Shown here piece after piece: positions 1 to 39,145 of a stretch of DNA of 39,145 nt. The first letter of the stretch is position 1, and the number at the start of each line of letters is the position of its first letter. The notes beneath the pieces were generated by a model. That model worked only from the letters and a program-made list of their open reading frames with translations, made no database searches and was not told where the DNA came from. The stretch is from an uncultured archaeon (lineage in GTDB: Archaea > Altiarchaeota > Altiarchaeia > IMC4 > QMZM01): NCBI GenBank assembly GCA_964549685.1, contig CAZJVE010000012.1, positions 1 through 39,145 on the forward strand. Direction: 5' to 3'. The position numbers and the translations under genes were made by a program.

Positions 1-2665
1 TTACGTCCGAGAGACCTGCATCGTCTGCTGCCCAGGCGTTTATCAGGTCTATCACCTCAGAGAGGGTTACCTCGCCGCAGGGCGGCTCGTCCCCGACAAG
101 GGTGCATTCCCCCGCCATGGTCGTGGTTGTCGATGTGCTTGTGCTTGTCGATGTCGTGGAGGAAGTGGTGCTTGTGCTGGTTGATGTCGAGGTTGATGTC
201 GTGGAGGTGGAGGTCGATGTCGTGGAGGAAGTGCTGGTGGTCGATGTCGAGGTGGTAGTACTTGTGCTTGTCGATGTTGTGGAGGAAGTGGTGCTTGTTG
301 TCGTTGTTGTAGCCGCGCTGCACACATATCTGCAACCCGTCGTCCCGTCGTCGTTCCAGGTGCTGGGCTCGTCGCAGGTGTTTCCTGTTCCGGTATTCAG
401 GGGGCTGTCGGACAGGTAGAAGTCCGAGTATGTGCCATCACAAAACCTGTTTGAATTTAGGGTGTTGCTTGAGGAAGATAAGAGAGCGATTCCATAGTAC
501 CCATTTGAGTTGGCGGTGTTGTTGGTTAGGGTGTTGTTTGAGGAAGAATCGAGGTAGATTCCATAGTTGTTGTTGGAGGCGGTGTTGTTGGTTAGGGTGT
601 TGTTGGAGGAGTCCCAGAGGCGGATTCCATACCCATTGTTGTTAGAGACGGTGTTGAAGGTTAGGGTGTTGTTTGAGGAATAATACCAGAGCAGGATCCC
701 ATGGTTGTTGTTGGAGACGGTGTTGTTAGTTAGGGTGTTGCTGGAGGAAGCGTGGAGCTCGATTCCATAGAGCTCATTTGAGTTGGCTGTGTTGTTGGTT
801 AGGGTGTTGTTGGAGGAGTTCCAGAGCTCAATCCCATAGTACTCATTTGAGTTGGCTGTGTTGTTGATAAGGGTGTTGTTGGAGGAAGAGAAGAGGTAGA
901 TTCCAAAACCGAAAAACTCCGTAACTATGCAATTCTTTACCGTGTTCCCTGAGCTCCCATTCACGTAAACTCCAGAAGAAATATAAGAATTGTCTCCGTC
1001 TATCGTATGGCCCTGGCAGTCGAACTCCACGTTGCTTGCGTTGAATTCAATGCAGGTTCCAGAGTGATTGGTTATGTCCGCATCAAGCTTTACCGTAGAA
1101 TAGGTGCCGTTCAGCTTCGCAATACAGTCAGAACAGGTGCTGCAGGTGACGGTGTCCGGGATGGTTGTGCTTGTCGTGGTTGTGGTCGTCGTTGTCGCGG
1201 CCACCTGGCTGGCTGAGAAAGTATATGCTGTAGTGCTGGCGTTCTCGTCGTTTGCAATGACAAGGATTGCGCTCTCGTAGGTCGAGCCGAACCCGTTTAT
1301 CAGCAGGGAGCCGTCCTGGGCGCTGTCGAGGGGGATGAATTCCACCGCGTTCGGTGAGGCCATTTTTGCCACGGAGGCGTTGAAATTCTCGCTATTTGCT
1401 CCGTTGAAGGAGACGTTGAGGGTGCTCCCGTCGCCGCTTGTGAGGTTGAAGTATTCCGCGGCCCTGTGGTTCACGCTGCCGGAGCCGGACGCCGGGTAGG
1501 AGCCCCTCGTATTCGTTATGTTGATGGTGAAGTCGAGGTCGAGGTAGCCGTACAGACCGGTGCCTATTGAGGTGTCGTCAATTGCATTGGCTATGGTCCA
1601 GTCGTTGAATATCTGGTTGAAGGTGGCGTTATAGCCCTGCGTAGAGAGTGCCTGGTTTATGCCTGCAATGCTGTTCGCCTGCTCATCCACTATTGCTGTT
1701 ATCGTCTGGTTCCCGCCGTAGTGGTCCGAGAGGTAGAGGGTGAAGAGGTAGCTCTTGCCGTAGTCGTAGAGCTGCCCGCCCCAGTCGGTGAGTGAGTTGT
1801 CGTAACTGTTCGCAAAAGTGTTTATGTGGCCGGTCGGGTGCCCGTAGCCGTTGATATACTCTGAATACATTGCGCAGCCCTCGTCGACCCAGCTGTCCTC
1901 GTCGTTATCCTGGTTCCAGTGAATCATGTGCTGGAATTCGTGGGCTACAGTACTGAAGCTCTCGTTGGCTCCTTCATTTACATAGAAGTCGTCATGGTTG
2001 GTGGTGGGTGTGTAATTCACGCTACCGTCATAGCTCCCCTTCTCTATCAGCGGGAACGTATCGATGTAGACTATTTTGCGCTCGTTGCTGTGGTAGCCCC
2101 ACCACGACCATACGTCCGCCTCAGAATACTCGTTTGTGGACCAGAAATAGCCCGCAGTATATCCCTCCCCGGAGTAGTTATTGACATAGCTTTCGCCTAT
2201 GTCCGTCAGCAGGATAGTTACATGGGAATCGCCGTCAACCCCCTGCGCCCTCTCATCGCCGAAGTAGAGCCTGTTCGTCGTATAGATGGAATCGAATTCT
2301 GCCGCTATCTGGTTCACGTCATCCTGGGTTATGTAGCCTGCCAGTTTTCCTGCATCAGGAGCCGTGTCCACCCAGATTGCATTTCCTGACCTGTCCTTGG
2401 TCTGGACGTAGACATATGCCACAGAGGTTACGTTCCTCAGGACCGCATCAATCTCGAACCATGTGGTCTCGTATATCCAGAAGCTCGTGGTGTCGCCGAC
2501 ACTCTCCGCCTCCTTTATTGCGGCGGGCCTTGTCCCGGCGTCAAAGGCCTTTGGTTCGGGAGGGATTGACGGAAACTCGTGCGTCCTGCATTTTCCTCTA
2601 TGCGAGTCGGCAGCTGCAAGCATGCAGAGGCTCAGCAATACAAACAGAATAATCAGTCTTTTCAT
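1..2665 (-). CDS. Secreted multidomain zinc metallopeptidase (M30/hyicolysin-like) with parallel beta-helix (NosD/CASH-like) repeats, Thr/Ser linkers and a C-terminal dockerin-like module; 3' end runs off the window
   Basis: Translated by hand; it is absent from the ORF track because there is no stop in the window. ATG at 2665, signal peptide MKRLIILFVLLSLCMLAAA, zincin motif STVAHEFQHMIHW followed by SWVDEG, open frame to base 2, tail GECTLVGDEPPCGEVTLSEVIDLINAWAADDAGLSDV. Confidence 0.88.
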   Translation of the reverse strand, partial: MKRLIILFVLLSLCMLAAADSHRGKCRTHEFPSIPPEPKAFDAGTRPAAIKEAESVGDTTSFWIYETTWFEIDAVLRNVTSVAYVYVQTKDRSGNAIWVDTAPDAGKLAGYITQDDVNQIAAEFDSIYTTNRLYFGDERAQGVDGDSHVTILLTDIGESYVNNYSGEGYTAGYFWSTNEYSEADVWSWWGYHSNERKIVYIDTFPLIEKGSYDGSVNYTPTTNHDDFYVNEGANESFSTVAHEFQHMIHWNQDNDEDSWVDEGCAMYSEYINGYGHPTGHINTFANSYDNSLTDWGGQLYDYGKSYLFTLYLSDHYGGNQTITAIVDEQANSIAGINQALSTQGYNATFNQIFNDWTIANAIDDTSIGTGLYGYLDLDFTINITNTRGSYPASGSGSVNHRAAEYFNLTSGDGSTLNVSFNGANSENFNASVAKMASPNAVEFIPLDSAQDGSLLINGFGSTYESAILVIANDENASTTAYTFSASQVAATTTTTTTTSTTIPDTVTCSTCSDCIAKLNGTYSTVKLDADITNHSGTCIEFNASNVEFDCQGHTIDGDNSYISSGVYVNGSSGNTVKNCIVTEFFGFGIYLFSSSNNTLINNTANSNEYYGIELWNSSNNTLTNNTANSNELYGIELHASSSNTLTNNTVSNNNHGILLWYYSSNNTLTFNTVSNNNGYGIRLWDSSNNTLTNNTASNNNYGIYLDSSSNNTLTNNTANSNGYYGIALLSSSSNTLNSNRFCDGTYSDFYLSDSPLNTGTGNTCDEPSTWNDDGTTGCRYVCSAATTTTTSTTSSTTSTSTSTTTSTSTTSTSSTTSTSTSTTSTSTSTSTSTTSSTTSTSTSTSTTTTMAGECTLVGDEPPCGEVTLSEVIDLINAWAADDAGLSDV
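118..315 (-). repeat. Low-complexity Thr/Ser linker coding repeat
   Basis: gtcgatgtcgtggagga-type units encode TTSTSTSSTT runs and explain the spurious V-rich and H-rich shadow ORFs. Confidence 0.85.
455..905 (-). repeat. About 6.5 tandem 66-72 bp coding repeats (GIxLxxSSNNTLTNNTxxxN beta-helix turns)
   Basis: Recurring gtgttgttggttagggtgttgt(t/c)(t/g)gagga units on the + strand; in-frame 22-24 aa repeats on the - strand. Confidence 0.9.
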
Positions 2666-2710
2666 CAGTTAAAGATATGGGTTTTAGGAATATAATAACA
2701 TTACTTAAAC

Positions 2711-5026
2711 ATGGAAACCCTGCTTGATATCGACTATACTGTTAGGGATGAGAAGGCCGTCATACGGCTGTACTATAAGACGGACAAGGGCAGGGAAATC
2801 AGGGAGGTTGACGACTTCGAGCCCCACTTCTATGTCACCTCCGACAATCTTGAGCAATCGAAGGAAGAGATTGAAAAGCTGAACGGTGTAGTGAAAGTCG
2901 AGACGGTCAAGAAGGTCGAGGTCAGGCAGGAGATTGAGGTTCTCAAGGTCACGGTGAAGCTGCCGCAGAACGTCCCGGAGCTGAGGGGGGAGATAAAGGG
3001 GTTCGAGAATACCAAAGAGGTGAGAGAGGCGGCTATTCCCTTTGCCGAGAGATACCTTATAAATTCCGGTATTGTTCCGATGGAGAATGCCGAGCAAATG
3101 GGGCTGAAAATTGCGTCCTTTGACCTTGAGGTCTATAATCCTGAAGGGGAGCCGAAGTCGGAAAAAGACCCGATACTCATGATAAGCTATGCGGACTCTA
3201 CCGGGATGAAAAAGGTATGGACTTATAGGGAGACCCCTGGACTAAAGCAGGAATACCTTGAGATTCTGAAGAGCGAGCGGGCAATGATAGAGAAATTCAT
3301 CCAGACCGTGAAGGAGCAGGAGATAGACATCCTGTGCACCTATAACGGCGACAATTTCGACTTCCCGTATCTCAATGAGAGAGCAGCAAAGTATAAGATG
3401 GACGTCGGGCTTGGTATAGATGCAAGTAAGGTAAGGCTTGAAAGAAGGGGCATGAACCTCGGAGCGAAGGTGAGGGGCAGGCCCCACATAGACCTCTATC
3501 CCATATGCCGGCAGGTGTTCAACCTGAGCCGCTACACCCTTGAGAACGTCTACCTCGAGATGTTCGGCGAGGAGAAGAAGGACATAAATGCGAGCGAGAT
3601 GCACAAGGTATGGGATGCCAATGAGACAGGGGCTATGAAGGAGGTATTCGAATACTCAATGGATGATGCAATAGGCACATTGAGAATAGGGCTTGCAATC
3701 CTTCCATTGCAGTATGAGCTTTCCAGGATAACGAGGATTCCGGTCTACAAGTCGTCGAGGTCCGGCTCCGGGCAGAGGGTGGAGGATTTGCTGATAAAGA
3801 GGGCATTCGAGAAGAACATCCTGATACCGAACAAGCCCTCGGACAGGATTGCGAATGAGCGACAAAGGAGCAGCTATGTCGGGGCATATGTCGTCGAACC
3901 AAAAAAAGGAATCCACGACAACATCGTGCTGTTCGACTTCCGCTCCCTGTATCCCTCCATCATAATAAGCCACAACATAGACCCCTCTGCCATGAATTGC
4001 AGTTGCTGCAAGAAGGAGGAGGCATTTCAATCGCCTGCCGGACACCACTTCTGCAAGAAAAACGTTGGGCTGATTCCGGAAACCGTGGGTGAGCTGATAC
4101 AGCGACGAATCGATGTCAAGAAGAAACTGAAAGAGGAAAGCGAGCCAGAAAAGAAGAGATTTCTCGACGTCGAACAGCAGGCGCTCAAGCTCATGTCGAA
4201 TTCCATGTACGGCTACTTTGCCTTTGCAAGGGCTGTGTGGTACTCCCGGGAGTGCGCCGAGGCAATTGCAGCGCTTGGGAGGCAGTACATCCACGATACG
4301 ATAGAGGCGGCCAAGAAGCACGGCTTTGATGTCCTCTATGGCGATACAGACTCCGTCTACATAACCGTCTCAGGCGAGAAGAACAGCAAGAAGATAATCG
4401 CCGAGGCGAAGAAATTCTCCAGCGAGATAAACAAGGAGCTCCCGGGAGGCATGGAACTGGAGTTTGAGGGCTTCTATCCAAGAGGGATTTTCATAACCAA
4501 GAAGAGATATGCGTTGATGGACGAGAAGGGCACTTTACTTGTGAAGGGGCTTGAGGTTAGAAGGAGGGACTGGTCAAACGTTGCGAAGGAAACCCAGACC
4601 AAGGTCCTGAATGCGCTTCTCAAGGACAAAGACCCCAATAAAGCGGCAGAGATAGTGAAGGGAATCGTCCAGAGGATAAAGGCGGGCGATGTGAAGCTTG
4701 AAGACCTCACTATACATACGCAAATAACCAGGGGGATGAATGAATACGTCCAGGCCGGGCCCCACATAATCGCGGCAAGGAAGGCGATTAAGGAGGGCAG
4801 GGAATTCAAGCAGGGGGACATAGTAACCTATGTAGTTACCAAGACAGGCACAAGCATCTCTGACAGGGCGAGGGTTGTCGATTTCGTGCAGGAAGGGGAC
4901 TACGACGCCAACTATTACGTAAATAATCAGGTCCTTCCCGCGGTAATGAGGATTCTCGAGGCGCTTGGGTATTCAGAGGACGAGCTGAAAGGCCTCGGAA
5001 AGCAGATGACGCTCGGCGGGTTCTAG
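2711..5026 (+). CDS. polB: Family B DNA polymerase (archaeal PolB3-like), no intein
   Basis: Exo motifs FDLEV, YNGDNFDFPY and YSMDDA; Pol motifs DFRSLYPSII, KLMSNSMYG and YGDTDS; C-terminal PIP box QMTLGGF. Confidence 0.97.
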   Translation: METLLDIDYTVRDEKAVIRLYYKTDKGREIREVDDFEPHFYVTSDNLEQSKEEIEKLNGVVKVETVKKVEVRQEIEVLKVTVKLPQNVPELRGEIKGFENTKEVREAAIPFAERYLINSGIVPMENAEQMGLKIASFDLEVYNPEGEPKSEKDPILMISYADSTGMKKVWTYRETPGLKQEYLEILKSERAMIEKFIQTVKEQEIDILCTYNGDNFDFPYLNERAAKYKMDVGLGIDASKVRLERRGMNLGAKVRGRPHIDLYPICRQVFNLSRYTLENVYLEMFGEEKKDINASEMHKVWDANETGAMKEVFEYSMDDAIGTLRIGLAILPLQYELSRITRIPVYKSSRSGSGQRVEDLLIKRAFEKNILIPNKPSDRIANERQRSSYVGAYVVEPKKGIHDNIVLFDFRSLYPSIIISHNIDPSAMNCSCCKKEEAFQSPAGHHFCKKNVGLIPETVGELIQRRIDVKKKLKEESEPEKKRFLDVEQQALKLMSNSMYGYFAFARAVWYSRECAEAIAALGRQYIHDTIEAAKKHGFDVLYGDTDSVYITVSGEKNSKKIIAEAKKFSSEINKELPGGMELEFEGFYPRGIFITKKRYALMDEKGTLLVKGLEVRRRDWSNVAKETQTKVLNALLKDKDPNKAAEIVKGIVQRIKAGDVKLEDLTIHTQITRGMNEYVQAGPHIIAARKAIKEGREFKQGDIVTYVVTKTGTSISDRARVVDFVQEGDYDANYYVNNQVLPAVMRILEALGYSEDELKGLGKQMTLGGF

Positions 5027-5061
5027 GTTTTTATAGCAGATATAGGTAATATATATCTAGG

Positions 5062-5853
5062 ATGGTAGTAACAACTGTCGGTCTGATTGTGTCCGTCCTG
5101 ACGCTCCTTGCAGGCATGGTGCTGGTGGTCTCCGCATTCGGCCCGGCGATAAGGTCCCGCAAGTCCGACAGCGTACTGGTTTCGTTCCTGCTAGTCTTTG
5201 CCGGCTTCTTTGCAATACTGATGGCCCTGGGGATACTCTCACTGGTTATCTTCCGCCAGGGCGCCATGGTGGAGATAAGGGACTCCGTCGGTATATTGGC
5301 CGAGACCGTAGGAATTGAGGCAGCAACAATCATTCTGGTCACATATTTCGTCATGATGCTGCCCTTCCTGTACAAGGCAGGATACAAACACGACAAGATG
5401 AAGGACATCCGGGAGGAGGAAGGGGGCGTGGGTTTCTTCAGCAACCTGAAGATTGCCCTGCTGAGCGACAACATTAACCAGCTCAGGAGCTATTTTATCC
5501 TGAGCATATTTGTCCTCTTCGCGCTGATAGTCTCGATGCTGTACAAAATCATGGAGTTCATGCTCCTGGCGCTGGTCCTCCAGGTTATAATAATCCTCAT
5601 CGTTGTGTTCTACGTCCTTGAGAACTACAAGGCGCTGGAGGCAGCAACGGTCGATAAGTCCATGGAGGGCTTCCTCGACAGGCTGGGCATAGAGCACAAT
5701 GAAAAGGAGATTATCGGAGGGGTCAACTTCTACTTCAAGGACTTCGAGAGCAGGCAGGAGGCCGGTGCAAACAAGGAGGAGCTCGCGAAGATATACCACG
5801 AGGTGGCAAAGGAGATTTCCTGGCACGTGAGAAAGCAGAAGAAGATTTTCTGA
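5062..5853 (+). CDS. Hypothetical multi-pass membrane protein
   Basis: 263 aa with about five hydrophobic helices and a charged C-terminal domain; codirectional with its neighbours. Confidence 0.75.
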   Translation: MVVTTVGLIVSVLTLLAGMVLVVSAFGPAIRSRKSDSVLVSFLLVFAGFFAILMALGILSLVIFRQGAMVEIRDSVGILAETVGIEAATIILVTYFVMMLPFLYKAGYKHDKMKDIREEEGGVGFFSNLKIALLSDNINQLRSYFILSIFVLFALIVSMLYKIMEFMLLALVLQVIIILIVVFYVLENYKALEAATVDKSMEGFLDRLGIEHNEKEIIGGVNFYFKDFESRQEAGANKEELAKIYHEVAKEISWHVRKQKKIF

Positions 5854-5860
5854 TTCTGAA

Positions 5861-6898
5861 ATGACCAAAACCGCGCTAATCTATCATGAAGATTATCTGA
5901 AGCACGATGCCGGGCCCGGGCATCCGGAGCGGAGGGAAAGGCTGATTTCTGTGATGGACTATTTCCGGAACGGGGGGATTTTCGAGAAGGTTGAGGTTCT
6001 TACTCCCGGGCCCTGTTCAGATGAAGACCTTCTCAGGGTGCATAGAGAAGAGCACGTGGCCAACGTCCGCTCCTTTTCCCAGGCAGGCGGGGGCCCGCTT
6101 GATGCCGATACGTTCTGCCAGCACAATACCTACGAGATTGCAAAACTCGCTGCGGGGGGAGTCATGCTGGCGGGTGAGGTCGTTGCCAAGGGGGAGTTCG
6201 GCAATTCCCTTGCCCTTGTCAGGCCGCCGGGGCATCACGCGACCAGGGACAGGGCCATGGGCTTCTGCTATTTCAATAATGTTGCGGTGATGACAAGGTA
6301 CCTGCAGGAAAAACACGATATCAAGAAAATCCTCATCCTGGATTGGGACGCCCATGCCGCCAACGGCACGATGGACATCTTCTATGACGACCCGTCCGTC
6401 CTGAATATTTCGATTCATCAGGACCCGGTCTCCTTCTATCCCGGCACCGGTTTCGCGGAGCAGATTGGGGAGGGAGATGGGGCAGGCTATACGGTCAACG
6501 TTCCCATGAAACATGGCGCCGGGGACTCGGACTACGTCTATGTGCTGGAGGAGCTGGTCTTTCCCCTTGCAAGGAGCTTCCAGCCGGAGCTCATCGCCAT
6601 ATCGACCGGCTTTGACTCGCACAAGGACGACTTCATCTCGGGGCTGCAGCTGACCGACCAGGGCTACGGGTTCCTGACGGAGAGGATGATGGGCCTGGCA
6701 AAGGAGGTCTGCGGCGGCAGGGTTGTTGTAGAGCTAGAGGGCGGCTATAACCTGGAGGCGATTGCGAGGTCCAGTTATGCCATGGTTAATTCGCTGCTGG
6801 GGAATTCGGCAGAACCAGTCGTCGGGCACGCGCTGGGTTCAGTCAGCGCCGTTGTCGAGCAGCTGAAGGGGTCGCTGGGGAAGTATCACGACATTTAG
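5861..6898 (+). CDS. Histone deacetylase superfamily (AcuC/HDAC class II-like) Zn deacetylase
   Basis: HPERRERL, RPPGHHA, GFCYFNN, DWDAHAANGT, GFDSHKDD and LEGGY motifs. Confidence 0.93.
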   Translation: MTKTALIYHEDYLKHDAGPGHPERRERLISVMDYFRNGGIFEKVEVLTPGPCSDEDLLRVHREEHVANVRSFSQAGGGPLDADTFCQHNTYEIAKLAAGGVMLAGEVVAKGEFGNSLALVRPPGHHATRDRAMGFCYFNNVAVMTRYLQEKHDIKKILILDWDAHAANGTMDIFYDDPSVLNISIHQDPVSFYPGTGFAEQIGEGDGAGYTVNVPMKHGAGDSDYVYVLEELVFPLARSFQPELIAISTGFDSHKDDFISGLQLTDQGYGFLTERMMGLAKEVCGGRVVVELEGGYNLEAIARSSYAMVNSLLGNSAEPVVGHALGSVSAVVEQLKGSLGKYHDI

Positions 6899-7587
6899 AA
6901 AAGCACATAGTTAGCGATAATGCTGCTGTGATAATAAGAGAAACAAGTGCCAAAACAGAACGCGAATATCAAAATCCCTGTCGTTATGAGGAGCGCACCG
7001 ATTGTTTTTCTTGAGATAGTTGATTTCCTGCCGTAAAACATTGTGCCAGAGAGAATAAGCAGAAAGGCCGATATGCATGAAAGTGCTGTAAACGAGTAGA
7101 GGCACAGAAATCTTTCATTTTGAGATACGAAATTTTGGATTATGTCTGGAAGCAGTATTTTTGATAAGTACGTGGCCCAGAGGAATACAACCAAAGAAAC
7201 TCCTGACACATTCCGTAAATCCCTAAGTTTGACCTTCTTCTTTTCAGCACCCCCCATATGTTTCCGAATGTAAAGAAGACAGAGAAGAACGAAGGCAAAA
7301 TAAACTGCAAGAACGGCATGTGTAAGTAGGTCAAGGATAAGAAAGATTCCATTAAAGGCAAAGTATAAGGCCCATAGTCTATAATCTGAGTTAAAAATAC
7401 CTGAAATCGAAACAAAAATCAGCAAGAGAAGAAACCATATAAAGCCAACGAGCAATAGACCACCCATACGCTTTATACCTACCTCAATACTTAGTTGTAG
7501 ATTTACCCAAACGAGCAATATCAAAACCAGATACTGGAATGCACAGAACAGCTCCACGCTAATGGGTCTTTTTGTTGTTTGCTCCAT
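6895..7587 (-). CDS. Hypothetical integral membrane protein (AT-rich gene)
   Basis: 230 aa with about seven hydrophobic segments; starts 6 nt after the flavin reductase stop; visibly lower GC than its flanks. Confidence 0.65.
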   Translation of the reverse strand: MEQTTKRPISVELFCAFQYLVLILLVWVNLQLSIEVGIKRMGGLLLVGFIWFLLLLIFVSISGIFNSDYRLWALYFAFNGIFLILDLLTHAVLAVYFAFVLLCLLYIRKHMGGAEKKKVKLRDLRNVSGVSLVVFLWATYLSKILLPDIIQNFVSQNERFLCLYSFTALSCISAFLLILSGTMFYGRKSTISRKTIGALLITTGILIFAFCFGTCFSYYHSSIIANYVLF

Positions 7588-7593
7588 TGCAAA

Positions 7594-8136
7594 TTATTCA
7601 ACGTTAACGACTCTGTCTGGAATTGCGAATTCTGTGCCTCCGATGTGCTGGGCGGCTTTTGCCTTCCCGACGTCCAGGTTGCCATTCTTCAGCAGCCCGT
7701 CTTTTGCCTCCGCCTTCAGTACCCTGCCGACCAGGAGTACGTGGTCCCCCGCCTCCTTCTCGAAGTAAAGCCTGCACTCAAACCAGGCGATGCACTCCTT
7801 GACTCTGGGGGGCTTTACCGTAGCAGAATCCTCGGCTGTTAAGCCGGCCTCCTCCAGCTCATTCACTTCGGGGGGGAATTTACCGCCACATTTATAAACC
7901 CGGTTTAGAATCTCCTCGGCAGGTATGTTCAGGACGAAGTCCCCGGTCTCTCTCACATTGTAGAGGGTGTCCTTTCCATGGCCGCAGGAGACCATGGCGA
8001 GTGGCGGGTCCATGGAAACAGGAGAGACAAAGCTGAACGGAGCAGCATTGATGTTGCCTTTTTTGTCGACAGTGGTTACAAGGGCCGTTAGCCTGGGCGC
8101 CATGGCCTTGTAGAACTGCGTCGGATTCAGGTCCAT
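7594..8136 (-). CDS. Flavin reductase-like (DIM6/NTAB family) FMN-binding protein
   Basis: NAAPFSF, DPPL, KDTLYNV, GDFVLNI, ECIAWFECR and GDH motifs. Confidence 0.92.
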   Translation of the reverse strand: MDLNPTQFYKAMAPRLTALVTTVDKKGNINAAPFSFVSPVSMDPPLAMVSCGHGKDTLYNVRETGDFVLNIPAEEILNRVYKCGGKFPPEVNELEEAGLTAEDSATVKPPRVKECIAWFECRLYFEKEAGDHVLLVGRVLKAEAKDGLLKNGNLDVGKAKAAQHIGGTEFAIPDRVVNVE

Positions 8137-8175
8137 AGGATTATATTAGACTGCAGAATCTAAATATTTAAGCAT

Positions 8176-9417
8176 ATGAAAGTAGAGAAACCGAGAGGGA
8201 CAAGGGATTTCACTCCTGATGAGATGTGGGCAAGGAGCCTCGTGGAGCGGAAGATGTCCTGTGCCATAGAGAACTACGGCTACAGGAAGGTTTCCGTTCC
8301 GACGTTCGAGAGGTCCGAGCTCTTCAGGCTGAAGTCGGGGGAGGAGATTGCCCAGCATATGTACGTCTTCAAGGATAAAGGAGGGCGGGAGCTGTGCCTC
8401 AGACCTGAAGCAACTGCCTCGGTATGCAGGATGTTTGCCGAGGAATTGAGGGCTTATCAGAAGCCGATAAAGGTCTATTACTCCGGTCCCATGTTCCGAT
8501 ACGAGGAGCCCCAGAAGGGCAGGTACAGGGAGTTCTGGCAGATTGGGATAGAGCTCATTGGGCCGAGGGGGCCTGAGAGCGATGCAGAGGTCATAGAGGT
8601 CGCTGCAAGGTCTCTCAAGAGCATGGGCCTCAAGTTCGAGCTTGAGGTCGGTCATCTCGGCATCCTGAGAGGGCTGATGCAGGATTTAGGGGTAAAGGAG
8701 AAGGTCCAGGACGACGTTATATCTGCCATCGACAGGGGTCAGAGGGAAAAGGCCGAGAAGCTGGTAAAGGACAAGGTGTTCTTCGAGCTGGTGGAGCTGA
8801 AGGGGGATAAAAAGGTCATTGCCAAGGCAGGGAAGATTCTTAAGGATTATGAGAATGCCTCGGCGGCCCTGAAGGAATTCAAAGGGATTCTGTCATATCT
8901 TGATGCGCTTGATGTTGATTATTCAATTAATCTTGGAATCGCCAGGGGGCTTGAGTATTATACAGGCATGGTCTTTGAAATCCGGGTAGAGGGCCTCGGG
9001 GCCCAGAACCAGATTTGCGGAGGAGGGAGGTATGATGGTCTGGTCGAGCTTTTTTCCGGCCTGAGCGTCCCTGCTGTGGGGTTCGCCTTCGGCTTCGACA
9101 GGGTCGTGGAGGCGGTGAAGGAGCAGGGCATCAGCATTCCGGAGAAGAAGATTGACCTGGTCGTGGCCCCTGTAAGCGACGAGGTCCGGGAGGAGGCGAT
9201 GAAGATTGCGTCCAGATTCAGGGGCAGCTGCTCGGTGGAGGTTGATTTGATGAACAGGAAACTGGGCAAGATTCTCGAGTATGCGTCAAGAATCAAGGCA
9301 AGGTACGCCATAATAGTCGGCCCAAAGGAGTTGGAGAAGGGCCTGGTCGTTCTGAGGGACATGGGTTCAGGAACCCAGAAGGAAATCGACCTGAACGAGA
9401 TAGAGAGGATTTTCTGA
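8176..9417 (+). CDS. hisS: Histidine--tRNA ligase
   Basis: PRGTRDF, LRPEATAS, FRYEEPQKGRYREFWQ, RGLEYYTG, GGGRYD and a C-terminal anticodon-binding domain. Confidence 0.97.
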   Translation: MKVEKPRGTRDFTPDEMWARSLVERKMSCAIENYGYRKVSVPTFERSELFRLKSGEEIAQHMYVFKDKGGRELCLRPEATASVCRMFAEELRAYQKPIKVYYSGPMFRYEEPQKGRYREFWQIGIELIGPRGPESDAEVIEVAARSLKSMGLKFELEVGHLGILRGLMQDLGVKEKVQDDVISAIDRGQREKAEKLVKDKVFFELVELKGDKKVIAKAGKILKDYENASAALKEFKGILSYLDALDVDYSINLGIARGLEYYTGMVFEIRVEGLGAQNQICGGGRYDGLVELFSGLSVPAVGFAFGFDRVVEAVKEQGISIPEKKIDLVVAPVSDEVREEAMKIASRFRGSCSVEVDLMNRKLGKILEYASRIKARYAIIVGPKELEKGLVVLRDMGSGTQKEIDLNEIERIF

Positions 9418-9894
9418 TTATTCGATGGGGCCCCAGCACTCACCCGCGCTCTTGTGGCTCATTCCGGATGAGGGGTTGGTGTAGGTTATGTTGATGTGCG
9501 TTCTGTAGTATTCCCCCCTGCCGTAGCTGCTCTGCAGGCCGCAGGTTACGTTCACCTTTGCGCTCTGCCCCGGCCTGAAGGGGTCTATGTCAGCGTTGGG
9601 GGCCCCTGTTGCCGAGCAACTGGCGTCGGCCATGTTCATAACGACGCCGTTCTGCGCGATTGTCAGCTGCGTCCCTGCCTCATTAGTGATGACTAGGTAC
9701 ATCTTATCGTCATCGTAGGACGCGCTGTGGTCCAGCACAGTGACCGAAGAGAATCCCCTGCATCCCGGGGGAGGGCTCGGGGGAGTGAATGCTCCCATCT
9801 GCCAGAGGACCATGCCCACTATCAATATGAGAAGGACCGCCCAGCCGTAGGTCGTCATGTATTCAATGGCCGACTGTCCCTTTTTTGAGTTCAT
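9418..9894 (-). CDS. Archaeal type IV pilin-like protein with class III signal peptide
   Basis: N-terminus MNSKKG|QSAIEYMTTYGWAVLLILIV (PibD/EppA-type cleavage, +5 Glu) followed by a Cys-containing globular domain. Confidence 0.88.
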   Translation of the reverse strand: MNSKKGQSAIEYMTTYGWAVLLILIVGMVLWQMGAFTPPSPPPGCRGFSSVTVLDHSASYDDDKMYLVITNEAGTQLTIAQNGVVMNMADASCSATGAPNADIDPFRPGQSAKVNVTCGLQSSYGRGEYYRTHINITYTNPSSGMSHKSAGECWGPIE

Positions 9895-9942
9895 TTTGAA
9901 CGAGTATTAACTATATATATTTTAAAACAAATATAAGGGTAG

Positions 9943-10620
9943 GTGATTCGAATGGTTGACTTTACACGGGCCATTAAACGGCCTTTTGCGGACCTGACAA
10001 AATTTATTATTGGAGCTGTTCTTTCCATAATACCGGTTGTGAACTTTCTTGCAATGGGCTATGAGCTGAAGTGCGCGAAGAGTGCCATGAACGGGAAGTA
10101 TGACCTGCCCGAATGGACCGAGTGGGGCGACCTGTTTGTGAAGGGGCTGCTGTGGGTTGTCGTTATGATTATATATGCCATACCTGTTGCCATCCTGGTG
10201 GCCATTTTTGCGGGCGGCGCATTCATGGCCGCCGGGCAGGGTGCAGAGGCAGGATTGGCAGGCCTGGGCATAGGTGCAATAGTCATGATGGCGCTCGTCC
10301 TTCTCCTGATGTACATCATGCCGTCCATCACGATGACCTTTGTCCAGAACGACTTCAAGTTCGGGGCCGCCTTTGGGGTTGGAGAGATAGTCAAAAAATC
10401 GCTCCACGCAGACTACTTCGTGACATGGCTCATGGTCGGGGTATATTCGCTGGTTTTGATGCTTGTCCTGTCATTTATCCCCATAGCAGGCGCGGCAATA
10501 GCCAGCTTCGCCACGGGAGTCACGAGCATGACGGCCTTTGGAGAATTGTATCCCGGTCTGAAGGCCGGTGGTGGAGCCAAGAGCAATGCCCCCCCTGGCA
10601 GCAAACCTGAGGTGGGCTAG
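9943..10620 (+). CDS. DUF4013 family membrane protein (start may be ATG 9952)
   Basis: FTRAIKRPF, IIPVVNFLAMGY, LPEWTEWGDLFVKG and AAFGVGEI are typical of DUF4013. Confidence 0.85.
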   Translation: MIRMVDFTRAIKRPFADLTKFIIGAVLSIIPVVNFLAMGYELKCAKSAMNGKYDLPEWTEWGDLFVKGLLWVVVMIIYAIPVAILVAIFAGGAFMAAGQGAEAGLAGLGIGAIVMMALVLLLMYIMPSITMTFVQNDFKFGAAFGVGEIVKKSLHADYFVTWLMVGVYSLVLMLVLSFIPIAGAAIASFATGVTSMTAFGELYPGLKAGGGAKSNAPPGSKPEVG

Positions 10621-10660
10621 TCTGATTTCTTTTTTCTTTCTTCATTACCATTTTAATTAG

Positions 10661-11098
10661 ATGACGGATACGAATATCTTTGCCAGGAGGTTTGGCGCGC
10701 TGGTTCTGGACAGCATTATCTTTGCCATTGTGTTCGCCGTACTGATGACATTCCTAAGCGCCATAGGCGTTTTGATTGGGGCCTGCCCGGCATCGATGGT
10801 TGTCTTTGCAGGAATCATAAGCATTCTTTTTGTAAAGTCCGTTGCCTTCATCTACTTTGTGCTGCTCGAAGGGCCGGTTGGTAAGGGGCAGACGCTGGGG
10901 AAGAGGCTGATGAAGATTAAGGTCGTTGCCGAGGACGGTAAGGTTCCGGGCTACGGGCAGTCAGTCGTGCGGAACATCCTGAGAATCATAGATATGCTCC
11001 CTGCACTGTATCTGGTTGGGGTGGTCCTGATATTCATGACAGAAAATGACCAGAGGCTGGGGGATTTGGCGGCCAAGACCGTTGTTGTGAAGGCCTAG
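10661..11098 (+). CDS. RDD family membrane protein
   Basis: RRFGALVLD, GQTLGKRLMKIKVV, RNILRIID and QRLGDLAAKTVV. Confidence 0.93.
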   Translation: MTDTNIFARRFGALVLDSIIFAIVFAVLMTFLSAIGVLIGACPASMVVFAGIISILFVKSVAFIYFVLLEGPVGKGQTLGKRLMKIKVVAEDGKVPGYGQSVVRNILRIIDMLPALYLVGVVLIFMTENDQRLGDLAAKTVVVKA

Positions 11099-11787
11099 CC
11101 CTCCTTTTCCAGGATGTCCAGGATGTCTCGCAAGTCGGAAACAATATAGTCCGGTTCCTCTTCCGGTTTTTTCGGCAGATTCTTGCGCCTGCCCTTCAGG
11201 AGCTGTATCGTCAGCATCCCTGCTTTGTTGGCCCCGGCTATGTCCCTGTCGATGCGGTCGCCCAGCATTGCGGCTTCTCTGGGCTTGCACCCCATTTTCT
11301 TTAACGCGAGCCTGAATATCTCCGAGTCGGGCTTTTCCAGGCCTGTCTCCTCGGAGATTATGACCACATCGAAGACGTGCTGGACCCCCAGTCTTATCAG
11401 CTTCTCCCACTGCTTCACGGCAAGGCCGTTGGTTATTGCCCCGAGCTTGTAGTTGCGGTCCCTGAGGCTGAGCAGTGTTGGCACGGTATCGCGAAAGGGA
11501 ACAAGGTAGGTGAGCTTGGTATTGTGGTAGGCAACAAGCCCTGCAGCAATGATGTGGGGGTTATTGTCATGCCCGGATTCCTTGAGGAGCTCGTTGAAGT
11601 GCCCGGAGTAGTTGGAGCCGAACTTCTTGACTATTCTCTTGAGCGACTTCATGGCCTCCTCCTCGCTGAGGTTAAGGCCCGCCTCTATCATCGCCTTTAT
11701 CGCGTTCTTTCTGGCGCTTTCCGCCTGCAGCGTGCTGTCATAGAGGGTATCGTCAACATCAAAGAAGACCGCTTTTATTTTGGGCAT
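11095..11787 (-). CDS. HAD-superfamily hydrolase (TIGR02253-like)
   Basis: FFDVDDTLY, ITNG, EKPDSEIF and GDRIDRDIAGA; start corrected to MPKIK at 11787. Confidence 0.92.
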   Translation of the reverse strand: MPKIKAVFFDVDDTLYDSTLQAESARKNAIKAMIEAGLNLSEEEAMKSLKRIVKKFGSNYSGHFNELLKESGHDNNPHIIAAGLVAYHNTKLTYLVPFRDTVPTLLSLRDRNYKLGAITNGLAVKQWEKLIRLGVQHVFDVVIISEETGLEKPDSEIFRLALKKMGCKPREAAMLGDRIDRDIAGANKAGMLTIQLLKGRRKNLPKKPEEEPDYIVSDLRDILDILEKEG

Positions 11788-11824
11788 ATTATAACTTTCG
11801 GTCGAATAATAATATACTGTGGCT

Positions 11825-13087
11825 ATGTTAAGATGCATTGACTGCGGAGGAGAGTTCCAGCCTGGAGCATTTTACAGGTGCGAGAAGTGCTCCGGTCTGC
11901 TGGACGTGGTTGTGGATATTGAGGGGCTTGAGGTTTCAAGGGAGCTCTTCGACTCCAGGCTCGGCTCCAGGGAATTCCCCTACGGCAGCGGCATATGGAG
12001 GTTCAGGGAACTGATACATCCCCTGGTCAAGGACGGGGACATCGTCTCAAGGCCGGAGGGGAACACCAATCTCTATAGCCATGGGAAGGTTTCTGAATAC
12101 TCCGGAATCAAGGACATCGTGCTGAAGCACGAAGGGGAGAACCCGTCAGGCTCATTCAAGGACAGGGGCATGAGCCCCGGAATTTCTGAAGCAAAGAGGC
12201 TTGGAATGGGAACTGTTGCCTGCGCATCGACCGGGAACACCTCTGCCTCCATGGCGGCCTATGCCAGCCTGGCAGGAATAAAGTCCGTGGTATTCATACC
12301 TGAGGGGATGATTGCATTCGGGAAGCTTTCACAGGCCCTTGCCTACGGGGCAAAGGTCCTGCAGATAAAGGGGGACTTCGACAAGGCCATGGCCCTGGTC
12401 CAGGAGTCCTCGAAGGCGCTGGGCATGTATCTCCTGAATTCCATCAATCCATGGCGGATTGAGGGGCAGAAGTCCATCGTCTTTGAGCTCATTCAGCAGC
12501 TGGCATGGAATCCCCCGGACTGGATTGTGGTTCCGGCCGGAAACCTGGGGAATTCATCCGCCTTTGGAAAGGCGCTGATGGAGCTGAGGGATTTGGGGCT
12601 GATTGATAAGGTTCCGAGGATTGCGTCGATTCAGGCTCATGGAGCGAACCCGTTCTACAGGATGTGGAAGGGAGAGGAGAACGTGCTGGAGAGCGTCAAA
12701 CCGGAGACCATTGCATCGGCAATAAAGATAGGCAACCCAATCAGCTGGAAGAAGGCGACAAGGGCGATAAAGTTCAGCAACGGTATCGTTGAAGAGGTCT
12801 CTGACCAGGAGATAATGGACGCGAAGGCCGTTATAGATGGCTCAGGGATTGGATGCGAGCCCGCCTCGGCAGCATCCGTGGCAGGAGCAAAGAAGCTGCT
12901 CGATGCGGGAGTGATAGACAAGGGGGAGAGGGTCGCATGCATCATAACTGGAAATATCCTGAAGGACCCCGACGCGACCATAAACTATCATCTCGGGAAG
13001 CTGACGGGGATTAAGCCTAAATTCCAGAACGGTCCCACGGCAATTGACGCCGACCTGGACAGCGTGAGAAAGGAGATATCAGGATAG
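11825..13087 (+). CDS. thrC: Threonine synthase (PLP fold II)
   Basis: N-terminal CxxC...CxxC, NPSGSFKDRG (PLP Lys), ASTGNTSAS, PAGNLGN and EPASAA. Confidence 0.95.
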   Translation: MLRCIDCGGEFQPGAFYRCEKCSGLLDVVVDIEGLEVSRELFDSRLGSREFPYGSGIWRFRELIHPLVKDGDIVSRPEGNTNLYSHGKVSEYSGIKDIVLKHEGENPSGSFKDRGMSPGISEAKRLGMGTVACASTGNTSASMAAYASLAGIKSVVFIPEGMIAFGKLSQALAYGAKVLQIKGDFDKAMALVQESSKALGMYLLNSINPWRIEGQKSIVFELIQQLAWNPPDWIVVPAGNLGNSSAFGKALMELRDLGLIDKVPRIASIQAHGANPFYRMWKGEENVLESVKPETIASAIKIGNPISWKKATRAIKFSNGIVEEVSDQEIMDAKAVIDGSGIGCEPASAASVAGAKKLLDAGVIDKGERVACIITGNILKDPDATINYHLGKLTGIKPKFQNGPTAIDADLDSVRKEISG

Positions 13088-13357
13088 CAACTCCAGCGCT
13101 TCTTTGCCGGTCATTCCCTCGGTCACTGCGAATTCCCTGGCTTTGGAGCTTGTTTTTATTATCTCTGCATTGAGGACGTCGTCGAAGGTGGCTACTCCAG
13201 TCACGAGTGCAAGAGCATCCCCAAGCTTCTCGGCAGTCTCCATGTTAAGATAGCCGCAGGCAACGAACCCATTATTGGCTACAATCATGACAAGGTTCGC
13301 GTTTCCCAGCCGGACGAGGATTCCGGTCCAGTCACCTATCTGCTTTGTTTCGAGCAT
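13079..13357 (-). CDS. YunC/DUF1805 family protein
   Basis: GFVACGYLN, AEKLGD, GVATFDDVLNA and GMTGKEAL; start corrected to ATG 13357. Confidence 0.88.
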   Translation of the reverse strand: MLETKQIGDWTGILVRLGNANLVMIVANNGFVACGYLNMETAEKLGDALALVTGVATFDDVLNAEIIKTSSKAREFAVTEGMTGKEALELLS

Positions 13358-13397
13358 TTCATTAGATATATAAGATATAAAAGAAAAAGATAATGGG

Positions 13398-16300
13398 ATG
13401 GAATCTAAACTCTTTGTGCTTCTGGTTTTGGCTGCCTTGTTTTGCATTATTGGATTTGCCGATGCGCAGGTTAATTGCACCATCTATCCAATGCCAAGCT
13501 CCTGCAATGGTATGCAGGGCTGCGTCTGGAACGATATCAGCAGCACGTGCACCAACTGCTCCTGCGATGTTACGACTCTGTGCGACTCGGAATGCTCCTG
13601 CGACCTGGACTGCGGCGAGACCGCATGCACAGATGGAGCTGACAACGACCAGGACGGGGAGATTGATTGCTACGACGATGACTGCCTAGAAGATTCTGCA
13701 TGTCTGGGTTGCATAGACTTCGACGCGGATACCTACTATAATGAGACTGTTGCTAACTGCTATGGCGCAAATGACTGCAACGATGGCGCCCTGTGGGTTA
13801 ATCCCGGGGCGACGGAGGGCTGCGGCAACGGCATCGATGATGACTGCGACGGGCTGATAGACTGCGCGGACTCCAACTGCACGGGGATGCCCGTGTGTCA
13901 GTTTCTAAAGGTCACCTACGGCCCCGCGAATCCGACGACGGACCAGCCGCTGGTTCTGTATGCCCGGGACAATTCCACCGATGAGATAGTGGCTGATTCC
14001 TATATTGACTACAAGGAGCCGGGCTCTGAATCATGGACTGCGGCCCTTACAAACGGGACGCATACGATAACGGGCCCGCTGGCGGGAACATATCAGGTAT
14101 ATGCAACTAAGACCGGCTGGACCAACAGCGAGACGGTGAATATAACGGTGACTACTCCGACGACGACAACCATGCCAACGACGAGCACGACATTGACCAG
14201 CTCTACCAGCACCTCTACGTCTACAAGCACTTCCTCGACGACATCTACCAGCACGACGGTTGCCGGCACGAGCACCACTTCAACGACATCAACCTCCACG
14301 ACGAGCACGAGCACCACCTCAACCTCCACCACATCAACAACGAGCACCTCGACGACGACAATATTCGAGGGCCATAACATAAGCCTGAAGTCGAGGACAT
14401 TCGTCCCCGATGAGGGCATAGACTCCGCCATCAACATATCGGAGATGTCGGCCACGGATTACGTTATGATACAGTTCCGGGAGATTCCCGGTTCTGAGGA
14501 GAGGGATAACCTCAGCCAGTACGGCATAACGCTCCTCGACTATCTCCCGGAGTATTCGTTCTTTGCTTCTGCCGCCATGGAACAGCTGGCAGAGGCAGTC
14601 GCGCTCTCGAATCTGAGGTCCATAGTCAAGATTCTCCCGGGAGACAAGATTGCGCCGAATTCCACCGGAAGCCTGCTGGTTAACCTTACTGAATCTGATG
14701 GGCTGGTAAACGTAAGGGCTGTGTTCTTCAGTGACGTTTCAAGCTATGAAGCGCTGGCGATTCTGGAGAACCATTCACAGAACATAAGCGGGCCGGGCAT
14801 GCTCAACGACTGGGTGATAAGGGGAGATAATGATACGATAAACTCCCTCGCCAATAACAGCAAGGTAAGGTGGATAGAAATATCTTCGCAGGAGGACGAG
14901 GATGCGAATGACGGGGCGAGGGCTACAATAGGGGCGAACCGGGTGCAGTCATTCTATAATCTCAGGGGCCGTAATGTAACAGTAGGTATATGGGAGAGCG
15001 GCAATCCCGATAACACGCACCCTGACCTCGAGGGAAGGATAAACGTAATCGAGAACAAGATGATAAAGGACCACGCAACACACGTTGCAGGGACGGTGGG
15101 GGGCACGGGAAAGAACAGCAGCGGAAGGCTCAGGGGGATGGCGCCCAACGTGACGTTCTGTGCGTACTCAACCGCAGGCGATGACAACGAGGCAGAAGAC
15201 CATGAGGACGCAATCAAGAACAAGGGCATAAACCTGTCACAGAATTCCTGGCGTTCTGGAAACTATACTCTGCGCGGGCGTTACACTGCGAGAAGCAAGA
15301 AATTCGACCAGGTGGTCAGGGGCGTCTACGACCGGAAGATACCGGTGATATTCATATCAGGAAATGAAAACACCCAGACGGCAACCGGCTATAATACGGT
15401 CATGCCCCCGGGAGGGACGGCAAAGAACACCATAACTGTGGGTGCAGTCAATTCCGATGACTACGGGATGCCGTGGTTCAGCAGCTGGGGTCCGACCAAT
15501 GACGGGAGATTGAAGCCCGACATAGTCGCCCCGGGCTGCCAGGCGGGAGGCGATGGAGGGATAAACTCCTCTACCCCGGATGCGTTCATAAACGTCTATC
15601 CCTGGGCCGACTGGGACGGCAGCGGCGATGACTTCCGCCCGTTCTATGACGTGATGTGCGGCACTTCCATGGCCGCGCCCGTGGTTTCAGGAGCGGTTTC
15701 CCTCATGATGGAGTACTTCAAGGACATGGGGAATAACCGGCACGGAACCCTTCCACTGCCCTCAACCTACAAGGCGCTCTTGATTCACACGGCCCATGAC
15801 GTCAACGAAACGGGACCGGACTACCCCACCGGCTACGGGCTGATAAACGTAAGCAAGGCAACCTATTTCCTCAGGAGGGGCGGCATCAACGCAATGATAG
15901 AGGAGGGTACGATAACAATGGCCGGGAACACGGACAGCTACCGGATGTATGTCTCCAATTATACTGAAGAATTCAAAGTGACCCTAGCATGGGACGACTG
16001 GGAGGGCACCGAAAACGCCTACAAGGAGCTGGTGAACGACCTCGACCTTGTGGTTATAGCGCCCAACGGAACAATATACCGGCCATGGAGCCTTAACAGG
16101 TATACTCCAAGCGCTTCGGCAACGACAGGAATAGACAGGAAGAACAATGTAGAGCAGGTGTATGTGAATGACCCATGCGATGGAAACTGGACCATAAACG
16201 TTACCGGCCATATAATAGCGAATCCCAACAACCCGCAGAATTACTCATTAGTGCATAACAACTTCTTCCCTGAGATACTTATGGGTGACGCTCCTGAGGA

Positions 16301-17276
16301 TGATGGAGGTCTTCCTTCAGGGGAGAATTTCTGGGATGGTGAGGTATGGATAGACAGCAACCTTAACGGCATAGAGGATATAGCCCCTGTCCCAGGGCAG
16401 ATTAACCACCTCCATGCAACGGTTCAGGAATTTGGAGGGGACATAGCAAGGGATGTGAGCGTGAATTTCTACTATGCCAGCCCATCCACCGCCATAACCT
16501 ATCCAGATGACTGGGAATTCATAGGCAACACCACAATAAGCAGCATCGCGGCGTACGGGAGTGCGGATGCCTACGTATCCTGGATTCCGCCGGCCACGCC
16601 GGAGCACCAATGCACAATAGTGACCATCAGCAATGCCGAGAACCCAATCACGTATGAGGGAGATGTCAGGGACGACAAGAACATCGGCATGAAGAATTTC
16701 TGGACAATAAGCATTGACGAAACCTATAGCTTTGAATTCGAGGTAGGTAACAACAAAGGAAGTAGCGGCGATGCCCGGCTTGAGATGAATTCCTCCAGCG
16801 CCACTGATGGATGGCAGGTTTACCTTTCACCGGAAGAATTCTACTCCCTCTCCCCGGGCCAGACCCAGACAGCCACGCTGATGGTTACTCCCCCAGAAGG
16901 CACGGTGGGCGAGGCGTCCATAGGTGCAGGTACTGCGGGCCAGAATGCAACGATACACATCACGGAATATCTGACGACCGACAGCGGCGAGGAGATAACC
17001 GGCGGCGTGTCAGTAACCTTTGTTATAGCCAGTAATGAAACGACGATTACGACAAGCACGACCTCCACCAGCACTACGAGTACGAGCAGCACGTCCTCAA
17101 CGACGAGCAGCAGTACCTCAACAACCGTCGTGGGGGAGTGCACCCTTGTGGGGGACGAGCCGCCCTGCAATGAGATAGAACTGGCAGAGGTAATAGACCT
17201 GATAAACCTCTGGGCCGCAGACGGGGCAGAGCTGTCAGAGGTAATAGACCTGATAAATGCATGGGCATCGAACTAA
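13398..17276 (+). CDS. Secreted multidomain S8 subtilase (KP-43-like) with Cys/Asp-rich repeats, Thr/Ser linkers and a C-terminal dockerin-like module
   Basis: Signal peptide; DNDQDGEIDC and NGIDDDCDGLIDC repeats; triad motifs VGIWESG, HATHVAGT and GTSMAAP; VTLAWDD/NDLDL/NNVEQV beta domain; tail GECTLVGDEPPC...EVIDLINLW...EVIDLINAW. Confidence 0.93.
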   Translation: MESKLFVLLVLAALFCIIGFADAQVNCTIYPMPSSCNGMQGCVWNDISSTCTNCSCDVTTLCDSECSCDLDCGETACTDGADNDQDGEIDCYDDDCLEDSACLGCIDFDADTYYNETVANCYGANDCNDGALWVNPGATEGCGNGIDDDCDGLIDCADSNCTGMPVCQFLKVTYGPANPTTDQPLVLYARDNSTDEIVADSYIDYKEPGSESWTAALTNGTHTITGPLAGTYQVYATKTGWTNSETVNITVTTPTTTTMPTTSTTLTSSTSTSTSTSTSSTTSTSTTVAGTSTTSTTSTSTTSTSTTSTSTTSTTSTSTTTIFEGHNISLKSRTFVPDEGIDSAINISEMSATDYVMIQFREIPGSEERDNLSQYGITLLDYLPEYSFFASAAMEQLAEAVALSNLRSIVKILPGDKIAPNSTGSLLVNLTESDGLVNVRAVFFSDVSSYEALAILENHSQNISGPGMLNDWVIRGDNDTINSLANNSKVRWIEISSQEDEDANDGARATIGANRVQSFYNLRGRNVTVGIWESGNPDNTHPDLEGRINVIENKMIKDHATHVAGTVGGTGKNSSGRLRGMAPNVTFCAYSTAGDDNEAEDHEDAIKNKGINLSQNSWRSGNYTLRGRYTARSKKFDQVVRGVYDRKIPVIFISGNENTQTATGYNTVMPPGGTAKNTITVGAVNSDDYGMPWFSSWGPTNDGRLKPDIVAPGCQAGGDGGINSSTPDAFINVYPWADWDGSGDDFRPFYDVMCGTSMAAPVVSGAVSLMMEYFKDMGNNRHGTLPLPSTYKALLIHTAHDVNETGPDYPTGYGLINVSKATYFLRRGGINAMIEEGTITMAGNTDSYRMYVSNYTEEFKVTLAWDDWEGTENAYKELVNDLDLVVIAPNGTIYRPWSLNRYTPSASATTGIDRKNNVEQVYVNDPCDGNWTINVTGHIIANPNNPQNYSLVHNNFFPEILMGDAPEDDGGLPSGENFWDGEVWIDSNLNGIEDIAPVPGQINHLHATVQEFGGDIARDVSVNFYYASPSTAITYPDDWEFIGNTTISSIAAYGSADAYVSWIPPATPEHQCTIVTISNAENPITYEGDVRDDKNIGMKNFWTISIDETYSFEFEVGNNKGSSGDARLEMNSSSATDGWQVYLSPEEFYSLSPGQTQTATLMVTPPEGTVGEASIGAGTAGQNATIHITEYLTTDSGEEITGGVSVTFVIASNETTITTSTTSTSTTSTSSTSSTTSSSTSTTVVGECTLVGDEPPCNEIELAEVIDLINLWAADGAELSEVIDLINAWASN

Positions 17277-17455
17277 TCTTTCGATTCCATGAACTTTTTA
17301 TATTGCTCCTCGTCCTCGAAGACTACTGGGATTCCTGTCCACTCGCATTTCCTGCAGTAGTAGACGCCTGACTGGACGGCCCGGATGTCCCTGATGCTCT
17401 CGGGCGGGATTGTCAGGTCACAGCTCCCGCACTTCATGCACGCCTTGATTTCCAT
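17273..17455 (-). CDS. Small zinc-finger protein (CxxC...CxxC)
   Basis: 60 aa with CMKC and CRKC; start overlaps the thi4 stop by 1 nt. Confidence 0.8.
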   Translation of the reverse strand: MEIKACMKCGSCDLTIPPESIRDIRAVQSGVYYCRKCEWTGIPVVFEDEEQYKKFMESKD

Positions 17456-18222
17456 TATAGTCTTTCCAGAATAAGCTCTGCCGCCTTTTTGCCGGAGAGC
17501 AGCATGCCTCCGAAGATGGGGCCCATCCTCGGTGCTCCGAATACTGCGTTGGCCGCCATGCCGGCGACGTAGAGGTTTGAGTAGACCTCCTTGGTGTTCT
17601 CAACAACAAGACTCTCGGACTTCTCGGCCCACATCGACAGTTCTCCCTCAATCTCTCCCGAGGGCGTGTTGAGCTTGCCGACCTTTTTCCTTGTGATGTG
17701 GCAGACTTCTGTCGGATGTCCCGTTGCGTCTATTGAGAATTTCGAGGCAATGGTAAGGGGGTCGACATGCAGGTTTGCAGCATCGACTGCGCTCCAGTTT
17801 ATGACGAAGCCGGTAATTCCGTTCTCCCGAATCATTACATCCTCAACGGAGATTGCATTGAATATTCTGGCTCCTGAATCGATTGCCTTTGCGGTCAGCT
17901 TGGCAACCGACTCCAGAGAATTCGCCACATACTGTCCCTTCTTGTCTTCGATATAGTTTATCCCAAAGTCGTCCAGAATTCCCTTGGCCTCCTCCTGGAC
18001 TACGATTTTGGGGAACATCATGCCCCCGCCCCACATCCCTCCGCCTACGGAGAGCTTTCTTTCGAAGAGCGAGACGGATGCTCCTCCGTCTGCCAGGTAC
18101 CTTGCTGCTACCAGTCCGGCGGGGCCTCCGCCAGCTATTGCAACGTCTATGTCAAGGCTGGCTATAAGGTCCTTGACAGCATGCTCCAGTATGGCCCGGG
18201 TTATTTTCGTTTCGTCAATCAT
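17455..18222 (-). CDS. thi4: Sulfide-dependent adenosine diphosphate thiazole synthase (His-type Thi4)
   Basis: GGGPAGL, GGGMWGGGMMF, LHVDP (His in place of the suicide Cys), DATGH and PRMGPIFGGMLLSG. Confidence 0.95.
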   Translation of the reverse strand: MIDETKITRAILEHAVKDLIASLDIDVAIAGGGPAGLVAARYLADGGASVSLFERKLSVGGGMWGGGMMFPKIVVQEEAKGILDDFGINYIEDKKGQYVANSLESVAKLTAKAIDSGARIFNAISVEDVMIRENGITGFVINWSAVDAANLHVDPLTIASKFSIDATGHPTEVCHITRKKVGKLNTPSGEIEGELSMWAEKSESLVVENTKEVYSNLYVAGMAANAVFGAPRMGPIFGGMLLSGKKAAELILERL

Positions 18223-19060
18223 TTTTTATCATGGTGCCTGTTCCTTCCTTCGTTAGGATTTCCTCGATTATTGCATGATGGCCCGACTTGATTATGTGGG
18301 TGCTTTTCACCCCGCCGGCAAGGGAGTTTATGCAGGCCTCTATCTTGGGTATCATCCCCTTTGTCGCTACTTTGTCTTTTATCAGGCCCCTTGCCTTGCC
18401 TGTCTTGAGCTCGTGGAGGAGGTTTCCCTTGGAGTCCAGTACTCCGTCGACGTTTGTGAGGATTATCAGCTTGCTTGCCTTCAGCGAGACTGCAAGCTTC
18501 GAGGTTGCGCTGTCGGCATTAATGTTGAGGGATTCTCCGTCACTGTCGAAGCCCACCGGAGATATTATCGGGATGTAGCTCTTGTCGATGAGCGTTGTGA
18601 CGAGGTCTGAATTTATGCTGGAGACCTCGCCGACAAAGCCCAGGTCTATCTTGGACTTCTTCTTCTGGGCCAAAAAAAGTTTGCCGGACTTTCCTGAGAG
18701 ACCGACCGCGTTCCCCCCGAACTTGTTTATTCTTGCCACTATCTCGGTATTCACCTTGCCTATGAGGACCATCTTCACAATGTTCATGGTCTCCTTGTCG
18801 GTCACTCTAAGGCCCTCGACGAATTCGGGCACCTTGCCGAATTTCTCCATCGCAAGTGAGATTTCCCTCCCCCCGCCATGAACTACGACCGGCTTTATGC
18901 CGACATTGCTCAGGAGCACGAGGTCCTGGGCGACTCCGTCGAGCACCTTCTCGTCGAGCATGACCTCTCCGCCAAGCTTTATCACGAACACGTGATTCTT
19001 GAACTTTTTTATGTATTTGACTGCGTCAACCAGAAGATTGGAAACTCCCGTATTTTCCAT
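18215..19060 (-). CDS. argB: Acetylglutamate kinase
   Basis: YIKKF..VIKLGG, VHGGG, GLRVTD, NINAD and GMIPK; start corrected to MENTG at 19060. Confidence 0.93.
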   Translation of the reverse strand: MENTGVSNLLVDAVKYIKKFKNHVFVIKLGGEVMLDEKVLDGVAQDLVLLSNVGIKPVVVHGGGREISLAMEKFGKVPEFVEGLRVTDKETMNIVKMVLIGKVNTEIVARINKFGGNAVGLSGKSGKLFLAQKKKSKIDLGFVGEVSSINSDLVTTLIDKSYIPIISPVGFDSDGESLNINADSATSKLAVSLKASKLIILTNVDGVLDSKGNLLHELKTGKARGLIKDKVATKGMIPKIEACINSLAGGVKSTHIIKSGHHAIIEEILTKEGTGTMIKND

Positions 19061-19106
19061 TTTTAAGGAATGGCGATTACTTATATATACCTTCGAGATT
19101 AATATA

Positions 19107-19769
19107 ATGCGCAAGATGTATGTCATAATTATTGGCTGTGGCGGCACTGGAGCTGCCCTGGCCAAGCACCTTATCAACGAGGAGCATGAGATAGTCATCG
19201 TTGAGAAGGATGAAAAAAGGGCGAAGGAGCTTGCCGAGTCGATGGACGCTCTAATCATAAACGGCGACGGAAGCAACCCCGAAATTCTCGGCGATGCAGG
19301 AATCGAAAAGGCCGATGCCGTCGTGGTTCTGACGAAGGACGATAACACCAACCTGACCATCTGCCAGATTGTGAAGAAGTTCGACACCACGAGGATTGTC
19401 TCCAAGGTGAACGACCAGAGCAAGCAGGACCTCTACATCGGGCTGGAGATTACTGCCGCGATAAGCCCCATTGCTGCTGTCGTCAGCTACTTCAAGAATG
19501 CAATAACCCAGGGCACGAGCAAGAGCGTCGCTTCAATAGGCAAGGGCAAGGCCGAGATAGTCGAAATCAAACTCTCAAACGAGGAGCTGGAGGGAAAGAA
19601 AATCAAAGACGTGGATATGCCTGCGGGGTCGATGATATGCCTGATATCAAGGAACGGCGATGTTATAATAGCTTCTCCTGATGAGATTCTGAAGAAGAAC
19701 GACCTTCTTACCGTGGTTACAAAGACCGAGGCGTCGAAGGACGTCAGCACTATTCTAAAGGGGAAATAA
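19107..19769 (+). CDS. trkA: TrkA family potassium uptake protein (RCK_N + RCK_C)
   Basis: IIGCGGTG, GDGS, AGIEKADA and DDNTNL; start is ATG 19107 or 19116. Confidence 0.9.
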   Translation: MRKMYVIIIGCGGTGAALAKHLINEEHEIVIVEKDEKRAKELAESMDALIINGDGSNPEILGDAGIEKADAVVVLTKDDNTNLTICQIVKKFDTTRIVSKVNDQSKQDLYIGLEITAAISPIAAVVSYFKNAITQGTSKSVASIGKGKAEIVEIKLSNEELEGKKIKDVDMPAGSMICLISRNGDVIIASPDEILKKNDLLTVVTKTEASKDVSTILKGK

Positions 19770-19808
19770 AGCCGTCCCTATTCTAAATAAAAATATCAAC
19801 CCAGCTGA

Positions 19809-20747
19809 TTACGCCGGGTATGGCTCGGGAACCGGATAGCTGTCTATGAGCTTCTTCTTGTACATCTCCTTTGCCAGCTCCTCGTAGCGGTTCTTTATGG
19901 CCGATTCAGGGATGTCTGAAAAGCTGATTATCTTCTGCGTGCTCTTGTCGTTGGTCATCCTTCCGGCAAGGAAGAGCGCAGCAGCCGCTATGCTTATAGG
20001 GACCTTTCCTGCGATTATTCCCTTCTTCCTGGCCTTTTCGAGCATCTCTATGGCCTTGGCCTCGGTCTTTCCTGAGACCTTCAGCTGGCTCGCGAGTCTT
20101 GGCACATAGTCTGCCGCAGTGATTACGGGCATCCTCAGGTTCAACCTCCTGCAGATGGTCCTGTAGCTCCGGCCGATGTCCTTCTTCTTGACTCCTGAGA
20201 CCTCCCTCAGCTCGTCCAGCGTCTTTGGAAGGTGATGGTTCCTTGAGACGAGATAGATTATGGCCGCTATCACGCTCTCTATGGAGCGGCCCCGGACTAT
20301 TCCCTGGTTGACGCACTTCCTGTACCAGCGGGCGCACTCTTCCTTTATGTTATCCGAGACGTTCAGATGAGCGCACATCCTGTCGAGCTCCGGCAGGGCG
20401 ATGGAAAGATTCCGGTCTACCGACGTTCCCATCCTGCTCCTGCGCTGCCACTTCCTCAGCCTGTAGAGCTGAGCCTTCCTCTCGGTTGGAATGGCGCTGC
20501 CCTTGATGTCCCTGTCGTAGCGGTCAATCTCCGTTGTAAGGCCGATGTTCTGCTTGGCATACTTTATCGGGCCGCCTGTTCTTGCCCTCTTGTTCATCTG
20601 GTCCTCGTCGAATGCCCTCCACTCTGGGCCGAAGTCGAAGACCTTGTCGTTCAGAATCAAACCGCAGTCCTTGCACAGAACCTCGCCGTGTCTGTAGTCT
20701 ACAATAGAGTTATTACTCCCGCATGCAGTGCATGTTTCTTCTTCCAT
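19809..20747 (-). CDS. tfb: Transcription initiation factor IIB (divergent second cyclin repeat)
   Basis: Zn ribbon CTAC/CKDC, GPEWRAF B-reader, RLRKWQRR and RGRSIE; SD GAGGTGG precedes ATG 20747. Confidence 0.95.
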   Translation of the reverse strand: MEEETCTACGSNNSIVDYRHGEVLCKDCGLILNDKVFDFGPEWRAFDEDQMNKRARTGGPIKYAKQNIGLTTEIDRYDRDIKGSAIPTERKAQLYRLRKWQRRSRMGTSVDRNLSIALPELDRMCAHLNVSDNIKEECARWYRKCVNQGIVRGRSIESVIAAIIYLVSRNHHLPKTLDELREVSGVKKKDIGRSYRTICRRLNLRMPVITAADYVPRLASQLKVSGKTEAKAIEMLEKARKKGIIAGKVPISIAAAALFLAGRMTNDKSTQKIISFSDIPESAIKNRYEELAKEMYKKKLIDSYPVPEPYPA

Positions 20748-20920
20748 TTTACCACCTCGAAAATAACCAACTGAAAAGGAAGCATGAAGTCTGAACTGAA
20801 TGCTCCAGGGTCCAACCACCTGAAGAATTATATAATAATTATATCCAGCCTTCCTCCTTTACATATCTAACTATGTCGCTTCTCCTTTAAATACTTTTCG
20901 GTTCTGAGAGCAGGGGAAAA

Positions 20921-20935
20921 CAAAAGGTATATAAG
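20921..20935 (+). promoter_or_regulatory. BRE/TATA box for the Cys-rich small ORF
   Basis: caaaaggTATATAAg ends about 26 nt upstream of ATG 20961, the spacing expected for a leaderless archaeal transcript. Confidence 0.6.
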
Positions 20936-20960
20936 GCAGCGCGAACAAAAAATTAATAGG

Positions 20961-21080
20961 ATGTGCTGCAAGGACTGCACCCAGTATGCGGGTTGCGCCG
21001 AGAAGAACGGCGATGTGTGCTGCGGCAAGTGCGAATCTTTTGAGGACGGGAACTGCACCTTCGGCATGGTTGATGTTTAA
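20961..21080 (+). CDS. 39-aa Cys-rich (metallothionein-like) microprotein
   Basis: MCCKDCTQYAGCAEKNGDVCCGKCESFEDGNCTFGMVDV*; 8 Cys; TATA upstream and T-run downstream; below the ORF-track length cutoff. Confidence 0.7.
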   Translation: MCCKDCTQYAGCAEKNGDVCCGKCESFEDGNCTFGMVDV

Positions 21081-21123
21081 GAGTTTTTTATCCCCTGTAT
21101 CCTAATAATATCTCATTCTCCAA

Positions 21124-21198
21124 GGGCCCGTAGCTCAGTCTGGTTAGAGCGCTCGACTCATAATCGAGTGGTCGAGGGTTCAACTCCCTTCGGGCCCA
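21124..21198 (+). tRNA. tRNA with CAT anticodon, most likely tRNA-Ile2 (agmatidine-modified)
   Basis: Cloverleaf GGGCCCG/CGGGCCC-A, D arm GCTC/GAGC, anticodon CTCGA-CTCATAA-TCGAG, T arm GAGGG-TTCAACT-CCCTT; the GGGCCC acceptor is typical of archaeal tRNA-Ile; CCA not encoded. Confidence 0.93.
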
Positions 21199-21233
21199 AA
21201 CTGTTTTATTATATTCCGCCAATAATCTAACCA

Positions 21234-21602
21234 ATGGACATTACAATCCAGGTGTATCTGACGACCAGGAAGGACACACTTCCAGACCTCTCATCGTATA
21301 AGACGGAGGCCGAGTTCTATGCGTGGAGAAGCGGGGTAAAGGGGGTGGCCCTGCGCACCGACGTATTCAATGAGATAACGGATGGGATATTCGAGGAGGC
21401 CGAGAAGCATGGGGTGGTGGCGGGCTACGCGTTGATTGAGCACCCCACGGACGATATGTGGGAGGCAAACGACGAGATTGCCAAAAAGCTCAGTGAAATG
21501 TTCAAGCAGAGGCACTATCCGTTCAGCTGGGGGCTCTCAAGAAACGAGAAGATGTCACCGGGCACGTTCGTGGTCTCGCTGGAGATTGTAGTCAAGAGAT
21601 AA
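21234..21602 (+). CDS. Hypothetical protein
   Basis: 122-aa ORF with normal codon usage that fills the gap; no recognised motif. Confidence 0.65.
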   Translation: MDITIQVYLTTRKDTLPDLSSYKTEAEFYAWRSGVKGVALRTDVFNEITDGIFEEAEKHGVVAGYALIEHPTDDMWEANDEIAKKLSEMFKQRHYPFSWGLSRNEKMSPGTFVVSLEIVVKR

Positions 21603-21930
21603 ATTTCTCCCTCGCCGCCTTCACGGTTCCAGAGACCCCGAGGACCTTGAGGATGCACGGCTTCTTGGCTATGTCCTTCACGAGCGCCATGGATGCGCGA
21701 ACCTCATCAACTGTCTTGTGCGTTACCTTCAGGATGCCTTTCTTCTTCCTGCTGTCCCAGTCCATGAGCCATAGCCCGGTCTTTGAGGTGCCGAGCTCGC
21801 CCAGGAAACTGAGGCAGGAGTTCTGAATCGCCCTGATTATTTCGTCCCTCTTGAAGGATGAGTCCGAGACTGCCTCGAATGCAAGATAGCGGTTCCTCTC
21901 CCTCTGGGTTGGGGGTATGGGCTTCAGCAT
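21592..21930 (-). CDS. rnp2: Ribonuclease P protein component 2 (Pop5/Rpp14)
   Basis: PPTQRERNRYLAF, FLGELG and VLGVSGTVK. Confidence 0.93.
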   Translation of the reverse strand: MLKPIPPTQRERNRYLAFEAVSDSSFKRDEIIRAIQNSCLSFLGELGTSKTGLWLMDWDSRKKKGILKVTHKTVDEVRASMALVKDIAKKPCILKVLGVSGTVKAAREKFIS

Positions 21931-22676
21931 TTTGCGATTCCGGATAGTGAGTATATGAGCAGCACCCCGATTAACAGCGCGGTTGTATGGAGCACGAGCC
22001 GGCTGACCGTCCGCTCCTTGTGGAGCTCGGGCATGAGGTCTGCCGTTGCTATGTAGACGAAGCCTCCTGCGGCTATCGCGAGTATGTAGGGGATTAAATG
22101 CTCAAGACTCGTCAGGTAGAGATACCCTATGAACGCCCCGAGTATTGCGGTCGTTGCAGAGATGAAGTTGTATAGCAATGCTCTCTTCTTTGTCAGGCCC
22201 CCATGAACCAGGATGGCGAAGTCACCTATCTCCTGGGGAATCTCGTGCAGGGCTATGGCAAGGGCGGTTATGAATCCAATCTGCACGCTTGTCAGAAACC
22301 CGGCTGCGATTATTATGCCGTCTATGAAGTTGTGCACTCCGTCGCAGAGGAGGTTGAGATGCACGACCGGATGGACATCGCACTCGCCCTGGGTGCAGTG
22401 GTGCCAGTGGATGACCTTCTCTATAAGGAAGAAGACGAGTATTCCCACGAGAATGAGAGTGAATGCCTTCGTTCCTATCGCCTCTGCGGCCTCGGGGCCG
22501 AGATTGAAGAACGCCGCTGCAAGCATCGAGCCCGATGCAAAGGCAACGAGCATCAGCATCATCCTGTTAAGGAGCTCCTTCCTCAGCGAGAGGGTGACTG
22601 CTCCAATCAGGGATATGAGACTTATCAGAACGACGGTCGCAAGTATGAGAAAGAAGGTCATATAAGAAAATGGCAT
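21924..22676 (-). CDS. ZIP family metal (Zn) transporter (start may be 22661)
   Basis: HNFIDG and HEIPQEIGDF signature motifs, His/Cys loop HWHHC, DLMPELH. Confidence 0.93.
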   Translation of the reverse strand: MPFSYMTFFLILATVVLISLISLIGAVTLSLRKELLNRMMLMLVAFASGSMLAAAFFNLGPEAAEAIGTKAFTLILVGILVFFLIEKVIHWHHCTQGECDVHPVVHLNLLCDGVHNFIDGIIIAAGFLTSVQIGFITALAIALHEIPQEIGDFAILVHGGLTKKRALLYNFISATTAILGAFIGYLYLTSLEHLIPYILAIAAGGFVYIATADLMPELHKERTVSRLVLHTTALLIGVLLIYSLSGIAKC

Positions 22677-23803
22677 TAGAGTTTAAATAGTCGGCCCTGC
22701 AGCTCCCAGCGCGCCCAGCCGGGTAGGTCGGTGACTATGTCTATCTCCCTTGAGCCGAGCTTCAGTTCCAGCGCCCTTTTCAGCATCGGGAATTTCCAGG
22801 GGCTTACTGGTTTGTCCCTGAGCGGGCCGTCCATAACGGGCCACTTCTCGTGGGAATTCCTCAGGACCGTGGGGTAGAGGTTGAGAATTCTCTTGTAGGC
22901 AGGGGTCTGCTCTATGTTCTTCTGGAGCCAGGCGATTGCGACTGCCTCAGCCGCGACTATGTCCCGGCTTGCGAATACGAGGCCGGGGTCCGGCTTTGCG
23001 ACGTGTGACTTCTGGACCCTCAATGGCCCGATGAAGTAGTCCCTGTCCGGGCCGAACGTCGTCTGCAGTTCAGTGGCTGCATAAAGAACGAGCCGGAACT
23101 TTGGCTGTATCGCAAGGAAAATCTCGGTTATCATCTTATGGATGTCACAGTCGGGGTCCCTCTTTACCATTGACGTCAGTTCCCCAGAGACCCTCTTGGT
23201 GAAGAACTCGCCCGCGTGCCCGTTCAGGTGCATCTCCAGCCGCGAGTCGTTCCTGAGCAGGCCGACCTGGTTCTTCAGCCCGAGAGTGACCCCGGTCATG
23301 GTGTGCGTGCTGACTCTGGGAAGGCCTATGATGTGTTCGACCTCGTCGATTATTTCCGTCACAAAGAAGCCCCGGGGCCAGTTCTTTGCCTCGTAGATTT
23401 TCTTGTTGACATAGCCGTCCCAGCCCAGCTCCTCGAAGGCCATGAGTTCGGCTCCGGCGTTCCTGGCTGCCTGTGCAATTCCCGACCTCTCGAAGCATTC
23501 CATGGTCGAGCCCTGCGTCCTGCCGTCCGCGGTGAGCATGACCCACCCGACACCCGAGTGGTCGCCGACGATGACCCTTGCGCCCTTCTCCCTGAGAATC
23601 CTGGCTACTGTCTCGACGGCAAGGGGGTGGGTAGTAGCAGGATATGGATGCGGAGAATTCACAGAAGGTTTCAGAAGGACGGTATCGCCCCTGTCCAGCC
23701 AGTCGAGGTCTGTTGTCTTGTGGAAGACGTCTTCTATTCCCCTGGCGAAAACTCCGTCCGGGCTCCGCCGGGGAATTCCTGCAGCGTGTACTTCCGAGGC
23801 CAT
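22676..23803 (-). CDS. DUF362 domain protein
   Basis: VLLKPSVNS, TTHP, STHTMTGVTLGLKNQVG, ASRDIVAAE. Confidence 0.85.
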   Translation of the reverse strand: MASEVHAAGIPRRSPDGVFARGIEDVFHKTTDLDWLDRGDTVLLKPSVNSPHPYPATTHPLAVETVARILREKGARVIVGDHSGVGWVMLTADGRTQGSTMECFERSGIAQAARNAGAELMAFEELGWDGYVNKKIYEAKNWPRGFFVTEIIDEVEHIIGLPRVSTHTMTGVTLGLKNQVGLLRNDSRLEMHLNGHAGEFFTKRVSGELTSMVKRDPDCDIHKMITEIFLAIQPKFRLVLYAATELQTTFGPDRDYFIGPLRVQKSHVAKPDPGLVFASRDIVAAEAVAIAWLQKNIEQTPAYKRILNLYPTVLRNSHEKWPVMDGPLRDKPVSPWKFPMLKRALELKLGSREIDIVTDLPGWARWELQGRLFKL

Positions 23804-23830
23804 TTATCTTCTGGATTTTAGATAATATTG

Positions 23831-24247
23831 ATGGGAAACAAAAAATGCGAGGGCTGTTCGCAGAAGAAGGTCTGCCAGGATTCCCTCGCATCCTGGGTGT
23901 TCTTTCTGGTCGGGATTATCGCGACCGTTGCATTGAGAGTGATAGTCGTCGTCGAGGAGATTGACCCAAGCTACGGCAGGATTGCCTGGTACGTCGGGGT
24001 CATCGGATTCATCCTGTTCTTCATCTACAAGTTCAGGCTGCTTAGAGCAAGCGCAGCGATAATAAAAAAGAGCGGCCTTCGTCGCAAGCTTGCCGAGAGC
24101 GGGGAGCTTAAGAGGGAGGACTACAAGCTGTTGAGCGAGCTGGTCTGCGCGCAGGACAATTGGAAGGAAAGAGTGAACTTCTTCGTTATCTTTTTCCTGT
24201 CAAGCCTGGCCCTGCTCTTTGCGGTCTACCTTGACTTTTTCGGCTGA
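23831..24247 (+). CDS. Small membrane protein with N-terminal CxxC-x5-C
   Basis: Three TM helices; KKCEGCSQKKVC at the N-terminus. Confidence 0.7.
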   Translation: MGNKKCEGCSQKKVCQDSLASWVFFLVGIIATVALRVIVVVEEIDPSYGRIAWYVGVIGFILFFIYKFRLLRASAAIIKKSGLRRKLAESGELKREDYKLLSELVCAQDNWKERVNFFVIFFLSSLALLFAVYLDFFG

Positions 24248-24664
24248 TTCCATGGCCTTCTCGAGGACGCTGTTTGCAAAGTCCCTTGCCAGCTCAAGGT
24301 CCTTCTCGTTTGGTCTGCCCCTGTTCATGAGGTAGAGAAAAGCGCCGGTGCATCCCCATTTGTCTATCACATCGATGCCCTTCTTCTCGAGAATTCCCTT
24401 CATGGATTCGATGGCCTTTGTCTCTCCAAGGTACGTCCCGAAGACCGCAGCCATCTTTATGCCCTTCAGATTCTCAAGGAATTTGACCATGTTTCCAGTC
24501 AGCTTTTTGTTGTAGCAGCCCGAGCCGATGAATAGAAGGTCGACGCCCCCCAGCTCCGGCTCGTCCTTTATGGACTCTGCCCCGGTGCCCATCTCCCCGG
24601 CCATGGCCTCGGCAACCTTTTTCGTGTTGCCGCTCTTCGAGCAATAGACAACTGCGACTTTCAT
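24200..24664 (-). CDS. Flavodoxin family protein
   Basis: YCSKSGNTKKVA, IGSGCY and GRPNEKDLE; start corrected to ATG 24664. Confidence 0.9.
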   Translation of the reverse strand: MKVAVVYCSKSGNTKKVAEAMAGEMGTGAESIKDEPELGGVDLLFIGSGCYNKKLTGNMVKFLENLKGIKMAAVFGTYLGETKAIESMKGILEKKGIDVIDKWGCTGAFLYLMNRGRPNEKDLELARDFANSVLEKAMESAEKVKVDRKEQGQA

Positions 24665-24701
24665 ATTTAATCTATCTGCACACATAATAAAATATAATAC
24701 G

Positions 24702-25241
24702 ATGACAACTGAGGCTATGCTGCAGGACACGCTGAACAGGGGCTTCAAGCTCTTCAGGAAGCAGTATGTCGCGCTGATTCTCGGTACGCTGCTTGCGACC
24801 ATCGGCTCCATATTCATAATCACCCTGCCCCCGCTCTTCTTTGGAGTGAACTACATGGCAATCCAGGTCATGAAGGGGAAGAAGGTGAAAATCACCGACG
24901 TCTTCAAGGGCTTCGACTATTTTGTTGTTAGTTGGGTCATGTTCATCGTCGCCTTCATTGCAATAGTGATTGGATTCATCCTCCTGATAATCCCCGGCTT
25001 TCTGCTGCTGATTCTGTTCCAGTACGCGGTTCCCATCGCAATTCTGGAGGGGAGAGGCGGCATAGATTCCCTCAAGAGGAGCGCAAGAATCGCGCAGGAC
25101 AACCTCGGCTTCTCGGTAATCCTCTGGATTTTTGTAGCAATAATAGACGGCATTGGGGGAGCGCTCCGGCTCGGCTGGTTCATAAGCCATCCCTATGTCG
25201 TGCTGTGCACATGCATCGCAGCGAAGAAGCTGAGCAAGTAG
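24702..25241 (+). CDS. Integral membrane protein (DUF975/GDPD-membrane-like)
   Basis: GFILLIIPG, IDSLKRS and four to five TM helices. Confidence 0.75.
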   Translation: MTTEAMLQDTLNRGFKLFRKQYVALILGTLLATIGSIFIITLPPLFFGVNYMAIQVMKGKKVKITDVFKGFDYFVVSWVMFIVAFIAIVIGFILLIIPGFLLLILFQYAVPIAILEGRGGIDSLKRSARIAQDNLGFSVILWIFVAIIDGIGGALRLGWFISHPYVVLCTCIAAKKLSK

Positions 25242-25285
25242 GGTTTTGGTTCTTTTCTGAAAAACCTACCCTTATTTAAAGGTTA

Positions 25286-25324
25286 ATGTTATATATATCT
25301 AACATAAAGTTAAAAATAAATAAC
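25286..25324. promoter_or_regulatory. Two tandem GTTA-N8-TAAC palindromes, the probable operator of the XRE regulator
   Basis: ATGTTA-tatatatc-TAACAT (25286-25305) and GTTA-aaaataaa-TAAC (25309-25324), just downstream of TATA ttatttaaa (25272-25280). Confidence 0.7.
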
Positions 25325-25338
25325 AAAAAGGTGGAAAA

Positions 25339-25746
25339 ATGGACGACAAAACGAAAACTATTCTGATGGGGGTTCTCTCGGTGCTCTTCATAGGGACGCT
25401 GCTGCTCTGGCTCGGGACTGTCCTGGGCAAGGGTGAGGTCGGGAACGCGCTGATTCTTGCAGTCCCTGCAGCAATCCTCGCCGCGCTGGCCATCGGAGTT
25501 TTCTTCAGGAACTATAAGAGCGTGAAAGGGGGCTTTCCCATTGAGGATGAAAGGTCGAAGAGGGTTATGGAGAAGGCAATGGCTAAGGCGTATCTCATAT
25601 CCATATACCTATTGCTCGCGATAGGCTGGGCCTCTGATGACCTTATCCAGTTCAGGGACGCCTCGCAGGCGACGGGTGCAGGGATTATAGGCATGGCGAT
25701 AGCCTTCGCCCTGTGCTGGGTGTACTACAGCATGAGGGGTGATTAG
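25339..25746 (+). CDS. DUF2178-like membrane protein
   Basis: EDERSKRVMEKAMAKAY motif; SD aggtgg. Confidence 0.8.
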   Translation: MDDKTKTILMGVLSVLFIGTLLLWLGTVLGKGEVGNALILAVPAAILAALAIGVFFRNYKSVKGGFPIEDERSKRVMEKAMAKAYLISIYLLLAIGWASDDLIQFRDASQATGAGIIGMAIAFALCWVYYSMRGD

Positions 25747-25747
25747 G

Positions 25748-26074
25748 ATGAAAAACACGCTCTGGTACCTGGGTTTTCTGTCCGCCCTCAGTTTGCTGTA
25801 TTTCGTCGAAGGAAAAATAGGTTTCCTCGGCTTTCTCGGATTCGTCTCATACTTTACAGTATACAAGATGAACGACGAAAGAATAGAAAGAAATATTGGG
25901 AGAGCAACAACCAACGCCTTCATGTACACAGTATTCTTCGGATCAGCAACAATCGCATACGGATACCTCACAAAGAACACTGGAATAATGCCCCCGGCAT
26001 TCGTAATCTTGTTCGGAGGGGCCCTGATAATCTGCCTGCTATCCCTCTTCTACTACGACAAAACAGGCAAATAA
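25748..26074 (+). CDS. DUF3796-like membrane protein
   Basis: GFLGFLGF and [11 protein letters not shown]; SD gggtgat before ATG 25748. Confidence 0.75.
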
Positions 26075-26075
26075 A

Positions 26076-26267
26076 ATGAAAACCCGCATCAAGGAATTCC
26101 GGGCCCGCTATGACCTGACGCAGGAGGACCTGGCCAAGAAGGTCGGAGTGCGCAGGGAGACCATCGTCTTCCTGGAGAAGGGGAAGTACAACCCCTCCCT
26201 CAAGCTGGCCCACGATGTTGCAAAGGCGCTCAAGACGAGCATAGATGAGCTGTTCATCCTTGACTGA
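26076..26267 (+). CDS. XRE-family helix-turn-helix transcriptional regulator
   Basis: [32 protein letters not shown]...IDELF. Confidence 0.95.
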
Positions 26268-26297
26268 GGATTTAAGGAGAATATCATAATATACTAT

Positions 26298-27305
26298 ATG
26301 ACTGTTAGAAGGGCTATTCTGGTTTTGTTCGTAGCCGCATTCCTGGTTGGCTTTGCCGCAGCCGATGTCGACCCGAGGGACATTCTTCCCACCACGGAGG
26401 AATTCCAGGGCGCGTTCGGAAGCGACTGGAAGCACCCGTGGGATTTTCCGACGGACCATCCCCTGTACGAAACACAGGGGGAGATAGAGGACGAATTCGC
26501 GTTGGGGCTGGAGATGGCAAGCTCTCCTGAAATGGCCGAGATGTTCGAGGATCTGGACCTGGAAGAGCTTGGCGTAGATATCGAGGAGCTTCTTGGCGAT
26601 GCTACCGGCGGCCAGAGCCTGGGCGACATGCTGTCAGAATCAGCCGAAATCATAGAGAATTCCGCCTATGCAATAGACAAATACATTGTTACGTACGGGG
26701 AGCTGGAGCAGAGCGGCGGGGGCTACGCGCTGGACAGGCTGGAGGCGAAGCTCCAGGTGCAGGTCATGGACGAGGACTACGTAAGGAACCATCCGGAGGC
26801 CATTGATGCTGAGATGGCAACGACCATTGATGTCCCGGATGTCAGCGGCCCGGGCTTCGACATGGAGGTCATTGAGAAGGGCTTTGGCGATACTTCGAGC
26901 TGTGCACAGACCATATCCAACGGAAAGGTCTACAGCGAAACCTGCGCCGTGAAGGTCTGTAATTTACAGTTCAGCATCGAGCTCATCCGTTCAACAGATG
27001 AGCATGTCTGGAACCACGACCAGATTGACGCTCTGCTTGAGATTGTCGAGGCCAGGATGGAGGAGAGGGTCTCGGACGACCTCTGCACGGTTACGGAGGA
27101 AGCAGAAGATGAATCCACCACTAGCGTGGAGGCTGAATCCACCTCGACCACCGTGGAAGAGGAAACAACGACCGTGGAGTATTTCGAGAACCAGGAGGAG
27201 ATGAAGGAGAAGGCCGCCGATATCCTGCAGATAATCATGGACATCGTGAGGGACATCCTGAGATACATACAGAAAACCCTGAGCGAGATGCCGCTCACGG
27301 AGTAG
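26298..27305 (+). CDS. Hypothetical secreted acidic protein with Thr/Glu linker
   Basis: Signal peptide MTVRRAILVLFVAAFLVGFAAA; strongly acidic; ESTTSVEAESTSTT linker; C-terminal amphipathic helix. Confidence 0.75.
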   Translation: MTVRRAILVLFVAAFLVGFAAADVDPRDILPTTEEFQGAFGSDWKHPWDFPTDHPLYETQGEIEDEFALGLEMASSPEMAEMFEDLDLEELGVDIEELLGDATGGQSLGDMLSESAEIIENSAYAIDKYIVTYGELEQSGGGYALDRLEAKLQVQVMDEDYVRNHPEAIDAEMATTIDVPDVSGPGFDMEVIEKGFGDTSSCAQTISNGKVYSETCAVKVCNLQFSIELIRSTDEHVWNHDQIDALLEIVEARMEERVSDDLCTVTEEAEDESTTSVEAESTSTTVEEETTTVEYFENQEEMKEKAADILQIIMDIVRDILRYIQKTLSEMPLTE

Positions 27306-27306
27306 A

Positions 27307-27660
27307 TTACTTCCCGAACCTTGTGGCAACCACGTCTGCAATTATTCCGTAGACCATGCTGAAGCCGAGCAGATTGATGCCGCCCATTACGTTTCCATCT
27401 GCTATGGACATTATGCTCATGGCCATTCCAACGCCGATTCCGAGCAGCGCGCCCCGCAGGACCGGATGCAGCTTTATCCCGTCAGCCAGTCCGACAACGA
27501 AGCCCAGCAGAATCCTGTTGTAGATTATTACCGCAAGCATTCCAGCGGTCAGGGGAAAGCCCAGCTCCCCCTTGTCGGCCATCCAGATGGTGCCATAGGC
27601 GCAGAATAATCCGGCCAGCAGACCGATAAAGGTCGCAATCAGTATCCTCTTGGTGTTCAT
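27307..27660 (-). CDS. Hypothetical four-TM membrane protein
   Basis: Start corrected to MNTKRIL at 27660; YNRILLGFVVG and LRGALLG. Confidence 0.75.
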   Translation of the reverse strand: MNTKRILIATFIGLLAGLFCAYGTIWMADKGELGFPLTAGMLAVIIYNRILLGFVVGLADGIKLHPVLRGALLGIGVGMAMSIMSIADGNVMGGINLLGFSMVYGIIADVVATRFGK

Positions 27661-27726
27661 TTTTTTCACGTTCCCTATAGATATATAGTTTATTCCAATA
27701 TTATATTCCATAACTGAGGTGTTTAA

Positions 27727-27903
27727 ATGACAGATGAAGATGTAAAGTGCCCCGAGTGCGATGGGGCGCTTAGCTTTGGGGATGACGTTGAGACGGGTGA
27801 GATAATTCAATGTCCCGAGTGCGGGGTGGAACTTGAGGTCACAAGTGTTGACCCAATCAAGACCGAGGTCGCGCCAGAGGAGGAGGAAGACTGGGGACAA
27901 TGA
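27727..27903 (+). CDS. lysW: Amino-group carrier protein LysW (C-terminus EDWGQ)
   Basis: [58 protein letters not shown]; two CPEC motifs; SD GAGGTG; ATGA overlap with lysX; not in the ORF track. Confidence 0.95.
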
Positions 27904-28739
27904 AGATAGGCCTGCTCCATTCGCGCATCCGGACCGATGAGAAGATGCTGCTGAAGGCTGCAAAGGAGAGGCAGCTTACCGTAGAGAAGATAGACGACCG
28001 GGAATTTCTGTTCGACCTCTCGGAAGGGGACTTCGATTACGACGTGGTCATGGAGAGGTGTATCAATCATTCAAGAGCATTATATGCTCTAAGATACTTC
28101 AATACTATGGGCATCAAAACGGTGAACGAGGCTGGCGTCGCACAAACCTGCGGCGACAAGATTCTTACCTCTGCCGCGCTTGCCAAGAAGAAGGTGCCTA
28201 CTCCGAGGACCATGATTGCCTTCACCCCTGAGAGCGCTCTGAAGGCCCTCGATGAGATGGGGTATCCTGCGGTGCTCAAGCCCGCCGTCGGCTCATGGGC
28301 CAGACTCATAGCAAAGGTCAACGACCCGGAGGCAGCAGAGTCGATACTGGAGCACAAGTCAATCCTCGGCTCATACCACCATTCGATATACTACATACAG
28401 GACTACGTCGACAAGCCCGGGAGGGACATAAGGGCGTTTGTCGTTGGAGATGAGACAATCGCGGCAATATACCGGAAGAGCGACCACTGGATAACCAATA
28501 CTGCCAGGGGCGGGGTCGCGGAGAACTGTCCGGTTACCAAGGAGCTGAACGAGATATGCATGAAGGCAGCAGAGGCGGTTGGAGGGGGAGTGCTGGGCGT
28601 CGATGTCCTCGAGTCGAAGGACGGCATGCAGATATGCGAGGTCAACTATACCGTGGAATTCAAGAACAGCGTCAAGCCAACAGGGGTTGACATCCCCGGG
28701 AAGATTATGGACTATGTGGTGGAGGTCGCAAAGAGATGA
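27900..28739 (+). CDS. lysX: Alpha-aminoadipate--LysW ligase (ATP-grasp)
   Basis: [27 protein letters not shown] and [11 protein letters not shown]. Confidence 0.95.
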
Positions 28740-29785
28740 TGAAGGCGGCCATTGTCGGCGGCTCCGGCTATACCGGGGGGGAGCTCCTGAGAATTCTGTT
28801 CAACCACCCGAAGGTCGAGATAGAGGCGGTAACCTCGGAGAGGTTCTCCGGGAAATTCCTGCACTCGGTGCACCCGAACCTGAGGGGGGCCACTGACTTG
28901 AAGTTCGTTGGAAGGGGCGAGCTGGGAAAGGGCTACGATGTCCTCTTTACTGCAGTGCCACACGGCTCGGCCATGAAGCACATGCTGGACTATATCAAGC
29001 TTGCCGACAGGGTTATAGACCTGTCGGCTGATTTCAGGCTCAGGAATCCCGATGACTATGTGAAATGGTACGGGCACGAGCACAGCTGCCCCGAGCTTCT
29101 TGACAAATTCGTCTATGGAATTGCAGAGCTCCGTAGGGATGAGATGAAGAAGTCCAGCCACGTCTCCGGGGCGGGCTGTCTTGCAACGACTGCTATTCTG
29201 GGACTCTATCCCCTTGTCAAAAACGGACTCATAGACCCGGAAAACATCATAATAGACGCGAAGATAGGCTCATCGGCAGGAGGGAATTCGCCGAGCCTTG
29301 ACTCGCATCATCCAGAGCGTTCCGGCGCGGTCAGGAGCTACAAGCCGACAGGTCACCGCCATACCGCCGAGATGATTCAGGAGCTGACAGTCAACGGGAC
29401 TCAGCCGAGAATCTCGTTCACCCCCCAGGCAATCGAGATGGTCCGCGGCATACTGGCAACATGCCACGTCTTTCTGAAAGACGACGCTGTCGAAGAGAAG
29501 GAAATCTGGAGGGTCTATAGAAAAGAGTACGGCGATGAGCCGTTCATCCGGATAGTGAAGGAGAGGCAGGGCGTCTACAGGTATCCGGAACCCAAGATTC
29601 TGACGGGCTCCAATTTCTGTGATATCGGCTTTGAGAAGGAGAAGGGCACCAGCCGGCTGGTTGTGATGAGCGCCCTCGACAACCTCATGAAGGGGGCTGC
29701 GGGGGCTGCAGTCCAGAACATGAACATCATCTGCAACCTTCAGGAGAAGGACGGCTTGACTGGCCTAGGATTCCATCCGATATAA
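28736..29785 (+). CDS. lysY: LysW-gamma-aminoadipyl-phosphate reductase (ArgC homologue)
   Basis: [40 protein letters not shown] and DNLMKGAAG. Confidence 0.93.
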
Positions 29786-29787
29786 AA

Positions 29788-30582
29788 ATGTTCGTTGTTA
29801 AGGTAGGCGGGGCAGAGGGCATAGACCTGGATTCTTTCTCCAGGGACCTGAAGAACTATGTGGGAAAATGCGTCGTAGTCCACGGCGGTTCCGGAGAAAC
29901 GAACAGAATTTCGGAGCTGCTCGACCATCCACCGAAGATGGTTACCTCCCCGTCTGGCTATACAAGCAGGTTCACCGACAGGGAAACGCTCGAGATTTTC
30001 ACCATGGTCTATGCAGGAAAGGTAAACAAGCTTCTTGTAGAAAAGCTGCAGGCAGAGGGCATAAATGCCGTGGGCCTGTCAGGCATAGACGGCAGAATCT
30101 TCGAGGGAACGCGCAAATCCTCAGTAAGGATAGTCGAGAACGGAAAGAAGAAGGTCCTGCATGGAGATTATACAGGCAGGGTCGAGAAGGTCAATTCCTC
30201 TTTGATTTCATTGCTCATGGAAAACGGCTATATCCCCGTCCTCACCCCTCCCGCCATAAGCTATGATGGAGAGGCGATGAACGTGGACGGGGACCGCGCG
30301 GCTGCAATGCTTGCCTCCGCACTGGGAGCAGAGAAGCTGCTGCTGCTGTCCAATGTTCCGGGCCTCTTGAAGAACCCGGAGGATGAAGGCAGCCTCATAG
30401 ACACGATACCAAAGGCTAAGATTGAATCCTTCACCGAGTATGCGAAGGGCAGAATGAAGAAGAAGATACTCGGAACCAAGGAGGCCCTGGACAACGGAGT
30501 AAAGGAAGTTGTCATAGGCGACGCCCGCAGCGAAACCCCGATAACCGATGCCCTGAACGGAAAGGGCACATGCATAAAATGA
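29788..30582 (+). CDS. lysZ: LysW-aminoadipate kinase
   Basis: VVKVGGAEG, VHGGS, SPSGYTSRFTD, NVDGDRAAA and GRMKKK. Confidence 0.93.
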   Translation: MFVVKVGGAEGIDLDSFSRDLKNYVGKCVVVHGGSGETNRISELLDHPPKMVTSPSGYTSRFTDRETLEIFTMVYAGKVNKLLVEKLQAEGINAVGLSGIDGRIFEGTRKSSVRIVENGKKKVLHGDYTGRVEKVNSSLISLLMENGYIPVLTPPAISYDGEAMNVDGDRAAAMLASALGAEKLLLLSNVPGLLKNPEDEGSLIDTIPKAKIESFTEYAKGRMKKKILGTKEALDNGVKEVVIGDARSETPITDALNGKGTCIK

Positions 30583-31736
30583 ACGCAATCGAACTGGAGG
30601 AGAAGCACGGAAGCGGTCTTTTCAACATGCGAGGCATCAACATAGTCAGGGGCAAGGGCGCAAAGCTCTGGGATGACTCCGGCAAAGAATATATCGACTG
30701 CCTTGGCTCTCATGGAGCCATGAACGTCGGGCACTGCAATCCCTATGTCGTCGAGGCGATAGAGAAGCAGGCCAGGGAGCTGATAATGTCTTCTCCCCTG
30801 CTCAACAACGAACTGAGGGCAATGCTCTACGAAAAACTCGCAACCATCACTCCCAAGGGCCTGGAAAGGACCTTTCTCTGCAACAGCGGGACGGAGGCCG
30901 TGGAGGCAGCAATCAAATTCGCAAGGGGCTCAACCGGAAAGAAGGAGATTATAGCATTCAAGAACGGCTTTTCCGGCAGAACAATGGGTGCGCTTTCCGC
31001 GACATGGAATCTGAAATATAGGAAGCCATTCGAACCGCTCGTTCCTGGCTTCAGGCACGTTGCCTATGGGAAGATTGATGAACTGAGGAAGGAGATTGGC
31101 TCTGACACAGCAGCCGTCTTAATAGAGCCCATCCAGGGAGAGGGCGGGGTCCGAATCCCGCCGGACGGCTATCTCAAAGAGGTCGAAGAGCTCTGCAGGA
31201 AAAAGGACGTCCTCCTTATCATGGACGAGATTCAGACCGGCTTTGCAAGAACAGGCAAGATGTTCGCCTGCATGTACGACAGGGTCGAGCCGGACATCAT
31301 GTGCCTTGCAAAGTCCATTGCAGGGGGCGTTCCGATGGGCGCAGCCGTCTTTTCAGATGCTGTTGCCTCAAGGCTAAAGAAGGGCTGGCACGGCGGAACC
31401 TTTGGCGGGAATCCTCTGGCCTGCGCTGCTTCACTCGCTGCCATAAGATATATTGAAGACCACAAGCTCGAGAAGGCAGCAGCGAAGAAGGGGGAATACA
31501 TGCTGAAGGGGCTGAAGGATATCGATGCAGGGAATATCCGCGAGGCACGGGGCCGCGGGTTAATGCTTGCCCTGGAATTCAAGGAAAAGGCAGGCAGGTA
31601 TATCACAGCTCTAATGGAGGAGGGAGTATTCACCCTTCCGACAGGCTCCGCAGCGATAAGGTTTCTGCCCCCATTAGTAATCTCAGACTCCGAGATGGAC
31701 TTCGTCCTGGAGAAGGTAAGGAAGGTACTGACATGA
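30579..31736 (+). CDS. lysJ: LysW-aminoadipate semialdehyde transaminase (class III aminotransferase)
   Basis: NSGTEAVE, EPIQGEGG, DEIQTG, AKSIAGG and HGGTFGGNP; ATGA-coupled to lysZ. Confidence 0.92.
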   Translation: MNAIELEEKHGSGLFNMRGINIVRGKGAKLWDDSGKEYIDCLGSHGAMNVGHCNPYVVEAIEKQARELIMSSPLLNNELRAMLYEKLATITPKGLERTFLCNSGTEAVEAAIKFARGSTGKKEIIAFKNGFSGRTMGALSATWNLKYRKPFEPLVPGFRHVAYGKIDELRKEIGSDTAAVLIEPIQGEGGVRIPPDGYLKEVEELCRKKDVLLIMDEIQTGFARTGKMFACMYDRVEPDIMCLAKSIAGGVPMGAAVFSDAVASRLKKGWHGGTFGGNPLACAASLAAIRYIEDHKLEKAAAKKGEYMLKGLKDIDAGNIREARGRGLMLALEFKEKAGRYITALMEEGVFTLPTGSAAIRFLPPLVISDSEMDFVLEKVRKVLT

Positions 31737-32767
31737 TGGATGCGACCGATTTTTTGGAACATATCATTTCCTGCTACAGCCCTTCGGGAAGAGAGGACAC
31801 GGTATCTGGCACGATTGTCGACCTGATGTCGGACATCGGCTTCGATGCCAGGGTTGATGAGGCAGGCAATGCCATTGGAGAATGCGGCAATGGCGAGAAG
31901 ACCCTTCTCATGGCAGGGCACATAGACACCGTTGCCGGGGAAATTCGCGTGAGGAGAGAGGGCGATTTGCTTTATGGAAGGGGCAGCGTGGATGCCAAGG
32001 GCCCGTTCGCAGCCTTTGTCATGGCTGCTGCAAGGCACCTCCATTCCGAGAATCTCAAAATCATCGTTGCAGGCTGCGTCGAGGAGGAGTCTGCAACGTC
32101 CAAGGGAGCCAGGCACCTGGTCAAGACAGTAAAACCAGACTACATAATCGTCGGGGAGCCGAGCGGCTGGAGTAACATTACCATTGGCTACAAGGGCCGC
32201 CTTCTTGTGGACTACAAGCTGAAGAAGCCGAAGGAGCATACTGCTGCCGAGGGTTCATCGGCCCCGGAAGATGGCTTTTCATTCTGGCAGGCAGTGAACG
32301 AATTTGCGACCGGCTTCAAGTCAGAAAGTGTCTTCAATTCATTGCAGCCGAGCCTGCGCAGGATAAACACAAGCGATGATGGCTTGACAGAGAGCCTCAA
32401 CATGAGGATTGGTTTCAGGATTCCGCCGGGCTTTGATACGGACGGGCTGGAAAAGCACCTTGAGAAGATAGGTGGTGGTGCAGAACTCACCTTCTTTGGG
32501 AGGGAAGACGCCTATGTTGCCGAAAAGAATAATGCCCTTATCCGGGCCTTCCTCTCGGCCATCAGGGAGAATGGAGGCAGTCCAAAGTTCAAGAAGAAGT
32601 CGGGGACGGCGGATATGAACGTCCTTGGGGCCGCCTTCGACGTCCCTATCTGCACCTACGGCCCCGGAGATTCGTCGCTTGACCATACCCCGGACGAGCA
32701 CATCTCCATAGCGGAGTATGAAAAAGCGATAAACGTTCTGGAGAAGGTCATCGGAGGGCTTAAATAA
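31733..32767 (+). CDS. lysK: LysW-lysine hydrolase (M20 family)
   Basis: GHIDTV, GRGSVDAKGP, EEES, GEPS, GTADMN and YGPGDSSLDHTPDE. Confidence 0.93.
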   Translation: MMDATDFLEHIISCYSPSGREDTVSGTIVDLMSDIGFDARVDEAGNAIGECGNGEKTLLMAGHIDTVAGEIRVRREGDLLYGRGSVDAKGPFAAFVMAAARHLHSENLKIIVAGCVEEESATSKGARHLVKTVKPDYIIVGEPSGWSNITIGYKGRLLVDYKLKKPKEHTAAEGSSAPEDGFSFWQAVNEFATGFKSESVFNSLQPSLRRINTSDDGLTESLNMRIGFRIPPGFDTDGLEKHLEKIGGGAELTFFGREDAYVAEKNNALIRAFLSAIRENGGSPKFKKKSGTADMNVLGAAFDVPICTYGPGDSSLDHTPDEHISIAEYEKAINVLEKVIGGLK

Positions 32768-32793
32768 TAGGAATACAAATATTGGAGTATACA

Positions 32794-33537
32794 ATGCAAA
32801 TCGTCCACCTCTCAGACTTACATTGCAGTAAGCGCTGGTTCAGTGAGGGGAATCTTGCCCTGGCCATAGAGGAGATAAACGAGCTGAAGCCGGACATGGT
32901 TGTCGTAACAGGAGACCTCACGGAAAATGGGTTTCTCAGGGAATACGAGATTGCCAAGAAATATCTGGACAGGATAAAGTGCAAGAGGACCATCATAGGC
33001 ACGGGGAACCACGACTACCGCTCCACGGGATACCTGCTGTCCCAGAGGTACTTCAAAAGGCCCGAGACCATAAAGCACAAGAACGCCATTGTAACATACC
33101 TGAGCACCGCGAGGCCGGACAAGGATGGGGGCGAAGTAGGCTACAGGCAGCTTCAATGGCTGAAGAGAACCCTGAGCGAAAACAAGGAGAAGTTCAAGGT
33201 CGTTGCCCTTCATCATCACATGATTCCCATCCCCGACACGGGGTTGGAGAGGACCACCATAAACGATGCAGGAGATGTGATAAGGGCACTGACGCAGAGC
33301 AACGTGAACCTGATTCTCTGCGGGCACAGGCACAGGCCCTGGTGCCTTCATCTTGACAGCACCACCATACTGAACGCAGGGACAGTCTCATCTGAAAAGT
33401 TCCGCGGGTTCTTCGCAAACTCCTACAACATCATCAAGGTGAAAAAGAAGAAGATAGACGCGAAGATAAAGGTCGTTGGTGGAGATGCCCTGGACTTCAA
33501 GAAGATTCTGAAGGAGAACGAGCCGTTTATACCCTGA
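32794..33537 (+). CDS. Calcineurin-like metallophosphoesterase (CpdA-like)
   Basis: SDLH, TGDLT, GNHD, HHH and GHRH motifs. Confidence 0.9.
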   Translation: MQIVHLSDLHCSKRWFSEGNLALAIEEINELKPDMVVVTGDLTENGFLREYEIAKKYLDRIKCKRTIIGTGNHDYRSTGYLLSQRYFKRPETIKHKNAIVTYLSTARPDKDGGEVGYRQLQWLKRTLSENKEKFKVVALHHHMIPIPDTGLERTTINDAGDVIRALTQSNVNLILCGHRHRPWCLHLDSTTILNAGTVSSEKFRGFFANSYNIIKVKKKKIDAKIKVVGGDALDFKKILKENEPFIP

Positions 33538-33539
33538 GA

Positions 33540-33566
33540 ATTTCGGAGCATACTTTTGCTCGAAAT
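33540..33566. terminator. Short hairpin after the metallophosphoesterase gene
   Basis: ATTTCG(G)AGCA-tacttt-TGCTCGAAAT, a 10-bp stem with one bulged base. Confidence 0.35.
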
Positions 33567-33579
33567 CTATTATTAAGCT

Positions 33580-34077
33580 ATGGATGTCCTGATACGCCAG
33601 GAGGGTGCCGATGACTATGACGAGATAGACAAGGTCATCGAATCCGCATTTAACCAGAAGAATGAAGCAGAGCTCGTTCGGAAATTGCGCGAAACAGAAA
33701 GATTTAATCAGGTTCTATCTCTTGTCGCAACCATGGGCGATAGAGTCATCGGGCAGATACTTTTTTATCCGGTGAATAGAAAGACACTTATACTTGCCCC
33801 AATGTGCGTAAAGCCGGAAATGCAAAGAAAGGGCGTCGGCGGAAAGCTTATCAAAGAGGGACTGAAGAGGGCATTAGAGCAAGGTTACGACTCGGTGATA
33901 GTGGTTGGGCATCCGGAGTACTATCCGCGGTTTGGCTTCAAGCCAGCAAGCGGATGGAAAATCAGACTGGCGTTTGACGTCCCTGACGAAGCATTTATGG
34001 CAATCGAGTTGATAGATGATTCTCTTGATAGAAAGGGGGGATTAGTGGAACTACCCCGGCCATATATGGAGTGCTGA
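33580..34077 (+). CDS. GNAT N-acetyltransferase (YhbS-like)
   Basis: EAELVRKLR, LAPMCVKPEMQRKGVG and VVGHPEYYPRFGF. Confidence 0.92.
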   Translation: MDVLIRQEGADDYDEIDKVIESAFNQKNEAELVRKLRETERFNQVLSLVATMGDRVIGQILFYPVNRKTLILAPMCVKPEMQRKGVGGKLIKEGLKRALEQGYDSVIVVGHPEYYPRFGFKPASGWKIRLAFDVPDEAFMAIELIDDSLDRKGGLVELPRPYMEC

Positions 34078-34099
34078 TTCTGGCTGGGGAATTCGATGT

Positions 34100-34564
34100 C
34101 TACTTAAGGCTCCGGGCAAACTCTTGTGCATCCTTGAGGTCTTCAGCATTGGGCCTGCCCTTGTTTATTCCCCCGATGTATTTGAGAACGGAGTTGGTGT
34201 CAAGGCCCACACAATTAAATTCACCAGCAATTACGTAGCCTTTTGCCTGCAGTTTTTCCCTAAGGGCGTCATGAAATTTACGCGCAGTACTTCTGAATAT
34301 GCGCGAATCAACGGCAACCCCGCTGGTCGAGAAGATGAACGCCTTTCCTTTTGTTGTTTGCGGCAGCCTGTCGGCAAGCTCAAGCAGGGCCCGGTGGTGC
34401 TTGGCATCATAAATCCCAGAGCCAAAACCTATCAGGTCGTATTCCCCGATATCGCTTAATTCCTTCGGCTCTATCAAATCCGCATCCAGAACTTCAGCCA
34501 TCCTCCTGGCAATCTTCTCTGTGTTGCCGTGGTGTATGGACTTGTTTATTATCAACGTTTTCAT
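34100..34564 (-). CDS. Flavodoxin family protein
   Basis: SIHHGNTEKIA, GFGSGIY, FSTSG and NKGRPNAEDL; true ATG 34564 lies 2 nt after a tRNA-3'-end repeat. Confidence 0.92.
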   Translation of the reverse strand: MKTLIINKSIHHGNTEKIARRMAEVLDADLIEPKELSDIGEYDLIGFGSGIYDAKHHRALLELADRLPQTTKGKAFIFSTSGVAVDSRIFRSTARKFHDALREKLQAKGYVIAGEFNCVGLDTNSVLKYIGGINKGRPNAEDLKDAQEFARSLK

Positions 34565-34566
34565 TT

Positions 34567-34578
34567 TGCCGAAGACGG
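34567..34578 (-). repeat. Direct repeat of tRNA-Met 3' end, copy 3 (CCGTCTTCGGCA)
   Basis: tgccgaagacgg is identical to 37374-37385 and 36317-36328. Confidence 0.9.
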
Positions 34579-34583
34579 TTAGA

Positions 34584-35213
34584 TTATTTCCTCCGAAATA
34601 GTGTGTATATGTACGGCCGGGTGTCTCCTGAGGGCATGTGGTACAGGTAATCGAAGGAGTCAACCAGTTCAAAGTCTTCCCCCAGTTTTTCCGCCAGCAT
34701 TTTGGTGTCGTATCTCTTGACGTCCAGACCGCTGCATTTTTCCGCCCCTTCCAGAGAGAAAACGGCGATAATCACGTGACTGCCTTTCCAGACTACCTTT
34801 TTCAGCGTCGAGAAATAGGCCTGCTGCTGCTCTTCCTCTACCAGGAAGTGCAGCACGGCCCTGTCATGCCAGAGGGCGATGTCCTTTAGAGCATGGATGT
34901 GTTCCGACTGGCCGATATCGTCCACAATCCATCTGACCGAGGAGGCCCTTTCTTCCCCCAACCGCTCCTTTAGCTTGTCCAGGGCTGCTTCACTTATGTC
35001 GGTGGCGATGATATTACTGAACCCCCCGTCGATGAGGGAGTCTATGAACGTCGATGCCCCGGAGCCCACGTCCAAGATGGGCTCGGCCTTGCCGACATTG
35101 CTCTTGGATACCAGGCCCAGGGAAGGCGTCGATTCTTCCTCGTACCAGCCCAGCTTATCCACTTCCCTTGAATGATAGACGCTGTTCCAGTGTTCTTTCA
35201 TTGAGTCATTCAT
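34584..35213 (-). CDS. Class I SAM-dependent methyltransferase (TPMT/TehB-like)
   Basis: HWNSVY, ILDVGSGAS, DISEAAL, WHDRAVLHFL and CSGL. Confidence 0.9.
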   Translation of the reverse strand: MNDSMKEHWNSVYHSREVDKLGWYEEESTPSLGLVSKSNVGKAEPILDVGSGASTFIDSLIDGGFSNIIATDISEAALDKLKERLGEERASSVRWIVDDIGQSEHIHALKDIALWHDRAVLHFLVEEEQQQAYFSTLKKVVWKGSHVIIAVFSLEGAEKCSGLDVKRYDTKMLAEKLGEDFELVDSFDYLYHMPSGDTRPYIYTLFRRK

Positions 35214-35493
35214 TTTTGATTTCCTTTTTCATCTCCCCGAATTGTTTTTTTGTTATCTCGCCCTTGGCATATCTCATCCTGATTATGGTCAGCGCGTCTG
35301 AGGTCTCCCCCCTACTGGAAGAGACAAGGGTGACTACAAGCCAGATAATCGCGCCCCAGAAAAGCAGCATGAATATAAATCCGAATCCCATGCCGAATCC
35401 CATCATGCCGTAGCCTCCCATGCCCGTTCCTCCAAAGATAAACAAAAGGATTACCGCCGCGATGAGAACCCAGAGTGCCGTGTCTTTGTCCAT
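35206..35493 (-). CDS. SHOCT-domain membrane protein
   Basis: Gly/Met-rich GMGGYGMMGFGMGFG, two TM helices, RMRYAKGEITKKQF. Confidence 0.9.
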   Translation of the reverse strand: MDKDTALWVLIAAVILLFIFGGTGMGGYGMMGFGMGFGFIFMLLFWGAIIWLVVTLVSSSRGETSDALTIIRMRYAKGEITKKQFGEMKKEIKNE

Positions 35494-35499
35494 TGTTGG

Positions 35500-35841
35500 T
35501 TACCTCCTCTTCTTGATTCTCTCTGCGAATTTCTGGCCGCTTGTCAGTTGCTCCAGCAGGACCTCCCGCATGATGTCGCAGGCCTGGACAACCTTCGGGT
35601 TTGCTATTCGATAGTATACGCTGAGTCCGTCTCTTCTTGTCAGCACTATCTTCTTGTTCCGCATCAATGCCAGGTGCTGGGAGAGATTGGCCTTGCGTAT
35701 CTTCATCCTTGATGTCAGTTCATCTACCGACATCTCGCTGTCCCGCAGCAGGTTTATTATTTCCAGCCGCTTGGGGTTGGACATGGTCTTGCAGACCTCC
35801 GCGTGCAGCTCGTATATTTTTTTATCCATTTTCTCCCTCAT
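35500..35841 (-). CDS. ArsR/SmtB family transcriptional regulator (two Cys)
   Basis: HAEVCKTMSNPKRLEII, ANLSQHL, YYRIANPKVVQACD; ATGA overlap with the upstream gene. Confidence 0.93.
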   Translation of the reverse strand: MREKMDKKIYELHAEVCKTMSNPKRLEIINLLRDSEMSVDELTSRMKIRKANLSQHLALMRNKKIVLTRRDGLSVYYRIANPKVVQACDIMREVLLEQLTSGQKFAERIKKRR

Positions 35842-36248
35842 AGGGTCTTCCAGACCTTCGCCAGCGACTCCCCTCCAACGTGTATCTTGAATTCAAGGAA
35901 GTAACCGAACGGTGTTGAATCCACCTCGAATCCCTTTTCGGTGAGTTTCGACTTGAGTGACTCAATCATCTCCTGGGCGAATTCAATGCCTGACTTGCTC
36001 TCGGACAGGTGCGCAAAGGAATGGAGCATTATTTTTTCCCGCCCGACCTTCCTTGCGAGCCAGGATATGTTGCTGGTGGCCTTTTTCAGAACCTTCTCCC
36101 TGCGGCTTTCGTCCTCGGCCTCGGACTGCAGGAATACGACAACGGAATCGTTTGTCGTTTGCTCTGTGTTCACGGTCTCAGCGCCTTCCACCGTCTTGCT
36201 GAAGGTCTTGTACCAGAATTCCGGGGAGTCGAACATCAATAGTTTCAT
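35838..36248 (-). CDS. Free-standing threonyl-tRNA synthetase editing-domain protein
   Basis: MKLLMF, EAEDE, LHSFAHLS, TPFGYF and GESLAK match the archaeal-type ThrRS N-terminal editing domain. Confidence 0.85.
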   Translation of the reverse strand: MKLLMFDSPEFWYKTFSKTVEGAETVNTEQTTNDSVVVFLQSEAEDESRREKVLKKATSNISWLARKVGREKIMLHSFAHLSESKSGIEFAQEMIESLKSKLTEKGFEVDSTPFGYFLEFKIHVGGESLAKVWKTL

Positions 36249-36296
36249 AGTTTCTAAATATCGAATATATGATATTATGAATCAATCTTTAAATAC
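36247..36296 (-). promoter_or_regulatory. Promoter and probable ArsR operator
   Basis: TATTTAAAG TATA-like box on the - strand at about 36287-36295, followed by AATATC-N8-GATATT and overlapping imperfect AT-rich inverted repeats abutting the ATG. Confidence 0.5.
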
Positions 36297-36316
36297 CGAG
36301 CAGAAACCAGATAAAA

Positions 36317-36328
36317 TGCCGAAGACGG
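36317..36328 (-). repeat. Direct repeat of tRNA-Met 3' end, copy 2
   Basis: - strand GGGTTCCGTCTTCGGCA versus tRNA GGGTTCAAGTCCCGTCTTCGGCA, i.e. the same sequence lacking 6 nt of the T-loop/stem. Confidence 0.9.
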
Positions 36329-36365
36329 AACCCAATCAAATGTTCGCATAACCAATACGGTAACT

Positions 36366-36400
36366 TGATGTATGGATTTATTTATTATCAGCGTTTTCAC
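36366..36400 (-). pseudogene. 5' remnant of a flavodoxin gene
   Basis: 30/35 nt identical to 34530-34564; encodes (V/M)[10 protein letters not shown]; GTGA overlap with the oxidoreductase stop. Confidence 0.8.
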
Positions 36401-37371
36401 TTTATCGTTATGACGACATTCCCCTTCTTGTGCCCTTTGTCGACATAGCTGTGGGCCTCGACAATCTGCTCCAGAGGATAGCTTCTGTCAATGGCAGCCT
36501 TTAACTCCCCTGCCTCGATAAGCTCTTTGAAGAAGAGCAGGTCCTCGATTCTGTCCCCGGCTACCCCGCCGATTACCTTCTTGCTGCTCGTCATGGAGGT
36601 CCATATGCCTCGGACAAGAGGTGACAGCGTCATGTGGACGGCCCTAAGGTAGCGCCCATTCTCATTCAATGCTTTTACACTGCCTGAAAACGGGCTCTTT
36701 CCTACAGTGTCAAAAATAACGTCATAGGTCTCGCCGTTCTTGGTGAAGTCCTCTTTTGTATAGTCAATCACCTTGTCGGCGCCCAGGGATTTCACCATTT
36801 CCAGGTTCGTGGTGCTGCATACCCCTGTAACCTCCGCTCCAAGGTGCTTGGCAAGCTGTACCGCAAATGTTCCTATCGCTCCGGAAGCGCCGTAGATGAG
36901 GACTTTTTGCCCGTCCCGGACATCCCCTTTCCTAAGGAAATGCAGCGCAGTCTGTGCACCAAACGGAACGGCGGCGGCTTCCTCGTAAGTCATGTTGGCC
37001 GGCTTTGCTGCCAGCGTCCCGTCCTCGGGCAGGCACTTGTACTCGACATGGGTGCCCATTCCAAAACCGGCGGAGCCAAAGACCTGGTCGCCTTTCTTGA
37101 ATTTCTTTACGTCCTTGCCCACTGCCTCAACCTCCCCGGCCAGGGTAAAACCCAGTATCTTGTTCCTTGGCCCTCTGATACCCGAGATTATTCGGTAGGG
37201 GAGCCATGGAAGGGGAGGAACGTCGAAACTCCGGGTTCTCGCGTCCCCTGACGATACTGTCGTTGCAAATACCTTGATAAGAACTTCGTTATCCTTCGGA
37301 ACAGGTTTTTCCACCTCTTCAATCTTGAGAACGTCCGGTGGTCCGTATTTTGTGCATACAGCCGCTTTCAT
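36397..37371 (-). CDS. NAD(P)-dependent MDR oxidoreductase (quinone reductase/zinc-independent ADH-like)
   Basis: [31 protein letters not shown] and GHKKGNVV; true start MKAAVC at 37371, since the track extension reads through the tRNA. Confidence 0.93.
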
Positions 37372-37373
37372 TA

Positions 37374-37488
37374 TGCCGAAGACGGGACTTGAACCCGTGA
37401 CTTCCACGTTTCTCAGTTAGAATGCTCTGGTTTGCCCGCGAGGGCTAACTTATGAGCGTGGCACTCTAACCAGCTGAGCTACTTCGGC
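37374..37488 (-). tRNA. Elongator tRNA-Met(CAT) with 41-nt canonical 37/38 intron (37410-37450)
   Basis: GCCGAAG/CTTCGGC-A acceptor; CCACG-CTCATA^A-CGTGG anticodon arm; perfect bulge-helix-bulge (CTCA/TGAG helix, TAA and AAA bulges, GTTAG/CTAAC); mature length 74 nt without CCA. Confidence 0.95.
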
Positions 37489-37489
37489 G

Positions 37490-37590
37490 GAACTGCAAAA
37501 TCAGTTCACACTTTGTGCGACGTACACTCGCCTACGGCTCGTTAGTCGCACTTGAATTCACCGGGTGAATCCACCGGCGGAATTCAGTGC
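37490..37590 (-). other. Hairpin-rich ~100-nt element between the putative promoter and tRNA-Met
   Basis: Inverted repeats at 37548-37590 (gcac-tgaattc...gaattca-gtgc), 37515-37551 (gtgcgac/gtcgcac) and 37490-37507 (gaactg/cagttc). Confidence 0.65.
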
Positions 37591-37656
37591 TAATCTAAAA
37601 TAACGAATCTAAACTTAAATAGATTTTTATCTGCCTAAGACTAAGTAATAGGTATA

Positions 37657-38913
37657 ATGGCGAAGCTAAGCAGGGAGGAAAGGGAGGCTCAGAGGAAGCA
37701 GAGGTTCCTGGTCATTATGATGCTTGTCGTAGCTGCAAGCATGCTTTTCTCCGGGATTTATTACATCAACATAGGCGGGGGCCCTGCGCCCATTCAGAAC
37801 GACCCGAGCGGGAAGCTTTCGCTCATAGAGCAGTACAATATCGAGCCCGCCACGAGCGGTTCGGTTCTTGTCCGGGCGGGGGAGCTGAAAAACGACCTCC
37901 TTGCAATCCCGATGGGCCAGTGCATGCAACTCGACAGCATAGTCGAGCTGAGGAATTCATCCATCGACGGGGTTGAGAGCATAAGCTGCGAGGTCGCGAA
38001 CCCGCAGATGGACCCCACCTTTTCGATAATCTGCGGCACGTTCATCATGTTCCGGTTCCGGTTCGACCTCAACGACTCGGGAGTTAATGAGAGGGTCAGG
38101 GAAAGGCTGAGCAACGTTCTGAGCGAATACAGCCTGATGAGGGGCTATACCGTGGAGCTGCAGGAGGCTGTCCTCGGCGCCGGTGAGATATACATCATCG
38201 GCAGCCCGGAGACGAAGGAGGGGGACTACGTCAGGGCGACGCTCTTCAGCAGGGACCTGATTGCAGGAGGCACCGGGCTGCTCGGCCTCGAGGAGAGAAT
38301 CGTCCCGGAAGCGTCCCGCGTCCCTGCAACGGTCGTCAACCTAACGGGAATCAGCGTCAGCGGCTCCGTTCCCGATGAATTCAACCGGCAGGCCGTGATG
38401 GATGCACTGGATTTGAACGATACGGAACTAAATTCCAGGCAGCCGGAATTCAGGGTCAATGGAACGTTGCCGGGGGAGAGCCTCGAGCTGATTGAGGCGG
38501 AGATACAGGAGGTCAACAACGTAACGACAATACGCTTCAACACGTCAAAGGACGAGATAGAGGCAGTCATCAAAGACGGGGGGCTGCCATACACCTTCGA
38601 ACCCGGAGCAGTATTCTTCCAGATCGGGCTGAATGATAGCACGGGCTATGTCGAATCGCTGCTGGCTGAAAACGGCGCCGAGAACGTAACCTTCCAGAAG
38701 GTCGGGCTCGTATCGATGCCTGCCGAGGTGATAGTCGGCGAGATGCTGGTTCCGATAGAGAACTACGAGGCATTTAACACAATGCTCAAGATGGATACAG
38801 TTGTAGGAGATGAAATCAACATCAGCCTCAACACCATAACCTTCGGCGATCAGGTGATTCCCTTCGGAGCGCTGGAGCTGGGGAACGAGACTACTCCCAG
38901 TGCTCGTCAATGA
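37657..38913 (+). CDS. Hypothetical membrane-anchored extracellular protein
   Basis: Basic N-terminus, one TM helix, then an acidic domain with many N-x-S/T sequons. Confidence 0.8.
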   Translation: MAKLSREEREAQRKQRFLVIMMLVVAASMLFSGIYYINIGGGPAPIQNDPSGKLSLIEQYNIEPATSGSVLVRAGELKNDLLAIPMGQCMQLDSIVELRNSSIDGVESISCEVANPQMDPTFSIICGTFIMFRFRFDLNDSGVNERVRERLSNVLSEYSLMRGYTVELQEAVLGAGEIYIIGSPETKEGDYVRATLFSRDLIAGGTGLLGLEERIVPEASRVPATVVNLTGISVSGSVPDEFNRQAVMDALDLNDTELNSRQPEFRVNGTLPGESLELIEAEIQEVNNVTTIRFNTSKDEIEAVIKDGGLPYTFEPGAVFFQIGLNDSTGYVESLLAENGAENVTFQKVGLVSMPAEVIVGEMLVPIENYEAFNTMLKMDTVVGDEINISLNTITFGDQVIPFGALELGNETTPSARQ

Positions 38914-39145
38914 ACTGGCAGAACTTCTCGAATGCCTTCTTTCTATGAGATACTTTTGCCTTCAGCTCCGGGTCCTGACCGAATGTCGTTCCCCCGCCCT
39001 CTGGAATGAAAATGGAGTCGTAGCCGAATCCTGCGGTGCCTGTAATCTCCGTACCTATCCTCCCTGCAACCGTGCCGTCGAAAATCTGCACCCCGTCTAT
39101 GTCGCAGTAGCCGATGGCAGAGACGAATTCGGCCCTTCTGTTCTT
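38891..39145 (-). CDS. rdgB: Non-canonical purine NTP pyrophosphatase (RdgB/HAM1), 5' partial
   Basis: RRAEFVSAIGY, GFGYDSIFIP and KAKVSHRKKAF; frame open to the window edge. Confidence 0.9.
   Translation of the reverse strand, partial: KNRRAEFVSAIGYCDIDGVQIFDGTVAGRIGTEITGTAGFGYDSIFIPEGGGTTFGQDPELKAKVSHRKKAFEKFCQFIDEHWE

Follow-up and report, generated by a model that had tools for sequence, protein, structure and literature searches.

Gene blocks bounded by partial copies of a tRNA 3' end at a tRNA(CAU) locus of an uncultured archaeon

The stretch of DNA analysed here (the window, 39,145 nucleotides) belongs to G000, a metagenome-assembled genome that is 85% complete, and carries a tRNA gene followed by several short groups of genes. 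The tRNA(CAU), called as Met and treated below as a putative attachment-site gene, lies at 37374–37488 on the minus strand and contains a 41-nt intron. It is recognised by Rfam (RF00005, 59.2 bits) and by ARAGORN when introns are allowed (-i), which reports tRNA-Met(cat), i(39,41); without the intron option ARAGORN does not call a tRNA at these positions. The 12-mer that the original prediction took for the 3' end of tRNA-Met is therefore the end of a real tRNA. This end, copy A (37374–37385, minus strand), starts within the T-stem, of which it holds the final 4 nt, and continues through the 3' acceptor strand to the discriminator base. On the other side of the tRNA, the conserved left flank is a gene for a 418-aa membrane-anchored protein (37657–38913, plus strand), which matched no Pfam or NCBIfam family and shares 76% and 62% amino acid identity with its counterparts in the related genomes G001 and G002, respectively.

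The gene next to the tRNA encodes an MDR zinc-type oxidoreductase (36397–37371, minus strand; Pfam ADH_zinc_N_2, ADH_zinc_N and ADH_N). Its ATG follows the tRNA end by 2 nt, a T-run being absent from the junction, and the gene may be read through from the tRNA promoter. The right border of this MDR block (1,057 bp) is formed by copy B (36317–36328, minus strand), a displaced tRNA 3' end whose match to the tRNA extends to 15/16 nt and which is intergenic: MDR stops at 36397 and the next gene starts at 36248. The second block (1,750 bp) opens with TTTT directly after copy B and continues in an AT-rich, TATA-like stretch (36249–36316, minus strand; GC = 0.318 across 36249–36396); the former may be a terminator and the latter a promoter. 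Downstream of it lies a free-standing ThrRS editing-domain protein (ThrRS-ed; 35838–36248, minus strand; PF08915, tRNA-Thr_ED, E 1.3e-43), an accessory copy, as the genome also encodes a full-length ThrRS and another free-standing protein, making this the third editing-domain copy. The block further includes an ArsR-family regulator (35500–35841, minus strand; PF01022, HTH_5), a small membrane protein with a SHOCT-like C-terminus (35206–35493, minus strand) and a class I SAM methyltransferase (34584–35213, minus strand; PF13649, Methyltransf_25, and PF13847; 61% amino acid identity in G031). It ends at copy C (34567–34578, minus strand), situated 5 nt past the methyltransferase stop (34584) and 2 nt ahead of the ATG (34564) of a flavodoxin gene (34100–34564, minus strand; PF12724, Flavodoxin_5). 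The regions of copies A and C are alike at 21/23 nt, a repeat that reaches through the start codon of the next gene in each case. A GNAT acetyltransferase (33580–34077, plus strand; PF00583) still belongs to the variable region, and the conserved right flank is a metallophosphoesterase (32782–33537, plus strand; PF00149). The gene labels proposed earlier are thus borne out by Pfam for the MDR, ThrRS editing, ArsR, methyltransferase and flavodoxin genes, and for the SHOCT protein only by a match below the cut-off (PF09851, 24.3 versus 27 bits); the gene coordinates likewise agree with the claim that the extra copies are intergenic and lie at borders of gene blocks.

The array begins at an intact tRNA, whose 3' end recurs in part, as direct repeats, at the remaining borders. 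The three same-strand copies of the 12-mer CCGTCTTCGGCA that had been reported are the sole exact copies in the 1,166,103-base assembly, and a dispersed genome-wide motif, named beforehand as an outcome that would speak against mobility, was not found. The reversed 12-mer, used as a control, has no match in the whole assembly. With up to one mismatch allowed, the 12-mer has 4 matches in the window against a mean of 0.30 in shuffled sequence, and 4 were reached in none of 100 shuffles. Among 49 genomes of the order the count per genome is 0–5, and only in this genus are copies clustered on a single contig. It is extremely improbable that the repeats arose by chance, serve a function unrelated to mobility or are an assembly artefact. 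The 12-mer does hold a tiny CCG/CGG stem, and the genome was assembled from a metagenome; against this, the three copies fall within 2.8 kb, with none elsewhere in 1.17 Mb, whereas chance would give about 2e-4 in 3 kb of one strand, and a 12-nt repeat is not long enough to confuse an assembler. Moreover, metagenome contigs run across the repeats: across all three in run X4, across copy B in X5 and across copy A in X9, a run from another study.

The same tRNA locus was compared across relatives, as had been proposed, and gene content between the conserved flanks proved not to be invariant. In the congener G001 the tRNA is 96% identical and the same two genes flank the locus, that for the 418-aa protein (81% nt identity) and that for the metallophosphoesterase (92% amino acid and 89% nt identity), at whose 3' end homology on the right side begins. 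Its cargo differs: about 10 kb, made up of 9.4 kb of glycosyl-enzyme genes and a 0.72-kb DUF6036 nucleotidyltransferase block, bounded by the genome's own tRNA-end copies (18/19 and 17/19 nt matching) and with no match to the GNAT gene. In G002, synteny stops at the tRNA. A survey of 16 homologous loci in the order with at least 0.5 kb downstream revealed a displaced 3'-end copy in seven (G000, G001, G003, G006, G007, G020 and G024), which together hold nine repeat-bounded segments, several of them single modules of 0.2–2 kb. The small blocks in relatives are mostly toxin–antitoxin modules (AbiEi/AbiEii, MazF, Doc, DUF6036); such modules are the deletion-resistant parts of decaying elements. 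One AbiE block, with its right border, occurs in two genera at the same site. The proposed scan for other tRNA 3' repeats uncovered similar tail duplications at tRNA-Asn, tRNA-Gln, tRNA-Ser, tRNA-Pro and tRNA-Thr, always running from near the T-loop to the discriminator. The cargo of the window is accessory: MDR was present in only two of 41 genomes searched, this one and G007 (46% identity), and ThrRS-ed has its closest DNA matches (74%) in G030 and G031, members of another family, where ArsR homologues with 76–80% amino acid identity adjoin it.

The genome under study also harbours, after tRNA-Gln, tRNA-Ser and 5S rRNA, mini-elements with an invariant 28-mer end and no integrase. They have no ends in common with the tRNA-Met blocks; they show that the 3' ends of RNA genes in this lineage have received non-autonomous DNA.

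The locus had been described as integrase-less, and a scan for orphan recombinases agrees. The PF00589 profile has no match anywhere in the 85%-complete assembly, and tblastn with seven integrases of relatives gave nothing below E 0.07 in the assembly and nothing on this contig; an integrase could sit in the missing part. Two further classes of element were considered. SSV-type elements carry att within int, so that integration splits the gene and leaves one half at each border; here the border ORFs are cargo genes, and the sole PF16795 match in the genome is weak (E 0.02, below cut-off) and falls on a different contig, within an ORF that resembles P-loop kinases. Casposons possess a Cas1 casposase, terminal inverted repeats and a 14–15 bp target duplication; PF01867 (Cas1) has no match in G000–G002, and inverted repeats are absent at the block ends. 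In the relatives, on the other hand, an integrase with a matching target exists: tyrosine recombinases of 414 and 418 aa start 47 and 140 nt after the homologous tRNA, directly on its 3' side, in G017 and G022. These loci have no tRNA-end repeat within 3.7 and 13.8 kb, respectively, and the nine repeat-bounded segments contain neither an integrase nor a recognisable integrase fragment, so that integrase and repeat occur together at no locus of the homologous tRNA. Integrases of the same family (27–50% identical) lie 3' of tRNA-Asp, tRNA-His and tRNA-Cys in G001, G016 and G004, and none of the relatives' integrases is of the SSV type, which splits its own gene, since there is no PF16795 match above cut-off. 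Intact elements also occur and indicate what length of repeat to expect: in G004, where an integrase accompanies tRNA-Cys, a 15-nt repeat lies at a distance of 9.6 kb, and at a tRNA-Glu in G033 repeats of 11–16 nt lie about 9.6 kb away.

Three features of the borders had escaped the original prediction: the longer match of copy B, the longer repeat shared by copies A and C, and a second copy of the flavodoxin gene start. A remnant of a second flavodoxin gene (36366–36403, minus strand) overlaps the MDR stop and forms a 38-nt repeat, 87% identical to 34530–34567; it corresponds to the first 11 codons of flavodoxin (36368–36400), just after the MDR stop, and the 5 of 38 nt that differ are all synonymous or ATG/GTG changes. 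In G007 the MDR and flavodoxin genes are adjacent, and the latter shares 57% amino acid identity with the flavodoxin of the window. Between remnant and copy B lies a 37-nt spacer ending in GGGTT (36329–36365, minus strand), which with copy B reads GGGTTC/CGTCTTCGGCA; from its letters this looks like a T-arm minus 6 nt, that is, a probable deletion in copy B. Mismatches also occur in other tRNA-end copies (G001-C, G003 and G006), and together with the apparent 6-nt deletion they would represent decay, as in relics. Over their 12 nt, copies B and C are perfect while the remnant differs at 5/38 nt.

The two diverged flavodoxin 5' ends and the 21/23-nt repeat of copies A and C reveal the joining of two alleles of the locus, and one allele could have lost MDR through the TGAAA.CG microhomology between the start of this gene and that of flavodoxin. 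The whole locus might accordingly be a mosaic of the tRNA-Met regions of different lineages, produced by homologous and microhomology-mediated recombination, with tail duplication as a by-product and no site-specific recombinase. We regard this as very unlikely: homologous exchange does not duplicate a tRNA tail, the duplication recurs both at this locus in relatives and at five other kinds of tRNA, and relatives have integrases at such tRNAs.

Probably, mobile elements integrated at the tRNA one after another by site-specific recombination, and the integrase was then lost, which left the captured cargo frozen. The tRNA(CAU) 3' end would be the chromosomal attachment site for tyrosine integrases of about 400–420 aa encoded by mobile elements of the order. 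An incoming circle would bring its own copy of the tRNA tail, and integration would rebuild the tRNA and push the old tail downstream, so that each extra 12-mer would be the right end of one of two insertions made in turn. Newest would be the MDR block, which adjoins the tRNA; the block from ThrRS-ed to the methyltransferase would be older, with flavodoxin and GNAT as either the oldest islet or the original tRNA neighbour. Integrase modules may later have been deleted, or may have stayed behind in cases where a block was carried along as DNA flanking an att site. The MDR block may be a piece of another lineage's version of the locus (tRNA, then MDR, then flavodoxin) and would keep the first 11 codons of a diverged, once functional flavodoxin. 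Integrase loss after integration and tandem integration are known in archaea (PMC8371274), Thaumarchaeota att sites are short, with a median of 17 bp (PMC6563490), and decay to cis-mobilizable elements (CIMEs) with accretion has been described (PMC5704250). Some observations are counterpoints to this explanation. Deletion alone must account for the survival of both att borders around blocks of 0.2–2 kb. The MDR ATG and the flavodoxin ATG, each 2 nt past a tRNA end, are tidy for random decay, and both 2-nt junctions may share one origin. Further counterpoints are the integrase-less mini-elements with conserved ends at three stable-RNA genes of this genome, the contrast between the perfect 12 nt of copies B and C and the diverged flavodoxin remnant, the lack of any locus of this tRNA that combines integrase and repeat, and the 85% completeness of the assembly, whose missing part could hold an integrase.

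The original prediction had gone further, with small cargo-only cassettes stacked by a recombinase acting in trans, like an integron. The part that stands is that the copies are att-type scars and that blocks were stacked at the tRNA by site-specific recombination, as the different cargo of G001 and the integrases of relatives indicate. The integron analogy is not supported. Integrons are characterised by an IntI-type integrase, attI, a Pc promoter and attC sites, whose imperfect palindromes adopt a fold in single-stranded form. The locus resembles them in the serial capture of small, mostly one-way-oriented units at one site, and the blocks of relatives in their toxin–antitoxin modules, which are common integron cassettes. 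It differs in having no IntI-type integrase adjoining the array, no attI, no attC-like fold at the four repeat borders (z = -0.07, 0.38, 0.49 and -0.52), no cassette in another order or position among the compared loci, and copies that look decayed.

It is conceivable, if rather unlikely, that the blocks are integrase-less, cargo-only units bounded by tRNA-end sites, served by a recombinase that acts in trans or that an incoming integrase-bearing element brings in cis by accretion, and perhaps still movable. The absence of integrases from all nine bounded segments (7/16 loci), several of them single small modules, would fit, as would the AbiE block found in two genera and the presence in relatives of integrases of suitable specificity. 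The MDR block resembles host DNA that flanks an att site in another lineage, joined to 37 nt and a core, as would be expected of a unit that arose by aberrant excision or by accretion. The 28-mer-ended mini-elements, in a genome with no integrase detected, point the same way, although their ends are not found on the blocks. Against such units, copies B and C have no T-loop or 5' T-stem, the blocks share no conserved arm sequence, no cassette occurs at two positions or in two orders, and the repeat borders show no attC-like fold. Contigs from four metagenome runs have the same arrangement only, with no alternative joints at the repeats, rare forms being invisible in contigs. An order-wide extension is improbable. 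It would make stable-RNA 3' ends docking sites for integrase-less units, from hairpin-ended mini-elements of about 0.1–0.25 kb to gene or toxin–antitoxin cassettes of 1–2 kb, inserted and moved by a trans recombinase: a tRNA-anchored, integron-like platform whose first cassette would be read through from the tRNA promoter as a near-leaderless mRNA freed by tRNA 3' processing.

Serial integration with subsequent integrase loss has precedents. She et al. (2001, 2004) reportedly described 'gene capture' and elements integrated in tandem at tRNA genes of archaea.

A review of archaeal tyrosine recombinases (PMC8371274) likewise describes the tRNA 3' end as att, partial tRNA copies as borders, several insertions per locus and cargo that stays in the chromosome after the integrase is lost; the present blocks differ in being very small (1.06 and 1.75 kb), with repeats of 12–16 nt. 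The review contains 0 occurrences of 'Altiarchae', and the present host is labelled Altiarchaeota, as are the public records of its relatives (Candidatus Altiarchaeota). The Streptococcus CIMEs (PMC5704250) are the known equivalent of cargo-only cassettes: integration and transfer genes are lost, attL and attR are kept, and units are stacked in tandem at the 3' end of a target gene. The present blocks also have no integration or transfer genes and keep both att borders, whereas CIMEs are bacterial, conjugation-linked and usually larger, and their mobilisation has been demonstrated. The Dehalococcoides ssrA islands (PMC3146451) are similar in forming tandem islands downstream of one stable-RNA gene, with 3'-end repeats of about 20 bp and insertion in or near the T-loop; some have no integration module and may be fixed. 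They use a serine recombinase and a six-gene integration module, found in 16 islands and absent here. Prochlorococcus tycheposons (bioRxiv 10.1101/2020.12.28.424599) are tyrosine-recombinase elements at a few tRNA genes of a streamlined marine host, with partial tRNAs between neighbours, degenerate remnants and co-transferred flanking host DNA; they are bacterial and usually keep integrase and replication modules, and the likeness is architectural only. Integrase-less decayed arrays that keep att sites are already described in the last three sources.

Current concepts are left unchanged, and known gene-capture and accretion biology is extended to a new group. The short att sites of 11–16 nt and the compact integrases (about 415 aa) of relatives could be of practical interest, and a gene start 2 nt after a tRNA offers a direct test case for archaeal tRNA–mRNA co-transcription. 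As the pattern is found at several tRNAs and in 7/16 tRNA-Met loci, tRNA-tail repeats are a cheap marker of the flexible genome in uncultured lineages. The locus illustrates how a streamlined marine archaeon of about 1.2–1.4 Mb acquires accessory genes, with one tRNA gene as a repeatedly used entry point and scars that let the order of arrival be read.

The last 12 nt of the tRNA-Met gene, CCGTCTTCGGCA, lie on the minus strand at 37374-37385 (copy A, the tRNA end itself), 36317-36328 (copy B) and 34567-34578 (copy C), and copies B and C are both intergenic. With one mismatch at most, four matches lie in the window; 100 shuffles averaged 0.30, and none reached four. The exact 12-mer occurs only as these three copies in the 1.17 Mb, 27-contig assembly (genome G000), and in 49 genomes of the order it is counted 0-5 times per genome, with clustering on a single contig seen in this genus only. 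These three counts rule out a chance or dispersed motif; the repeat finding is real and statistically solid, and chance or artefact is hardly credible as an explanation of the locus. The original prediction had described three copies in one orientation, with the extra ones at the borders of named gene blocks; exact search, shuffles and the whole assembly agree with the former, and gene positions and Pfam with the latter and with the gene labels. Genome-wide dispersal, which the prediction had set down as evidence against itself, was not observed, since all three exact copies lie at this locus. The tRNA gene (37374-37488) is recognized by Rfam (59.2 bits) and by ARAGORN with introns allowed, as tRNA-Met(cat) with an intron of 41 nt; ARAGORN without introns overlooks it, so the call rests on Rfam and ARAGORN -i. 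The window also contains, at 31332-31343 (plus strand), the 3'-terminal 12 nt of tRNA-Gly(tcc), a gene on another contig, probably by chance because about four such chance matches are expected genome-wide for 27 tRNAs.

The homologous locus varies in content among relatives of the same order. In the congener G001 the tRNA is 96% identical and the flanks carry the same 418-aa gene (81% nucleotide identity) and the same metallophosphoesterase gene (89%); between them lie glycosyltransferase and glycosidase genes spanning 9.4 kb and a DUF6036 nucleotidyltransferase block of 0.72 kb, the two blocks being bordered by tRNA-end copies matching 18/19 and 17/19 nt. Cargo thus differs between the same flanks, and the invariant gene content that would have spoken against the prediction is not found. 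In G002 synteny is lost at the tRNA. Sixteen homologous tRNA(CAU) loci, each with 0.5 kb or more of sequence downstream, were compared, and in seven the 3' end of that locus's tRNA recurs as a displaced copy: G000 (two copies; blocks of 1,057 bp, with an MDR oxidoreductase gene, and 1,750 bp, with a ThrRS editing domain), G001 (two copies, bounding the 9.4 and 0.72 kb blocks), G003 (a 1.27 kb segment with MazF toxin, antitoxin and cyclophilin), G020 (a 2.03 kb segment with AbiEi/AbiEii), G006 (the same AbiE block, with a repeat of 13/14 nt), G007 (a 31-nt copy ending 258 nt past the tRNA) and G024 (a copy ending 193 nt past it). The AbiEi/AbiEii block is common to two genera (L174, G020:C35; L182, G006:C1) and its identity is a mosaic, with 90% near the tRNA and 64-69% in the central part; in G020 about 830 nt of additional DNA lies beyond its repeat.

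Integrases of one family are present at such sites in relatives. Two of the 16 loci (G017 and G022) carry a tyrosine recombinase of 414 and 418 aa, its gene oriented like the tRNA and beginning 47 and 140 nt beyond it, and no repeat or attR is found in the 3.7 and 13.8 kb downstream. Members of this family (27-50% identity) also lie directly 3' of tRNA-Asp and tRNA-His in G001 (the latter with no attR in 10.5 kb of sequence), of tRNA-Asp in G016 and of tRNA-Cys in G004. Two integrase-bearing elements are complete, one at tRNA-Cys in G004 with a 15-nt repeat 9.6 kb away and one at tRNA-Glu in G033 with repeats of 11-16 nt about 9.6 kb away, so the window's repeats of 12-16 nt are of a length typical of this integrase family. 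PF00589 is matched in 30 of the 49 genomes, and many relatives encode XerA-like proteins of about 270-300 aa; in G000 and G002 no PF00589 tyrosine recombinase was found, the short XerA-like type included, an absence that may reflect incompleteness (85%) or real loss. The description of the array as integrase-less is borne out by profile searches and by tblastn of seven relatives' integrases against G000, which gave no match anywhere below E 0.07 and none at all on the window contig, with the proviso that absence is unproven in an assembly 85% complete. The orphan XerA- or SSV-type recombinase proposed to act in trans did not emerge from this assembly: it holds no match to PF00589 or Cas1, the lone weak PF16795 match (E 0.02) falls in a kinase-like ORF, and no casposase was matched. 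We consider it probable, on balance, that the locus is a relic of capture, whereby elements with integrases of the relatives' family would have inserted serially and site-specifically at the tRNA 3' end and afterwards shed their integration modules, leaving only cargo and att scars. The toxin-antitoxin content of the relatives' small blocks fits selective retention during such decay.

Pfam supports the order MDR oxidoreductase; ThrRS editing domain, ArsR, SHOCT-like protein and SAM methyltransferase; flavodoxin. The MDR ATG lies 2 nt past the last tRNA base, the discriminator (window 37371-37374), with no T-run or terminator between them, and the first island gene of G001 starts 9 nt after its tRNA; such starts would imply tRNA-mRNA co-transcription, and for MDR, tRNA 3' processing could then yield a near-leaderless mRNA. 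At copy C the methyltransferase stop lies 5 nt before the repeat and the flavodoxin ATG 2 nt after it, and the A and C junctions have 21/23 nt in common. The start of the flavodoxin gene recurs as a 38-nt copy (87% identical) that sets in right over the MDR stop. Its 11 codons specify the same amino acids, and each of the five nucleotide differences is either synonymous or an ATG/GTG exchange; the two copies thus diverged in different lineages while both were functional genes, and only later was one cut short. The 38-nt copy is followed by a 37-nt spacer ending in GGGTT, which together with copy B reads like a T-arm minus 6 nt; copy B matches the tRNA at 15/16 nt, and downstream of it TTTT and then an AT-rich segment lead up to the ThrRS editing-domain gene. 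For the MDR block the best reading is a piece of the tRNA/MDR/flavodoxin locus of another lineage; it may have entered as att-flanking DNA brought in by imprecise excision or accretion, or may be what a single deletion left, reaching from codon 12 of flavodoxin to a point 37 nt short of the core. In G007, of a different genus, MDR adjoins flavodoxin and the pair is not beside a tRNA. A mosaic origin of the locus with no recombinase at all is very improbable. Of 41 genomes searched, just two yielded MDR; the window's ThrRS editing domain (35844-36248) is the third copy in G000, after G000:C3:1966-2373 and G000:C14:23896-24303, one of the three lying within full-length ThrRS and two, of a kind sporadic across the order, being free-standing, and the window copy is closest at the DNA level (74%) to sequences from another family of the order. 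The blocks are on these grounds all accessory genes, and base composition does not set them apart (GC 0.48-0.53, GC3 0.52-0.71).

A scan of G000 for other tRNA 3' repeats, as had been proposed, located them at tRNA-Asn, tRNA-Gln and tRNA-Ser, and also at 5S rRNA. At tRNA-Asn a 13-nt repeat surrounds a 627-nt Fic/Doc-type toxin block with a 42-aa ORF (L144, G000:C2:136968-137666); G001 has a different block of about 0.98 kb there, then an 11/13 nt copy and a TnpB-like ORF, and its Doc module homologue is not near any tRNA. The other three genes are each followed by a mini-element (L141-L143: G000:C7:25181-25384 at tRNA-Gln; G000:C2:72561-72690, minus strand, at tRNA-Ser(gga); G000:C8:38663-38794 at 5S rRNA). 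Members of this family, 110-230 nt long, lie directly after RNA genes and end in an invariant 28-mer with a 9-bp hairpin, followed by 14-24 nt repeated from the 3' end of the gene upstream; further copies follow 5S (G002), tRNA-Ile (G035) and another tRNA (G024). Their 23-nt core, with invariant stem and variable loop, was matched 20 times, in nine of the 49 genomes and in four families, and the control gave none. They match no Rfam family, the hairpin motif has no match in viral contigs, and a consensus fold of three copies gives the terminal 9-bp hairpin and is otherwise uninformative. Insertion or movement of the blocks themselves as integrase-less units is unlikely; three observations count against pure decay: the lack of a tyrosine recombinase in any of the nine repeat-bounded segments at the seven loci, the tidy placement of gene starts after the cores, and these mini-elements with conserved ends in G000 itself. 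It is on their account that relic capture is rated no higher than probable. In G046 (C29:4983-5222) the hairpin motif occurs four times in 240 nt, arranged in two pairs with a spacing of 31 nt. Another family of mini-inserts (L171, G007:C4; L183, G024:C2), of 140-240 nt, follows tRNA-Met and tRNA-Pro and, ahead of the displaced tRNA end, closes with a GGGGC..GCCCC hairpin and CTGCGGTTC(A/G)G, and G033 has an insert of about 87 nt after tRNA-Thr. GAATTC-containing palindromes (GGAATTCCCC...GGGGAATTC) occur beside the tRNA-Met loci of three congeners and within one mini-element (window 37545-37590; L013, about 975-1020; L017, about 2190-2240).

The likening of the array to an integron is not supported. 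Single-strand folding of four repeat borders (two in the window, two in G001) was no better than that of shuffles, and the sequences after the cores have no conserved arm in common, T-runs apart. By Pfam no integrase is found among 10 ORFs tested in the G001 interval; its first gene after the tRNA (P0001) has no Pfam, NCBIfam or PDB match and hence gives no sign of being a recombinase. Parts of the window are contained in 12 metagenome runs from four studies, all marine or seawater. Assembled contigs from four runs in three studies, in which rare forms are not visible, show the window's arrangement only and no joints at cores; contigs bridge all three cores in run X4, copy B in X5 and copy A in X9. 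Contig joints such as 36432/36965, with sides of 26-39 nt inside the MDR gene, probably come from other organisms' homologues. A metagenome scan with the 418-aa flank protein gave one 2.1 kb contig that stops short of the array. A tRNA 22-mer matched 105 stretches in a genome collection; the 80 listed include two archaeal records (Candidatus Altiarchaeota archaeon), the others being uninformative single matches to bacterial tRNAs. In viral contigs a tRNA 19-mer found nothing relevant (one bacterial-type tRNA-Leu matched), and the junctions of core with ThrRS editing-domain block and of core with ATGAAA gave no matches, which is weak negative evidence.

Gene capture and tandem elements at archaeal tRNA genes were reportedly described by She and colleagues in 2001. 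The patterns described for archaeal integrated elements (PMC8371274, PMC6563490), for cis-mobilizable elements (CIMEs) and accretion (PMC5704250), for the ssrA islands of Dehalococcoides (PMC3146451) and for tycheposon islands (bioRxiv 10.1101/2020.12.28.424599) agree with capture followed by decay. The mechanism is ordinary in kind and new for this archaeal group.

Follow-up and report, generated by a model that had tools for sequence, protein, structure and literature searches.

An oxidoreductase gene 2 nt behind an intron-bearing tRNA gene in an uncultured archaeon, and its possible expression through tRNA 3′ processing

How might a protein-coding gene be expressed when its start codon lies so close behind a tRNA gene that no promoter fits in between? 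The question is raised by a locus in the window, by which we mean the whole stretch of 39,145 nucleotides analysed here, from an uncultured archaeon of the Altiarchaeota; features lie on its minus strand unless stated otherwise. The initial annotation had proposed that the tRNA promoter drives the adjacent gene, that tRNA 3′ processing releases a near-leaderless mRNA, that a flavodoxin gene farther on repeats the same geometry, and that the arrangement resembles the Pc promoter of integrons.

The junction between the tRNA and the oxidoreductase gene

The tRNA(CAU) gene (37374..37488) is of the elongator type (G1-C72) and contains an intron. The Rfam tRNA model (RF00005) matched 37488..37374 with 59.2 bits (E 2.9e-11), and ARAGORN with introns allowed (-i) reported tRNA-Met(cat) at c[37374,37488]; with default settings, ARAGORN missed the gene. 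The Rfam alignment shows an insertion of ~43 nt behind the anticodon loop, where the intron of ~41-43 nt is located; the G+C content of the intron is slightly lower than that of the exons. The discriminator is A37374, CCA is not encoded, and the gene is 97% and 87% identical to its copies in two congeners. At the tRNA 5′ end we found a structured element (37489..37600, plus strand) with an AACTG..CAGTT hairpin followed by two more hairpins, which is probably part of the tRNA 5′ leader, and a putative TATA-like box, GTTATTTTAGA, is located at 37593-37603 on the minus strand. The locus also holds a warning for gene callers: a default tRNA scan overlooks the intron-bearing tRNA, and the mechanical ORF list runs 36 nt into it.

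On the minus strand the junction reads ...GGGTTCAAGTCCCGTCTTCGGCA-TA-ATGAAAGCG, in which the 2-nt spacer TA (37372..37373) separates the discriminator from the start codon of a gene encoding a 324-aa quinone-oxidoreductase/zinc-ADH (MDR) protein (36397..37371, stop TGA at 36399-36397; Pfam and NCBIfam). The Pfam domains of this protein are ADH_N, ADH_zinc_N, and ADH_zinc_N_2. Its ATG (37371-37369) is on the same strand as the tRNA, 2 nt past A37374. Among the 80 homologous loci kept for a test of the start codon, the alignment began at residue 1 in 76 and at residues 3, 6 or 18 in the remainder, and we therefore consider this ATG to be the true start. The upstream GTG at 37407, which the mechanical ORF list had offered as the start, was ruled out because the homologues begin at ATG 37371. 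Contigs from 4 public DNA runs, belonging to 3 studies, span the junction, which is thus real and not an artefact of assembly; the sequencing runs listed as containing the stretch included no RNA run. The claim that the oxidoreductase ATG lies 2 nt after the tRNA discriminator was therefore borne out by the sequence itself, Rfam, ARAGORN, and the starts of the homologues.

We further examined the signals that could start or end a transcript here. It had been claimed that there is no room for a promoter ahead of the oxidoreductase and flavodoxin genes, and this is literally true, the gaps being 2 nt and 19 nt wide, respectively. No TATA-like 8-mer was found at -36..-20 of the oxidoreductase gene, where the best score was 4 of 8 A/T; among 346 stand-alone genes, TATA-likeness was at least 7 in 183 and at most 4 in 36. 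An internal promoter within the tRNA gene or its intron, from which a primary oxidoreductase transcript would arise, is very improbable given this score of 4 and the lack of any TATA-like box, by eye, elsewhere in the 115-nt tRNA gene; the slightly lower G+C content of the intron is the one, indirect, point in its favour. Leaderless-type promoters do occur in this genome, as exemplified by TTTTTATC at -33..-26 of the gene at 37657, and A/T content over 344 genes of the genome peaks at the same positions, although mechanical calling of the start codons makes this a crude signal. On the 3′ side of tRNA(CAU), no T5 run was found for 657 nt (by a motif test only), and T-rich runs directly follow the orthologous tRNA in several relatives (e.g., L011, L014, L016, and L021). 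Against read-through, archaeal RNA polymerase does not depend on a T5 run for termination, and the tRNA transcript might be ended by a cleavage factor. Given that neither a TATA-like box nor, over 657 nt, a T5 run is present, the oxidoreductase gene would most simply be expressed by read-through that starts at the tRNA promoter.

Copies of the tRNA end and the island behind it

The last 12 nt of the tRNA, CCGTCTTCGGCA, occur exactly three times in the 1.17-Mb genome, always as exact matches on the minus strand of this stretch; 0.30 matches with at most one mismatch would be expected in the window. Copy 1 (37374..37385) is the tRNA 3′ end itself. Copy 2 (36317..36328, repeat family D10) is preceded directly by GGGTT (36329-36333), together with which it resembles the tRNA T-arm minus 6 nt. 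Copy 3 (34567..34578) is located 5 nt past the stop codon of a methyltransferase gene and is followed by AA-ATGAAAACG, the start of the flavodoxin gene at 34564, so that it ends 2 nt ahead of the flavodoxin ATG. A tRNA-like fold at copies 2 and 3 was ruled out, as Rfam at E<=1 reports one tRNA in 33000-39145, and inspection by eye of the ~150 nt ahead of copy 3 and the ~40 nt ahead of copy 2 revealed no GCCGAAG partner for the acceptor strand. The 42 nt that precede copy 2 (36329-36370), which include the last 5 nt of the remnant described below, have no second copy in the genome. A candidate fourth copy at the far border of the island was merely a 10/11 match inside a GNAT coding sequence and was treated as chance.

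What lies behind the middle copy differs from a promoterless cassette. Downstream of copy 2, an AT-rich stretch that contains TATA-like motifs and an imperfect palindrome leads up to ATG 36248. This promoter/operator-like region (36249..36316, TATA-likeness 7) precedes a same-strand cluster of four genes (34584..36248, assigned with Pfam) that encode a free-standing ThrRS editing domain (ThrRS-ED; 35838-36248), an ArsR-family regulator (35500-35841), a SHOCT membrane protein (35206-35493), and a SAM methyltransferase (34584-35213). Relatives G030 and G031 have counterparts of the ThrRS-ED and ArsR genes with 73-80% identity, and a similar palindrome is present upstream of the G030 homologue of the operon. 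The statement that the middle copy has its own TATA/operator downstream thus stood up, with an operator-like region that is kept in a relative. The flavodoxin gene (34100..34564, 154 aa, Pfam Flavodoxin_5), for which 9 of 40 relatives have homologues, is the last in what is then a five-gene same-strand cluster. Since it lies behind a 12-nt scar and its ATG is 19 nt past the methyltransferase stop, it reads as the last gene of an operon that would start after copy 2.

We then asked how the flavodoxin gene could have acquired a junction so similar to that of the oxidoreductase gene. A remnant of the flavodoxin 5′ end, with GTG in the start position, is present at 36366..36403, where it overlaps the TGA of the oxidoreductase gene; this 38-nt repeat (D1) is 87% identical to 34530-34567, the flavodoxin start. 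A further repeat (D3) spans 23 nt at 91% identity. Moreover, in relative G007 the oxidoreductase gene is directly followed by flavodoxin, with an AT-rich promoter of its own and no tRNA nearby. From its sequence, the flavodoxin junction resembles what would be left of the tRNA/oxidoreductase junction if the oxidoreductase ORF were taken out, and because of the D1 copy at the oxidoreductase stop and the G007 gene pair it reads as copied, with that ORF removed. The ORF would have been lost between two TGAAA pentamers, in a presumed order of rearrangements. The two identical geometries are hence not separate cases: D1, D3, and the G007 gene pair point to one duplicated junction. Nor does flavodoxin serve as a second tRNA-flush example, given that its upstream neighbour is the 12-nt scar and not a tRNA; with a single tRNA found by Rfam in 33000-39145, tRNase Z has no substrate there, and the copied junction has no role as a tRNA.

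Copies 2 and 3 lie within a variable island (33547..37373, given without strand), delimited by blastn of the window against L024 and by alignment, that extends from the tRNA 3′ end to a conserved metallophosphoesterase gene. The same interval measures 3.8 kb here versus ~10 kb of unrelated glycan genes in congener G001, and the island content is accessory and patchy across relatives. The locus shares with genomic islands and integrative elements at tRNA 3′ ends the direct repeats of the tRNA end at its borders and a content that varies from one congener to another inside conserved flanks. It differs from them in having no integrase, repeats of only 12-17 nt, segments of 1.0 and 1.7 kb, and one junction that is better explained by duplication and deletion of the neighbouring junction. 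No integrase gene was found among the island genes or in the genome (PF00589; the genome is 85% complete), and a repeat scan detected no terminal inverted repeats and no casposon- or transposon-like structure at the segment borders.

These observations also bear on the idea of an integron-like platform, in which promoterless cassettes bounded by tRNA-end copies are inserted at the tRNA and driven by its promoter acting as a Pc. Three same-strand copies do bound gene-sized segments, the tRNA-proximal gene lacks a promoter, and relatives have extra tRNA-end copies, namely, two in G001 (15 nt and 16/17 nt, bounding other genes) and one of 33 nt in G007. As in an integron, a promoterless gene would be expressed by its position from a fixed upstream promoter. 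We nevertheless regard such a platform as improbable. No IntI-type tyrosine recombinase (PF00589) was found in the genome or in the G001 island, and the repeats are plain copies of the tRNA end that lack the imperfect palindrome by which attC forms a hairpin; the repeat scan, used as a test for attC, found no pair of inverted repeats at the segment boundaries. The segments are not uniformly promoterless or co-oriented, as the middle one is an operon of four genes that has a promoter and operator of its own and most genes of the G001 segments point away from the tRNA. In addition, the flavodoxin junction is explained by descent, and no joints at the 12-mers were seen in 4 metagenome runs, which is weak evidence as the contigs were of low depth and uncovered parts are uninformative. 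Having found no integrase and no attC-like sites, we conclude that the locus is not an integron, and the Pc analogy has to be given up.

Genes flush against tRNAs in the genome and the family

Two of the 27 tRNAs found in the genome are flush against a gene. The second case is tRNA-Phe, which is followed after 1 nt by the ATG of a 179-aa bPH_2-domain gene with a TATA-likeness of 3; the order at this locus is an rpL35Ae-like gene, the structured flank element, tRNA-Phe, 1 nt, and the bPH_2 gene. Congener G002 keeps the N-terminal coding sequence of bPH_2 with synonymous changes, 4 nt after tRNA-Phe. The G002 gene also has a large internal deletion, showing that tRNA-abutted genes can decay. Relatives in the family have the same synteny between tRNA-Phe and this gene with spacers of ~33 and ~55 nt, and short spacers elsewhere in the family include 9 nt after tRNA-Met in G001 and 7 nt between tRNA-Met and an Rpp14/Pop5 gene in G016.

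We also surveyed the family by searching 22 genomes for the pattern of an ATG 0-2 nt past a tRNA end, with the reversed pattern as a control, which yielded 71 matches versus 43 in the control. Of these 71 places, 41 were examined (30 chosen by the tool and 11 that were tRNA-like by eye); others, lacking a T-stem complement, were left out. In the 21 other genomes, 14 tRNA-borne ATGs at 0-2 nt were examined, and in three cases an ORF of 70 aa or more follows (72, 116, and 146 aa). All three ORFs look spurious, since T-runs come directly behind the ATG in two and not one of them resembles a real protein, and none of the 14 ATGs in those family genomes begins a credible gene. The tRNA-Pro of G010 has an ATG 2 nt past the discriminator, which was rejected as a flush start because the next ATG, 17 nt past the discriminator, is more likely. 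The survey of tRNA-to-ATG distances thus cut both ways, with a second flush case in the same genome and none among those examined in relatives. Since it is not conserved in relatives, the flush arrangement may represent a recent accident rather than a selected design.

Such an accident would leave a neutral scar: the flush junction would be a by-product of insertion or deletion next to the tRNA, the tRNA transcript would end at or near its 3′ end through factor-dependent termination or through processing and subsequent decay of the trailer, and the oxidoreductase gene would be silent, weakly expressed from a cryptic start, or in the course of being lost. This account is possible, if doubtful. 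It accords with the confinement of the tRNA/oxidoreductase arrangement to one genome, the deletion in the G002 gene, and the patchy content of the island. It also accords with the lack of a firmly identified tRNase Z, the best candidate being a 258-aa MBL-fold protein that reached 65 bits where the cut-off is 293 (genome completeness, 85%). Against it, the oxidoreductase ORF is intact, aligning over its full 324 aa with up to 73% identity to homologues; the 657 nt behind the tRNA contain no terminator motif; contigs of 4 runs (3 studies) include the junction; and the sequence of the flush bPH_2 gene is conserved between species.

A proposed route from tRNA transcript to leaderless mRNA

Taken together, the data suggest, at about even odds, that the oxidoreductase gene is expressed as a read-through tRNA-mRNA co-transcript that is freed by tRNA 3′ processing and translated in a leaderless manner. 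In this scheme, insertions and rearrangements in the genus would have a hot spot where an intron-bearing and essential tRNA(CAU) gene ends on its 3′ side, and a laterally spread oxidoreductase(-flavodoxin) unit would have come to rest flush against the tRNA. Read-through from the tRNA promoter would then produce a tRNA-oxidoreductase co-transcript, and a cut after A37374 by tRNase Z or an equivalent enzyme would yield a 5′-monophosphorylated mRNA with a leader of 2 nt, which could be translated without a further leader. Of the original proposal of tRNA-driven expression, what held is an oxidoreductase gene without promoter space, TATA-like box, or T5 terminator and a second flush gene (tRNA-Phe/bPH_2); the flavodoxin case and the integron analogy did not, and the arrangement is not conserved in relatives.

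A parallel in mechanism comes from mitochondria, where excision of tRNAs from polycistronic transcripts frees mRNAs that start at or beside the AUG and need no leader for translation. This tRNA punctuation was reportedly described by Ojala, Montoya and Attardi in 1981. Excision of the tRNA would here likewise release a near-leaderless mRNA, an analogy of mechanism that implies no relationship. The difference is that we are dealing with a free-living archaeon that has ordinary promoters for most genes and in which only 2 of 27 tRNAs are flush. In bacteria, the thrU-tyrU-glyT-thrT-tufB operon of E. coli combines tRNAs and an mRNA, the latter with a normal leader and ribosome-binding site; it resembles the present locus in placing tRNA and protein gene under one promoter and differs from it in that the spacer here is 2 nt.

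Archaeal precedents exist as well. Excerpts of one report place tRNA-Lys (TKt3) of T. kodakarensis inside the 159-nt 5′-UTR of TK0306, with which it is apparently co-transcribed (PMC4247193), and those of another describe N. equitans tRNA precursors that merge with adjacent mRNAs, as well as an RNase Z cut of the tRNA-Val precursor that makes the 5′ end of sRNA8, a C/D box sRNA (PMC3491384). To the extent of these excerpts, such co-transcripts share with our locus an upstream tRNA on the same strand and a downstream RNA without a separate promoter, and in N. equitans cleavage at the tRNA 3′ end sets the 5′ end of the downstream RNA, as we propose here. What would set our case apart from the T. 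kodakarensis and N. equitans examples, as far as those excerpts describe them, is an mRNA whose AUG would lie 2 nt (1 nt for tRNA-Phe) from the cut and which would be effectively leaderless. We regard it as an unproven variant of the already known tRNA-mRNA arrangement.

More tentatively, tRNAs of this streamlined marine genus may punctuate mixed transcripts (rpL35Ae/tRNA-Phe/membrane protein gene and tRNA-Met/oxidoreductase), processing of which would yield leaderless 5′-monophosphate mRNAs and make the tRNA 3′ end an expression-ready landing site. If tRNA-driven expression does not hold, what remains is a rearranged island of the ordinary kind downstream of a tRNA. If it is true, an incoming ORF that lands on the 3′ side of a highly expressed tRNA would need just its own AUG, which would explain the immediate expression of foreign ORFs that land at tRNA ends, and streamlining could delete a promoter entirely by parking a gene behind a tRNA. 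Should the oxidoreductase and bPH_2 genes both be expressed in this way, tRNA 3′ processing would make translatable near-leaderless mRNAs in a free-living archaeon, hitherto a mitochondrial hallmark, and the locus would be a non-organellar counterpart of mitochondrial tRNA punctuation.

The tRNA(CAU)/oxidoreductase junction and its proposed route of expression

In the archaeal genome G000 (1.17 Mb in 27 contigs, 85% complete, the window being the entire 39,145-bp contig C12), the Rfam tRNA model matched a tRNA(CAU) gene at 37488..37374 on the minus strand (59.2 bits, E 2.9e-11). The Rfam alignment placed a ~43-nt insertion after the anticodon loop, and ARAGORN detected the gene only with introns allowed. 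The acceptor stem is GCCGAAG/CTTCGGC and the discriminator A37374; CCA is not encoded at the 3′ end. Directly 3′ of the discriminator come TA and then ATGAAAGCG, and the ATG at 37371 opens a minus-strand ORF that ends with a TGA at 36399-36397 and encodes a 324-aa MDR/zinc-ADH-type quinone oxidoreductase. Because alignments to its homologues, which are both bacterial and archaeal, start at query residue 1 for 76 of 80 retained homologous loci (identity ≤73%), we regard ATG 37371 as the correct start. Thus, the initial annotation's observation that the start codon lies 2 nt past the discriminator was borne out both by the tRNA predictions and by the homologues. A longer mechanical ORF from GTG 37407, overlapping the tRNA, was rejected as a gene, as the homologues begin at ATG 37371. 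Public sequencing runs containing the window stretch were all marine or seawater metagenomes. A metagenome contig from one run (X8) aligned with the oxidoreductase ORF over just its initial 44 nt (37328-37371) and diverged into unrelated sequence exactly at the ATG; it is probably a homologue from another organism with a different upstream context.

As a TATA-likeness score, we took the number of A/T bases in the most A/T-rich 8-mer located from -36 to -20. The reference set comprised 346 genes that had been called mechanically and had an upstream space of ≥70 nt; of these, 183 scored ≥7 and 36 scored ≤4. The oxidoreductase gene scored 4 of 8, the flavodoxin gene 6, the gene for a ThrRS editing domain (ThrRS-ED) 7, a bPH_2 gene located after tRNA-Phe 3, and the divergent gene at 37657 8, with TTTTTATC at -33..-26. 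Judged by its sequence, this last gene has leaderless-transcript geometry. In a crude genome-wide profile of 344 genes with ≥70 nt of upstream space, A/T content peaked at positions -33..-26 relative to the ATG (0.64-0.71 vs ~0.60) and the Shine-Dalgarno-like peak was no more than weak, so at least part of the genes of G000 look leaderless.

The first T5 run downstream of tRNA(CAU) is 657 nt away; several relatives carry T-rich runs immediately 3′ of the orthologous tRNA. The simplest reading is that RNA polymerase would continue from the tRNA promoter, probably situated in the AT-rich stretch 37590-37640 upstream of the structured 5′ flank, into the oxidoreductase ORF, and that 3′ maturation of the tRNA would separate the two RNAs. 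tRNase Z cleaves on the 3′ side of the discriminator, and the released trailer begins with a 5′ phosphate; a cut after A37374 would yield an mRNA starting pUA-AUG. The sole RNase Z-like match in G000 was weak, a 258-aa protein at 65 bits versus a cut-off of 293. This combination of tRNA promoter and tRNA processing, proposed initially for the promoterless gene in the tRNA-proximal slot, is plausible for the oxidoreductase gene and has a second candidate in G000, but flavodoxin does not hold up as an example of it.

In the mitochondrial punctuation model, leaderless mRNAs are released by tRNA excision. Co-transcription of tRNAs and mRNAs is already documented in archaea. In T. kodakarensis, tRNA-Lys lies inside the 159-nt 5′-UTR of TK0306 and is "apparently therefore co-transcribed" (PMC4247193). 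In N. equitans, some tRNA precursors merge with adjacent mRNAs, and the 5′ end of C/D box sRNA8 is generated when RNase Z cleaves a tRNA-Val precursor (PMC3491384). A limited search of the open-access literature returned no description of an archaeal mRNA in which 1-2 nt separate the AUG from a tRNase Z cut.

tRNA-end repeats and the flavodoxin junction

The last 12 nt of tRNA(CAU), CCGTCTTCGGCA, occur three times genome-wide, all on the minus strand, at 37374-85 (copy 1), 36317-28 (copy 2) and 34567-78 (copy 3). Along this strand, the tRNA ending in copy 1 and the dinucleotide TA are followed by the oxidoreductase gene, a 38-nt remnant plus 37 nt, and copy 2 with an AT-rich promoter/operator-like region. 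Then come genes for a free-standing ThrRS-ED, an ArsR regulator, a SHOCT membrane protein and a methyltransferase, joined by three tight junctions (4-nt overlap, 6-nt gap, 8-nt overlap), and after the methyltransferase stop TAA, 5 nt, copy 3, AA and the flavodoxin gene. Beyond flavodoxin lie a convergent GNAT gene and, from ~33547 downwards, sequence common to the congener G001. Copies 2 and 3 represent scars of 12 nt; five extra T-arm bases lie upstream of copy 2, but the 6 nt that would link these to the 12-mer are absent. Within 33000-39145, Rfam (E≤1) detected no tRNA besides tRNA(CAU).

The flavodoxin start (34567..34530; A-AA-ATG-AAA-ACG-TTG-ATA-ATA...) was repeated with 87% identity at 36403..36366 (repeat search, family D1; alignment A3). 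The onset of this remnant coincides exactly with the oxidoreductase stop (ATA-AAG-TGA-AAA-CGC...), and GTG occupies the position of the start codon. The tRNA/oxidoreductase and copy-3/flavodoxin junctions have 23 nt in common (91% identity; family D3), made up of the 12-mer and xAATGAAAxCG. From the D1 and D3 similarities, it therefore follows that the flavodoxin junction is equivalent to the remnant fused to the left part of the tRNA/oxidoreductase junction. Two TGAAA pentamers exactly bracket the oxidoreductase ORF. In the family relative G007, an oxidoreductase gene (46% identity) directly precedes a flavodoxin gene (59% identity); the pair has an AT-rich upstream region of its own, and no tRNA lies in its vicinity. 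Oxidoreductase-flavodoxin is therefore an old gene pair. We infer that the 38-nt remnant is the old flavodoxin start and that today's flavodoxin junction was copied from the junction at the tRNA end, the oxidoreductase gene being either deleted from it or inserted into it; the events may have occurred in either order. In both cases, the two identical geometries are a single junction by descent rather than separately evolved solutions.

Flavodoxin is the last gene of the same-strand cluster, its ATG being located 19 nt past the methyltransferase stop. As first described, copy 2 is followed by its own TATA/operator region: the first gene of the cluster has an AT-rich, TATA-like upstream sequence (score 7) and a palindrome that is also present upstream of a 75%-identical homologue in G030, from another family of the order. 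Operon transcription would account for flavodoxin expression without any tRNA. Flavodoxin is therefore not a second tRNA-led gene: the shared geometry was copied by descent, the adjoining 12-mer is a scar and not a tRNA, and the gene occupies an operon position.

A variable spot behind the tRNA

Orthologues of tRNA(CAU) were present in two congeners (97% and 87% identity) and many family members, and the sequence 3′ of the tRNA differed in every genome compared. In G001, glycosyltransferase and glycoside hydrolase genes fill the ~10 kb from the same tRNA to the same metallophosphoesterase gene, an interval of 3.8 kb in the window, and two further tRNA-end copies (15 nt and 16/17 nt) bound this island. 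The glycan-metabolism island (locus L024, G001:C50, 971-11114) encodes GT4 glycosyltransferases, GH130, PIG-L and a glucosamine-6-P isomerase-like protein; a small distal segment carries a DUF6036 nucleotidyltransferase gene. G007 has a 33-nt second tRNA-end copy 258 bp downstream of its tRNA. Among 40 relatives, the oxidoreductase was detected in 1 (E≤1e-10) and flavodoxin in 9 (E≤0.001). The closest copies of the window's ThrRS-ED and ArsR genes (73-80% identity) belong to another family of the order, and ThrRS-ED paralogues in its own genus are just 33% identical. The 136-aa editing domain (35838-36248, minus strand), encoded with the ArsR regulator and SHOCT protein, has its nearest relatives in G030 (L209) and G031 (L210), and is the third ThrRS-ED in the genome, besides a full-length ThrRS (C14) and a free-standing copy (C3).

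By these comparisons, the region resembles an insertion hot spot linked to the tRNA. No integrase was found in the window or G001 islands. The analogy to the integron Pc promoter, and its generalization, fails: the integron's recombinase (no PF00589 match in the 85%-complete G000), attC sites and cassette properties have no counterpart at this locus.

Flush starts in the genome and across the family

ARAGORN with introns allowed predicted 27 tRNAs in G000, two of which have a validated gene flush against them; introns of 14-74 nt were called in seven (Gly, Ser, Trp, Met, Ala, Ile). The second flush case is tRNA-Phe on contig C5 (4845-4918; locus L027, 4700-5460), where a single T separates the tRNA from the start codon (ATG) of the gene for a bPH_2-domain membrane protein of 179 aa. 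The order of features is a gene that we take to be rpL35Ae-like, from C-terminal residues recognized by eye, then a structured flank element, tRNA-Phe, 1 nt and the bPH_2 gene. Because no TATA-like sequence is visible before either tRNA-Phe or the bPH_2 gene, the arrangement suggests an mRNA-tRNA-mRNA transcript. In the congener G002, the N-terminal bPH_2 coding sequence is retained 4 nt downstream of tRNA-Phe and shows synonymous changes, but the gene carries a large internal deletion. The synteny is also kept in the relatives G009 and G014 (spacers of ~33 and ~55 nt), and in G001 the bPH_2 gene is located elsewhere with its own AT-rich upstream region. The G002 tRNA-Phe (L042) contains a 66-nt intron missing from the G000 orthologue.

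Many tRNA genes adjoin a ~100-nt structured element, 0-3 nt from their 5′ or 3′ end and always reading outward from the tRNA. It occurs at 37489-37600 (plus strand) in the window and at C1:157850, C2:137669, C2:46341, C5:4842, C5:65832, C5:65976, C7:25181, C8:38665, C15:13558, C17:21706 and C21:1253. It opens with an AACTG-N4-8-CAGTT hairpin, which is followed by CACAC, then by one hairpin formed by GTGGGG/CCCCAC and another formed by GAATTCCCC/GGGGAATTC. The element gave 17 nhmmer matches, 13 beside tRNAs, matched no Rfam family, and was confined by BLAST to the three genomes of this genus. It also neighbours a 5S-like gene and a candidate C/D box sRNA. For both of the tRNAs that have a flush gene, the element lies on the 5′ side; it might be a processing signal, terminator or insulator. 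The 10-mer AATT[CT][AC]CCNG (core GAATTCCCC) occurs 227 times in G000 versus ~36 expected from length alone, within and between genes on both strands (e.g., 34079-34090).

A pattern survey of the family (22 genomes), in which a tRNA end and an ATG had to be separated by 0-2 nt, returned 71 matches, versus 43 in a reversed control, and 41 of the 71 were examined. Just three of the 14 tRNA-borne matches in relatives opened an ORF of ≥70 aa, and these three look spurious. The tRNA-Met of G001 has a 9-nt spacer to the next gene, and in the family relative G016 (L008, G016:C150, 1500-1946) the orthologous tRNA-Met is followed after 7 nt by an RNase P protein Rpp14/Pop5 gene (Pfam, 83 bits). The tRNA-end-to-ATG distance across the lineage, to which the initial annotation had pointed, thus yielded two cases in G000 and looser spacing in its genus, but no credible flush gene among the 14 matches in family relatives. 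Flush starts therefore characterize this genome and, in a looser sense, its genus, rather than being a family-wide design.
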